Shown piece after piece: positions 1-64,000 of a DNA stretch of 64,000 bases. Position numbers and translations under genes: made by a program. Origin of the DNA: an uncultured Planctomycetota bacterium (GTDB lineage Bacteria; Planctomycetota; Planctomycetia; Isosphaerales; Isosphaeraceae); assembly GCA_963845755.1 (NCBI GenBank), contig CAWJTV010000001.1, forward strand, positions 128,001 through 192,000. Direction: 5' to 3'. Positions within the stretch are counted from its first letter, which is position 1, and each line of letters begins with the position of its first letter. The notes under the pieces are model-generated. The model did not search any database, was not told the DNA's origin, and worked only from the letters and a program-made list of their open reading frames with translations.

Positions 1-1079
1 TGCTGGGTTTCGTAGTCGATCGACACGATACCCTCCGGCGCATTGAGGCTTTGCCGGCGGATGACCTTGATCACGTCGGCGACCTCGGCGGACTCGGCCT
101 CGGCCACGGCTTGCGCCGACAAGTAGACGCTGTTGTACGCCGCCTCGATCACATCGCTGGTGACGCGGTCGCTGCCGTATCTCGCCTGAAACCTCCGGAC
201 AAACTCCCGGTTCTCAGCCCTGTCGATCGACTGGAAGTAATCCCAGGCCGCGTAATCTCCCACCATGTCACGAAGCGGGAGCTGCCGCAGTTCATCTTCG
301 GCGATGCTGAAGGACAGTACGGGGGTCCGCTGGGGGAGGATCCCGGCCGCTTTCAGTCGCTGATAGAACGGCTTGTTGCTATCCCCCACCACGGTGCTGA
401 TGATGACGTCGGGAGCCGCCTTCGCGATCGCCTGCACGGCTGCGTCCACCTCGGCGCTGCCGAAGAAGATGTACGACTCGCCGACGCACTCGACCCCGAG
501 GGCCTTGAGCTGATCCTTGATGATCTCGTTGACGCAGTGGGGCCACACGTAATCCGAGCCGACCAGGAAGAACTTCCGCGCCTTGAGGCTCTCGTGACAC
601 CAGCTCACGGCGGGGATCACCTGCTGGTTGGGCGCCGCGCCGGTGTAGATGATGTTGGGCGACTGCTCCAGGCCCTCGTACGCCATGGGGTAGATCAGCA
701 GATGCGACCTCGCCTCGACGACCGGCTTGACGCTCTTGCGACTGGCCGAGGTCCAGCAACCGAAGATCACGCTGACCTTGTCCGTCTCGATCAAGCGTTG
801 CGCTTCCCTCGCGAACGTCGGCCAGTCCGACTGTCCGTCGGCGACCACCCACTCGACCCGTCGACCACCCAGCAGGCCACCCGCCGCGTTGATCTCCTCC
901 AGCGCCAGGACTTCCGCATGGATCATCGATTTCTCGCTGATCTCCATCGGACCGGTCTGGGAGTGGAGGATCCCGACCCGGATCGGCGGCGCAACCTGGC
1001 CGATGAGGCGGGAGCCCCATCGCATCGCCACCGCGGCCAGCACCGCCAGTCCGATCAGAGCGGCCAGCCATCGCCTCAT
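1..1079 (-). CDS. urtA: Urea ABC transporter substrate-binding protein (UrtA/AmiC family), 3' end runs off the window
   Basis: Manual translation from ATG 1079: MRRWLAALIGLAVLAAVAM...IRVGILHSQTGPMEISEKSM...GGLLGG...VIFGCWTSASRKSVKPVVE. Missing from the ORF track because there is no stop inside the window. Confidence 0.85.
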   Translation of the reverse strand, partial: MRRWLAALIGLAVLAAVAMRWGSRLIGQVAPPIRVGILHSQTGPMEISEKSMIHAEVLALEEINAAGGLLGGRRVEWVVADGQSDWPTFAREAQRLIETDKVSVIFGCWTSASRKSVKPVVEARSHLLIYPMAYEGLEQSPNIIYTGAAPNQQVIPAVSWCHESLKARKFFLVGSDYVWPHCVNEIIKDQLKALGVECVGESYIFFGSAEVDAAVQAIAKAAPDVIISTVVGDSNKPFYQRLKAAGILPQRTPVLSFSIAEDELRQLPLRDMVGDYAAWDYFQSIDRAENREFVRRFQARYGSDRVTSDVIEAAYNSVYLSAQAVAEAESAEVADVIKVIRRQSLNAPEGIVSIDYETQ

Positions 1080-1332
1080 GTCCCGCCCCTTGTTGTCAAT
1101 GCATGGATGCAACGCGCGTTCCACGACCGCCACGGGCAACGCCCACCGTGTCAAAATAGATGCTACCCGCAAAGATTATAACTGACGTCAAGCGATCGGA
1201 TTGGAAAGACTGGGAGTTGGGCGTCGATTTCTTCGGCAGGACCGATGCCTTTTGCCCGAACCATGCATTAGGATGTCGCGGTTGAGATCGGGTTCGCCGT
1301 CCGATGAACCGGGTTTGGAGGGGGTCGATGCC

Positions 1333-2434
1333 ATGCTCTCGGTATTCTGTTCACCCGGCCGGTACACGCAGGGCAGGGGGGCGACCGCCGCACTGGGCGC
1401 GAGATGGCCGCGCTGGGGCTGGAGGGTCCGGTACTGATCATCGCCGGCAAGACGGTCATCGGCCGGCTGGCGGAGACGTGGAAATCCAGCCTGGACGCGG
1501 CGAAGCTGCACCACGCGGTGCACCGGTTCGGCGGCGAGTGCTCGCTAACCGAGATCGAGCGGGTCAAGTCGTCGGCGCGGGAGGGCTCGGCCCGGACGAT
1601 CGTCGGCGCCGGCGGCGGCAAGGTACTGGACACCGCCCGGGGTGCCGCCGCCGACCTCGGCCTGCCTGTGGTCAGTTGCCCGACGGTTGCCTCGAGCGAC
1701 GCGCCGTGTAGTGCCCTGTCGGTCATCTACACCGACGAGGGGATCTTCCAGGAATACCGGTTTTACCGAAAGAACCCGGATCTGGTGCTGGTGGATACCC
1801 AGGTGATCGCGCAGGCGCCGCCGCGGCTGCTCTCCGCCGGAATGGGCGATGCGCTGGCCACCTGGTTCGAGGCCCGGACGTGCGTCGCCGGCTCGGTGAA
1901 GAACATGCGCGGTGGCGGCTCGACGGCCAGCGCGCTGGCCCTGGCCGAGCTCTGTTATCGGACATTACTCGCCGACGGCGCCGCGGCGCTTCATGCCGTG
2001 TCAACCCAGTCGGTCACCCCGGCGCTCGAGCGGCTGGTCGAGGCGAACACCTTGCTCTCGGGCCTGGGCTTCGAGTCGTCCGGCCTGGCCGCAGCCCACG
2101 CCGTGCACAACGGCCTGACCGCCGCGCCTGAAACCCACGATTACTTCCACGGCGAGAAGGTCGCCTTCGGACTGCTGGTCCAACTGATCCTCGAAGGGGC
2201 CCCGCGCGCGACCGTCGCTGAGGTGCTGGGCTTTGCCACCGAGGTGAACCTGCCGATCACCCTCGCCGACATCGGCCTGAACGACCTCGCCGCGACCGGC
2301 TCAACCCGATCGCCCGGCGAGCCACCGCGACCGGCGAGACCATCCACAATGAACCCTTCGAGGTGACTCCTGAGATGGTCGCCGACGCGATCCTGGCCGC
2401 GGATGCGCTGGGACGGTCGTGGAGGAAGCTATAG
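1333..2434 (+). CDS. gldA: Glycerol dehydrogenase (frameshifts ~1400 and ~2290)
   Basis: MLSVFCSPGRYTQG, GGGKVLDT, PTVASSDAPCSALSVIY, GMGDALATWFEA, AAAHAVHNGL, HGEKVAFG; the C-terminus GETIHNEPFEVTPEMVADAILAAD is in another frame. Confidence 0.88.
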
Positions 2435-2607
2435 ACTGAGTTCGGTCTTCCGTTGGGGCTGGGCCGATACTGGTACTCCGGCACCGGAAGCCGCCGTTCC
2501 TGCTGGAGTCCCGCCCTCAGGCGGTCTCTTCGCCTCGATTCTGACTTCGGAGAGCGCACCGACTCCGCCTGAACTTCGTCCGGGCCGCAAGCGAATGTCC
2601 AACCTCC

Positions 2608-3390
2608 TCAAAACAAAATCTTATATATAATGATCTGAATCAGGGCGATGGCCAGCCACGCGCAGATGCCCAGCCAGTGCAACCCATCGGTCGAGGAGCG
2701 GCGACGCAGGTCCCAGATGGCAGCGGCCAGGACCGCGAGCGCACAGAGCCCGATCGCGGCACCGTAGACATGCACGGAGCGCCGGCACCACTGGCCGATG
2801 ACGCGTATGTTTCCCGTACGATGCACCTGGATGGCGGTCAGGAGATGCCCTCCCGCCAGGATCATCGCGGCTAGGAGGAAGCCCAGGAATACGGCGAGCC
2901 AGTGCCACGGTAAGCGCCGGCGCAGGTGCCAGCAAAAGGCCAGGGATGCCAGGACACCCAATCCCCAACCGGTCGCCTGATGATAGACCTCGGTCAGGTT
3001 GGGGGATTTTGCCATGTGGAACGGTGTCCAGTAGGCGATGGGCGGATTATCGTAGGGTCCCCTGACGAGGCTGTAGAGCAGGATCGCCGCGCCGTCGGCC
3101 AGCGCGGCGGCGAGTCCGAATTCCAGCAGCCAGTGACCGGGGAGCATTGGTGTTTGTGGATCGCCGCGCCAACGCCGGGCCGAAAGGATGGCACCGCCGC
3201 TGAGGATGGTGCCGAAGCTCACTCCCATCATGAGGTTGTAGGCCAGGCCCAGAGGATAGGTCCTCGGTGTGAACGCAGGCTTGATCGCCTGGTACGCCCC
3301 AAACCCCAGGGCGAAGCCCAGAATCCAGATCTGCAAGTGACCGACGCGAAAACGCGGATTCCGCGCGGCGAGAAACTCATGGTCGGGCAT
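2608..3390 (-). CDS. Hypothetical multi-pass membrane protein
   Basis: 260 aa ORF with about 7 hydrophobic segments; start overlaps the stop of the upstream redoxin gene. Confidence 0.7.
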   Translation of the reverse strand: MPDHEFLAARNPRFRVGHLQIWILGFALGFGAYQAIKPAFTPRTYPLGLAYNLMMGVSFGTILSGGAILSARRWRGDPQTPMLPGHWLLEFGLAAALADGAAILLYSLVRGPYDNPPIAYWTPFHMAKSPNLTEVYHQATGWGLGVLASLAFCWHLRRRLPWHWLAVFLGFLLAAMILAGGHLLTAIQVHRTGNIRVIGQWCRRSVHVYGAAIGLCALAVLAAAIWDLRRRSSTDGLHWLGICAWLAIALIQIIIYKILF

Positions 3391-4560
3391 TCTTCCCAGG
3401 GGTTACTTCATCCAGCAGGCTCGCCACGGCCCGGTCCAGATCATCGCCGCGGACGTCCTTGAAGCGGATCACGCCGGCCTTGTCGAGGACGAAGATCGTC
3501 GGGAACGAACGGACGCCCCACCGCGTCGTGATCGGTCCTGTGATCCCCCCATCGTACCAGCACCGCCAGGTGATCTCGCCCGAGGCGATCGACTTCCGGA
3601 GCGTCTCCACGGTCGCGTCGGTGCTCACGCTGACCATCGCGAAGGGCTTGTCCTTCAACCTGGCGACGAGCTCGCGCTCCTGGGGGTACATCCCTACGCA
3701 GGGCCCGCACCAGTTTCCGGAAAAGGTCAACACGACGACCTTGCCCCGGTCGTCGCTCAAGGCGAACGTCTTCCCCTGATGGTCCTTCCCGAGGATCTCC
3801 GGCGAGGCCTTGCCGACGGACAGGTTTCGCATCGCGAACAACTCGCCCTCGGTGATCGTTCCGAGCGACCGGTGATCATACCCATCTTCGATATCGGCGA
3901 ACTCCGCGATGATCCGTTCGAGCATTTGCTCGGATGCGCGATCGAGCGCCTCCGGGTCCGCCTGCTTCACGAATTGCTCGGTTAACGCTTTGTGCCGCTC
4001 ATGGACATACCGATCGATTTGCGCCGGCTTCTCGCGGATCCGCCGCACCATCCTCGCCTGGTATCTCAGGTACGTCGCCAGCGTGAAACAGGCCCGGCCC
4101 CGGTCGACGCGATTGGGGTTTTTCTCCAGCACCGCACGGAGCAGGGACTCGGCAACCGGCGCATGGACGAAGTAGAAGATCTGCCCGCAGACCTCGCCCA
4201 TGCCCGGGTCGCGCACGTGGTCGCGGAGCAGAATCTCCATGGCCTGGTAGGACTCATCCCCCGGCCCGGCCCTGGCCGTCTTGATGACGAACTTCAGAGC
4301 CTCGACGTTTTGAGGGGTTTTCGGATCAGCGCGGACCACGGCCAGGACCTCGTGCGTGTTCTTCGTCACCGCGTCCATGTAATGGTCGCTGGCCAAGGTC
4401 TGCTTTTGATTCAACTCCTTGTTGTAGACTTGAAGCCCTGCTCCTGCGCCTTGACGATCTCATCAAGCCTCGTCTTGTAGGCCGACGGCGCCTGACCGAA
4501 TGCCTCCGGCGCCAGCGCGAGACCCAGGATCAGGGCTGACACAACCAGGAACCGCCGCAT
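3377..4560 (-). CDS. Exported TlpA/redoxin-family thiol-disulfide oxidoreductase with helical N-domain (frameshift ~4415)
   Basis: Signal peptide MRRFLVVSALILGLALAPEAFGQ; GKVVVLTFSGNWCGPC; WGVRSFPTIFVLDKAGVIR. Confidence 0.85.
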
Positions 4561-5224
4561 CCTGTCCCTCCTCCGAGTTGTCCGGGATCGCTGCTTTGTT
4601 GCAAAGTCTCGACCCAGGATACGCGAGTCGTCCGACAAGTGTCAATGATCCGGCATCACCAGCGATTCGGGCCATTACGGCGCCTCCCGACTTCGCCGCA
4701 GCGAGCTTCCGCCAGCCGGCTTTCAATGGCCCGATGGCGCAGGATGCCGTGTCGGCGGTCAGCGCGGGTCCTCGTCCCAACGTTTCGAGAGGAGGAAGCT
4801 CGCCAGATAGAGCCGCGCGTCGTCGGTCTTCCGGATCCGCCTCCAGGCCTCGAACGCCTCGCGCAGCCAGTTGAACGTAATCCAGGACCTCATGCCGTCG
4901 GAACACGCGGGTGAGGTCATAGTCCGCCTCATGGCGGAGATCCTGAAGCTTGATGAATGTGCTCGTCACGGTCTTCAGGTCGGCGGGGGTCGTGTAGCCT
5001 CCGCGCGGCGATTGCACGGCTTTGGGAAGCCTGTCATTCCCGATCATCGTGGAGGATTTCTTCATGTCCCCGTGATTGAGCGTCCGGTTGATCCGCGCCA
5101 CCAGGCCAGGCTCGAGGGCGAACAGGGCCGACGTCTCCGATGACAGCAGGTGGAACAACGCGTAATAGGCCGACGAGACCGCCCGGCGGAGGTTCATCTG
5201 CTTGGGACGTCGCGGATCCCACTA

Positions 5225-6445
5225 GTGCTCTGTCACAGCTTAATTTTGGGGTAGATCGACTTCAATTTGGAGCGGGCATCGTCGATCTTCATCTGCCAAT
5301 CCACTCCGCGCTGGGTGCTGTTGACGTCGGTTGACCAAGCGGTGGTCTCCACTCGCAGCGCCTGGGCATCACCGAAGCGGCGGCCGGCTATACACTGCCG
5401 CGTCAACGAGCTGAGCTCGTTCTCGGCGATGTTCAGCCAACTGCCGTGCTTGGGGATGTAGCAGAACTCGATGCGGCGGACCAACTGGCGAGCACGGGGC
5501 GGTGCAAAGACTTCGTAGAAGGCACCCTTGGTGTGCGTGTTCAAGTTGTCGCATACCACGATCACTCGCTCGGCACTGGCATAACGGCCCTCCAACAGCG
5601 CGGCCATCTCGATCGCCCAGTCAACCTTGGTCTTGGTATCCCGGACGGCCACCTCGCGCCAGCCCGCCAGCGGCTCGGTGAACATAAAGATGTTCGCCGT
5701 CCCGGCACGCTCGTATTCGTAGTCAACGCGCTTGGCGTGTCGGCGCGTGGCAGGGATCGGCACGCGGGACTCCTTCAGCAATTGCACCGGCTGTTCGTCC
5801 ATGGACAGGATCGGCCGCATCGAGTCGTAAGGCTTGGCGTAGGTCTCCAGCACCTCTTCCATGTGGGCCACGAACTCACCGTCAGCCTCGGGCGGGATGA
5901 CCCAGTACTCGATCTTGCGGTTGGTCATCCCGTTTTTTTCAGAGTCCGCCGCACCGTCTCGTAACTGACGGTTTCGACGATCCCCAGTTCCACCACCTTT
6001 CGAGCTAAGAGCCGCAGCGTCCAGTTGGCATAACCCGGGGGCGGTGACCCGAGCCGTGTGGCGATGATCTTCGCCTCCTGTTCGCCGTTGAGTAGCTTCT
6101 CGACCGGCGGCATCTGGCGCCTGCTGCGGTCCAATGCCTCTCGAAAGCCGTACTCCACGAGACGCTGACGAATGTTCTCGACGGTCTGCGTTCGGCATCC
6201 GAACGCCTCGGCGATGCGACGATCGGTCCAGTTCGGACCGTCCGCATCGGCCTTGAACAGGATCTGGGCGCGTCGAACCTTCTCGCTGGTTCCCTTCAAC
6301 TTCTTGATCACGGCCGCCAACTCGTCCCGTTCCTCAGCCGTAAGCCGGACAATGTACTTCTTGTTCATGGGGGCCTCCTTGTTCCCCGTATCATCCACGG
6401 TCGCGGAGGTTTCCCCAACCCCAATTTTTAGCTGTGACAAAGCAC
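5225..6445 (-). mobile_element. IS630-family insertion sequence
   Basis: Imperfect terminal inverted repeats GTGCTCTGTCACAGCTTAATTTTGGGG vs reverse complement GTGCTTTGTCACAGCTAAAAATTGGGG; TA duplicated at 5223-5224 and 6446-6447 within a CTAG target. Confidence 0.92.
5233..6368 (-). CDS. IS630 transposase, two ORFs joined by -1 frameshift at an A7 run (5933-5939)
   Basis: ORF1 MNKKYIVRLTAEER...(HTH)...RRTLKK; ORF2 SMDEQP, VCDNLNTH, PKHGSWLNIAENE (DDE motifs). Confidence 0.9.
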
Positions 6446-6490
6446 TAGGCGAGTTCTTGCGCTGGTCCAACAGGTCATCGTGGAGACTCA

Positions 6491-7122
6491 TCAAGCCTCC
6501 ACGGGTTCGGACTGCTCTCTGAGCGAGCGGAACGAAAGATAAGGAAAGCGATCGGGGGCAACCTGTCGGGCGACGTCTTCGAGGGGATTTCGGAGCCTTT
6601 GGGCCGCTTCCAGGAAGTCTTCATCCTTCTCGGAGACCTCGTCCGAGAGATACGCCCAGATCCAGAGGCCGGGGTCGCCCGTGTGGTCCAGTTTGGTACG
6701 GAACCGCAGCTCCGCAAGTTCCGCTGGCCTCCAAGGTGCAATCTCCCGTTCGATTAGCTTCCCCAACCGGAAAGCCTCGGCGTTCTCGTAGCGGTCGAAT
6801 TCGAGCAGTCGAATGATGTCCCGGAACAAGGGCAGCGCACTTTCCACGGTGTCGCCCGTTGCCGGGGCCATCGGGTTCACGGTCGAGGTCACCTGACGGA
6901 ACTCCGCCACGAGCTTCGCCAGTTGCGACCGCTCGGCATCAGACAGGAAAGCGAACTCCGACTCGTCGAATCCGGCGACAGACCGGGGCGTGACCCAATG
7001 CGTTGTCTTCCGAAGCATGGCCTCAATGGCGTCCGCATCGAGTGGAGGCACTCGGCGATGAATTCCGGAGCATAGAGGTTGGCCCCGATCCGCACCTTCG
7101 TCCAGAAGTCGTTAAACGCCAT
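6491..7122 (-). CDS. Hypothetical protein translationally coupled to the HEPN gene, possible antitoxin (frameshift ~7050)
   Basis: MAFNDFWTKVRIGANLYAPEFIAE + PPLDADAIEAML...DHTGDPGLWIWAYL...FPYLSFRS; TGATG stop/start overlap at 6493-6489. Confidence 0.7.
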
Positions 7123-7466
7123 GATGATTCCCCGGAGAATCCGAGAGCCGGTAAGACCGTTGAACCTGATTATACCGACGAGCCAGCCGATCGATCACCC
7201 CTTCGTTTCGCACCCGCCCATGAGGAAGGATCGCTGGTATCATCGGAGAGCGACCATCTCACCGCCGATCGGACGGTGCAGCCGTCAGGCCCCTACGATA
7301 GGCCGTGTTTCCCGGCGAGCAGGCCACGGAGAGCGGAAGCCCGGCACCAAAGAATGCTCCATCCACCTGTCGATTCAGGCATACATGTGTTACGATGGCC
7401 TGACCTCGACAGGGGGAGGGGGCAACGACCGGCCGTTTGCGTTTCGCTCGGTGGAAGGAGCGGGCC

Positions 7467-10400
7467 ATGTCTCGGCTTCGCATCACCCAATCGGATGGGG
7501 CCAACGACTCATACCGCGTCGATCTGGAATTCGAGGTGGAAAAGAAGCCTCGCCAGACGGCCACGGCCACGTTCGCGTTCGGAATCTCCGAGTCGGATCA
7601 GGAGGACCTACGCTGGTACCTGGAAGACTTCCTCCAGTTCCCCCAGGATCCTGCCCCGACGATCGCGGCTCGCGTCGAGCGGCGGATGGGCGAGATCGGC
7701 AAGGACCTGTTCACCAAGGTCTTCCACTCCAGCGACGACGCGCACGACCTCTGGGCCAAGCTGCGAGAGAAGCTCGATGACACCCACGTCGAGGTCGTCA
7801 CCTCGGTCGAAGGCGCGACGGCGATTCCCTGGGATCTGATCCGCGATCCCAAGACCGACACTCCGCTGGCCCTCCGCGCCTCGGCGTTCGTCCGTGCCCA
7901 CCCTCAAGCCGCCCAGCAGCCCCAGGGCCCAAGACGAAGTCCGGGCCGATCCGCATCCTCCTGGTGATCTGCCGGCCTCGTGCCGGGGACGACGTACCGT
8001 TTCGTTCCGTAGCCAGTCGGTTGATCAAGGGGCTGAGCGAGCCGACCCAGGCGACCTACCAGCTCGACGTCCTGCGCCGCCCACCTTCGATCAACTGGGC
8101 CGCGTGCTCCGCCGGGCCAAGGCGGAGAGGAAGCCCTACCACGTCGTCCACTTCGATGGCCACGGGATCTATGCCGATTTGACCGTCGCGGGCCATGTGG
8201 CCCAGATCCTCCAGAAACTCTTCCCCGTCATCTTCTCGGCGCCGCGTACCGGCCAGCACGGCTTTCTCCTTTTCGAGAACCCCCAGATCCAGGAAAACCT
8301 TGCGCCCATCGATGGCACCAGGCTCGGAAACCTGCTGGTTGAGACCGATGTGTCTGTGCTCGTTCTCAACGCCTGCCGCAGTGCCCACGCCGAGGTCGAA
8401 GACGAGTCCGAGCCCACCAACCGGCGAGCCGCCGACGAACCTCAGCGCGGCCCAGGCGGCCGACGATCTTCATGAGCGGGTGCGGACCTTCGGCACACTG
8501 GCCCAGGAGGTCATGGAAGCCGGCGTGGCGGGCGTGGTGGCAATGCGTTACAACGTCTACGTCGTCACGGCCGCCCAGTTCGTCGCCGACCTCTACGCCG
8601 AACTCGTCCGCGGCCGGACGCTCGGCGCCGCGGTCACGATGGGCCGCAAGCAACTGCATGACAACCCCAACCGCAGCATTGCCTACGACCCACTCCCCTT
8701 GCAGGACTGGTGCGTACCGGTCGTCTACGAGTCTACGCCGATCCGGCTCTTTCCCGTCCAGAAGAAGGCCGATGGCCTGACGATCACGATCCAGGCCGGC
8801 GACACGGCCTCTCGCCGCGGTGCGCTCGACAGCGAGCTACCCCGCCCGCCCGATGCGGGCTTCTTCGGCCGCGACGAGACGCTGCTGGCCCTCGACCGGG
8901 CCTTCGACACGCAACAGGTCGTGCTCCTGCACGCCTATGCCGGCAGCGGCAAGACCACCACCGCGGCCGAGTTCGCCCGCTGGTATTCCTTGACCGGCGG
9001 CATCACCGGCCCGGTCCTCTTCACCTCGTTCGAGCAGTACAAACCGCTGCCCCGGGTGCTCGACCGGATTGGCGATGTCTTCGGTCGGATGCTCGAACAA
9101 GCGGGAGTTCACTGGCTGGCCCTCGATGAAGCCGATCGGCGTAAGGTGGCGCTGGATGTCCTGAATCGGATCTCGGTCCTCTGGATCTGGGACAACGTCG
9201 AGCCGATCGCCGGCTTTCCAAAGGGGACGCCCTCGACCTGGAGCGACCTGGAACAGAAGGAGCTGGCCGACTTCCTTCGCGATGCCCGCTCGACCCAGGC
9301 CCGGTTCCTGCTCACCAGCCGCCGCGACGAGCACGATTGGCTGGGCGACCTGCCGCGAAGAATCGCGGTCCCGGCGATGCCCATGCAGGAGCGGGTGCAA
9401 CTGGCCCGCGCCCTTGCGGAGAAGCGCGGCCGCCGGATCACCGACGTGGAAGACTGGAGGCCGCTGCTGCGATTCACCGAAGGCAACCCGCTCACCATCA
9501 CCGTGCTCGTCGGCCAGGCCTTGCGCGATGGCCTGAAGACGAAAGTGCAGATCGGGGAGTTCGTGACGGAGTTGAAGGCAGGTACCGCGAAATTCGACGA
9601 CGAGGCGAGCGAAGGCCGCACCCGATCGCTCGGCGCGTCGCTCAGCTACGGTTTCAACCACGCCTTCAGCGAAGCCGAGCGCAAGCAACTGGCCCTGTTG
9701 CACTTCTTCCAGGGCTTCGTCGACGTGGACGCGTTGAGGATGATGGGCGACCCCAAGGCCGACTGGTGCCTGCCCGAAGTGCGTGGCCTGACGCGAGAAG
9801 CCGGCATCGCCCTGCTCGATCGCGCCGCCGAAGTCGGCCTGCTCACCGCGCTCGGGGGCGGCAATTACACCATCCACCCGGCCGTGCCCTGGTTCTTCAA
9901 GACCCTGTTCGACGCCTACTATGCCGGTCCCCCGACTGATTCGGCCGACGATCGTGGCGGCGAAGAGAACTCCCAGGCCGGCCGCGCCATGCGGGCCTTC
10001 GTGCGGGCGATGGGTGAACTGGGGAATTACTACTCGGCAGGAATACGTCAGCGGCAATAGCGACGTGATCGCCGCTTTGTCCGCCGATGAGGCCAATTTA
10101 CTGTACGCTCGGCGCCTGGCCCGTCAGAACGGCTGGTCGGATCCGGTCGCCAGCACGATGCAGGGCTTGAGGCTCCTATACCAGCACAGGGGCCGCAGGG
10201 TGGAATGGAAGAGCCTGGTCGATGAGATCGTACCCGACTTTGTGGACCCGGCCACGGACGGACCACGACCAGGCCGCGAGTCCGCCTGGAGCCTCGTCAC
10301 GCAATATCGCGTGCATCTCGCTCGGGAGGCACGAGAGTGGGCGAACGCCGAGCGGCTGCAACGAGTCTGTGTGGAATGGGATCGTCAGTCTGCCGAGCAC

Positions 10401-11285
10401 TTCATCGACACGTACCAGGGTCGGACGGATCCTCCATCGTCAGCGATGAAGCCCAGCCACCCGGATCCGAACGACCACCAACAACTTCGGTCAAACGGCC
10501 GCCCTTCCGGGACCGCCTCGCGGCGGTCCTGCCAGGCCTGTCCCCTACCGACCGAAATCTCATCCGCTCCCTGGCGGTCTCGCTGCACGAACTGGGCGAA
10601 ATCCAGCGCGAACGTGGGGAACCGGCGTGTATCGCCTCTTACCAGGAATCGCTCGACCTGGCCGAGGAGATGGGTGAGCGTGCCGGTGCTGCAATTTGTG
10701 CCTTCAACCTGGGCACGGCCCACAAGGACATCCCCGCCATCCGCGACCTGGACCGGGCCGAAAATTGGTATCGGCGCAGCCTGGAACTTTATGACGAGCG
10801 TGACCGGCTCCGTCGAGGAAGATCGCAGGGTCAACTGGGTGGCGTGGCGCTCGAACGATTCTGGGAGGCCAGGAACGCTGGCGAGGCGGCGGCCACGCTG
10901 CTCGCTCACCTCAACGCCGCGCGCGGCCTATCAGCAGGCCCTCGCGTTGATCCCCGAGGATGCCGTGAATGATCGGGGGGTCGCTCACGGCCAGCTCGGC
11001 TCGATCTACGGGGGAGCCGGTGATATCGACCGCGCCCTACCGCATTACCGCGAAGCCATCCGTTACAGGGAATTGGCAGGCGACAGTTACGGCGCCGCAC
11101 AAACCATCCGCTACAACGTCGCGCTGCACCTGGCCCAATCCGGCCGCTTCGTGGACGCCCGGGAATACGCCCGCGCCGCCCTGAATGGCTTCTCCTCCTA
11201 TGGATCCGCCGCGGCAGATTGGGTTCAAAAAACGCAAGAATTGCTCAAATGGATTGACGAGGCTATTGCCAGGAAGAAGGGATAG
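7467..11285 (+). CDS. CHAT (caspase-like) protease - STAND/NB-ARC-like NTPase - TPR protein, ~1270 aa, ~6 frameshifts
   Basis: IPWDLI, HVVHFDGHG and VLNACRS (His/Cys dyad), GVVAMRY, FFGRD, Walker A YAGSGKTT, Walker B WIWDNVE, LTSR, GNPL, then TPR repeats (HGQLGSIY, FNLGTAH). Confidence 0.85.
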
Positions 11286-11381
11286 GTCGAATTCACCAAA
11301 GCGCCGCCGAGCCGAACAGAATGTCTGGCGACGTCATCAGAACCAGAACCGTTCACCCCCCTATCGAGAGACGAGATCCCC

Positions 11382-11777
11382 ATGAACCGCAACGAATTCG
11401 CCGCAATGATCGCCGCCGAGCCGAACCTCTCGGGACCGATCGAACGGGCCGGGCAGGCCGCGCGGCCGGGGCACTACACCGTGGTGGCCGAGGCGGCCGT
11501 CATTGCGCTGATGTTCCCGATCGTCCGGTACATCATCGTCCAGATCGGCCTGCCCTGGCTCCATGAGCTGAAGCGTTACAGCGAACTCCAGCGTCAGAAG
11601 GTCCATCAGTGGATCGACGAGCGATCGCGCGCCGAGGGCCTCGACCCCGACGCCGCCGAGGCCGCCAGCGACGCCCTCTGCCGGGAACTCGAACAGACCA
11701 CCAGCGCCTCGGCCCGCGCCTCCTGGCAGCGCCTGGCCGAGCTCTTGAAGGCCGGGAAGGACGAAGACAACGCCTGA
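11382..11777 (+). CDS. Small hypothetical protein with one hydrophobic helix
   Basis: Intact 131 aa ORF with GC-rich codon usage; VVAEAAVIALMFPIVRYIIVQIGLPWL followed by a charged helical tail. Confidence 0.75.
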   Translation: MNRNEFAAMIAAEPNLSGPIERAGQAARPGHYTVVAEAAVIALMFPIVRYIIVQIGLPWLHELKRYSELQRQKVHQWIDERSRAEGLDPDAAEAASDALCRELEQTTSASARASWQRLAELLKAGKDEDNA

Positions 11778-11957
11778 ACGTCATCTCCTAGTGAACCCGC
11801 CGAACGATCGCCTTGGGTCGCAACCCATAAGAGATCGCCACTGGGTAACATCAAGGTGAGGCAACACGCCTCTAACGACTTGGCGTATAGCTGAGGTGGG
11901 TCGTGTTTCCTTTTCTCCTCGGAGCTTCGCAATCTCTCAGATCCGTCAGGAGGGATC

Positions 11958-12398
11958 TCAGCGATTGGATTCTCTCGGCGGCCACCAACCAACCTGTACC
12001 CATAGCGAGCGAGCCGCCACGAGCTCTGGCCGGTTCAGTTGAAGGGTGACGACGGTGGCGCGACCGCGCGGCGTCAAGCCGATGATCTCCGTACCGTCCT
12101 CACTCCAGGAAAAATGATCGGGCCATTTCTGTCGCCGCGGGTTCCACAACCGGACGCGCTTGCCCGTGGCGGGATCTCGCCCCTGGATGCGATCGCCCTT
12201 GAACTCGTTGCATGCATGGCAGGCCAGCCATAGGTTCTTTTCAACCGTCTGGCCGCCTCTGGCTTCGGGAATGATATGCTCGATGGTCAGGCGAAACCCC
12301 GCAATGCTCTCAGGCGTCCGGCAATAACCACAGCGATTGCCGGCGATCCTGGCCACGCGCTCGCGCAGTCGGCGCGGCACACGGGCCTTGCCGGCCAT
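11958..12398 (-). CDS. HNH endonuclease
   Basis: RCGYC, IEHIIPEARGG, NLWLACHACNEFKG, LWNPR, GRATVVTLQLN. Confidence 0.9.
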   Translation of the reverse strand: MAGKARVPRRLRERVARIAGNRCGYCRTPESIAGFRLTIEHIIPEARGGQTVEKNLWLACHACNEFKGDRIQGRDPATGKRVRLWNPRRQKWPDHFSWSEDGTEIIGLTPRGRATVVTLQLNRPELVAARSLWVQVGWWPPRESNR

Positions 12399-12400
12399 GG

Positions 12401-12811
12401 CTAGAGATCCCCGATGGTCGGGACGCTATGCCCGCGGTACTTCAGCAACAAGGTCGCGTAGGACCGCCGGAGCATCAGACAGTCCCCATCCGCGCGCAGC
12501 TCGCCCAATGCGTGTTTCTCCCGGTCCGTCAACTCGCCTCGCTGGTTCTTATCAAGAAGGCGTTCCAAACGCTGCTGCTTGACCGGAGCGGGACGACTTC
12601 GCGCGATTTTCCACAATTCGTCATCGCCGAGATCTTCCATGGCCTCGAGTTGGGCTCGATATTCGGCCGGCACTTTCTCCAACGACGGTGTCGCGGCCCG
12701 GACGATGTTCACCAGCGCCTTCTCTACGGATTGGTTCATCCCCTTGGCGGCGCGGCGGACCCGCTCATAGACGTCGTCGGGCAACTCCAGGGTGAGCATG
12801 GGGTGGCTCAT
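12401..12811 (-). CDS. Putative antitoxin (ribbon-helix-helix-like N-terminus) upstream of the HNH gene
   Basis: LTLELPDDVYERVRRAA; LLDKNQRGELT; LLLKYRGH; ends 2 nt before the HNH start. Confidence 0.75.
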   Translation of the reverse strand: MSHPMLTLELPDDVYERVRRAAKGMNQSVEKALVNIVRAATPSLEKVPAEYRAQLEAMEDLGDDELWKIARSRPAPVKQQRLERLLDKNQRGELTDREKHALGELRADGDCLMLRRSYATLLLKYRGHSVPTIGDL

Positions 12812-13259
12812 GATCGATTCCTTTCCACCGTTACGGGATGCTCAATGGGCCTACGAACCTTCGGTGCCGGTGGTTCCGCCTTTCGAGGTTATCGGGGTAG
12901 CCGGTCCTGATCAAGCCAGGTATGAGCTGCTCCCATTCGCTGGCCCAGTCATGATGGAATCCTCCCTCTACTCCGCGATCGCCTCCATTCGGTCAAGCGA
13001 AACGATCTCGCGGCCCATCACTCCGAGCAAAGCCACGATTCGTTTCGGTTCCGCAAGAGGGAGGAAGTTGAGGCCCACCGATTGTGGCTTGCCGGAAAAA
13101 ACCTGGCCATCGACCTAATCGGAAGCTAAGAAACCACTTATCGAAACCCCCGATTCCACGGAGGCCGTCTGGACACTCCATGGCAACACGTGTATACTAC
13201 CAATTCCTCCCCGTTTCGTTGGTAGCAGTTCCACAAAGGGAGATGAGGACCAACCAGGG

Positions 13260-19874
<6,615 letters not shown>

Positions 19875-19914
19875 TCGGCCGGCTGGTTCGTCTTGGAGAC
19901 CATCCGAGGACCGC

Positions 19915-19962
19915 GTAGGGTGGGCGAAACCCACCGAAAAGTGGCCCGATCCTGGTGGGTTT
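19915..19962. repeat. REP doublet, left part; right arm continues after the IS at 21423-21434
   Basis: GTAGGGTGGGCGAAACCCACC...GGTGGGTTT | IS | TCACCCACCTAC. Confidence 0.75.
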
Positions 19963-21422
19963 GGAACGCCGACGAAATAACATCCCCATTTCAGGGTGCC
20001 AAACTGCTGTTCGCCATGAGAACCTAGGTAAGATAGGAAGATCCAGGCTGTTCCTGGGGCGCGACCCGTCTGCCTCCCCGCGATGTCGGTTTTCGGAGGG
20101 CCCTTCTGGTCCCGGGGGGCGTGCGGTGGTATAGCGAGGATTGTTCCGTATCTGGGTCTTTAGCCGGAGGCCAATCATGTCGCCTTATTCCCCGGACGTC
20201 GAGCGGACCATGAGAGCATTCTACCATTCCTTGCGCGAGAATGATCGGCGACGGTATGCGGCGGTCGAGGCGGCCAAGTTGGGTCACGGCGGGGTCGAGT
20301 ACATCGCCAAGGTCTTGGGCGTCGATCCCAAGACCATTCGTCACGGCCAGCGCGACCTCGAGGATCTCCCCGCCGAACCCGCTCCGCAGGTCCGCCAGCC
20401 CGGCGGGGGGCGGAGACGGCGGCTCGATCAAGACCCCGAGATCACCAACAACTTCCACAAGGTCCTCCTCGATCGCACCGCCGGCAGCCCAACCGCGGAG
20501 TCCCTGATCTGGACCAACTTGACCAAGATCGAAATCGCAGGTGGCATGCGAGAGTGTGGAAGCTTTGTCAGTGTGCATATCGTCAGCCAACTGCTCGATC
20601 AGGAAGGTTTCCATGAACGCAAAGCCCTGCGCATGGAACCGCTGAGCCGCCACCCCGAGCGAGACCACCAATTCCAGACGATCGGCCGGCTCAAGGGGGA
20701 ATACCTCGACTCCCCCCACCCGGTCCTGAGCATGGACCTGAAATCCCGAGAACGGCTCGGCAACTTCTTCCGCGCCGGCACGCTCCAGACGCGACAGACG
20801 ATCCGGGTGTTCGACCACGACTTCGACGAGTTCGCCGAGGGATTCGTGTTGCCCCACGGGATCTACGACCTCAAGCAGAATCGCGGATACATCCACCTAG
20901 GCACGAGTCATGATACCAGCGAATTCGCATGCGACTGCGTCAAGGACTGGTGGGACCGATTCGGCAACGCGGTCTACCTGCAGGCGACGTCGCTGCTGCT
21001 GCTCTGCGATGGCGGCGGGAGCAACCCGGCGGACAACGACCGCTACCAGCAGCACTTGTTCCGGGCCGACTTGCAACGCCTGGCCAACGACCTGGAGTTG
21101 GAGATCCGGGTGGCGCACTATCCGCCGTACGCCTCGAAGTTCAACCCGATCGAACATCGCCTGTTCCCCCACCTGACGCGGGTCTGCAAGGGCGTCATCC
21201 TGCACAACATCGACTGGGTCGCCGAACTGATGAGGAAAGCCACGACGCGGACGGGCCTGACGGTTCAAGTCAACATCCTGGACAAGGTCTATCAACTCGG
21301 CCGAAAGGTCAGCGAAACCGCCAAGGATGCCGTGAAGCTGCTCCGGGACGCCATCCTGCCACGCTGGAACTACCGCATTTTACCCAATGTGTGAAGTCGG
21401 GAAGTTATTTCGTCGGTGTTCC
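19963..21422 (+). mobile_element. ISAzo13-family insertion sequence
   Basis: 18 bp terminal inverted repeats GGAACGCCGACGAAATAA / TTATTTCGTCGGTGTTCC (1 mismatch) flanking the transposase. Confidence 0.9.
20177..21394 (+). CDS. ISAzo13-family transposase
   Basis: RRRYAAVEAAKLGHGG, SMDLKSRE, DHDF, SHDTSEFA, CDGGGSN, HYPPYASKFNPIEHRLF, WNY. Confidence 0.92.
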   Translation: MSPYSPDVERTMRAFYHSLRENDRRRYAAVEAAKLGHGGVEYIAKVLGVDPKTIRHGQRDLEDLPAEPAPQVRQPGGGRRRRLDQDPEITNNFHKVLLDRTAGSPTAESLIWTNLTKIEIAGGMRECGSFVSVHIVSQLLDQEGFHERKALRMEPLSRHPERDHQFQTIGRLKGEYLDSPHPVLSMDLKSRERLGNFFRAGTLQTRQTIRVFDHDFDEFAEGFVLPHGIYDLKQNRGYIHLGTSHDTSEFACDCVKDWWDRFGNAVYLQATSLLLLCDGGGSNPADNDRYQQHLFRADLQRLANDLELEIRVAHYPPYASKFNPIEHRLFPHLTRVCKGVILHNIDWVAELMRKATTRTGLTVQVNILDKVYQLGRKVSETAKDAVKLLRDAILPRWNYRILPNV

Positions 21423-21481
21423 TCACCCACCTACAAAGCCCGGGATGACGACCTCGCACCGCTCCTTATCTCGAATTGGCC

Positions 21482-22466
21482 TCAGGTGGCATAGGCGTTG
21501 ACTCGGAACCGGTGCAAGTTCTCGCGGACCCAGGCGATCGTCTCGTCGAGCCCGCGTTCGAGCGAAAACTGCGGCTCCCATCCCCAGAGGTCGCGTGCCT
21601 GCGCCGTGCCGGCGAGGAGCCGCTCCACCTCGCTGGCGGCCGGCCGGATGCGCTGCGATTCGGACTCGACACGGAGGGACCGTCCAAGTCGACGGCCGAT
21701 CACCTCGACCAACTCGCCGATCGCGATGTCGTCACCGCGGCCGATGTTGACCGCACGACCCAGCGCCGCATCGCACTCCGCGATCGCGACGAAGCCTGCC
21801 ACCGTGTCTTTGACATAGGTGAGATCGCGGCGGGGGTCCAGTCTGCCGAGCTTGATCACCGGCCGCGACAACGCCTGGCTGATGATCGTCGGAATGATCG
21901 CTCGGGCCGACTGCCGCGGGCCGAACGTGTTGAAGGGCCGCAAGATCGTCACGGGCAGATCGAACGCCCGGTGATAGCTCTCCCCCAGAGCATCCGCGGC
22001 GATCTTGGTCGCGGCGTATGGGGACTGGCCCTGAAGCGGGTGCCGTTCGTCGATCGGCACGGACCGCGCCGTGCCATAGACCTCGGACGTCAACGTCAGG
22101 ACCACCCGTTCCAACGTCGAGCTGCCCCGGCATGCCTCGAGCACGCTGCGCCGTGCCCAGCACATTGGTTTGGATCACGTCGTAGGGATTGTGATAGGAG
22201 TAGGGGATCGCGATCAAGGCCCCGAGGTGGAATACCCGCTCCTGTCCCTCGACGGCCTTTCGCACGGCGCTCGGATCCTTCAGGTCGCCCCGGGCGAGTT
22301 CGAGCTCGGCTTGAATCTCCGCGGGCAGTTCCGCAAGGTGCCCCCGGTCGTCGCGACCACTGTAGCGCACGAACGAGCGAACGCGATGTCCTTCCTGCAC
22401 CAAGCGTTCCACCAGATGGCTTCCGATGAACCCGCCCGCGCCCGTCACAAGGACCTTCCTGCCCAT
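21482..22466 (-). CDS. NAD-dependent nucleotide-sugar epimerase/dehydratase (frameshift ~22150)
   Basis: VLVTGAGGFIGSHL, FHLGALIAIPYSY, TSEVYG, SPYAATK, RPFNTFGPRQ. Confidence 0.9.
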
Positions 22467-22902
22467 CGGTGCCCGACTCCTTCCCTCTTGCGACCGGCTT
22501 CATCCTCGAATGCCGGGATTCTCCCCGGCCCGGAGATCCTAAGCCTTTCTCTCGTTCGCCGCCATCTCGAATCATCGCTCCCGAATCGCACCCAACCGGA
22601 GGGCCTGAAGGTCAAGGTTGTGGGGAGGGTTGTCGTCGTCAGTGCGCCGGGCGGCGATTCATTCCCGTTATCGACCATCGAAATGATTTTTTGTGCACTA
22701 TCCGACAAGGCCTTTTCTCATCAATCAGGATCAGTCTATCCAGATCTCCTGACCATCGGTTGCTCAAAAATTATTCAGTCTTCTTATTCTACCCCAAATC
22801 GCTAAAGCCACTATTCAGTTCGACCGATATCTTTTACTGAATTCCCGTGGTCGGTGATCCCCCGAGAAGCTCAACCGGCGATTTGGTCGCTGTTGATGAA
22901 CC

Positions 22903-23868
22903 ATGAAGACAACTGAGCGCGTACATCCTGTGACGATTCCACGACGGATTCTCGGCATCGTCGCCGCGTTGGGTTTATTCATCTCAACCTGGCCGGCAAT
23001 CGAAAATGGGTTCAAAGCGGTCCGATCGTGGATGGTCGAGAGTCTAGCCGACTGGGATACGTGGACACCCGGTGAGCGAGGCCGCATGCTGGCGACCGAG
23101 TGGCCCGATCCGCGTCGATTCGAGGTCGGTGCGGCGACCGAGCCGGCGCGGCCCTCGCGCTCGGGACCAATGACGACGCGGCACGAGATGGGCTCGAACC
23201 GTCCGGTCGAGGCCGGAGATTGGGTCGCGACAGCCGGAGATGCATCCATCGAAACGAGACTTGCGGTGGAGGTTTGCCGGATTACCGGCGACTCTGGGGC
23301 CGATCTCACGATTCCCGGGCCGACGTCTCGATCGCAACGGGAAGTCGTGGTCGTGAATTCGGTCGATGACATCTTCGAAGAGAACCCGGACGGGTATCAA
23401 CCGGACCAGGAGGACCTGGCATCCGATATCATGAGCCGGCCACTGGCGACGATGGCCGGGCCGAGGTTCGCGCCGACGGAGCCACTCGATGACCCGGTTG
23501 CTCTCGGCACCGAATGGGATCAATGGGACGACGTTCTCACCACGTCTCCGGAGTCTCCGTCGGTCGTTTGCGAGTGCTTCGAGCCGATCGCCGTGGCGGA
23601 CGACCGGGAAGAAGGGATCGCCGACGAGCGGAGTCGCGGCTTCGCCGCGATCAGGGTGGATGCCCCGCAGGCCGGGTACAACCCATCCCCGCGCTTACTT
23701 TCGAGCTTCCAGGTCGAGAATCATCCACCCTCCCCGGTTCTCGATCGATCGAGGAATCCGACCCGTCACGACGAGTTGGGGCGAGCGCTCGCCTTGACCC
23801 GCGACGCGGCTCGCGCCTGGATGGATGTATTGGCAGGACAGACCTTGGTCCGGGTGTCCTCCCGGTGA
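22903..23868 (+). CDS. Hypothetical protein with N-terminal hydrophobic segment
   Basis: 321 aa ORF: ILGIVAALGLFI, acidic low-complexity body, helical end ALALTRDAARAWMDVL. Confidence 0.55.
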   Translation: MKTTERVHPVTIPRRILGIVAALGLFISTWPAIENGFKAVRSWMVESLADWDTWTPGERGRMLATEWPDPRRFEVGAATEPARPSRSGPMTTRHEMGSNRPVEAGDWVATAGDASIETRLAVEVCRITGDSGADLTIPGPTSRSQREVVVVNSVDDIFEENPDGYQPDQEDLASDIMSRPLATMAGPRFAPTEPLDDPVALGTEWDQWDDVLTTSPESPSVVCECFEPIAVADDREEGIADERSRGFAAIRVDAPQAGYNPSPRLLSSFQVENHPPSPVLDRSRNPTRHDELGRALALTRDAARAWMDVLAGQTLVRVSSR

Positions 23869-23885
23869 TCGGACCGGCGCGACGG

Positions 23886-24314
23886 CTAATTGTCCCGGAC
23901 CGAGGCGATGATCAGAGAGGGTTCGACTCCATCGTCATCATCCGGAAGTGCGTCGAGCTCGAAGACAGCCCGGCGGTAGCCCAGTGCCACAGCGACCCGG
24001 AGGACCTCGCCATAAGACGGGAAGGCCTTTCCCGAGAGTTCCTTGAACCGCTGCATCGCGGTCATGAATTCCATCTCGTCGTCCGTGTATTGCTTCTCGA
24101 AGGTGGTCGGATCGATCCGCCGGCGGCGATCGGCCCTCTGGCGGCGCTGGGGCGTTTTCTCGGTGCCGGCTTCTCGCGGAACGTCCTGACGCGGAGCCGA
24201 GGGACCGCGACGATCGCGTCCGTGCCGGCGGTCGTGGAACACCGAGTTCCGGGGATAAGCGGAAAAATCGAATTCCGGCGTCGGGGAATTCGTCTGATCA
24301 TGGTCATCAGTCAT
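23886..24314 (-). CDS. Planctomycete-type small conserved protein (RRRIDPTT...EFM family)
   Basis: DRRRRIDPTTFEKQYTDDEMEFMTAMQRFKELSGKAFPSYGEVL; start re-called to MTDDHDQ. Confidence 0.75.
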   Translation of the reverse strand: MTDDHDQTNSPTPEFDFSAYPRNSVFHDRRHGRDRRGPSAPRQDVPREAGTEKTPQRRQRADRRRRIDPTTFEKQYTDDEMEFMTAMQRFKELSGKAFPSYGEVLRVAVALGYRRAVFELDALPDDDDGVEPSLIIASVRDN

Positions 24315-24908
24315 CGGAATCGGATCCCATAACGGGCCTTCCGGAGTGGTCTGTTCACGGCCTTCAGTACCCAGATAACTACTAGGATACCGAGAGTCCG
24401 CTGTCAAAGATCGTGGATGCTCGGATGGGCCTCTGAGTCGTCGGCAGTTTCGCAGATTGGCTGATCGGGCAAGCATGTGGCATAATGGATCGCGATGGGA
24501 TGGTGGCCACGGCAAGGCTCGCGCATTGGGGATGATCACTGCTCGGAAGGGGAGGAACCCGATTCCGTCGCCGAAGGTCACGTGCCGTCTCGACGCTCGC
24601 GACACGCACCGATCGCGGGACACGGCCCGGCACGTTCCCTGCCAGTTTTTCAGAGGATGTCTCCAAGGGGTCTCGGTCGCGTAGGTGCCCTTGACCTCGC
24701 CTCGGCAATACCCGCCGATCAAAGATGAAATAGATCGGTGGGTTGCACCCACTTTATTCATGGGAGATCGGGCATTCGAGACATCCTGCCGGAGAGGGCC
24801 TTGTGGGAAACTATCCTGTTCCGTAAGTTGGGTATGAGGGAACATCGAGCGCCCATGCCGGTGCTTGTGCTGGTGCCGGTCACTTCCTTCTAGCGGAGAG
24901 CATCGACC

Positions 24909-26606
24909 ATGTCCCTAATCGCACGACTCTGGAGAGGTGCCGGGTTCCTGATACTGGGTGGCGTCCTGTTACCCGGTGCTTCAACCTTCGGTGCCGACGA
25001 TTCGACCGTCGCCAAGCAATTGATCGAATTAGGCCGTCAAGCTCTCGTGCAGGGCTCAGTTCCGACGGCCCGAACGTTCTATCAGAAAGCCCTCAAGCTC
25101 GACCCGACCAACCAGGCCGCCGCCAAGGGCCTGGAAGACATCAAGCGAACTGAGGACTCGGTCGTACGCGTCGCCTTGCAGCAGGATCCGGCCACACCGC
25201 CGGCCGCACCCGCGGCCGATCAGCCGGCAGCCGCGACGCCTGCCGATGTCCAGGCGACCCTGGAACAAACCCAGGCCTCGGAAAACCTCGCCCGCCAGCA
25301 GTTAACCAACGACGTCGAACAACGGCTCCAGCGCGCCCGCGAGTTGATGGACGCCCGTCAGCCCGAGGCCGCCTTGAACCTCCTCCGTCTCACCCTCAAC
25401 GTCGTCCGCTCCGCCGCCTCGGTGCCGGAAGGGGATCGCGGGAAGCTCGAACGCCGCATCCAGGCGCAGATGATCTCCACACAGCAGGCCGAGGAGCGCG
25501 TCGTTGCCGATCGCGCCGAACAGCTCCGCCTGGAGTCCGCCGCCGAGCAACGCACCCGCGCCGTCAACCTGTTCCAGCGCAACAAGGAGACCATCGGCTC
25601 CATGATGGTCCAGTTCGACACCCTCATGAGCGAAGGCGTCTACAACGTCCTCTTCAGCGGCGGATTGGGCGACATCAGGGCCGCGAGCATGCCGTTCTAC
25701 GAGGCCAGACTGCTGGCCCAGAAGGCCTATGCCTTGCAGCGCGGGGCTCCCTTGCCCTACAGCGATAACAACCCCGCACCCGCCGCCGGCGAAGCGGTCG
25801 CCAACGCCGTGAACTTCTACAACCAGGAAATGCAATTCAAGAAGCTCAAGTACTATCGCTTCCTGATGACGACTGAGGACATCGTCCGCGCCTCGGTCCC
25901 CTTCCCCGACAATCAATTCATCGAGTACCCCGACGCCGATTGGTGGCGGTTTATCTCCGAGAAGCGGATCAAGCGCTGGGGCCGGGCGGTGGACCTCTTC
26001 GACCGTGATGCCAAGACCCGCCAGATCCTGGAGAAGCTCGACGAGCCGATCTCGATGTCCTTCGCCAATGAGACGCCGCTGGACGACGTCCTGAAGTACA
26101 TCAAGCAGGCGACGACCACGCCGACCTTCACGGGCATCCCGATCTATGTGGATCCGCTGGGCCTGCAAGAGGCGGAGCGGTCGCTCAACTCGACCGTGCA
26201 AATCGACCTGGAGGGCGTGCCGCTGAAGACCACCCTGAAACTGATCCTCAAGCAACTCGGCCTGGCGTATACCGTCAAGGATGGGTTCCTGATGATCACG
26301 TCGGAAGACTCGGAAGACAAGCAGACCGAGATCCGCGTCTATCCCGTGGCCGACCTGGCCATCATCCCCATGGCACTGATGATGGGCGGTGGTGGCGGTG
26401 GCGGTATGGGTGGCGGCATGGGTGGTATGGGTGGCGGTGGAATGGGCGGTGGAATGGGTGGTATGGGTGGCGGTGGAATGGGCGGTGGAATGGGCGGCGG
26501 TGGAATGGGCGGTGGAATGATGGGTGGTATGATGTCGATTCTACCCGTCGATCCCCAGGTGCCCGATGACGCCGACAGTGGCTTTCTGCAAAAAAAAAGC
26601 AACTGA
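24909..26606 (+). CDS. Exported protein: TPR-like helices, STN/secretin-N-like domain, Gly-Met-rich tail
   Basis: Signal peptide; LDEPISMSFANETPLDDVLKYIK...LKQLGLAYTVKDGFLMITS; RVYPVADL; (GGM)n; RBS GGAGAG. Confidence 0.85.
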   Translation: MSLIARLWRGAGFLILGGVLLPGASTFGADDSTVAKQLIELGRQALVQGSVPTARTFYQKALKLDPTNQAAAKGLEDIKRTEDSVVRVALQQDPATPPAAPAADQPAAATPADVQATLEQTQASENLARQQLTNDVEQRLQRARELMDARQPEAALNLLRLTLNVVRSAASVPEGDRGKLERRIQAQMISTQQAEERVVADRAEQLRLESAAEQRTRAVNLFQRNKETIGSMMVQFDTLMSEGVYNVLFSGGLGDIRAASMPFYEARLLAQKAYALQRGAPLPYSDNNPAPAAGEAVANAVNFYNQEMQFKKLKYYRFLMTTEDIVRASVPFPDNQFIEYPDADWWRFISEKRIKRWGRAVDLFDRDAKTRQILEKLDEPISMSFANETPLDDVLKYIKQATTTPTFTGIPIYVDPLGLQEAERSLNSTVQIDLEGVPLKTTLKLILKQLGLAYTVKDGFLMITSEDSEDKQTEIRVYPVADLAIIPMALMMGGGGGGGMGGGMGGMGGGGMGGGMGGMGGGGMGGGMGGGGMGGGMMGGMMSILPVDPQVPDDADSGFLQKKSN

Positions 26607-26611
26607 CCGAG

Positions 26612-27994
26612 GTGCTTCAAGGTAACCCGTCCTCCAAGCCTTCGCCAAAATCGCAGGGCCAGCGCGGCGCTTCGCCGGCTGGCCCTTCGTCGTCACTGGG
26701 CCAGTCGCACGATGGTGGCCCCCTCGTCCGGCCGGGGTCCTCGGCTGCTGGCCGCGACATGGCTCCGCTGATCCGCCCGCGTGGAGAGAAGGGTCAGGAT
26801 CTGATTCCGATCGAGAGCAGCAAGGCGATCGTGGCCAAGACCGCATCAGGTGGCCACACCGACCCGCTTGCATTCTGGATGAATTATTATCGCACCAAGG
26901 ACCAGAAGAAGATCGAGCCCGAGAGGCTACGCGAGACCGTCGAGCTCTTGAACCTCAGCGGCAAGAGACGCGACGTGGAGGCGGCCTTGCGAGCCTATCT
27001 GACCCTCCAAAACAAGCATCGCGAGACCTGGATGTATGAAGCGTTAGCCATCGCGATCGAGATGAATCACGGATCGCCGGCGGACGTCAAGACTTCCCTC
27101 TACTACGCGGCCGACGTGGCGCAGCAGTCCCACAACCCCAACTTCCTGTTGAGCGTTGCCAGCATGTTGTTCATGAGGGGGTATTTCGATCGCATCGGCG
27201 CGTTGCTGGATGAGACTGCCGACAAGGTCCCTCACCGGTCGGAACCGCTGGTCATGTCGATCAACCTGGCGCAGAAGTCCAAGGACCCGCGCCGGATGGG
27301 TGCGACGATCGATCGGCTGCTCTCGCTCGGCTGGCCCGGCCAGGACGATTATTTCCGCGTCGAGTCTCGCAATCAGGCCGAGACCCTGGCCAAGACGCTC
27401 CGCGAGGACGGACGCGCTCAGGAGGCCGACGCCCTGCTGGCCAAGCTGACCGCTTCCGAGGCGCGGGATGTGTTCATCCGCCTGAGCTGGGACGGGTCGG
27501 CCGACTATGACCTGGCGGTCAACGAACCGTTGGGCGTGACGGCCAGCTTCCAGATGCCTCGGACCGTCTTCGGCGGCTCGGTGATCAAGAACGGCTACGG
27601 CTCTCATCCCGAGGAGGTGTACGTCTGCCCGAGGGGCTTCGATGGCGACTATACCGTCCGCATCAGCATGATCTGGGCCGACCCCAGCAAACCCGTGACT
27701 GGCCTGACCCTCGTGACCATCGCGCACGAAGGGACCGCCAAGGAACAGAAGGCAGTCTACAAGATCGCACCCAACAAGCTCGACAAGCCCTTCGTCCTGC
27801 ATTTGTCCGGCGGGCGCCGCGAGAAGGTCCTCCCGTTCATCAACCCCGTAGCGATCCTGGAGGAAGCCTTCCAACTGGAAGCCAAGAAACACCCCAAGGC
27901 CAAGAAGAATGCTCGAACGGCTGCCGCGGGCCCTTCCACTGGCGATGCCAAGGCACAGCCATCGGCCAAGCAAGCGGCCAAGCCCAGGTTCTAG
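26612..27994 (+). CDS. Hypothetical protein with helical region and YfaP/DUF2135-like C-terminal domain; possibly the continuation of the upstream ORF
   Basis: WMYEALAIAIE; VFIRLSWDGSADYDLAVNEP; EEVYVCPRGFDGDY; its frame stays open back through the upstream A9 run. Confidence 0.8.
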   Translation: MLQGNPSSKPSPKSQGQRGASPAGPSSSLGQSHDGGPLVRPGSSAAGRDMAPLIRPRGEKGQDLIPIESSKAIVAKTASGGHTDPLAFWMNYYRTKDQKKIEPERLRETVELLNLSGKRRDVEAALRAYLTLQNKHRETWMYEALAIAIEMNHGSPADVKTSLYYAADVAQQSHNPNFLLSVASMLFMRGYFDRIGALLDETADKVPHRSEPLVMSINLAQKSKDPRRMGATIDRLLSLGWPGQDDYFRVESRNQAETLAKTLREDGRAQEADALLAKLTASEARDVFIRLSWDGSADYDLAVNEPLGVTASFQMPRTVFGGSVIKNGYGSHPEEVYVCPRGFDGDYTVRISMIWADPSKPVTGLTLVTIAHEGTAKEQKAVYKIAPNKLDKPFVLHLSGGRREKVLPFINPVAILEEAFQLEAKKHPKAKKNARTAAAGPSTGDAKAQPSAKQAAKPRF

Positions 27995-28201
27995 CTCAGG
28001 ATTTGGTCGGAGCGCCCTGGCACCTTCGGTGAGTTCCGATTGCGAGGGCGCGTGGGCTCGGGTTATATTCATCCAAGGAGTCGTTACCCTGAAGCGCCGC
28101 GGCCGGATCAAACCGGATGCCCCAGAACGCGGCGATCCACCCGGCACACGGAAGGCGACAACCGCGAGACAGCGGATTGACCTCTGGATGGAGCATTTCC
28201 C

Positions 28202-29510
28202 GTGAGCGACAACCGCCGAGCAGCTCGCAGGTGGGTCGCGGTCGTCCTGGGATTGGGAGGCATGGGGCTGACGGACGCCGCCGGCCTGGCGCAGGACCCC
28301 GCGGTCTCGCTGTTCGACCGGGTTCCGGAAGGCGGCCGGGCGCGTGCGGCCGGCCCTCGTCGCGATCCGGCCGCTGGATGGCGAACGGCCAATCCCGTTT
28401 GGCCCGGGCCAATTCGGCCCGGGCATCGTACTGCCGCCAAGGGCCGGACTGCTCGGAGACGACGACCGCCGACCGGGGTGTTCGGGGATCATCGTCAACG
28501 CCGACCAAGGCCGGATCCTCACGATCGACCATGCGCTCCGGGGAGCGTCCCAGGTCCTTGTCATCTTTTCTGACGGCCGGCAGCGCGCCACCAGCGAGAT
28601 CCGGCGCGACCCTCGGAGCGATCTGGCCCTCCTGGTCGTGGATCCCCAGGGCTTGGGCCTGACTCAGGTCTCCTGGGGCGATGCCAACACCCTCGAGCCG
28701 GCGGATTGGGTGCTTGCCTTGGGCCAGCCGGGCGGCTCCGCGCCGATGATGTCCGCGGGGATCGTCAGCGCGCGGCGACGGATCGGCGGTGAGTCGATGA
28801 TCGAGACCGACGCCGTGATGACTCCGGTCAACTCGGGAGGACCGCTCGTCAATCTGAATGGGGACGTGGTCGGGATCAACCAGGTGGGGGGGAGACGACG
28901 TGATGGCCTGGAAGGGATGGGGTACGCGATCTCCGGCGATCGTGCGCGGAGGATTGCCGCAGATCTCGCCCGGTTCGGTCGGGTGCGGCGGGCGTACATC
29001 GGAGTCCAGATCAAGCCGGTTGACCCGTCGACGACGACCGGCCGAGATTTGCCCGTCGGCGTGGTGATTGGCGGCGTCGAGGCGGGTGGTCCGGCGGCCG
29101 AGGCCGGCCTTCGCGCGGGAGACGTCCTCATCCAGGTCCGTGGCCGGCCGATCGATGGGATCGCCACCCTTCAGGACCTGATCGAGTTCGTGCCCATCGG
29201 TGAGGAGCTGACCCTGACCATCGAGAGGCTGGGCCGGCGGTCGGACGTGAAAGTCCGGCCGCGAGCGATGCCAGACCCGGCGGGACTGTTGGGATCGATC
29301 CGACGGCGCGGTCCGCTGCTGGAAACCCGGCGTGATCTCCCACGGGGACGGTTCCCGGTCCGCGAGCGGATGGTCCCGCGCCGAACGATCCCGGCCCGCC
29401 CCGTTGCACCGGAATCCGCCTCCCCGACGAACGCATCCGACCGCCCGGATGGTTCGACGACCCCACGGCCGGAATCGCCCGACGGGCAGACCGAGTCCCC
29501 GCTGCGATGA
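28202..29510 (+). CDS. HtrA/DegP-like trypsin protease with PDZ domain (frameshift ~28340)
   Basis: Signal-like start; CSGIIV, ILTIDH, RSDLALL, ETDA, NSGGPLVNLNGDVVGIN; PDZ GPAAEAGLRAGDV. Confidence 0.85.
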
Positions 29511-29616
29511 GCCGGCGTTCGCTCCGGCCCGGTCCTTGACGCCCGCGCCCGAGGACGAGCTTCGGAAGTCCTGTTTCTCTCGTTTGATGCTCTCGGAACA
29601 AGGATGGTTGAACCGC

Positions 29617-31083
29617 ATGAAACGCCGCATCCTCGTCGTCAACGACATGGAGTTGAATCGCAATCACCTTCGCAAAGTCCTCGAAATCGACGGCTTCGAA
29701 GTGGAGACGGTCTCCGACGGCCGCGCGGCCTGGGATGAGCTCCAGGTCAACAAGTATCATCTCGTGATCACCGACATGCGGATGCCCGAGCTGAACGGGC
29801 TGGACCTGCTAACCCGCGTGCGCGAGGGACGGCTCCCTGTCGGGATGATCGTGTTGACGGCGTTCGGCGAGCCGACCGAGGCGCTGTGGGCCATGAAAGC
29901 CGGGGCCGACGATTTCATCACCAAGCCCTACGATCCCGAACAGCTCCGGTTCCTCGTCAAGCGAATCCTGGATCGTCGCGAGCTGATCGACGAGCTGGAG
30001 CAGCTCCGCAAGCAACCGGGCGAGAGCTACCAATTCCACAAGATGGTGTCCAAGAGTCCGAAGCTTCGTAAGGTCTTCGAACTGATCGAGCAGGTTGGGC
30101 CGCTGGGCTCGACGGTCTTGATCCAGGGGGAGACGGGAACGGGCAAGGAGTTGGTGGCCCGCGCCATCCATGCCGCCGATTCGCGCCGAGCCGGCCCATT
30201 CGTCGCGCTGAACTGTGCCGTCTTGAACGATGCCTTGCTCGAAAGCGAATTGTTCGGACACGAGCGGGGAGCCTTCACGGGAGCCGAGCGGCGGAAGATC
30301 GGCCGGTTCGAGGTCGCCAACGGTGGAGCGCTCCTGCTCGACGAGGCCGGCGACATTCCACCCGCGCTCCAGGCGAAGCTGTTGCGCGTGCTCCAGACCG
30401 GCCGGTTCGAGCGCGTCGGTGGGACCGAGACGATCCAGGTCCAGGTCCGCATCATCGCGGCCAGCCACAAGATCCTGGAGGAGGAGGTCCGCAAGGGCCG
30501 GTTCCGGGCCGATCTCTTCTACCGGCTCAACGTGATCCGAATCGACCTGCCGCCGCTTCGAGAGCGGACCGAGGACATCCCGCTCCTGGCCATGCACTTC
30601 CTGCAACAACATCGATCGCCCAACGGAACGGCGGTGACCGAGATCGCCTCGGACGCGATGCAGGCCCTGTTGCGGCACAACTGGCCGGGGAACATCCGCG
30701 AGCTGGAAAACGCCATCAAGGCGGCGGTGGCCCTGGCCGACGGCTCGATGGTCCGCCGCGACGACCTGCCCGAGTCGGTCGCCCCGCGCCTGTCCGCCCC
30801 CGCCCGCGGCAGCTCTCTGATCGATGTCGATCGCGCGCTGCCCGACTTAACCTGCGAGCTCATTGGACAGGTCGAGCGCGAATACTTCGTACGGCTCCTC
30901 TCCCAGTACAAGGGGAACGTCGCGCGTTGCGCGCGGCATAGCGGCCTGTCCCGACGCAGCGTGACCCAGAAGCTTCAGAAGTACGGACTCGAACGCACCC
31001 GGTTCAAGAGCCCGCGCCCGGAAACCAGCCGGCCCACGGGGTCCAACGCGGCCGGCCTGGCGACCCTCGAGCCATCTTCCTGA
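29617..31083 (+). CDS. Sigma-54-dependent response regulator (NtrC/AtoC family)
   Basis: Receiver ITDMRMP...TKP; GETGTGKE; ESELFGHERGAFTGA; WPGNIREL; Fis-type HTH. Confidence 0.93.
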   Translation: MKRRILVVNDMELNRNHLRKVLEIDGFEVETVSDGRAAWDELQVNKYHLVITDMRMPELNGLDLLTRVREGRLPVGMIVLTAFGEPTEALWAMKAGADDFITKPYDPEQLRFLVKRILDRRELIDELEQLRKQPGESYQFHKMVSKSPKLRKVFELIEQVGPLGSTVLIQGETGTGKELVARAIHAADSRRAGPFVALNCAVLNDALLESELFGHERGAFTGAERRKIGRFEVANGGALLLDEAGDIPPALQAKLLRVLQTGRFERVGGTETIQVQVRIIAASHKILEEEVRKGRFRADLFYRLNVIRIDLPPLRERTEDIPLLAMHFLQQHRSPNGTAVTEIASDAMQALLRHNWPGNIRELENAIKAAVALADGSMVRRDDLPESVAPRLSAPARGSSLIDVDRALPDLTCELIGQVEREYFVRLLSQYKGNVARCARHSGLSRRSVTQKLQKYGLERTRFKSPRPETSRPTGSNAAGLATLEPSS

Positions 31084-31200
31084 AGAGCATCTCTGAAGCG
31101 CTGAAGGCGCGGTTTTCCCGGGCTGGGCGCGGCATCGTCCGAGCCGCGGTCGCCCTTGCCTCGATCCCGGCACCAGCCTAGGATGAACGAGGAGGTGAAA

Positions 31201-31719
31201 ATGGCTGACCCTGGATGCGAGAAGACGAGCAAGGCCGAAGCGGACGAGATGAAGGTACCGTCCGAGGAGTTCCGGGCCGTGCACGGCAAGCCGGACGAGG
31301 CCGGCGCGGCTGCGCCGATGATGTCTTGCCCTGATGGTGAGTCGCCCATGAACGATCCGGCCGTGAGCGGGAGTTCCGAGGGCCAGACGGACGGCCCCCG
31401 GCTGATCTATCGCGACGGCGTGGCCTACGTGGAAGGGTGCGACGTCCCGGTCTGGCGGCTGGAAATGGGCCGACGCGCCGGATCCAGTCCCACCGCGACG
31501 ATCGGGGCATTCCCCAGTTTGACCCCTCAGGGGCTCGAACTGGCGTTCGCCTACGCCCGAGAGCATCGTGCGGAGTTCGACCCGCTGATTCAGTATCATA
31601 GCGGCGCCGATGTCCCTCTCGAGGAACAGGAGGATGATGAGGACGAGGCGACCTTTGAGGCGGAACTCGACGCTCTGCTCGAGAGGGACGCCGAGCTACT
31701 GCGCCGTCTCGCACGATGA
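31201..31719 (+). CDS. DUF433-like protein, putative antitoxin of Doc
   Basis: RBS GGAGGTG; GVAYVEGCDVPVWRL...FPSLTPQGLELAFAYAREH; acidic tail ending DAELLRRLAR; ATGA overlap with doc. Confidence 0.7.
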   Translation: MADPGCEKTSKAEADEMKVPSEEFRAVHGKPDEAGAAAPMMSCPDGESPMNDPAVSGSSEGQTDGPRLIYRDGVAYVEGCDVPVWRLEMGRRAGSSPTATIGAFPSLTPQGLELAFAYAREHRAEFDPLIQYHSGADVPLEEQEDDEDEATFEAELDALLERDAELLRRLAR

Positions 31720-32099
31720 AGTACCTCAAGGTCAAGCATGTGCTCCGGATCCATGGCCGTGTGATCGAGCAGTCCGGTGGTGATACGGGCGTGCGGGATT
31801 TGGGCCTACTCGATTCTGCGGTCGCCCAGCCGCGCGCCGGCTTTGGTGGCACAGATCTGTACCCGGAGCTGGCCGACAAGGCGGCGGCGCTGGCATTCTC
31901 CCTGGTAATGAACCATCCCTTCGCGGACGGCAACAAGCGCACGGGCTACGTGTCCATGATGATGTTCCTCAGCCGCAATGGCCATACGATCAAGGCCACG
32001 ATCGACGATCGGGAGTCGGTTTTCCTGCGCCTGGCGGCCAGCGAGTTGGATCGGGAGGAGTTCGTCGCCTGGGTTCGCGACAGGATCGTCCGAAAGTAA
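31716..32099 (+). CDS. doc: Death-on-curing (Doc/Fic family) toxin
   Basis: GVRDLGLLDSA, KAAAL, HPFADGNKRTG. Confidence 0.92.
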   Translation: MKYLKVKHVLRIHGRVIEQSGGDTGVRDLGLLDSAVAQPRAGFGGTDLYPELADKAAALAFSLVMNHPFADGNKRTGYVSMMMFLSRNGHTIKATIDDRESVFLRLAASELDREEFVAWVRDRIVRK

Positions 32100-32338
32100 G
32101 CGAGGACTTCGCGGGACGTGTCTCGGGCCCGCACGCCTTGTCACACGATCAAGGCGCTCCAGCCACCGGGCCGCTCCCGGTCGTGCCTGGACAAGATCAG
32201 CGTTCCGAACCAGGAGGCGTGCGGCTTCATTCGCGGCGGCGAGTGCCGCAGCAATACACCGTCGAGATTCCCTGCCGATCAGGGCGAGCGGAACCGATTG
32301 ACCGGGGAGGAGAGCCATGGCGGCGGCGTGCTGTACCG

Positions 32339-32740
32339 TCACGTTGAAGGACCGGCGGGATTCCCGGACCGGATCGCCTGGCGTTCACGGATCAGCGCGG
32401 CCGCCTCGTGACATTCTCGCAATCTCATCCGATAGGCCACGACGGTCGGATTCAACTGGATGAGCCGATCGACCTGGCCGGCATCGTGGACCCTGACGAT
32501 CTGCGGATGGCGGAGTGTCGGGGCATTCCGGGCCTCGCGGAGGAACCCCTCGATGTCCTCGCGCCCGGCGATCGCCCCGGGCCGGGGACGCTTCAAGGCC
32601 ACGGCTCGATTGAGGATTGTGTCCCACGTTCGGTAGACGACGCCGAACGCGCCATCGCCGATCATCGCATGCAGCTCGTAGCGGCCGATGCGGGCGATCG
32701 GATCCGTGCCAGGCGCGCCCGAGCGCCCTTCTCGACTCAC
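32339..32740 (-). pseudogene. Ser/Thr kinase remnant (N-lobe only, internally deleted)
   Basis: IGRYEL...GDGAFGVVY...VALKRPR...FLREA...LRHPQIVRVHDAG, then an unrelated tail; no HRD or DFG motif. Confidence 0.75.
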
Positions 32741-32911
32741 GCCGCACAGCTCGATCCCATCCCAGCCGCCGAGAAGCTGCTTGGTTCGGCCATGCCTCAG
32801 TGATACGCTGGAAAGCCGAGCGAGACATGGACGTGCTCTCCCACGGCGGATCCAGAACCGCCGGGATCGCTCGACAGTTCAGAGGGATACTCGATCCCTG
32901 ACGAAAGGGGA

Positions 32912-33552
32912 ATGATGTCAGGCAGTCCATCGGTTCGGATGCGGATCTTTCTCGTCGGCGCGGGGGAACTCTGGGCCGAGCCGTGGCGGCCGAGCTCGGC
33001 ACGCGGCATCACATCCTCGCCGCGGGCCGCAAGTCCGGAGATGTCCGGCTGGATCTCTCGGACGCGGCGAGCATCCGCGACGCGCTCGTCAAGGTGGGCC
33101 GGCTCGACGCCGTCGTCTGCACGGCCGGCGAGGTCGCCTTCGCCCCGCTGTCGGCGATCCATCCGGCCGGGATCGGCGAGTCGGCCTACACGCTCGGCCT
33201 GACGAACAAGCTCCTGGGCCAGGTCAATCTGGCCCTGGCCGCGCGCGAGCACCTGGCAGACGGCGGCTCGATCACCTTGACCTCGGGTATCCTCGCCGAT
33301 CAGCCGATCGCCGCGGGCTCGTCGGCGAGCATGGTCAACTGCGCCCTCGAGGGGTTCGTCCGCGCCGCGGCGATCGAGCTGACCCGCGGCCTTCGGATCA
33401 ACCTCGTCAGCCCGAGCATCCTGGTCGAGTCGCTGCCGAAGTTCGGGGCGTTCTTCCGCGGCTTCGAGGCCGTTCCTGCCGCCCGCGCCGCGCTGGCCTA
33501 CAGCCGGAGTGTCGAAGGGCTCCAGACCGGTCAGGTCTATCGGGTTTATTGA
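32912..33552 (+). CDS. Short-chain dehydrogenase (frameshift ~32965)
   Basis: MRIFLVGAG(G)TLG, DAVVCTAG, KLLGQVNL, GGSITLTSG, RINLVSP, YSRSVEGLQTGQV. Confidence 0.88.
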
Positions 33553-33614
33553 ACGGCGATGCGGGTTGCAAAGGTTCTAGCCCGACCTCCCTTCGCCATG
33601 AGCGGACAGGACCC

Positions 33615-35105
33615 TCAAGGCATGGGAAGGTCATGGAATTCGAAGGGGATTTTCGCCCCGGCGCGGACGATGCTCGAGATCCGGATTTCCTTGGCCTCGC
33701 CCAGTTGAGGCATCTGGGGGAACCGGAAGGTCACGTGTCCGGAATCCTGATCGATCGAGGTCTGGTAAAAGCTGCTCTGGCCTGTCGATGTGAGAATCTG
33801 GATGGGCCACTGCGATGGATCGGTTCCGAATCGTGGTCCCATGCCTCGGCCCATCATCTGGGGGCGCCCGCCGAATCCCAGGCCGTTGATTGGTTCCCCG
33901 GGGAAAAGCTCGTCCAGGTCGTCGATCGTCAGCTCGATGACCACCTGCCTCCTCATGGGATCGGTGTCGATTGAATGGACGACGACGCGCCGCTCGTCGT
34001 TCTGGAAGGTCTTGCCCGCGGCGCCTTCCAGGGGGATGACGAGCGGATTCGGTCGCAGCGCCGAGACTGAGACTTCGACCGTACCGCGCAGCGTCTTGAT
34101 GAGCTTCCCGGGTGCCTCGGGCCGGTGCAGCGGGATGTTGAGGTTTGCTGTGGTCCCCCCCATCCCGGCCATGATGGCGGCTCCCATCATTCGTGGTGAA
34201 CCAAAGGGGCGTTCCTCGTCGCTCGCGGCGGTCATAAGCGAGTGCCCCAGTTCGTCGAACGGCTTCGAGAAGCTTGAGGTTACCGGCCTCGCTCAACGTC
34301 ATGCGCGGCTCGGGGACGATCCCCAGTTGGGCGTGGAACTGGACGATTCGGGCGGGGGCGGCCGCGACCTTCTGCGCCTCAGCCGGCCCCTCGGCACCCG
34401 CGGGCAATGGGTCTACGCGTGGGAGAGCCCCTTTTTTCCTGGCCACGGGAGCGATCCCTCGGGTGCCGGGGCGAAGCTGGCCAACCATCGAAGGCCCGAC
34501 TGGAAAAGGATATTGCTCTGATAGGAAAGTGATATCACATGGAAACGGAAAGAGCCGTGGTTATCGCTCGGCTGGGTCACGGCAGCCGGATAGTATGACA
34601 AGACCAAACTCGGTTGTGGTGCGCCCGGACCCCGCGGGCCCATGAATTGAGAGTGAGCGGTGAGCTGACCGGCCTCGCAAAGCCGGTCGATCGCCTTCCA
34701 GAAGGGGACCGGTTGCGACTCGCGGAGCGTGATGCGCCGGGCCCCGGAGTCGGGCGCTGTTTGGCCGACCTTGACTTCGAACCCCGCCTGTTTGCTGAGC
34801 GATTGGACGATCTCGTCAAGAGTGGCGTCCTGGAAGTCGAGGCGGACCGGGGTTTCCTGAATCAGGAGGTTGCCCTCGATCTTGTTGATCAGGGCCCTGG
34901 CCCGCGTACGGACCTCGGCATCCTTGGATTTGAGCGCGGACCGCAGCGCGGGTAGGGCCTTGGCGCCGAGGTTCTCGAGCGACTTCGTGGCTTCGCGCTC
35001 GGCGTAGCTCGCCGAGCCAAGCTTCTCCATCAGCGCGGCCGCGTCGCGCGAAGGGTCGGCCTGTTGCCCCAGCAGAGCGAGGACGATCAGGTTCGCGCCA
35101 ATCAT
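33615..35105 (-). CDS. Exported planctomycete protein with HEAT-like and STN-like domains (frameshifts ~34500, ~34260)
   Basis: MIGANLIVLALLGQQ; KLGSASYAERE...DAEVRTRARAL; PFWKAIDRLC; PEPRM; IPFEFHDLPMP. Confidence 0.75.
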
Positions 35106-35453
35106 CGGAGATTCTCCTTCGTCGATTCGGATCCGGACCGCCACGTCGTATCCCCTTTGTACATCGCGTTCGATCTCCGTACGAGAGGGCACCACTCGAC
35201 GCCGGCTCGAACGTGCGCCGGATTCCGGCAACGGTCGACACTGACCGCCTCATGAAGAACACAGACCGGACAAGGGTGTTATGTCCAACCAAGGCGGAGT
35301 CGTGCCATCGATCGTGGCAGCCCCGAGTGACCCGGGTTGGTAGCCGTTGGGCGGGGGCTCTCGGCACCCGAAGACTCGCCGCCGTCTGCTGGAGTGCAGT
35401 CTCCGCCCACGCCGGGGTCTGGGCGTGAGACGTCCGGTCGGCCCGTTGCCATT

Positions 35454-35807
35454 TCAAAGGAACCCAGTCAGCCACTCGATGAGGCGCTCGCGGATGACCA
35501 CCTCGGAGATGACTTCGTCCTCATCGCCGATCGACGGCACGTCGGCATCGTCCGATTTGGAGCTGGTATCGGACGAGTGGTCTACCAGGCCGATTTCCGT
35601 CAGGTGGCGCAGCAGCGTCTGCTTGGTGAGCGGCTTCTCCCGAACGACCGGCTCACCGACGTTATCGGTGGTCGCCGCCGTCGTCTCCATGGCTTGACGG
35701 AGCCGGAGCAGGGCATCACGGATGACATCCACTTCGCTGTCGTACTGGCCCGTGCGTACCGCATCTTCGATCAAGCGTGCGAGGTCTTGCGGAATGTGAA
35801 TCGTCAT
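35454..35807 (-). CDS. ParD-like ribbon-helix-helix antitoxin
   Basis: MTIHIPQDLARLIEDAVRTGQYDSEVDVIRDALLRL...ISEVVIRER; RBS GGGAGG. Confidence 0.75.
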   Translation of the reverse strand: MTIHIPQDLARLIEDAVRTGQYDSEVDVIRDALLRLRQAMETTAATTDNVGEPVVREKPLTKQTLLRHLTEIGLVDHSSDTSSKSDDADVPSIGDEDEVISEVVIRERLIEWLTGFL

Positions 35808-35926
35808 CACGGGACCTCCCTTGAGCGTTCCGGAGTCACGACCGTCGGGCCGCGTCGAGGAGCGTCAGGTGTCAGGGAACAGGGTGCTCTGTGCGATCGC
35901 CGGCGTCCTGATGGGCCGTGATCACC

Positions 35927-38900
35927 TCAGGGATGCCTCTCGTCAGCTCGTCCTGTCGGCTTCCGAATGCCCTCGGCGGAGCTGATGATCAGCAAGCCAT
36001 CCTTGACAGTATAAGCCAGACCAAGCTGCTTGAGCATCAGCCTCAAGGTCGTCTTGAGCGGCACACCGTCCAGGTCGATGCTCACAGTCGAGGTCATCGA
36101 CCGCCCGGCTTCCTTGAGGCCGAGCGGGTCCACATGGATGGGGATGCCGTCGGATTCGGGGGTGGCGATCTGATACTTGATGTATGTGAGCACATCGTCC
36201 AGCGGCGTCGCACCGGCGAAAGACATGGAGATGGGCTGTTCGAGCTTGGCCAGCACCCTCTTGGTCCCTGGCGATGAGTCAGCGGCCGCGCTCGCCGTCT
36301 CGTTCCGTTCCCGGTCGATGCCCTTGGGCGAGCTGATGATCAACACGTCATCCTTGACGAGGTAGGCCAGGCCCAGTTGACCGAGGATCTGCGGGAGTGT
36401 GATCTTCAAGGGGGCGCCTATCACGTTCATTTGGACCGTCGATGTCAGGGTCTGCCCGGCTTCCTGGAGTCCGAGCGGGGCGACGTAGATCGGGAGGCCC
36501 GGGTCGGTCGGCTTTTTCCCCTTGAAGGTAGCCTGCTTGATGTAGATCAGGACGTTGTCCAACGGCGTCTCGTTGGCAAAGCCCATCGGGACGGTTTCTT
36601 CGAGCGTGGCCAGGATGGCTCGGGTCCGGGGCGAGATCACCCCGTCCGGCCGGGGCCCCTTCGAGGTGACCGCGGGCGGCTTGGGTTGCGGGGCCTGTTT
36701 CAGTGGCTTCTCGATGGGTGGCATCGCCCAGATCCGGACGGTCCTGTCGAACGACGTAGACACGGCGCGTTGGCCGTCGGGCGAGAACGCAACGCGCCAT
36801 ACCAAGCTCATATGGCTATACCATCGGTCAATCTTCTCGCCCCTCTCCAGGTCCCAGAGCCACACGGCGGTGTCCTCACCAAACAGCGCACGTCGGCCAT
36901 CGGGAGAGACCGCGACACACGAAACGTTGAGAGAGATCCGGCGTAGTGGCTCTTCGATCACCCGTGACACTGCGGCCAGGTCGGGGGCACTCGCAACGGT
37001 CAGGGAGATCCGGCGCAGTTGCTGGCCGGTCTCCAGATCCCAGACGATCGGCCCGTCCCCACTGGTCGCCAGGACACGGCGGTCGTCCGGGAATAGGGCC
37101 AGATCGGTCACGCCCTTGCCGTGAGTCATCCGCCGGATCTCTTTTCCCGTCTTCACGTCCCAGACGCGGATCGTCTTATCGCCGCTGCCAGACACGATGC
37201 GACGGCCGTCCGCGCAGAAGGCGATTTTCGCGATCCCTGACTCGTGTCCGCGAAAGGTCATCAGCTCCTCGCCCGTCAACAGGTCGCAGAGGTGGATCGA
37301 CATCCCGCAGACGTAGGCCGCATGCGGCGCATCGGGAGCGAAAACGACCGAGCCGAGGCTGCTCTCCTCGCGTCGAATCAGCCGGGAATCGCCGGTCTCC
37401 AGATCCCAGAGACGCAGGGTTTTATCCTCACTCGCCGTGAGCGCCTGACGTCCGGTACGCGAAAGTGCCAGGGAGATCGCTCCCGGGTCATGACCCGTGT
37501 ACTTGCGAGGAATCTTATTCATGCTGGTGAAGTCGGCGAGCCAGAGGGCGGGGTCGGTGCCCGGGAGCCATTGTCGGTTCTGGAAGTCGCCGCCGGTCGA
37601 ATAAAGGACGTGGCGGCCGTCGGGCAGCAGGAATGCGTTGTTGAGGAGGTCATGCGGGCTCATGAAAAACCCCCGCCTGATCACGCCGTCGTCCGTCACC
37701 TCGGGGTCGGCCACGCCGTACGGCCCCTGTGGCGTGGCGGGTACCGTCGCCTGGCGCCGTACGGTGACAACTGTCTTGTCCCCTCGCTTCAGCGCGAAGC
37801 GGTCGGTCGAGAGCTTGAGGCCACCACCCCCGCCGGCCAGTTGTAATTCGTAAAGGCCGGCCTTCAGCTCGATGCGATTGCTGGTCTTCGGGTCAACGAT
37901 TGTCACCTGTTGACCGCCCTGATTGACGATCACTTCGATGTTGGGATCCCTCGGACTCGATGACCAGTTCGCCGGTGGGCGTCCGGATGCTCAAGACCTG
38001 ATAGAAGATCAAGGCCAGAGACACCACGACGATGGGCAGCAAGGCCAGGGCCGCCGCGATCCACACCCACGGCCGCCGCGGGCGTGGCGCCGAGCGGGTT
38101 GCCTGTTCCGATGGCTTCTGCTCTCCCACCATGGAGGCGGACGATTGCCACGTCGCCGGCAAGGCGCGCGCTTCGGCCGGTGCCCGTGCGTCGAGCCCCG
38201 TCGCAGCGGCCCGTGTGTCGGCGAATGGGGCCAACGCCTGTACCGCTTCGTCCGGCGTCTGAAACCGCCGCGCCGGATCCTTGGCCATCATCCGCTCGAC
38301 GACCTGGGCCAGCGCCGGGGGCACATCGGCGCGGAGTTCCGGGAGCGGCCGCGGTGTCCTCTTGCTGTGAGCCATCAGCTTTTGGATCAGGCTGCGGTCA
38401 GGGAACGGAGGGAAGCCGGCCAGGAGGAAGTAGAGCGTGCAACCGAGGCTGTAGACATCGGCGCGGATGTCAGCGGCGTGCGGATCGTCGATCTGCTCGG
38501 GAGCAATATAGTCGGCCGAACCCAGGATCATCCCATCGGCGGTCATACCGGCGTGCGAGCCGACCTCGCTGGCGAACCGGGCCAGGCCGAAGTCGAGGAT
38601 CTTGACCTGACCGCGCGTCGTCCGCATCAGGTTCTGCGGCTTGATGTCGCGGTGGACCATCCCATCTTCGAAGGCGTGCTGGAGCCCCAGGGCCGCCTGG
38701 CGGACGTACTCGCACGCTTCACCGATTGGCAGCGGTCCGCGGCGATCTACCAGCCGGGCTAGGTCGGTCCCTTCGACGAATTCCATGACCAGCATGTGCG
38801 TCTCTCCAGCCTGCTCGGCGTCGTAGGCGGCCACGATGTTCGGATGGGAAGCCAGCCGCGCGGCCGACTTGACCTCGCGACGGAATCGCTCGACCAGGGC

Positions 38901-39357
38901 TTCGCTGCCCAGCAAGTCAGTGCGGATCACCTTGAGGGCAACCGGCCGGTCCATCAGCCGATGCTCGGCGCGGTAGACGGTCCCCATGCCGCCGGTGCCG
39001 ATGGCCGCGAGGACACGGTAGCGCGGATGGTCATTCAGCTCCCTGGGGAGGCCGACGACGGTCGGCTCATTGTGAGGAGTAGCCCCGGCACCGAGACCGA
39101 CGACGAACGACGACGGGACCTGGAAGCCCGTCGGCGGCTCGACGGCGGACTCATCCTCCGTCACCGGCACCGTCGCCCGCGCCGCGACCGCGGAGTTTTT
39201 CGACCAATGCGTCCTCCGGTTGGTCCCGGATCCACTGGCAACACGAGTCGCAGGACGACAGGTGTTGCTCGATCTCGTCCATCTCCGGTGCATCCAGTCG
39301 GCCCTGCGCATAGGCCGCCAAGCGGTTGGTCGTGGGGTGGACCTCGATATCCGTCAT
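35927..39357 (-). CDS. Membrane Ser/Thr kinase: zinc-finger anti-sigma-like N-terminus, kinase, TM, WD40 repeats, two STN-like domains (frameshifts ~39185, ~37950)
   Basis: EQHLSSCDSC; GTGGMGTVY, VALK, HRDIKPQN, DFGLA, YIAPEQ; TM WVWIAAALALLPIVVV; WD repeats; 2x SFANETPL-type domain. Confidence 0.9.
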
Positions 39358-39377
39358 CGCAAGGACTCCGGGCCTTT

Positions 39378-39438
39378 GTCGGGTGGGTGAAACCCACCGA
39401 GATCGGGCGATTTCTTTGGTGGGTTTCGCCCACCCTAC
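39378..39438. repeat. REP doublet between ECF and kinase genes
   Basis: GTCGGGTGGGTGAAACCCACC...GGTGGGTTTCGCCCACCCTAC. Confidence 0.75.
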
Positions 39439-39484
39439 TTGGAGAATGCCGGCCCGACGAAATCCTTTCAAAGTACGTGAGGAT

Positions 39485-40069
39485 TTAATCAACGAGCCCT
39501 TCGGCATTACGGCGCAAGTGGCTCAGGACGCGAGACTTGGCGATCAGTACGGCGTTGACGGTCAGGCCCAGCTCGGCCGCGACGGCTTCGGCCGATGCCC
39601 CATCGATGGCCTGCCTTCGGAACGCTTGCCAGGTGACCGGCCGGAACTCGGGCTCGATCAGGCCCAGGAGGCGTTGCAGGACGAACTCGTCGTGCTCCCG
39701 ATCCCAGCGACGGCTCAGGTTGCTGGCCGGGTCCTCCAGTTGATCGAGCGCCGAGTCGAGGTCCGGGGGGTGGGTCGTCCGAGTTCGAGCGCGTCGAGAC
39801 CGCCAGGATTGGCGGAGGCAGTTGATCGTGATCGTCCGCAGCCAGGTCCGGAACGCCCCGACGCGGCCGTTGTGCTGGAAACGAGAAACCTCGCGGACGA
39901 CGATCTCGAGGACCTCCTGAGTGAGATCCTCCGCGTCGTCGGCCGAGACGCCCTGGCGACGGAGCCAGGAGCTGATCAGGGGGGTGTAGAGGTCCACCAG
40001 TCGCCGCCACGCGACGGAATCCGAGCGATCGTTCAGCCGTTGCAGTAGCGTGGCGGACGTCTCGGCCAT
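39485..40069 (-). CDS. ECF sigma-70 factor, kinase-associated type
   Basis: ETSATLLQRL, AWRRLVDLYTPLI, DAEDLTQEV, FRTWLRTIT, AKSRVL. Confidence 0.92.
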   Translation of the reverse strand: MAETSATLLQRLNDRSDSVAWRRLVDLYTPLISSWLRRQGVSADDAEDLTQEVLEIVVREVSRFQHNGRVGAFRTWLRTITINCLRQSWRSRRARTRTTHPPDLDSALDQLEDPASNLSRRWDREHDEFVLQRLLGLIEPEFRPVTWQAFRRQAIDGASAEAVAAELGLTVNAVLIAKSRVLSHLRRNAEGLVD

Positions 40070-40816
40070 GGGGCCTCCTCACCGGCTCCCGAGGTCCTCG
40101 GAATCTCGGCGCCGACAGGGCCGGGCTGAGGTCGGCGCCGTGGGGTGAGCGGGCTTGCCCGGGTCGTTGGCCGGCAGCCGATACTTGACAACGCCGAGTG
40201 TCCCGGGCCCAGGCGACGTCGCGGCCGTCGAAGCATGACGAGCGTTCATCGAGTCTGGCGTCTCGGCGCTCATGATCCAACCTGCCGATCGGCTGAAGAC
40301 GACCTCGATTTGCCACGAGGCGAACCGCTATTCTACTGCGGCCGCCTTCTCCGGCCAATCGGCGGCCGGGAGGGCCTCGCCCTCGCGAGATTGCCGGGCT
40401 CACCGCGCGAGGCAGGCCTCCTTCGAGTAGGCTCGCCGAGCAGAGAAACCGAAGCCTGTCGAACACCCGTTGACGATCGGGACGAATCCGATCGAGGCGA
40501 ACATCGTCATCGACGACCGCGGCCACGAGGCGCCCGAGTCGAAATCCTCGGTGTGACGGTACGTCTTACGGGGTAGGATGAGTCAGGATTCTCTTGCGGA
40601 CCAGCGCAGGAGTTGCTCGTCGAGGCGCTTCCAGGTCGTCCGGATCAATCACACTCGGCGACCGACCCTACCGAGGCCGGCGGCACATCCACAGACATCG
40701 CGCGCGGGATAGACGGGAACCGCTCAAGCAACTCGGCCGTCGAAAACTGAAACAATGCGGCCTCGCCCTGACAGTAGTATTACGGATAGGCCAAGCGCAT
40801 TCCGGAGGGACACATC

Positions 40817-43553
40817 ATGGCGAACGGGCAATCTGAAGCCGTCCTGAATCGACCCCAAGCGGTCGTGGATGCAGGAACAGTTGCGGGAGTGAGCGACGGT
40901 CAACTGCTGGGGCGGTTCACCGCCCATCGCGACGAGTTAGCCGAGATCGCGTTTACGGCCTTGGTCCGCCGCCACGGGCCGATGGTGCTGCGCGTTTGCC
41001 GGCAGGTCCTGGGCGACTGGCATACCGCCGAGGACGCCTTCCAGGCCACGTTCTTGATCCTGGCGCGGAGAGCCGGATCGATTCGCAGGCCGGAGTTGCT
41101 GGGGCATTGGCTTTATGGCGTGGCCTTGCGGACGGCGCGGACGGCGCGGATACGGAACGAGCGCAAGCGGCGACGCGAGATCTCCGGAGGGGAGGATATG
41201 GGGGTTGAACCGATCGGTGACGTCGAGCGACCCGAGTCGCCATTGATCTCTCGCGAGGAGCTCGAGGCCCTGCACGAGGAGGTGTCCCGATTGCCCGAAC
41301 GATATCGCGTCCCCGTTGTTCTCTGCGAGCTGGAGGGCCTGAGGTATCATGAGGCAGCACTGCGACTGCGCTGCCCGGTGAGCACGATCGGCATACGGCT
41401 GAAACGGGCGCGGGAGCGGCTCCGCCTGAGGCTGACTCAACGGGGTCTGGCCCCCACGGCTGGACTGATCGGCGCACTCTTCGGCAAGGAAGCGGCTTCA
41501 GCGTGGGTGCCATTGAGGCTGGTCACGGCCACCGTCCATGCCGCGACGCGGTTCGCGGCGAGCAAGGCCGCGGCGAACGGTTTGGTCTCGATGGGGGTCA
41601 TCGCCCTGACCGAAGGGGTCCTCAGGAGCATGGCCCTGGCCCCCCTCAAGCTGGCGGCCAGTCTGGTGTTGGCCGTCGCGATCGTCGCGACGTTCGGTTG
41701 GGTGGGCGCGCGACCCGAAACACCGGTCCTGGCCGCGCCGGTGCAAGCCGCGCTCCAGCCGATGGACGAGACTCCGCCCCCGCAAGTTCCGGCCCCTCCA
41801 GCCGCTGCCGCTCAACACAACCCCATCCCCGACGCGGCAGACCGACTCAAGTCCGCCCTGACTCTGCTCGATCACCTCTTCCCCTCCGATCGAAAAGGGG
41901 AGGCGAAGATCGGCGAGGATGGGCGCAGTCCCCAGAGCAAACCGGTAACCCGCGCGGCGCGCGGCAAGGTGCTCTTCGCCAAGGACTGGGCGCCGAATGA
42001 TCCCAGGAGCCACGGTGGCGACGGTCTGGGACCCGTCTACAACGAGACCTCGTGCGTGGCCTGTCATGGCCAGGGCGCACCCGGCGGCGCCGGTCCCGGG
42101 AACAAGAACGTGGTCCTCGTCACGGCGAGTCTCACGAGCCAGGACAAGGCCAAGGACCTGGATCAGATCCATCCCGGATTTCGCAGCGGTCGCAGCACGG
42201 TCCTCCACCGATATGGGACGGATCCCCGGTATGGGTCATGGCGGAGACAGTTCTACGACTCCGGCCCCGACGACTCGCCCAACCGTCCCAAGAACGTCGA
42301 CGAGGATCTCGTCGAGGCTCGAATCCGAGGCTTGCAGCAGCAGACAACACCAGGTCAGCGGCTGCACGACCGATCGATCAGCCTCCGGCCGGTGGATGGC
42401 GTCAACCTCACCGTTTCGCAACGGAATACCCCTCCCCTCTTCGGCGCAGGTCGAATCGACGTGATTTCGTCCAAGGTGCTGGCCGCGGTGGCGGCGAACC
42501 AGCCTGCCGAGGTGCGGGGCAAGATCAGTCGTACTCCGGACGGCCGCGTCGGCCGGTTTGGCTGGAAGGCGCAGATCGCCAGCCTCGCAGAGTTCATCCG
42601 CGCCGCGTGTGCCAACGAGCTCGGCCTTGAGGTCCCCGGCCATTCGCAGGCCGCCTCGCCGCTGGCTCCCTCCCAGAAGGCCAAGGGACTGGACATGACC
42701 GATGCGGAGTGTGACGACCTGGTGGCCTATCTCCGGACCCTGCCCGCGCCGGTCGCGATCGATCCGTCCGGCCCGCACGGCACTCAAGGCATCCGGGAGG
42801 GTCGCCGCCTCTTCGCCGACGTGGGCTGCGCCGATTGCCACGTCCCGACCCTCGGCAACGTTCGGGGGATCTACAGCGACCTGCTGCTGCACGATCTGGG
42901 CCCGAGCTTGGGCGATTCCGGCAGCTACTACGGGACCGAGGGTCCCAGCTCACCCGGAGGGGCGAGTCCCCAGGAGTGGCGCACCCCGCCGCTGTGGGGC
43001 TATCGCGATTCCGGGCCCTACCTCCACGATGGGCGGGCAGAGGACCTGGAAGAGGCGGTCGCGCTGCACGGCGGGCAGGCTCACGCGTTCGACTCGACGG
43101 TTCTTCGCCCTCACCGCAGAGGATCGGTTCCATGTCGAGGAGTTCCTGAAATCGCTGGTCGCTCCCTCGGCCACCGCCGAGCCGGGAGTTTTGCTTGCGG
43201 CCGAGATGGAGTACCAGTTCGAGCTCGAGGAGGAGCGCACTCCCGAGAGCCTCGTCCGGCGGCGATGGGCGGAGGCCGTGGCCCGTGGCGAGCGGCAACG
43301 ACGTGACGATCACGAGCGTCTGCGCGCCCAAGAGGCGGCGAGGCTCGCCCGCGTGCGATTGCAAGTCGCCCGAAACCTGGAGAAGAGTGGCAAGATTAAT
43401 AGCGCGCTGAAGTTCTACGCCAGGATCGCTCGCGAGGCCCCCGACACGGAAGAGGGCCGGGAGGCCGCCTCGCGAATCGATGCATTCCGCCGGAGACGTG
43501 AACTTCTCGATGGCCTGTCCTATCCGGGGTCAACGAGGATCGATGCTCAATAG
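40817..43553 (+). CDS. ECF sigma factor fused via a TM helix to a di-haem oxidoreductase (DHOR-like) domain and TPR-like tail (frameshift ~43085)
   Basis: SDGQLLGRF, RHGPMVLRVC, AEDAFQATFLIL; TM; DGLGPVYNETSCVACH, GRFGWKA, GCADCH, YSDLLLHD, WRTPPLWG, YLHDGRA. Confidence 0.88.
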
Positions 43554-43595
43554 AGCCCTTCATACTCGGGTGTAAATCCGAGCCCGACGCGCCGT

Positions 43596-44700
43596 TTACC
43601 ACTTGTCGATCGCGCCCGAGGGCACCGGGATCTCGGCGTCGTAATGGCTGGGCAGCGGCGAATCGGGGCCTTCCATTCGGGCAATCGCGACGACCTCGTC
43701 GAAGAGCGCCGGGCTGGAGAGGTTGAGCAACTGGCGGTAGAGCGGGCGGGGCATGCGCGTGAAGTGGAAATACCACTTGAGGATCTTGCGGAATTGCAGG
43801 CAGCCGAACCGCTCGCCGCGGCGGGTGACCAGTCCGTGGAAGTGCTCGCACATGAGGTCAACCCGTTCCTCGTAGGATGGATCCACCCCGGGGTGGCCGG
43901 TGCGGCTCCAGCAGTCGAGCTGCCGGAAGAAGAAGGGATTGGCCAGGGCCCCTCGTCCGATCGAGACGGCTGCACAGCCGGTCTCGACGAACGTCCGCGC
44001 CGCGTCGGCGATCGTCCGGATATCGCCGTTGGCGATGACCGGGATCCGGTCAACGGCCTCGACCACCGCACGGATCCCCGCGATTGACCGAGCCCTTGAA
44101 ACCTTGCTGCCGGGTCCGGCCGTGGATGATCACGCCCGCCACGCCGGCCTGCTCGAAGGCGCGGGCCAGGCCGGGCGCTGTCAGCGATTCGTCATCCCAG
44201 CCCAGGCGCATCTTCACCGTCACCGGGATCTGGACGGCTCTCACGACCGCGCCGACCAGGTCCACGGCGCGATCCATCTCGCACATCAAGGCCGAGCCGC
44301 CGCCCCCCTTGACCACCTTACGTACGGGGCAGCCCATGTTGATATCGACGGCCGTAACTCCTTGCGCTTCCACCCATCGGGCCGCTGGGGCCATCTCGGC
44401 CGCGATGGCCCCGTAGATCTGGATCGACAGCGGACGATCTGCGTCGCAGGTCTCGGACAGCTCGAGTGCGCGGCGGCGACCCTCGATCAGCGACCGGGCG
44501 TTGACCAGGTCCGTCGTCGCCAGGCCCAGGCCCCCGCATCCGCGCACGGCCAGCCGGAACGCCAGGCTCGTGTAACCGGCCAGCGGGGCCAGGAAGAAGC
44601 GAGAAGCGATCCGCCGTTGGCCCAGATGGAACGGCTCGCGCACAATGGGGGGAACCTCGGGTATCCGGCATTCGCGGTGTTCTGACAAGATCATCTCCAT
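43596..44700 (-). CDS. dusB: tRNA-dihydrouridine synthase, DusB/NifR3 family (frameshift ~44070; start uncertain)
   Basis: FLAPLAGYT, DINMGCPV, TVKMRLGWD, HGRTRQQ, IANGDI, IGRGALANP. Confidence 0.88.
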
Positions 44701-44715
44701 CCTGATTGGGTTCGC

Positions 44716-45944
44716 ATGCAACGACGCTCTCATTCTAGCCCTGAACCCACCGAGCTACGAGTCCAGTACGATTCGGCCGTCGACGAAGAGTTCTGGGTGC
44801 TGACGACCGACGCGGGGCGCCGGTTGCTCGACGAGGTCGCATCCGTCCGAGCGATTGGCCCGGCGGACGTGTCTCGGTTCCGAAAACGGGCCGCGCCTGG
44901 GGTTGTGGCCGCCGCTGTCCGATTGTCGATCGCGCAGAAGAAGGCGGTCGCGAAGTTCGAGCGCGGGCGCGGATGTGGGTCGAGGCGACCGGTCTCGAGC
45001 AGGCGACCGCCGAGCCGGTCGCCCGGCACAAGGCCAGGCGGTTCGAGTCGGGTACGCTCGTCGTGGATCTCTGCGCGGGGATCGGTGGCGATGCAATCGC
45101 GCCGGCTGCGCGATCGCAGGTTTTGACGGTGGATCTCGATCCCGGGATGTGCCGGCGGATCGGCTGGAACGCCGCGGTCTACGATGTCGGTGATCGGGTC
45201 CTTGCGGTGCAGGCCCGGGCGGAAACCTTCACGATCCCTCGAGGGGCATGGGTCCATCTCGACCCGGACCGCCGGGCTGGCCGCAATCGCCGCGCCCGTG
45301 CGCTCGAGGATTACGCGCCTGGCCGCTCGGCGTGGGAGTCGATCGTCCGAAGGGTCCCTGGCGGGGCGATCAAGCTCAGCCCGGCCAGCGACTTCGCGAG
45401 GCACTTACCCGGACCTGGGTATGAAATCGAGCTGATCAGTCTCCGCGGCGAGTGCAAGGAGGCAACCGTCTGGTTCGGCGAGTTGGCCGGTTGCCGGCGG
45501 CGGGCGACTCGGCTACCCGAGGGCGTCACCTGGACTGACCGCGACATCGGGAGGCCCGGTCCCGTTCCGATCTCTCCGCTCTCGAATTGGATCTACGATC
45601 CCGACCCCGCACTTATCCGCGCCGGGCTGGTCGATGGGTACGCCCGGGCACACGGGCTCTGCCGTGTTGCCGGCGGGGTCGACTACCTGACCGCGGCCGT
45701 CCTCGTCGCAACGCCGTTCTTGAGCGCTTTCACCGTGCGCGACGTTGCGCCGATGGACCTGAAGCATTTGCGTCGGATGATCGAACGGCACCGCGTCGGG
45801 ACTCTGGAGATCAAGGTCCGCGGGGCGGACGTCGCGCCGGAAGCCCTCCGCTCGCAGTTGAGGCCCCGCGGCGCCGAGTCGGCCACGCTGCTGATTGTTG
45901 GTGGGACCGGCCCCGCACGCGCCGTGCTGGCTCAAAGAGGATAG
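44716..45944 (+). CDS. SAM-dependent methyltransferase with THUMP-like C-terminal domain (frameshift ~44970; start uncertain)
   Basis: LEQATAEPVARHKA, DLCAGIGGD, HLDPDRR, IKLSP, YDPDPALIRAGL, LEIKVRG. Confidence 0.85.
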
Positions 45945-46016
45945 CAGGTCATGTCTCATTCCATCGATCCGGGCGGCGTCCGCCGTGGATCGAGTGCTCG
46001 GATTGCGCCAGGGCGA

Positions 46017-48518
46017 TCAGGGGTTCGGTCGCTCCGGCCTGGTGTCTGTTTTGCCGAGGGCAACCTTCTTGGCCTCGGCTTTATCCTGCCTGATCTTCGC
46101 TCCGACCGAATCGGTCGGCTCCCGTTTTCGCAGGGGATCAGCCGCGATCATCTTGATCAGGAGGTGGTTCGAGACGCCATTGGGCGTGGCGACGTCGATA
46201 CCCAGGAGGGGATTGCCCTCGGCGCTCGGGGTTGGAGAGGCGTCGCAGGAGACGGTGACCTCCAGCAAATTGCGACTGACGAGCACGGACCTGGCCGGTC
46301 TTCCGCCCGCGATCACGTGGGTATCGTGAACGCTGAAGTTTCTCCCTTCCACGAAGAGAGTCGACTCCACTCCCTGTTCGGGCGGCCGGCCATGCCAGCC
46401 GACTAGCGAGGGACGAAGTTGCAAGCCCAGTGAGCAGAAGATCCGTGAATCGTTGGCGTCGCCGCTGCTGGGAACCCGCACGACCATGCGCTGAGTGGGC
46501 ATCATGTCCTTGAGCTGCTCGAGACGCTCCGTGGCGATCAGGTATTCCTCCGGGCGATATTGCCCTTCCACCTTGGCCCGATTGAGGGCACTTTCCGCCG
46601 CGACGAGCTTACGGCCCAGGACCGAGGCTTTCTCCAGGTCCGACCTCTGGCCATCGCCCACCTCGCTGGTGCGGAACCAGTTGGCCACGGTGACGAACTC
46701 GATCTTGGGGATGAAATTGGGCATCTCGATCAGCGCCGTGCATTCCCGCTGGCCCGGCTCGATGCTCTGATCGTCGCCGATCGGGTTGGGCAAGCGGCCG
46801 TTGAGCAGAAGCGCGACGTCGGTCAGGAGTTGACCGTCACGGCCTCTCCGGCTCTGGATCCTCGGGTAGAAGACCCAGCCGAACGTACTCGGGCCGGCGC
46901 CGAAGCCGACCATGGTGGGGTTCAAGCGAATGGCCGTTTCATCATCCGCGGAGCGCCGGTCGGTCGTGAGTCCGGCGATCGCCCGGGTGGGACCGGCCAG
47001 GCTCGAGCCGACAAGGTCGAGGGCGGTCTGGGTCCGGCGGCTGTAGGCGTCGGCGACGTTCTGCTGGGCGATAACCGGCTCGATGGCATAGACGCGCAGC
47101 GGCCACTTCGCGTTGACGTAATGCTCGAAAGCACTCATCGCCTGGTCGGAGACCTCCGGCTCGAAGAAGCTCAGGCTCCTCAGAGTCTCCCGCTTCAGCG
47201 ACGGGTCTTGATCGGTCATGTCCTGCTTCAGGCGGCGGTTGATGCCGGCGGCCTGGATCCGCAAGGCGAATGTGAGAAGGCTCACGATTTCCGCGCGACG
47301 GCCGCTCCCTTCGACCTCCTCGTGTGCGACCTGGCCCGAGGTCTTCTGGACCTGGCCGTCCTTGGTACCGCGGCCCTGCAACTGGACGATCCGGGTGAAG
47401 TCTCGCCTGGCGATCTGGTCGCCGATCTCCTCGAGCGGATCGTAGGCCGAGGCGACCTTGGTGGAACGGACGGGGGTCGCGGCCTGCTCGAGGAGATGAT
47501 ACGACGTCTCCAGCTCGCCGCGGAGCCATTCTGCAACCCGCGCGGTGCGATGGTGGGGCTCGTCCCCGAGGTGCCTGGCGAGCTGATGCTCGATCTCCTC
47601 ACGGAGCCGTTCGATGCTGGCTTGCCCATAGAAAAGCTCGGTGTCGGCGAACGAGACCAGCGAGAACGGCCCGGCACTCGGCGCCGCGGGTTGGTCGTGG
47701 GCTTCCGTCCCCTGGTGGCAGACCGCCTGGGTCAGATTGTTGACCGTTTCATTGATCACGACATTCCTCAAGGCGCTGCGCAGCGTGTGCTTGGTCATGA
47801 GCGGCTTGGCAGAGACGCTGATGATCGCTCCTTTGCCCCTCCGGCTCCGCGGCCCGGGCGAGAGCGTCACCGGGATCCGGATCAAGTAGAGCCCATATCC
47901 CGGTCGGTCGGCCAGGTCGTCCCCCGCATTGATGCGCCGCAACTGGTTGAGGTGGTTCAGATAGTTGGAATGCTCGTCGAGCACCACGATCGGTTCCAGG
48001 GATGCCGGCGGCTTCGGGGCGGCCGTCGGGTTCGCTCCCGGAAGTGTCGCGCTCAGGCTGGCACGCTCCTGGTCGATCGAGCGGAGTTGGGTGGCATTGT
48101 CGGCGAGGGTTGGGTTTGCGGCGTTCGCGGCCTTCGGCCCGGGATTCGCCCCCGCCTGGATGAGCGTCGCCTCGGTCTCGCCGCGATAAACCGAAGCATT
48201 GATATCCCCCCGGAACCCTAACTTCAGCCACTCGGCCATCTGGGCCTCGTACTCCGAGCGGAATTTCGCCAGACGGTCCTGACCCCAGACATCGGGGGTC
48301 TTGACGTCGATCGTCCCGTAGGAGGTCATCACGCGATCGAGCTCGTCGATCATCTGCTCCGCCTCGGGGAGCCGGATCGGTTCGTCGATCTTCATGCCCA
48401 AGCTCGCCGGACGGAGCCCCTCACCGGTCCCCACACAGGCCACTCCCGGCATCACGATCGCCGCGAGCAAACTCGCGCGCGCGGCGAACGACAGTCCAGC
48501 CCGTCGTCGAGTGACCAT
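46017..48518 (-). CDS. Large hypothetical lipoprotein
   Basis: Intact ORF; MVTRRRAGLSFAARASLLAAIVMPGVAC resembles a lipoprotein signal; beta-rich C-terminus (LFVEGRNFS, VATPNGVSNHLLI). Confidence 0.75.
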   Translation of the reverse strand: MVTRRRAGLSFAARASLLAAIVMPGVACVGTGEGLRPASLGMKIDEPIRLPEAEQMIDELDRVMTSYGTIDVKTPDVWGQDRLAKFRSEYEAQMAEWLKLGFRGDINASVYRGETEATLIQAGANPGPKAANAANPTLADNATQLRSIDQERASLSATLPGANPTAAPKPPASLEPIVVLDEHSNYLNHLNQLRRINAGDDLADRPGYGLYLIRIPVTLSPGPRSRRGKGAIISVSAKPLMTKHTLRSALRNVVINETVNNLTQAVCHQGTEAHDQPAAPSAGPFSLVSFADTELFYGQASIERLREEIEHQLARHLGDEPHHRTARVAEWLRGELETSYHLLEQAATPVRSTKVASAYDPLEEIGDQIARRDFTRIVQLQGRGTKDGQVQKTSGQVAHEEVEGSGRRAEIVSLLTFALRIQAAGINRRLKQDMTDQDPSLKRETLRSLSFFEPEVSDQAMSAFEHYVNAKWPLRVYAIEPVIAQQNVADAYSRRTQTALDLVGSSLAGPTRAIAGLTTDRRSADDETAIRLNPTMVGFGAGPSTFGWVFYPRIQSRRGRDGQLLTDVALLLNGRLPNPIGDDQSIEPGQRECTALIEMPNFIPKIEFVTVANWFRTSEVGDGQRSDLEKASVLGRKLVAAESALNRAKVEGQYRPEEYLIATERLEQLKDMMPTQRMVVRVPSSGDANDSRIFCSLGLQLRPSLVGWHGRPPEQGVESTLFVEGRNFSVHDTHVIAGGRPARSVLVSRNLLEVTVSCDASPTPSAEGNPLLGIDVATPNGVSNHLLIKMIAADPLRKREPTDSVGAKIRQDKAEAKKVALGKTDTRPERPNP

Positions 48519-48854
48519 GAACCCCCCGCGTCCGGGCCGTTCGACCCCGACGTTGACAAGTTTCGCGATGTGCTTGTAGTTCGGACTGCGAGGTCCGGCC
48601 AGGGACGCTCGCAGGCCATCGCGCGATCCCCGCTTCCCGAACTCCGCGCCTTCCAAGTCGTCTTCCGGTGGGTTCGCGTGCCCTGGATTCGCCGCGATCC
48701 CACCTCTTCTTTGCGATGTGAAACGACCTGCTCGCGTGCAACGCGGCATTATCGGGAAGACCCCGCGGCTGTCAACCTCGAATCATCCCGGGCGGACATT
48801 TCGCGAACCCGCGTCTTGACGATCTCGGCCGATCGAGACTTCGCGTGCATCTTC

Positions 48855-51800
48855 TCAAAGTCTCTCGATCGAGGGATCGCCCAGCTCGTCCATCGCCGAG
48901 GTGTGATACTCGACCAGCGGGGCCTCGGGAGATCCGTTGCCATCGGCGGCCGCCCCGTTGCCGTCGCTCATCCCTTCATCCCCAACCGGGACCGGCTCGA
49001 CGGGCGCCACCCGCGCACCATTGCCAATGGGCGGGACGGGGCCCTCGGGGCGCGGTCGGACGGCGAACTTCTGCTTCACCTCGTTGAGCCATTCCGCCTC
49101 GGGCAGGCCGTAGGGGCGGAACTTCTCGATCCGGTTCTCTTCCTCGCTGTAATAGAGGGCCCGGTTCTCGCCCAGCTTGCTGGCCGCGGGGGCGTCGATC
49201 ATCGTGCTCGAGTCGTTGGAGCTCATCTGGAACAGGATGCGGTTCTCGAATTCCTTCATCCCCTGACGATCGAGGGTCCGGTTCAGGTTGTTGACGCTGT
49301 CGCACCAGACCATCGTGTGGATGCCCAACGGCGGGCCGTCGCGGAGGATGTCGCCGAAGAGCTTCGAAGGCGGCATGGGCTTGTCCTCGTCGTATCGCGA
49401 GAACCCGAAATCATCGTCCGACTTGCGGAGGTCGCGGAACCGCTGGATGTCGTAGATGAAGATGAAGATCGGGACCTGGTCCTCGGTGGCCTCGGTCTGA
49501 CGCCGGCCGATCTCCGCGGCGAGATCGGTGAAGGTCGAGCCCAGGTCGCGCCAGGTGACGTTCTTGATCGAGTGCGGGACGATCTCCGCGAGGTTGCCGA
49601 GCTTGCCGTGGAGCCAGGAATCGACGGGACTGCCGTCGAGGAGGTAGAAGCGGCACGCCCGGCGGCTGGTCGGCGGGTGCTGGGCGGAGATGCTCAGGAT
49701 CGACATCATCATCATCGCCAGTGCCGCCTCGTCGTTCTGGCCGACGATCAGGACGTTGCTGCCGCTCTGCGGGCGGAAGACGATGCAGGTGGGGTCCTTG
49801 ATGGCGATCGCGTCGCCCAGCCAGGCCGTGTTGACCTTGGCGGGCTCGGCCGGCCACTCGGTCGCCTCGAGCAAGGGGATTCAGGAGCGGGTTCTTGCTC
49901 ACGTCGGCCGGCAGGTTCCCCTCGAAGACGATCGGCGGCGGCTTCTGGATGTTGCGGTCCTTCGCCATCTTCTTCATGAGCTCCAGGTACGCCTCGCGCT
50001 TATCATCCGAGAGCCAGACGACCTGGAAGAGGTTGTTCCCCTCCATCATGCCGTTGGCGTCGTTGTAGATGGCCTCGCCGGGCCGGGTCAGCAGGCGGGC
50101 CGCGGTGTTGTCCTCGCTCAGGATCAGGTGGGCGTCGGCCTCGCTGCATTGCAGGGCGATGCGTACGGCCATCTGTCCCAGCGTGGCCCTGGGCAGCGAG
50201 TACGAGCCGCCCAGGGTCTGCGAACCCAGCATGACGTGCATGCCGAAGGCACGACCTTGCCGGACCAGCCGGTCCATCAGCAGAGAGACTTCCTGAGCAA
50301 TCTTGTCATCCTCGACGAAGAACTCCTGGAACTCGTCGATGACCAGGAGGATGCGCGGCATGGGCACGTCGGGCCGGGCTTCGCGGAAGCCGGCCACGTC
50401 CTGACAGCCCACCTCCCGGTAGATTTCGCCGCGTTCCTTCATCTCGACGTCCAGCCGCTGGAGCACGCTCAGGCCGAACTCGCGCTCGCTCTCCACCGCG
50501 ATGACCCGGGCGTGGGGCAGCGCCATCGCGGCATAGACCTTGAACTCGACGCCTTTCTTGAAGTCGATCAGGTAGAGCTCGAGCTGGTTGGGATCGTAGC
50601 GGAGTGCGCCGTTGGTGATCATCGCGTGCAGCATGGTCGACTTGCCCGAGCCCGTCTTGCCGGAGGTCAGGGCGTGCTGCGAGGTCCCCTTGCCCAGGAT
50701 GAAGTGCTGGAGCTTGGTGGCCCCGGCGCGGCCCAGCGGGATGTCGATGATCTTGGCGCTGTTGAACGTCCAGAACTGGTCGGGCTTCGGCGCGATGAAC
50801 TCGAACGGGACCTCGACGCGATTGGCGTCGCGGGCCGCGGCTCCGACCTTGTGGAGGATCTGCGAGAACCGGGCCTGGTCGGGGGGGGCGTCCAGGGCCA
50901 GCGGGTACCGGCCGAGGTTCGGCTCGCGCCAGTTGAGTTTGTTGTCCTTCCAGATCATGTTGACGCAGTGGTTCTCGATGTCCTTCAACTGGAAGCCCGA
51001 GGGGAGCTGGAGCTTCGTGTCCAGGAGGATCAGCGCATACACGCCGCACCGCGCCCCGCTGCTGACGATGCTGACCAGCCGTCGGATCGCGTTGTCGTTG
51101 AAGTTCGTCGGGAAGTTGGCGACGACCACCACGCGGAACGGCTCGGCGACCTCACCGGCCATCGTGTTGTATTCCTCGATCGTCTCGAACTCATTGCGCA
51201 GGTACTTCTGAATGACGTTCTCCATGTGCTCGGTCAGGTCGGTCAGCCGCTGCTCGATGTGAGGGGCCTCGGTCCAGATGCGGTTGGTCACCAGCAGCTC
51301 GTGATAGTCGCCCAGGTGCATGAAGGCGGCGAAATTCTCGCCCAGTCCGACCGGGTCGATGATGGTGAAGCGGACCTTGCCGGCCGGGATCGAGGTCAGA
51401 TAACGGAGCATCAGGGCCTGGAGCAAGGGGACGGCCTGGTCCTTGCCGCCGTCGGCCGCACGGATGAGCATCGAGCCGTGGATGGGGAACGGCAGGAGGG
51501 CGGGCAGGTCCCAGTGGGTCGGCACCGACTTGAGCCGAGGATCGCGCGGCACGCCGTTGGGAAACTGGTTCAGATCGACCGAGAAGAGGCCGAACTGGAG
51601 GCCCGGTGGGACCTCGGTCGGTGGCTTCCAGCCGTCGAGCTCCGGCCGGTTCCACTCCAGGAATCGACGCTCGGCTTCCTCGTTGACCCCACGCAGCGAC
51701 TCGTCGACCTTCGCCATGCCGGTGGTCCAGTTCTGGATCAGGTTCTGCCAGGCCTGGTCATAGGCCAGCTTGGTGGTCTCCTTGAGCTTGCGCTGCGACT

Positions 51801-53037
51801 CGTCGAGCTCCTGCTTGTCCTGGGCGTACTTCTTCTTGATGGCCTCGACGAGGGGCGGGTACTTCGCGTTGACCTTCTTGAGGTCCTCGTCGCGCTTCTG
51901 GCGGATCTGTTCGGCCTTGGCGGGGAACTTCTCGTCGGCGGCCTTGCGCTGGTCCTCGCGGCGCTGCTGGGCCTCGCCCACCAGCCGATTCATGGTCTCC
52001 TCGGCCTCGCGGACCCGGTTGGTCCGCCGATCCTCGAACTCCTTGATCTTCGCCTCGTACTCCTTCTTGACCCAATCCTGGTTCTGCTCGACGAGCTGCT
52101 CGGCCTCCTCGAGGCTCTTCCGGAGCGGGACGGCGTGGCGCTGCACGCGCGGTTTGGCCATCGAAGCCAGGCCGAGATAGGCCCCCACGCCGGCTCCGAT
52201 CGCGGCGATACCCCCCGCAATGCCGGCTCCGGTCCAGCCGATCGCCGTCTGGGTGCCCAGCGCGGCGGCAATGCCGCCGCCCAGGAGCAGGAATGGCCAG
52301 ACAAAGGTCTGGGGTTGCAGGAACTTGGGGAGCTTGAGCGCGTCGAGGGCCGCCAGGTCATCCACCATCCGGATCAGGTCGAGCCGGAGCCGCGAGAGAG
52401 GATCATCGCCGGTGGGGAGTTCCGGCGCTTCGGTCGGAGCGTCTCCGTCAGTCGTCGCCTCGCTCTCCGGCGGAGGGGCCACGACCGGCTCGGCCGCGCG
52501 GGCCGCCAGGATCGCCTCCGCCTCCTCGGGAGTGGCCAGCGACAGCCGGCCGCACCGCTTGAGCAGGTATTTCGCCTCTTCCTGACGGACATGCAGCTCC
52601 TCGATCGCGACCGACCAGTTGGCCTCGGTCGCACGCCGCCACTTGGTCCCCTCGTCGCGCGTCCCCTCGAAGACCGTCAGCGCGTGCCAGCCGGTCTCCT
52701 CCTTGGCCTTCTTGGCCTTGCGCTGCTCCTTCTTGAACTGGTCGTCGATCTGCTGCTTGGTCTGCGCGTACTGGGCATCACACGCCTGGGCATCGCGCTG
52801 GTACGTCTGGAGGGCCGATTGGCGCGCCCGGGCATACTCGGACTCCATGCTCTCGAGGTCAACCTTGAACTTGGAGGCAAGCTGATGAGAAGCCGCCTGG
52901 CACTCCTTCTCTTCCCGGTCGATCCGGCGGCGGAACCCGGTCTCGGTGTCCGTCTCGTCCTTGGCCCGGGCCGCGATCAACGCTTCCAGGTCGTTCAGCG
53001 AGGTTGTCTCGATTTGGACAAGTGGCGACTCAGGCAT
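48855..53037 (-). CDS. FtsK/SpoIIIE-family, EccC/EssC-like ATPase with coiled coils, TM hairpin and three ATPase-like domains (frameshift ~49880)
   Basis: HALTSGKTGSGKS, LIDFKKGVEF, LVIDEFQEF, RQGRAFGMH; degenerate flanking domains (IIDPVGLG; DGPPLGIH). Confidence 0.9.
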
Positions 53038-53225
53038 GGTGCGTGGTCCTGGTGTTGTCGTGAGCGGCGAGTCGCGAGTCGTGGCAACGGACAAGTAAGA
53101 CGATGCCTCACGTCCCGAGGAACGTCGATCGGGCCTGTTGGGTGGGATCGTGAGACCCGCATTCAACGTGACCGGCCGGTCCTGGATGGTTTCAGATTCG
53201 CCCTTCGCCATTCACCGATACGATG

Positions 53226-53438
53226 TCAATCTTCCTTACACTGAGCACGGATCTTCCCCAGGGTTTCCGAGAGCTTTTCCATGCCAATCATCGCATGCTT
53301 GGCGTGCTGCTCGAGGGGAATGATGTGGTTCTTTTCGAAATCACGCGCGTTGGCGTCGGCCCAGGTCTCCTTGGCGATGTCCCACTGTTCGCGCAAGTGT
53401 TTGAGGGCATGTTGCAGCCGTCCCGACTGAGCGCTCAT
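53226..53438 (-). CDS. Small WXG100-like helical protein
   Basis: 70 aa; LREQWDIAKETWADANARDFE, helix-turn-helix pattern with central W-x-D. Confidence 0.75.
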   Translation of the reverse strand: MSAQSGRLQHALKHLREQWDIAKETWADANARDFEKNHIIPLEQHAKHAMIGMEKLSETLGKIRAQCKED

Positions 53439-53590
53439 TTTCGTAGTCCTTAGGTCCGTGTGTCCTTGAGAAGATCGCGGATGCCGTCCTTCCGGTTCCC
53501 GGTCGTCGGCAAGTACCTGAGCAGCCCGCGGATGCCACCTGGCGTCACTCGCGGACGGACCGACTCAAGGATTCGAGTTGGCCGGCTGGG

Positions 53591-54215
53591 TTACCGCTCC
53601 CGGAGTCGTTGCCGTTGCGGCTTCATCGTTCTGCTGGCCGTCGGTCGAGTCGGCCGTGGCCGTGGCAGCCGCGCTGCCCGCGGCCGTCGGCGCCGTGGAG
53701 GTCGTGCCGGCCGGCTCGTTCCGGGCGCCGTGGGTACGGCCGTCGCCAGGTAGGCTTCCAACGACCGGGTCATCTTCTCCAGCGCGGCCACCGAGCGATC
53801 AAAGCCGCCAGCGAGGTGGTCGCCCAGCGGTTGGGAGTGGGAATGATACTCGGCGATCGCGTGGTGAAGCATCGGGATCAGCTTCTTCACCAGCGCCACC
53901 TTCTCCTCGGCCACCCGGAGACGCCGCTGCGCCTCGCGCAGCGCCTCCTTCTGGTCGGCGTCGGAGACCGCCTCGCTCCCCTGCTGCGAGATCTTGCGGC
54001 GGTGCAGATCCGCTCGCGCCTGCATCAACTCCTCCTGCCGGCGTTTGATCTGCGCCTGCCAGTAGCCGAGCTGGTCCCGCTCGAGCCAGTCGCGCATCCG
54101 CCGCAGTTCCATGTCCACGCCACTAAGCGAGTTGCGCATCTTCCGCGAAGATGATCATCGCGTTCTTGAAGTCTTTGAGCGTCTGGACAGACAACACATT
54201 GGCAGTTCGGCTCAT
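53591..54215 (-). CDS. Coiled-coil protein of the WXG100 operon (frameshift ~54140; 3' end uncertain)
   Basis: MSRTANVLSVQTLKDFKNAMIIFAED + RNSLSGVDMELRRMRDWLERDQLGYWQAQIKRR...LEAYLA. Confidence 0.75.
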
Positions 54216-54217
54216 GC

Positions 54218-54399
54218 TTCTTTGTCCTTGGGTCCTGGAGCCCTTGAGTCCTGGAGTCTTCGAGTTCCTGTCCCTTGCCGTGATTGGCCACGCCATCGCC
54301 TGATGGCTTCATCGTGACCGCCGTCGCCGGCATGTCCCGACTCGCAGGCGATCCGAGCCGACAAGGGACCGAGGACTCGAGGACCCAAGGAATTAAGAA
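54218..54399. repeat. Inverted repeat built from 8-mer units (GGACTCGA/GGACCCAA)
   Basis: TCCTTGGGTCCT pairs with AGGACCCAAGGA, and GTCCCTTG with CAAGGGAC. Confidence 0.6.
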
Positions 54400-54402
54400 C
54401 AT

Positions 54403-54675
54403 TTACCGCTGTTGCAGGTACTCCTCGATGCGTTCCGCCTTGCGGAGCAAGAACGGGATGTGCTGATTGGTCGAGTCGACGAACCGCTTGACCACCTGGA
54501 GGGTCTGCTCGAATTCCTCGACGAACTTGTCGTGCTCTCGGTCGCGCCAGGACTGGCTCAGGCCGCTGAGCTGACCGTGCAACGTGGTCAACTGGGTCAT
54601 CATTTCATTGTTGAACTGCTTGAGCCGGGCGGCGAATCGGCGGAGTTCTTCCGGGTTGACGATGGCTTGAGCCAT
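54403..54675 (-). CDS. WXG100 (ESAT-6/EsxA-like) protein
   Basis: 90 aa MAQAIVNPEELRRFAARLKQF...LSQSWRDREHDKFVEEF...LRKAERIEEYL; RBS GAGG. Confidence 0.88.
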   Translation of the reverse strand: MAQAIVNPEELRRFAARLKQFNNEMMTQLTTLHGQLSGLSQSWRDREHDKFVEEFEQTLQVVKRFVDSTNQHIPFLLRKAERIEEYLQQR

Positions 54676-55443
54676 TTCGTGCCTCACTTCCGCGACGGGA
54701 ACGGGTGAATTCCACGCGACGCCGCCGCGCCGGCAGTCTGCTGCGACGACCGCATTCCACGCGATGCAACGTCGTGACTTGTTTCTCTCGATGGTATTCG
54801 CCGCGACGCTGGCTGTAAAGTCGCGCGTCTCCTGAACAGCGCCGTACCCCCATTCCGCGAGCCCCCTCCTTGACTCCCCTTCCCGCCGCCGTGACGCCGT
54901 GACGACATCCGAGTCCGACTGCGATCTCGACCCGACCAAGAATCGGCGTTTTCCCATGTCACCTGCGGCAAGGTTAGCGCCTTGCCGGCACTTATCGCTC
55001 GCCCCATCCGATGCTTACAATCAAGCTGTATCGTATGCCGATAGGCTTAGGATTGCGATTTTGATGTCTTTTTAGTCCAGATCAGAGACATTCCACGGCG
55101 CTCTCTTGATGATTTGAAGAACGATTGCCCCCGTGTGCTGCCCCAAGAAAATCGTACGTTGTTTTTAGTGAACGCCACCAGGGATTTGGGGCAGGAAGAG
55201 GTAGCTTTTGCCTTGGAGATCCGGTAAACCATAGAACTCAGGTTTCGCACTGGTCTGGGCCGAGGGACGAGTTGCGCGATTCGCGACGAGCATCGATTTT
55301 CTGAAACGAGGCTGCCTTTTGGTTGCGTTTTCGAATGGATACGGCCGCTCGATCGCGGTAGGAGCCCATGTCCCATGACCATCCGAGCGCGGGACTTTGA
55401 GAATCCTTCAAGTTCACGTTTTGAGAAGAAGGAGTATTGCAGC

Positions 55444-56160
55444 ATGAAAAAACATCGGAGACTCCTCTGGAGTCTGGGCCTGAGTGCCTTGTTGGGCCTC
55501 ATGGCCGGTAACGCTCAAGCCGGATCGATCACGTTGAGCGTCGATCTGGGCGGAGTCGTGATTTTCACAGCGACTTCCGTGGCGCCGGATCAAACGGTCT
55601 CGGCGAATCTGATCGCATTGAACGCTGCTTTGACAGCGCACGGTTCGGCGTACCAGTTCTCGTCGCTCAGTACCAACAGCAACTATACTGGTGGCGCCTT
55701 CGGATCCTTGCAGACCAACGCCCAGATCAATACCTCGGGCGGCGGCACGACCACGGCCACTCTTTCGATTGACGCGAGCCAGGATGGTTTCCTCTCCCCG
55801 ACGGGCGTTAATGGATACCTGGTGAGTTCGTTGGCCGCGAATTCTTCCATCACGACATCGGGGACCCTGGCGTACACCAGCGACTATCAGGGGATTCCGT
55901 CAGCAACTTTGACGGCCACCGCGCCCGGAGTCGATTCCGCTATGACTCCGCCGCAGGCCGTCGGAGTGATCCCCCCGAGCTACTCGCTGTCGAACCATTT
56001 CTCGATCAACCTCGCCGATAATATCGGTACCTCGGTAGGTGCCACGGGCACGGCCACGCTCAACGCCATTCCCGAACCGGCGAGTGTTGTCATGATGTTG
56101 ACCAGCATGCCCGTGCCCTTCGTGGTCATGGGTCTTCTCCGCCGTAATCGCAAGGTCTGA
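55444..56160 (+). CDS. PEP-CTERM surface protein, paralog 1
   Basis: RBS AAGGAG; signal ending AQA; Ser/Thr-rich body; IPEPASVVMM...LLRRNRKV. Confidence 0.9.
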   Translation: MKKHRRLLWSLGLSALLGLMAGNAQAGSITLSVDLGGVVIFTATSVAPDQTVSANLIALNAALTAHGSAYQFSSLSTNSNYTGGAFGSLQTNAQINTSGGGTTTATLSIDASQDGFLSPTGVNGYLVSSLAANSSITTSGTLAYTSDYQGIPSATLTATAPGVDSAMTPPQAVGVIPPSYSLSNHFSINLADNIGTSVGATGTATLNAIPEPASVVMMLTSMPVPFVVMGLLRRNRKV

Positions 56161-56187
56161 ACGGCTTGATCGATCGATCTTAAGGGG

Positions 56188-56409
56188 CGGTGAGATGGCG
56201 CGGCCTTGAGGGCCGGGCCGAATTGCCGACTCTGTTGATGTCATTCAGACTGGCGGCGATTCATGGATGAATCGTCGCCTTTCTCGATTTTCTGAGATTC
56301 GGTGAGATGGCGCGACCTTGAGGGCCGGGCCGAATTGCCGACTCTGTTGATGTCATTCAGACTGGCGGCGATTCATGGATGAATCGTCGCCTTTCTCGAT
56401 TTTCTGAGA
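56188..56409. repeat. Tandem 112 bp duplication of the PEP-CTERM 3' UTR/terminator
   Basis: Near-identical units at 56188-56297 and 56300-56409; third copy at ~57380-57499. Confidence 0.85.
56252..56284 (+). terminator. Probable intrinsic terminator (repeated at ~56364)
   Basis: GGCGGCGATTCA-TGGA-TGAATCGTCGCC followed by a short T tract. Confidence 0.6.
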
Positions 56410-56633
56410 ACGGGCGCGGTAAGTTGGAAAGCTCCCCAGCTTGACACTTGACAAATGATGGGAGTCTGGGTGAAATGGGCGGTTGAGGCGAGGCCAAGGG
56501 GACAGCCGTCAACGGCCCAAGGGCAGGAGGTAGGCCCCGCCCATTGGCTTCCCAGTTTGCCCCCGTACTCGCTTCCTCAGCGGGACTTTGTGAATCCTTC
56601 GAGTTCAGTTTTGATATGAAGGAGTCTTGCACC

Positions 56634-57354
56634 ATGCAAAAGCGTCGGGGAGTTCTTCCGGGCCTCGCCCTGTGTGCCCTGGTCGCCCTCGGGGGTAGTC
56701 AGGCCGAGGCCGGATCGATCACGTTGAACGTCGATCTGGGCGGAGTCGTGATTTACACAGCGACTTCCGTGGCGCCGGATCAAACGGTCACGGCAAACGT
56801 GGCCGCACTGAACACAGCTTTGTTCAGCGCACGGTTCGGCGTACCAGTTCGATGGGATCAGTGCCAACAGCAACTATACCGGTGGCGCCGACGGATTCTT
56901 GCAGACCAACGCCCAGCTCTTTACCCCGGGCCCCGGCACGACCACGGCCACTCTTTCGATTGACGTGACCCAGAGTGGTTTCCTCTTACCGGCGGGCGAT
57001 GGAATCCTGGTGAGTTCGTTGGCTGCGAATTCTTCCGAGACGACAACGGGGACGGCAGCGTTCACCAGCGACTTTCAGGGGACGCCCTCACCAACTTTGA
57101 CGTTCACCGCGCCGGGAGTCTACTCCGCCATGACTACGCCGATGGCCGTCGGAGTGATCCCCTCGGGCTACACGCTGTCGAACCATTTCTTGATCAACAT
57201 CCCCATAAATCCCGATACCTCGCTAGGGGTCACGGGCACGACCACGCTCACCGTTACGACGATTCCCGAACCGGCGAGCGTTGTCATGATGTTGACCAGC
57301 ATGCCCGTGCCCTTCGTGGTCATGGGTCTTCTCCGCCGTAAGCGCAAGGTCTGA
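56634..57354 (+). CDS. PEP-CTERM surface protein, paralog 2 (frameshift ~56825)
   Basis: MQKRRGVLPGLAL...AEAGSITLNVDLGGVV; IPEPASVVMM...LLRRKRKV. Confidence 0.88.
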
Positions 57355-57448
57355 ACGGCTTGATCGATCGATCTCAAGGGGCGGTGATGAGATGGCGCGG
57401 CCTTGAGGGCCGGGCCGAATTGCCGACTCTGTTGATGTCATTCAGACT

Positions 57449-57499
57449 GGCGCCGATTCACGCCAGCCTTCGGGCTGGGATGAATCGTCGCCCTTTTTT
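57449..57499 (+). terminator. Intrinsic terminator with cUUCGg loop
   Basis: GGCG-C-CGATTCA..CCAGCC-TTCG-GGCTGG..TGAATCG-T-CGCC then TTTTTT. Confidence 0.75.
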
Positions 57500-58432
57500 G
57501 TTCTGTCTGGTAAGAATCCCACTTTCATCATGCCTCGACTTTCCGGTTCCTGCGGACGGTTCGATGCAATACCATTGAATGACTGATCACTCAAAGCTCA
57601 AGACCACCGTATCGATCCGGAGTGATTGCGCGGGGCCCCGGTTCGGCCCCTCATCCGTCCCGCGGGCACCCTTGGCCGAGACGCCTCCAGCTTGGCCCCG
57701 AGATACCCGAGAGTTCTCGGCAAGCCCCACGACGTCGGGGTGAGTGAGACCGCCGGCCGGCGGCGCCGATCGTGGCATAAAGTGGCACACTCTATCATAA
57801 ATGGGGAAGGTCCCCATCCCCGATCTCGTTGGCCGCAAGGGAGTTCGGGACGACCACCTGCCGGGTCGGTCCGGTCGGCTCTGGCGACGGGCCGATGGCC
57901 GAAAGCGACGAGTTCCGGCATTTCCTGACATGGGTTGTGATGACGCCTCGGACGCGACGGGGAACGGATCGTGCGAGCCTTCTACTATGAGGATGCCTCA
58001 ACTTTGGAATTTCGTTAATGCACCTATGCCGGAAGTTTCGGTTTTTCTCGACCGAACTCTCAACGGGAGTGGGAGATAAAATTTTTTTCAAAAAAATATT
58101 GGCTGTGGACTGCGCGGGGCCGTTGGCCTGCCGGGGGGCGGGAAAGGAGCGAACGACGGAGCGATTGGCCGCGAGGGCTCTCTCGAGGCCTGCGCCCCGG
58201 CGGCTGCCGTGACGGGCACGGCCATCGGTGGACTTCGGCGAGGACTTCCCTTTAGGGCGTTCGGAAACAAGGAAAGTGCTGCCAATGAACGAGTTCGGTA
58301 TCCGAAGCCGCGCCCCACGTCTTCACCTGCGTGGCATGCCGGCAGTGGTCGGCTTTCCGCCCGTTTGGCGACCTGAGCAGAAAACGGAGCGTCCGTTCTT
58401 CGATACGCGCTTAACTTAGGGATCGAGGAGTC

Positions 58433-58533
58433 TCACGCGGAGACGCGGAGCACGCGGAGTCCGACCGAGGCAGCCGAGGATCGGATTTCGCGTGCGATGA
58501 GTGGTTTCTCCGCGTCTCCGCGTCTCCGCGTGA
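58433..58533. repeat. Palindromic element with ACGCGGAG 8-mer arms
   Basis: TCACGCGGAGACGCGGAGCACGCGGAG ... CTCCGCGTCTCCGCGTCTCCGCGTGA. Confidence 0.7.
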
Positions 58534-58786
58534 AATGCGGATTGGGAACGAACCGCGTTGCGGTGCAACGGCGTTCGAGCGCTTGGAATCTTACTGAGCG
58601 GGGATCTGCGCCAAGGGTCGGATGCGAATGGGCCAGGACCGGCCAACCTGACCGGGGAGATGGTGTACCGTGACGTTTCACTCCCGTGTCGCCCCGGCGC
58701 ACTCAAGAGACCGCGACCGCGAGGTCTTGGCGGCTACGATCCCTTGAGCGATCGTCGATCGAGTTAACGAACGTCCGGGGCCGAGG

Positions 58787-61700
58787 TCACGACGTCCAGT
58801 ACCACAAGGAGGCGCCGGGGGCGGTGAAGTAGAGCGACGTGCCCATCACCACGAAGTTGGTCGGGATGTTGTTCGAGCCGGTCTTGAGGTTGGTGTCCAT
58901 CACCGTCCCGGACGACGTCCCGTCGCTCTGCCACACCTGGAAACCGCTCTTCGCCGTGTAGGCGGTGAAGTACAGCATCCCATTCATGGCGATCAGGTTG
59001 GTCACGTCGGCGGTCAACGTGCCGTTGATGTCGGTCACCATCGCTGTCCCGCCGGCCGTCCCGTTGCTCGACCACAACTGCTCGCCGTCCACACCGTTAT
59101 TGGCCGCGAAGAACAGCGTGTTGCCCACGGCCGTCAGATTCCCGGGACTCAGGCCCCCACCGCTGGCGTTGCCACTGCTGAGCATCGTCGCCGAGCCGCC
59201 GCTGAACGACCACAACTGCTCGCCGTCGGGCCCGTCGTTGGCCGCGAAGAACAGCGTGTTCCCCATCGCCGTCAACTGCGAGGGGTTCAAGCCCATCCCG
59301 GCGGCGCCGCCGCTGGTCAACCGCGTCGTCCCGCTGGACGTCCCGTTGCTCGACCACAACTGGAACCCGTGGGTCGGGTCGAAGCCGCTGAAATACAGGG
59401 TCCCCCCCACCGCGGTCAGGTACTGCGGGATTGTGCCGCCCCCGCTGGCGTTGCCGCTGCTGAGCATCGTCGTCCCGCTGGACGTCCCGTTGGTCTCCCA
59501 CAACTGCGAGCCGGCAGTCGAATTGCTGGCCTGGAAGTAGAGGACGCCGCCGGCGACGGTCAGCTCGCTGGGATAGGAGCCGGGCTCATTGTTGGCCCCG
59601 GGGATGTCGGCCACCATCGTGGTCCCGTTGGCGGTCCCGTCGCTCTTGAAGAGCTGGGTGCCATCGTTGAGGTCCAGGCCGGCGAAGTAGAGGGTGCCGT
59701 TGCCGTTGGTCAACTGGGACGGATAGAGGCCGAAGTTGGGGACGCCGTCGTTGCTGTCGGTGACGTAGCTGGTCCCGGCGGCGGTGCCGTTGCTCGACCA
59801 CAACTGGTCGCCGTGGGTCAGGTCGTCGGCGGCGAAATAGAGGGTCTTGCCGACGGCGGTGAGGTCCTTGGGATTGATACCGCCGTTGGTGTCGTTCGAG
59901 TTGGTGAGCTGGATGGTGCCATTGGCGGTGCCATTGGTCTCCCAGAGCTGGGAGCCATGGGTGGCGTCGTGGCCGACGAAGAAGAGCTCGCCGTTGATCG
60001 CCACCGGCGCCGACATGACCGTGGGGCCGAAATTGATGCCCGTCAAGGTCGGCGTGGGCGTGGGCGTCGGCGTGGGCGTGGGCGTGGGCGTCGGCGTGGG
60101 CGTCGGCGTCGGCGTCGTAACATTGATGGTCACCGCGTCGCTGGCGGTGGTGTAATCGGTGGTGTCCGTGGGCGTGAAGACGACCGAGAGAGTCTGGCCA
60201 TTGCCCGCGGGGAGGACGGTTCCTGCGGGCGGGGTGTACGTAAATTCCCCGGCCACGCTCCCCGACGTTCCGCCCACCTTCCAGGAGGATGTGGCGTCGA
60301 GCTGGGTGCTGCTCAGGGCCGTGCCGTAGACGATGCTGGCCGGGTTGGCCCAGGTGATGGTGGGCGTGGCCTGCGTCACGTTGATCGTCGCCGTGGCACT
60401 GGCGCTCTTGTAGTCCGTCGTGTCGGTGGGGTTGAAGGTGACCGACAGCGTCTGGCCTGTGCCCGCCTTGAGGATGGTTCCCGCGGCCGGTGAGTAGGTG
60501 AAGCTCCCGGCCACGCTCCCCGACGTTCCGCCCACCTTCCAGGAGGATGTGGCGTCGAGCTGGGTGCTGCTCAGGGCCGTGCCGTAGACGATGCTGGCCG
60601 GGTTGGCCCAGGTGATGGTGGGCGTGGCCTGCGTCACGTTGATCGTCGCCGTGGCACTGGCGCTCTTGTAGTCCGTCGTGTCGGTGGGGTTGAAGGTGAC
60701 CGACAGCGTCTGGCCCGTGCCCGCCTCGAGGATGGTTCCCGCGGCCGGTGAGTAGGTGAAGCTCCCGGCCACGCTCCCCGACGTTCCGCCCACCTTCCAG
60801 GAGGATGTGGCGTCGAGCTGGGTGCTGCTCAGGGCCGTGCCGTAGACGATGCTGGCCGGGTTGGCCCAGGTGATGGTGGGCGTGGCCTGCGTCACGTTGA
60901 TCGTCGCCGTGGCCGAGGCATCCGTGTAATCGGTGGTGTCGGTGGGCACGAAGAGGACCGAGAGCGACTGGCCGTTGCCCGCGCCGAGGACGGTGCCGGC
61001 AGCCGGGGTGTAGGTAAACTTCCCGGGCACGCTGGCTGTCGCGTCGAGCTGCGTGCTACTCAGTGCAGTGCCGTATGTGATGTTGGCCGGATTGGGCCAG
61101 GTGATCGTCGGCGTGATGGGTGTGGGCGTTGGTGTCGGTGTGGGCGTTGGTGTCGGCGTGGGCGTTGGTGTCGGTGTGGGCGTTGGTGTCGGTGTGGGCT
61201 GCCATTGCCACATCGACGCACCGGGGGCGGTGAAGTAGAGCGACGGGCTATTCGTCACGAAGTCGGTCGGGATGTTGTTCGAGCCGGTCTTGAGGTTGGT
61301 GTCCATCACCGTCCCGGACGACGTCCCGTCGCTCTGCCACACCTGGAAACCGCTCTTCGCCGTGTAGGCGGTGAAGTACAGCATCCCATTCATGGCGATC
61401 AGGTTGGTCACGTCGGCGGTCGATGTGCCGTTGATGTCGGTCACCATCGCTGTCCCACTGGCCGTCCCGTTGCTCGACCACAACTGCTCGCCGTCCACAC
61501 CGTTATTGGCCGCGAAGAACACCGTGTTGCCCACGGCCGTCAGATCCTCGGGACTCAGGCCCCCACCGCTGGCGTTGCCACTGCTGAGCATCGTCGCCGA
61601 GCCGCCGCTGAACGACCACAACTGGTCGCCGTCGGGCCCGTCGTTGGCCGCGAAGAACAGCGTGTTCCCCACCGCCGTCAACTGCGAGGGGTTCAAGCCC

Positions 61701-62559
61701 ATTCCGGCGGCGCCGCCGCTGGTCAACCGCGTCGTCCCGCTGGACGTCCCGTTGCTCGACCACAACTGGAACCCGTGGGTCGGGTCGAAGCCGCTGAAAT
61801 ACAGGGTCCCCCCCACCGCGGTCAGGTACTGCGGGATTGTGCCGCCCCCGCTGGCGTTGCCGCTGCTGAGCATCGTCGTCCCGCTGGACGTCCCGTTGGT
61901 CTCCCACAACTGCGAGCCGGCAGTCGAATTGCTGGCCTGGAAGTAGAGGACGCCGCCGGCGACGGTCAGCTCGCTGGGATAGGAGCCGGGCTCATTGTTG
62001 GCCCCGGGGATGTCGGCCACCATCGTGGTGCCCGCAGCAGTCCCGTTGCTCTTGAAGAGCTGGATGCCGTCGTTGAGGTCCAGGCCGGCGAAGTAGAGGG
62101 TGCCGTTGCCGTTGGTCAACTGGGACGGATAGAGGCCGAAGTTGGGGACGCCGTCGTTACTGTCGGTGACGTAGGTAGTCCCGTTGGCGGTGCCGTTGCT
62201 CGACCACAACTGGTCGCCGTGGGTGAGGTCGTCGGCGGCGAAATAGAGGGTCTTGCCGACGGCGGTGAGGTCCTTGGGATTGATACCACCGTTGGTGTCG
62301 TTCGAGTTGGTGAGCTGGATGGTGCCATTGGCGGTGCCATTGGTCTCCCAGAGCTGGGAGCCATGGGTGGCGTCGTGGCCGACGAAGAAGAGCTCGCCGT
62401 TGATCGCCACCGGCGCCGACATGACCGTGGGGCCGAAATTGATGGGGGTCGCGGTCAAGAGCTGGCGGCCTTCCAGGTCCTCGATCTGGATTCGCCGCGC
62501 GCGACCTTCCGCCTGCGGCTGCCGGGAGTGACGACGCGACGCCCGAGTTGCAGAAACAT
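58787..62559 (-). CDS. Large extracellular ELWxxDGT-repeat protein: two propeller blocks, (PT)n linkers, four Ig-like repeats (frameshift ~62495)
   Basis: RBS GAGGTG; MFLQLGRRVVTPGSRRRKVAR...IQIEDLEGRQLL (LEPRxLL-type leader); QLWxxNGT repeats; TPTITWANPASIVYGTALS repeats. Confidence 0.9.
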
Positions 62560-64000
62560 ACGATCACCTCGCATTGTAATATCAGGGAAGATGGGGCACG
62601 CATTATCAAAATCTTGCTGTACGTCGGCGATCGCGTCGTGCTAGCCGCGGGTCTCCTACCGGTGCCCGAGTCGGGCGAGATATTGCTAAAGATCCCGGAG
62701 CCGCCTCCGCTCCCGGGAGATGAGTCACATCGAAGGACATCGAAGACCCCTCGCGCTAGGAAGCGAGGGAGCGAACCCGCGCGGCCCCCAGGGACCAACC
62801 CTGCACCGGGAACAAAGACTGGCCATCCCCTGGGGATTCCCGGGCCTTCACACATGCATTATTTGTTAATTAGGAACCGACGACGAAGTCGTGATTGCAC
62901 GGGGTCGGCCGCGAGCGAGGCCGGCCTGGGAGTATTCTGACGCTCCGCGACTCATACCCTAGGAGGTATGAACATTATCACGAGAGCCATTAGAACATAG
63001 CGGTGGCATAGTATCGTCGAGCGGTGCGGGAAAAGTCAAGGATTCACAAACAAATTCCAGGTTCCAAATCACTTGACGACGAGCATCTTTTGGCCCTCCT
63101 TAATAAAGAATCTCGATCATTCAAAGAGACGACTTTGGCAGGATCTGCGAATGACACCGGCGTACCATGGCGTTCCCATCGAGGAAGGCCCTTGACTCAC
63201 CCCTTCACGCCGCAGCCCTGCCCCTAACCTCCTTTCCGTTCTCCGCGGTAGGCCCGCATCGCGTGGCATTCGGGGATCCCGACGTCCGATCCGCATCCCA
63301 CTCCCGACCGGCGCGATCGATCGGTCGATACACGGATCCATCGCGGGTGGATGGAATCGCGCGGCCTCGAGGATCGGAAAGGTCGGCGTCGAGCCACAGA
63401 CGAACTCTCAACGTTGATCTCGGTCCGCGCATCCTCCGGGGACGGAGGACCGGGTCGACTTTGCGGGATGTCGATCGACGACTCCTCCGGTCTTCGGCCG
63501 AGCGACGGCGCACCGAAGGCACGAAGCTTTTCCGATCGGGCCATCTGCGCCGGCTGGCTGACCGCTCCGTCGCCGACTCGCAGGGCAACACGGACCCCGC
63601 CCCGATCACTCCGAGTCACCATTCTATGATGCTTGTGGTTATGCATAAATCCATTCACGAAATTGCTTCTTCATAAATCAGGGCCGTCGAGTTCGCCCCC
63701 ACGGTCCACGCACGACGGCCCGCGGGGTTCATCGAGGCGGTACAGTGCCGACCGTGTATCGCCCCTCACTGCATTCCGGACCTCGGGACTCCCCTCTGCA
63801 GATGGCAAGAAGCTGCTCGACCCTCAAGGGCGGTGCGACCGCCAATCCCACCTCGGCAAGGGCCAGGTCTCGGCCCCATATGGTGTCCGCCGTCCTCGAT
63901 CCCGGTCACCGACGGGCCTCATCCCCCTGCCCGAGACGTCGAACACGTCAAACGCTCCCTGAGCGGTCCTCTCGTGGAATTCAATAAGATTTGCGCAATC

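Follow-up and report, generated by a model that had tools for sequence, protein, structure and literature searches.

The gene pair at the locus

Within the window, by which we mean the whole 64,000-nt stretch of DNA that was analysed, two neighbouring genes share the forward strand. The first (7467..11285), delineated from ORF pieces, Pfam matches, tblastn and DNA alignment, starts with an ATG at 7467 and stops with a TAG at 11283-11285; read through the frame breaks described below, it comprises ~1263 codons in seven frame segments and encodes a CHAT-STAND NTPase-TPR protein. After a spacer of 96 bp (11286..11381), conserved at 96-97 nt in the related loci L009 and L014, a co-oriented, intact ORF extends from the ATG at 11382 to the TGA at 11777 (11382..11777), at the place given in the preliminary description. 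It encodes a partner protein of 131 aa that is predicted to be all-helical and belongs to an unnamed family, defined here by homologues, alignment, AlphaFold2 modelling and HMM search. On the reverse strand, a DDE_3 transposase gene (5233..6198; PF13358, E 1.8e-18) lies upstream and outside the module, and a convergent HNH endonuclease gene (11958..12398; Pfam HNH_5 and HNH) forms the downstream context. This HNH gene matches PADLOC PtuB-type HNH models down to E 5e-12 and is not conserved beside the module at other loci. A promoter and terminator scan returned nothing useful.

The architecture initially read from the large gene, a CHAT protease followed by STAND and TPR regions, was borne out, with all of the named motifs located and the CHAT and TPR_12 matches above their Pfam cut-offs. 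The CHAT protease domain covers approximately 7851..8721 of the forward strand, as projected from residues 129-418 of the L009 protein, and contains the His motif HFDGHG (8149-8166), either of whose two histidines may be the catalytic one, and the Cys motif LNAC (8365-8376). The Pfam model PF12770 matched CHAT as two pieces in the window (24.5 and 26.6 bits, cut-off 24) and scored 57.8 and 74.3 bits on the intact homologues from L009 and L011, and residues H229, F230, G232, G234, N302 and C304 are invariant among 62 homologues. The STAND P-loop NTPase module (8861..9700, forward strand, outer bounds approximate), placed by its motifs and by AAA_16 scores, carries Walker A (GSGKT, 8942-8956), Walker B (IWDNVE, 9185-9202) and GNPL (9482-9493), and these motifs are conserved among homologues. 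The AAA_16 match is sub-threshold, since its score of 29.0 bits in the window, and of up to 31.7 in homologues, is below the cut-off of 32.6. The C-terminal helical/TPR sensor region (10000..11282, forward strand, start approximate) matches TPR_12 (31.5 bits, cut-off 30.1) together with TPR_2, TPR_1 and TPR_MalT. Walker A, Walker B and GNPL following CHAT, and then TPR repeats, make up a STAND/NLR-like layout, and the CHAT-STAND-TPR family is highly conserved, with 55% mean identity across phyla.

Frame breaks in the large gene

As assembled, the large gene is not one open frame. Mapping by a MAFFT DNA alignment against L009, L014 and L011, combined with the frame changes of tblastn HSPs, revealed six frame-breaking indel sites within 7925..10921 of the forward strand: ~7925 (-1), 8075 (-1), 8421-8448 (-4, -2, +1), 10036 (+1), 10431 (-1) and 10921 (-2). 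Because of these six indels, a full-length protease protein is not encodable from the sequence as assembled, and in this form the copy in the present genome is unusable. Intact relatives have 1274 aa and are 71-87% identical to it; when the breaks are filled with X, the translated read-through shares 87% identity with one intact relative (P0122) and has zero in-frame stops.

Sequencing error and very recent decay appear roughly balanced as causes of these breaks, and we give an even chance to the view that all six are long-read consensus errors of the assembly and that the organism's gene is intact and working. All six are small indels that can be read through without an in-frame stop, the catalytic and NTPase motifs are all undamaged, and the window differs at 7 of the 396 columns invariant in nine relatives, while intact relatives of similar depth differ at 8-15. 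The assembly (49 contigs, completeness 87.9%) presents the essential rpoB as two overlapping frames and splits dus within the window, so that assembly error and decay are hard to separate. Decay is favoured by the density of the breaks, six in 3.8 kb as against zero in the 18.5 kb of six long unbroken frames in the same window, and by the four aminoacyl-tRNA synthetase genes, which have zero breaks where rpoB has one. In addition, the adjacent UvrA-like gene is broken too, once through an in-frame stop, transposase genes stand on either side of the stretch, and five CHAT paralogues of the same genome are split inside the domain. Related loci elsewhere have decayed via mobile-element insertion, deletion and IS200, which base-calling errors cannot explain.

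The 131-aa protein represents a rare family

The 131-aa ORF is far beyond chance and belongs to a real, rare family. Its homologues at E ≤ 1e-3 number 113 and have a mean column identity of 53%, residues P46, P58, W59, R71, L103 and W115 are invariant, and an HMM search returned 103 representatives in 1.84 billion. The codon-position GC of the ORF (0.67/0.48/0.83) is typical for genes here. It is extremely improbable that the ORF arose by chance or is a neighbour without relation to the large gene, given these homologues, the gene-like GC pattern and a linkage to CHAT-STAND genes (see below) that holds over 29-87% protein identity and altered gene order; the sole point in favour of a chance ORF is that no database has a name for it. 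Pfam gave 0 families at threshold for the window's small protein, the NCBIfam scan gave zero matches for the protein or the pair, PADLOC gave none for the protein, and an hmmsearch of the family against PDB sequences gave 0 matches at E ≤ 10. A literature search outside subscription journals and supplements found no published description of the family. Unnamed actinobacterial clusters came nearest in the ESM Atlas, at a value of 0.88 that is below the meaningful level. The Pfam family HTH_67 matches weakly at residues ~57-121 in 15 of 90 members (10 of the 50 listed singly), with scores that stay at 16-22 bits where the cut-off is 27; we keep this match only as a weak lead for a regulatory role. 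The possibility that the small protein is an internal copy of part of the CHAT protein was rejected (hhalign probability 0.25).

AlphaFold2, run with 90 sequences, predicted a compact seven-helix bundle (pLDDT 86.8, pTM 0.82) that contains one hydrophobic helix with a proline kink (residues 37-55). A low-confidence, indel-rich loop (residues 26-36 in the model and the alignment) stands just ahead of this helix, and a GLPW motif follows it directly. In 86 of 105 relatives, the 19-mer preceding GLPW reaches a mean Kyte-Doolittle (KD) value of 1.6 or more; the family median for the hydrophobic segment is 1.81, and a hand calculation from the translation gave a 19-residue mean of 1.98 for the window's protein. 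Thus, of the three-part layout originally suggested (a short N-terminal segment, a hydrophobic helix and a charged tail), the hydrophobic stretch stands, and the layout itself gives way to the predicted bundle, inside which the helix would be packed in a soluble protein. Distant members are less hydrophobic (of 49 new representatives, 29 have a KD of at least 1.6 and 20 a lower one, with a minimum of 0.42), and the helix has two to three polar residues in every case, with one conserved basic residue; both observations speak against an effector role. A Foldseek search of the model against the PDB gave zero matches at E ≤ 1e-3. Its weak top rows (globins, phycocyanins and Bak) had raised a colicin/Bcl-2-like fold, which was dropped as the score was too low, and the best Z of 5.7 from a wide VIA-align comparison is at the noise level for helical bundles.

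Linkage of the small gene with protease genes

The proposal that homologues of the 131-aa protein consistently sit beside CHAT or other protease genes found support in three kinds of evidence: gene neighbourhood, co-occurrence and gene fusion. Flanks were visible for 16 distinct loci with a small-gene match, and at 10 of these a CHAT-STAND gene lies on the same strand, adjacent or within 4 kb (the window, L009, L011, L014, L016, L018, L013, L008, L019 and L017). The small gene is the 3' gene at nine of the ten. The pairs at L009 (proteins of 1274 aa and 143 aa) and L011 are intact. At L008, 3.6 kb of mobile-element genes are inserted between the two genes, at L019 the CHAT-STAND gene is present as remnants, and at L017 the gene order is reversed and the CHAT-STAND protein is 29% identical (hhalign probability 97%). 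Elsewhere, L012 and L021 retain a remnant of the 3' end of the CHAT gene only, and in genome G447 the pair is located at two contig ends. A close CHAT homologue and a full-length small gene occur in the identical 4 of the 121 genomes of the order. The sequences of eleven presumed pairs co-vary, with a Mantel r of 0.83 that was reached in 1 of 5000 permutations. The pairing of the small protein with the protease gene is therefore conserved. The complete genome G344 encodes an intact 1224-aa CHAT-STAND-TPR homologue and lacks a small-family gene genome-wide, indicating that the protease family can do without the partner. The small gene is intact in the window, at L008 and at L012, where the protease gene is broken or lost; this survival is at best neutral evidence, given that the protease gene presents a tenfold larger target.

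Natural fusions that join the small domain to S8 subtilases reinforce the protease linkage. In four of them (P0256, P0334, P0336 and P0272), a Peptidase_S8 domain is fused to the small domain with the junction exactly at its Met1, and P0256 represents a cluster of three found on 6, 12 and 5 contigs. In this S8 family, the small domain occupies the position that a non-catalytic PPC domain has in relatives. In one further case (P0293), the small domain is fused ahead of a DUF900 alpha/beta hydrolase. The fusion to DUF900, a hydrolase that is itself effector-like, and the replacement of PPC in S8 fit an accessory or regulatory module equally well. The AlphaFold2 model of P0256 (pLDDT 87.3) has a flexible linker at 441-460 and shows the hydrophobic segment as a single 23-residue helix (H493-515); it is silent on cis-cleavage, because inter-domain confidence was not part of the output.

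Defence databases were consulted for the pair, which had been put forward as a candidate defence system, and here the result was negative: none of the PADLOC, NCBIfam and Pfam models recognises it as a pair. In PADLOC-DB 2.0.0, which is dated 2023 and precedes later families, the large gene matches neither Avs, bNACHT nor any other named family, and gives only mad8 (E 0.0015) and SAVED_CHAT (E 5e-5 to 8e-4) over short stretches. None of the 19 ORFs flanking L009, L011, L014 and L017 matched PADLOC at E ≤ 1e-5, and no defence-island context was seen around the related loci examined.

A proposed mechanism and its alternatives

The small protein is probably what CHAT-type proteases cut or control. 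With middling confidence, we propose that it works as a partner coupled to the protease. Most likely it would be a latent effector that cleavage licenses, in analogy to EACC1 but outside that family. In such a system, the CHAT protease of the NLR-like protein would be restrained by the STAND ATPase switch and the C-terminal TPR sensor. By analogy with STAND and Avs proteins, ligand binding would lead to oligomerisation and render the protease active. The helical protein of ~130 residues would be dedicated to such proteases and, most likely, would be the protease's own substrate. Its proline-kinked hydrophobic helix (37-55) would be masked in the seven-helix bundle until the protease cut at a cleavage site in the small protein, perhaps in the low-confidence loop (26-36) or in the conserved segment GLPWLxELKRYSE, and the freed helix would then act, probably on a membrane, as a toxic product in a putative anti-phage response. 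The logic would resemble that of EACC1, Pepco and bacterial gasdermins, with an unrelated fold. When residues 1-460 with the CHAT region (alignment of 62 rows) were co-folded with the partner (alignment of 90 rows), in a run without controls, the score was 0.00, which counts neither for nor against the proposal; published pairs reached ipTM values of 0.77-0.91 only when protease oligomers were modelled.

A rather unlikely competitor would make the small protein a regulatory or adaptor subunit, namely a CHAT/S8 inhibitor, a substrate-docking module or a co-sensor, with the output produced by the protease through its own cuts in proteins of the host or of phage. The CHAT-STAND-TPR protein occurs without the partner in at least one complete genome, and caspase-like defence proteases without a dedicated effector are reported (bioRxiv 10.1101/2025.11.14.688446). 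The predicted fold is compact and soluble-looking, the small gene outlasts the protease gene at several decayed loci, and both the PPC replacement and the position ahead of a separate, effector-like hydrolase in P0293 would suit a subunit of this kind. However, most members have a strongly hydrophobic helix (86 of 105 and 29 of 49), binding to the protease is itself putative, and Pfam, Foldseek, VIA and PDB hmmsearch revealed no likeness to any known protease inhibitor or propeptide. Improbable, in our view, is a role as a single-pass membrane protein, which would serve to anchor or localise the protease complex or to sense a membrane signal. The KD values of the window's protein and of the family median, and the single 23-residue helix in the S8 fusion model, would agree with such a role, but the segment has conserved polar and basic residues and is non-hydrophobic in distant members, AlphaFold2 places it in the bundle, the protein has neither a signal peptide nor a second TM segment, and its N-terminal 35 residues form two conserved helices.

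Comparison with known systems

The closest parallel to the proposed latent effector is the EACC1-caspase pair, in which the gene of a small (~115-130 aa), non-enzymatic protein that has a single hydrophobic helix likewise lies beside that of a caspase-superfamily protease fused to STAND or other sensors (PMC7159879), and the pair is kept while its surroundings vary (PMC7159879; bioRxiv 10.1101/2025.11.14.688446). EACC1 was first proposed to be a single-pass membrane anchor or localiser, or a sensor of membrane signals; it is now reported to be cut by its protease, with a C-terminal fragment that forms pores (Evans et al. 2025, bioRxiv 10.1101/2025.11.14.688446). As described, EACC1 is an alpha+beta protein whose TM helix has a glycine patch and whose gene is the 5' one (Kaur et al. 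2020, eLife, PMC7159879), whereas the small protein is predicted to be all-alpha, its helix combines a proline kink with polar residues and lacks a glycine patch, and its gene is the 3' one at nine of ten linked loci. In a Pfam search of 90 members at E ≤ 10, EACC1 (PF19953) was not among the best 25 of 42 families, and at most one member could match it, because it is absent from the 25 most-matched families. In the ESM Atlas, EACC1 and the small protein reached only 0.76.

Small effectors licensed by neighbouring caspase-like, trypsin-like and subtilisin-like proteases have been described (bioRxiv 10.1101/2025.11.14.688446). Bacterial gasdermins, Pepco (Trypco), MBL nucleases and alpha/beta-hydrolases share with our pair, as outlined in that work, the caspase-like or S8 subtilisin-like partner proteases and the placement of a latent protein beside a sensor-fused protease (Evans et al. 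2025), whereas the small protein, known here from genes and models, showed no fold or sequence likeness to any solved structure in the Foldseek, VIA and PDB hmmsearch comparisons. Caspase-like N-termini are reported to occur in bacterial Apaf-1-like proteins (Nature 2026, PMC13581612). The tripartite arrangement of effector, STAND NTPase and repeat sensor is that of Avs and bacterial NLR-like STAND proteins, as reported (PMC13581612), but the large gene has no PADLOC Avs match, and the related loci that were examined showed no surrounding defence islands. The proposed effector would also have a counterpart in two systems in which a CHAT or other protease is paired with an adjacently encoded small regulatory target, as outlined in the corresponding abstracts. 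In Craspase, the type III-E TPR-CHAT protein Csx29 cuts Csx30, and CalpL-CalpT is likewise a protease with its target. Unlike these, the conserved neighbourhood here contains no CRISPR, sigma-factor or anti-sigma gene, and the sensor consists of a STAND NTPase and TPRs within the same polypeptide.

Implications

Bacterial immunity and cell suicide are increasingly seen to rely, as one of their main designs, on sensor-fused proteases that unleash a latent neighbour, in parallel to caspase-gasdermin signalling. The partner families named so far number only about ten, and four of these were not characterised until 2025. More tentatively than the effector role itself, and as a claim that we would sooner doubt than accept, the small protein may found an eleventh class of protease-licensed death effector: an all-helical pro-toxin with a masked helix freed by cleavage, shared interchangeably by CHAT and S8 sensor proteases and, in some cases, fused with these proteases or with a lipase-like hydrolase. 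If true, the list would gain a partner family whose all-helical fold is unrelated to the others and which is linked to two protease classes, and the small protein would be tractable for asking how cleavage turns a soluble bundle active. Since the partner is optional in a conserved CHAT-STAND-TPR family, proteases that depend on an effector may be compared, within one natural family, with proteases that do not.

Domain organization of the CHAT-STAND-TPR protein

Judged from its translations, the larger of the two genes (7467-11285, + strand) encodes a protein with CHAT, STAND NTPase and TPR regions. Its motifs are HFDGHG (8149-8166), LNAC (8365-8376), Walker A GSGKT (8942-8956), Walker B IWDNVE (9185-9202) and GNPL (9482-9493), all on the + strand. 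Pfam matched TPR_12 at 31.5 bits (cut-off 30.1) and CHAT as two separate pieces, at 24.5 and 26.6 bits against a cut-off of 24, while AAA_16 reached 29 bits, slightly below its cut-off of 32.6. The stop codon (TAG, 11283-11285) is followed by a 96-bp spacer and then, on the same strand, by a small ORF of 131 codons running from ATG to TGA (11382-11777). The translations and Pfam matches thus confirm the motifs and the co-oriented 131-aa ORF of the preliminary description. The predicted protease is caspase-like with an intact-looking dyad, and the same chain carries a switch of the NLR type and a TPR sensor.

A rare family of small helical proteins

The small protein had no match in Pfam, NCBIfam or PADLOC. 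A word-indexed search returned 113 homologues at E ≤ 1e-3, mostly of 125-135 aa, and when 1.84 billion representatives were searched exhaustively with a profile, 103 reached E ≤ 1e-3, 79 of them E ≤ 1e-10. The few named records among the homologues are Planctomycetota, and one family member comes from Candidatus Poribacteria. Across 90 aligned members the mean column identity is 53%, with P46, P58, W59, R71, L103 and W115 invariant. In the main text of openly available papers, we found no published description of this family, which is a real, rare and unnamed one. Residues ~57-121 show a sub-threshold likeness to positions 183-245 of Pfam HTH_67 in 15 of the 90 members (16-22 bits; cut-off 27).

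AlphaFold2, run with the 90-member alignment, confidently predicted a compact bundle made up of helices 3-12, 14-25, 37-43, 45-55, 68-85, 89-105 and 109-130, seven in all (pLDDT 86.8, pTM 0.82), the sole weak stretch being the indel-rich loop 26-36. No convincing structural likeness to this model was found among solved structures. The hydrophobic helix of the preliminary description was retained in part: the segment before GLPW has TM-like mean hydropathy (≥1.6) in most members (86 of the 105 close relatives, 29 of the 49 that are more distant), but it is packed in the modeled bundle, always carries two or three polar residues, among them a basic one that is conserved, and has no hydrophobic character left in the most distant members. 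We read it as a helix that, in the resting state, is probably buried wholly or by half in a soluble domain, rather than a plain membrane anchor.

Linkage of the small gene with the CHAT-STAND gene

That homologues of the small protein sit beside protease genes was borne out: at 10 of 16 distinct loci with visible flanks, a CHAT-STAND gene on the same strand adjoins the small gene or lies less than 4 kb away. The gap is 96-97 nt in the window and at two related loci (L009, L014) and 14-38 nt at L016 and L018, whose contigs both begin within the CHAT gene, and the two genes abut at L011. At L013 a gap of 1.26 kb separates a degraded CHAT gene from a small gene without its first 30 codons; at L008 a serine recombinase gene and MULE and ISL3 transposase genes sit between the pair; and at L019 both genes are remnants. 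The order is reversed at L017, where the small gene is directly followed by that of a 1237-aa CHAT-STAND protein (29% identity to the family, hhalign probability 97%, across the CHAT and NTPase regions). At L012 and L021 the CHAT gene beside the small gene is reduced to its final 25-85 codons, and in genome G447 the CHAT gene stops ~60 nt from the end of one contig while the small gene begins 22 nt from the end of another. The visible flanks lack a CHAT gene at three of the 16 loci: L015, with an IS200-type transposase upstream of the small gene; L020, a truncated match on a 1.35-kb contig; and G446, of the same genus, which holds only a 229-nt small-gene remnant.

Among 121 genomes of the order, a full-length small gene occurs in four, the window's genome (G000), G433, G447 and G471, and a close CHAT homologue in exactly the same four. 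A CHAT remnant of 132 aa is present in G431 and a 40% CHAT paralogue in G449, both without the small gene, and the family was not found among 400 other genomes sampled evenly across the phylum. Eleven presumed small/CHAT pairs, of which two were seen directly (L009, L014), one is the two-contig case of G447 and eight were paired solely by contigs of equal length, co-vary with a Mantel r of 0.83, reached by 1 of 5000 permutations; since kinship alone can yield this, it shows co-inheritance, not interaction. The small helical protein is a dedicated, co-inherited partner of the CHAT-STAND protease.

The protease family extends beyond the partner. More than 1813 proteins match the first 460 residues of the L009 protein; the 120 matches listed are of ~1200-1300 aa, are 57-81% identical and come from Planctomycetota, Chloroflexota, KSB1, Hydrogenedentes, Verrucomicrobiota and Gammaproteobacteria. 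Mean column identity over 62 aligned members is 55%. The complete genome G344 encodes an intact 1224-aa CHAT-STAND-TPR member with no small-family gene downstream or genome-wide; downstream of it are a convergent AAA ATPase gene, an HNH gene and an IS66 transposase gene. The partner is therefore an add-on of a subclade. Just upstream of this partner-less gene, a stretch (L026, G344:C1, ~11754-13145) has very low apparent GC and is probably N.

Fusions of the small domain to other enzymes

Among the profile-search hits, the small domain also occurs at the C-terminus of Peptidase_S8 subtilases, P0256 (590 aa; a cluster of three members, on 6, 12 and 5 contigs) and P0272 (568 aa), in which it begins exactly at the free protein's Met1 after a flexible linker. 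Two further full-length S8 fusions, P0334 and P0336, bring those covering at least 99% of the query to 3 of the 120 relatives listed; most others listed carry a PPC domain (PF04151) in its place, or nothing. In P0293 (517 aa), the small domain is N-terminal and precedes a DUF900 alpha/beta hydrolase. P0264 looks like a read-through artefact and was dropped as a fusion. The S8 fusions mean that the small domain accompanies two mechanistically unrelated protease classes, CHAT and S8; caspase-like and S8 proteases are also those that accompany gasdermins and the MBL nuclease (bioRxiv 10.1101/2025.11.14.688446).

Sources of the listed S8 relatives include cyanobacteria, Kuenenia, Methanoperedens and Desulfobacterales. 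The subtilase family keeps 47-62% identity across cyanobacteria, Kuenenia, methanotrophic archaea and Desulfobacterales, with an exchangeable C-terminal module (PPC, none or the small helical domain); such a distribution resembles that of a conflict-type gene passed on horizontally.

Frame breaks in the protease gene

Intact relatives of the large gene exist at L009 (3083-6904, 1274 aa) and L011 (one open frame, 1320 codons stop to stop). When their proteins are aligned with the window, the matching frame switches six times, at breaks placed by DNA alignment with relatives at ~7925 (-1), ~8075 (-1), 8421-8448 (-4, -2 and +1, in a variable linker), 10036 (+1), 10431 (-1) and 10921 (-2). None of the six sites has a long homopolymer in the DNA alignment. 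The read-through, with X at the breaks, spans 1263 positions with zero in-frame stops, is 87% identical to the intact protein P0122, and deviates at 7 of 396 columns invariant in nine relatives, compared with 8-15 for intact relatives of similar depth.

We give equal weight to assembly error and to real decay as the cause. Error would fit disruptions that are all indels with no excess of substitutions, catalytic and NTPase motifs that are all intact, and an assembly of 87.9% completeness in 49 contigs in which genes unbreakable in life are also broken. The essential rpoB (G000:C34:79348-83258, minus strand, outside the window) is divided between two frames that overlap, one of 692 and one of 678 codons, so one or more of the frameshifts in this assembly must stem from faulty sequencing or assembly. 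The dihydrouridine synthase gene (Dus; 43599-44754, - strand) is also split over two frames, with Pfam profile positions 2-168 at 44053-44754 and 172-284 at 43599-44129. Decay would fit the crowding of six breaks within 3.8 kb, with none in six long frames of the window (1203, 921, 1266, 1258, 838 and 687 codons; 18.5 kb) or in four aminoacyl-tRNA synthetase frames (967, 1057, 941 and 572 codons). It would likewise fit the fragmented next large gene, the transposase genes on both sides, related loci elsewhere damaged by events other than base-calling errors, and a CHAT domain split over two frames in five G000 paralogues (C9:151758-153094, C11:47214-48382, C11:1412561-1413483, C19:57904-59252 and C22:168272-169254; genome-wide, 22 CHAT-profile matches fall on at least 14 genes). 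If real, the breaks are very recent.

That next large gene encodes a very long UvrA-like double ABC ATPase (13260-19871, + strand), with UvrA_inter and UvrA_DNA-bind each present twice. The gene is broken into four or more pieces, one break being an in-frame stop (14017-14019), and its 1203-codon piece matches PADLOC mad3 (E 1.1e-88) and mad8 (7e-36); it may be a second, likewise damaged, defence-type gene of one island with the CHAT gene. DDE_3 (5233-6198, - strand) and ISAZ013-type (20135-21391, + strand) transposase genes flank the stretch with these two broken genes, suggesting an island that is mobile or varies between strains. Convergent with the small ORF is a small stand-alone HNH endonuclease gene (11958-12398, - strand) that matches PtuB-type PADLOC models (best E 5e-12), with no PtuA gene beside it. 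Elsewhere in the window (49414-55014, - strand), a 1266-codon FtsK/SpoIIIE-family ATPase near a WXG100-domain protein (54406-55014) is reminiscent of type VII secretion loci.

Proposed mechanism and relation to known systems

From work on STAND/Avs proteins, ligand binding by the TPRs would trigger ATP-dependent oligomerisation of the CHAT-STAND-TPR protein. The CHAT domains, now clustered, would then cleave the partner, with loop 26-36, ahead of the hydrophobic helix, as a possible site, and the freed fragment would act, probably on the membrane. This scheme draws on STAND/Avs, EACC1, Pepco, MBL and alpha/beta-hydrolase work (bioRxiv 10.1101/2025.11.14.688446, PMC7159879 and PMC13581612). There is an even chance that the partner is the protease's licensed substrate or effector. 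A regulator or adaptor of the protease is a less probable but serious alternative; a membrane anchor or sensor, to which the TM-like hydropathy points and the modeled soluble bundle does not, is improbable; and two genes without a functional link are very improbable given their conserved adjacency.

An anti-phage role for the pair is suggested by analogy only. No PADLOC model fits the pair that the preliminary description proposed as a candidate defence system, none of the PADLOC Avs families recognises the large gene, and at L009, L011, L014 and L017 none of the 19 flanking ORFs matches PADLOC at E ≤ 1e-5; in the window, by contrast, the pair's own neighbours include the PtuB-type HNH gene and the mad3-like ABC ATPase gene. 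In its working mode, proposed here by analogy, the pair resembles that of EACC1, a protease-licensed effector, with its caspase. The small protein is not a member of EACC1, differing from it in having no profile match, another secondary structure, no glycine patch and the opposite gene order. CATASP is another small caspase-associated protein, named in bioRxiv 10.1101/2025.11.14.688446. The broken protease gene lowers the interest of the G000 copy.
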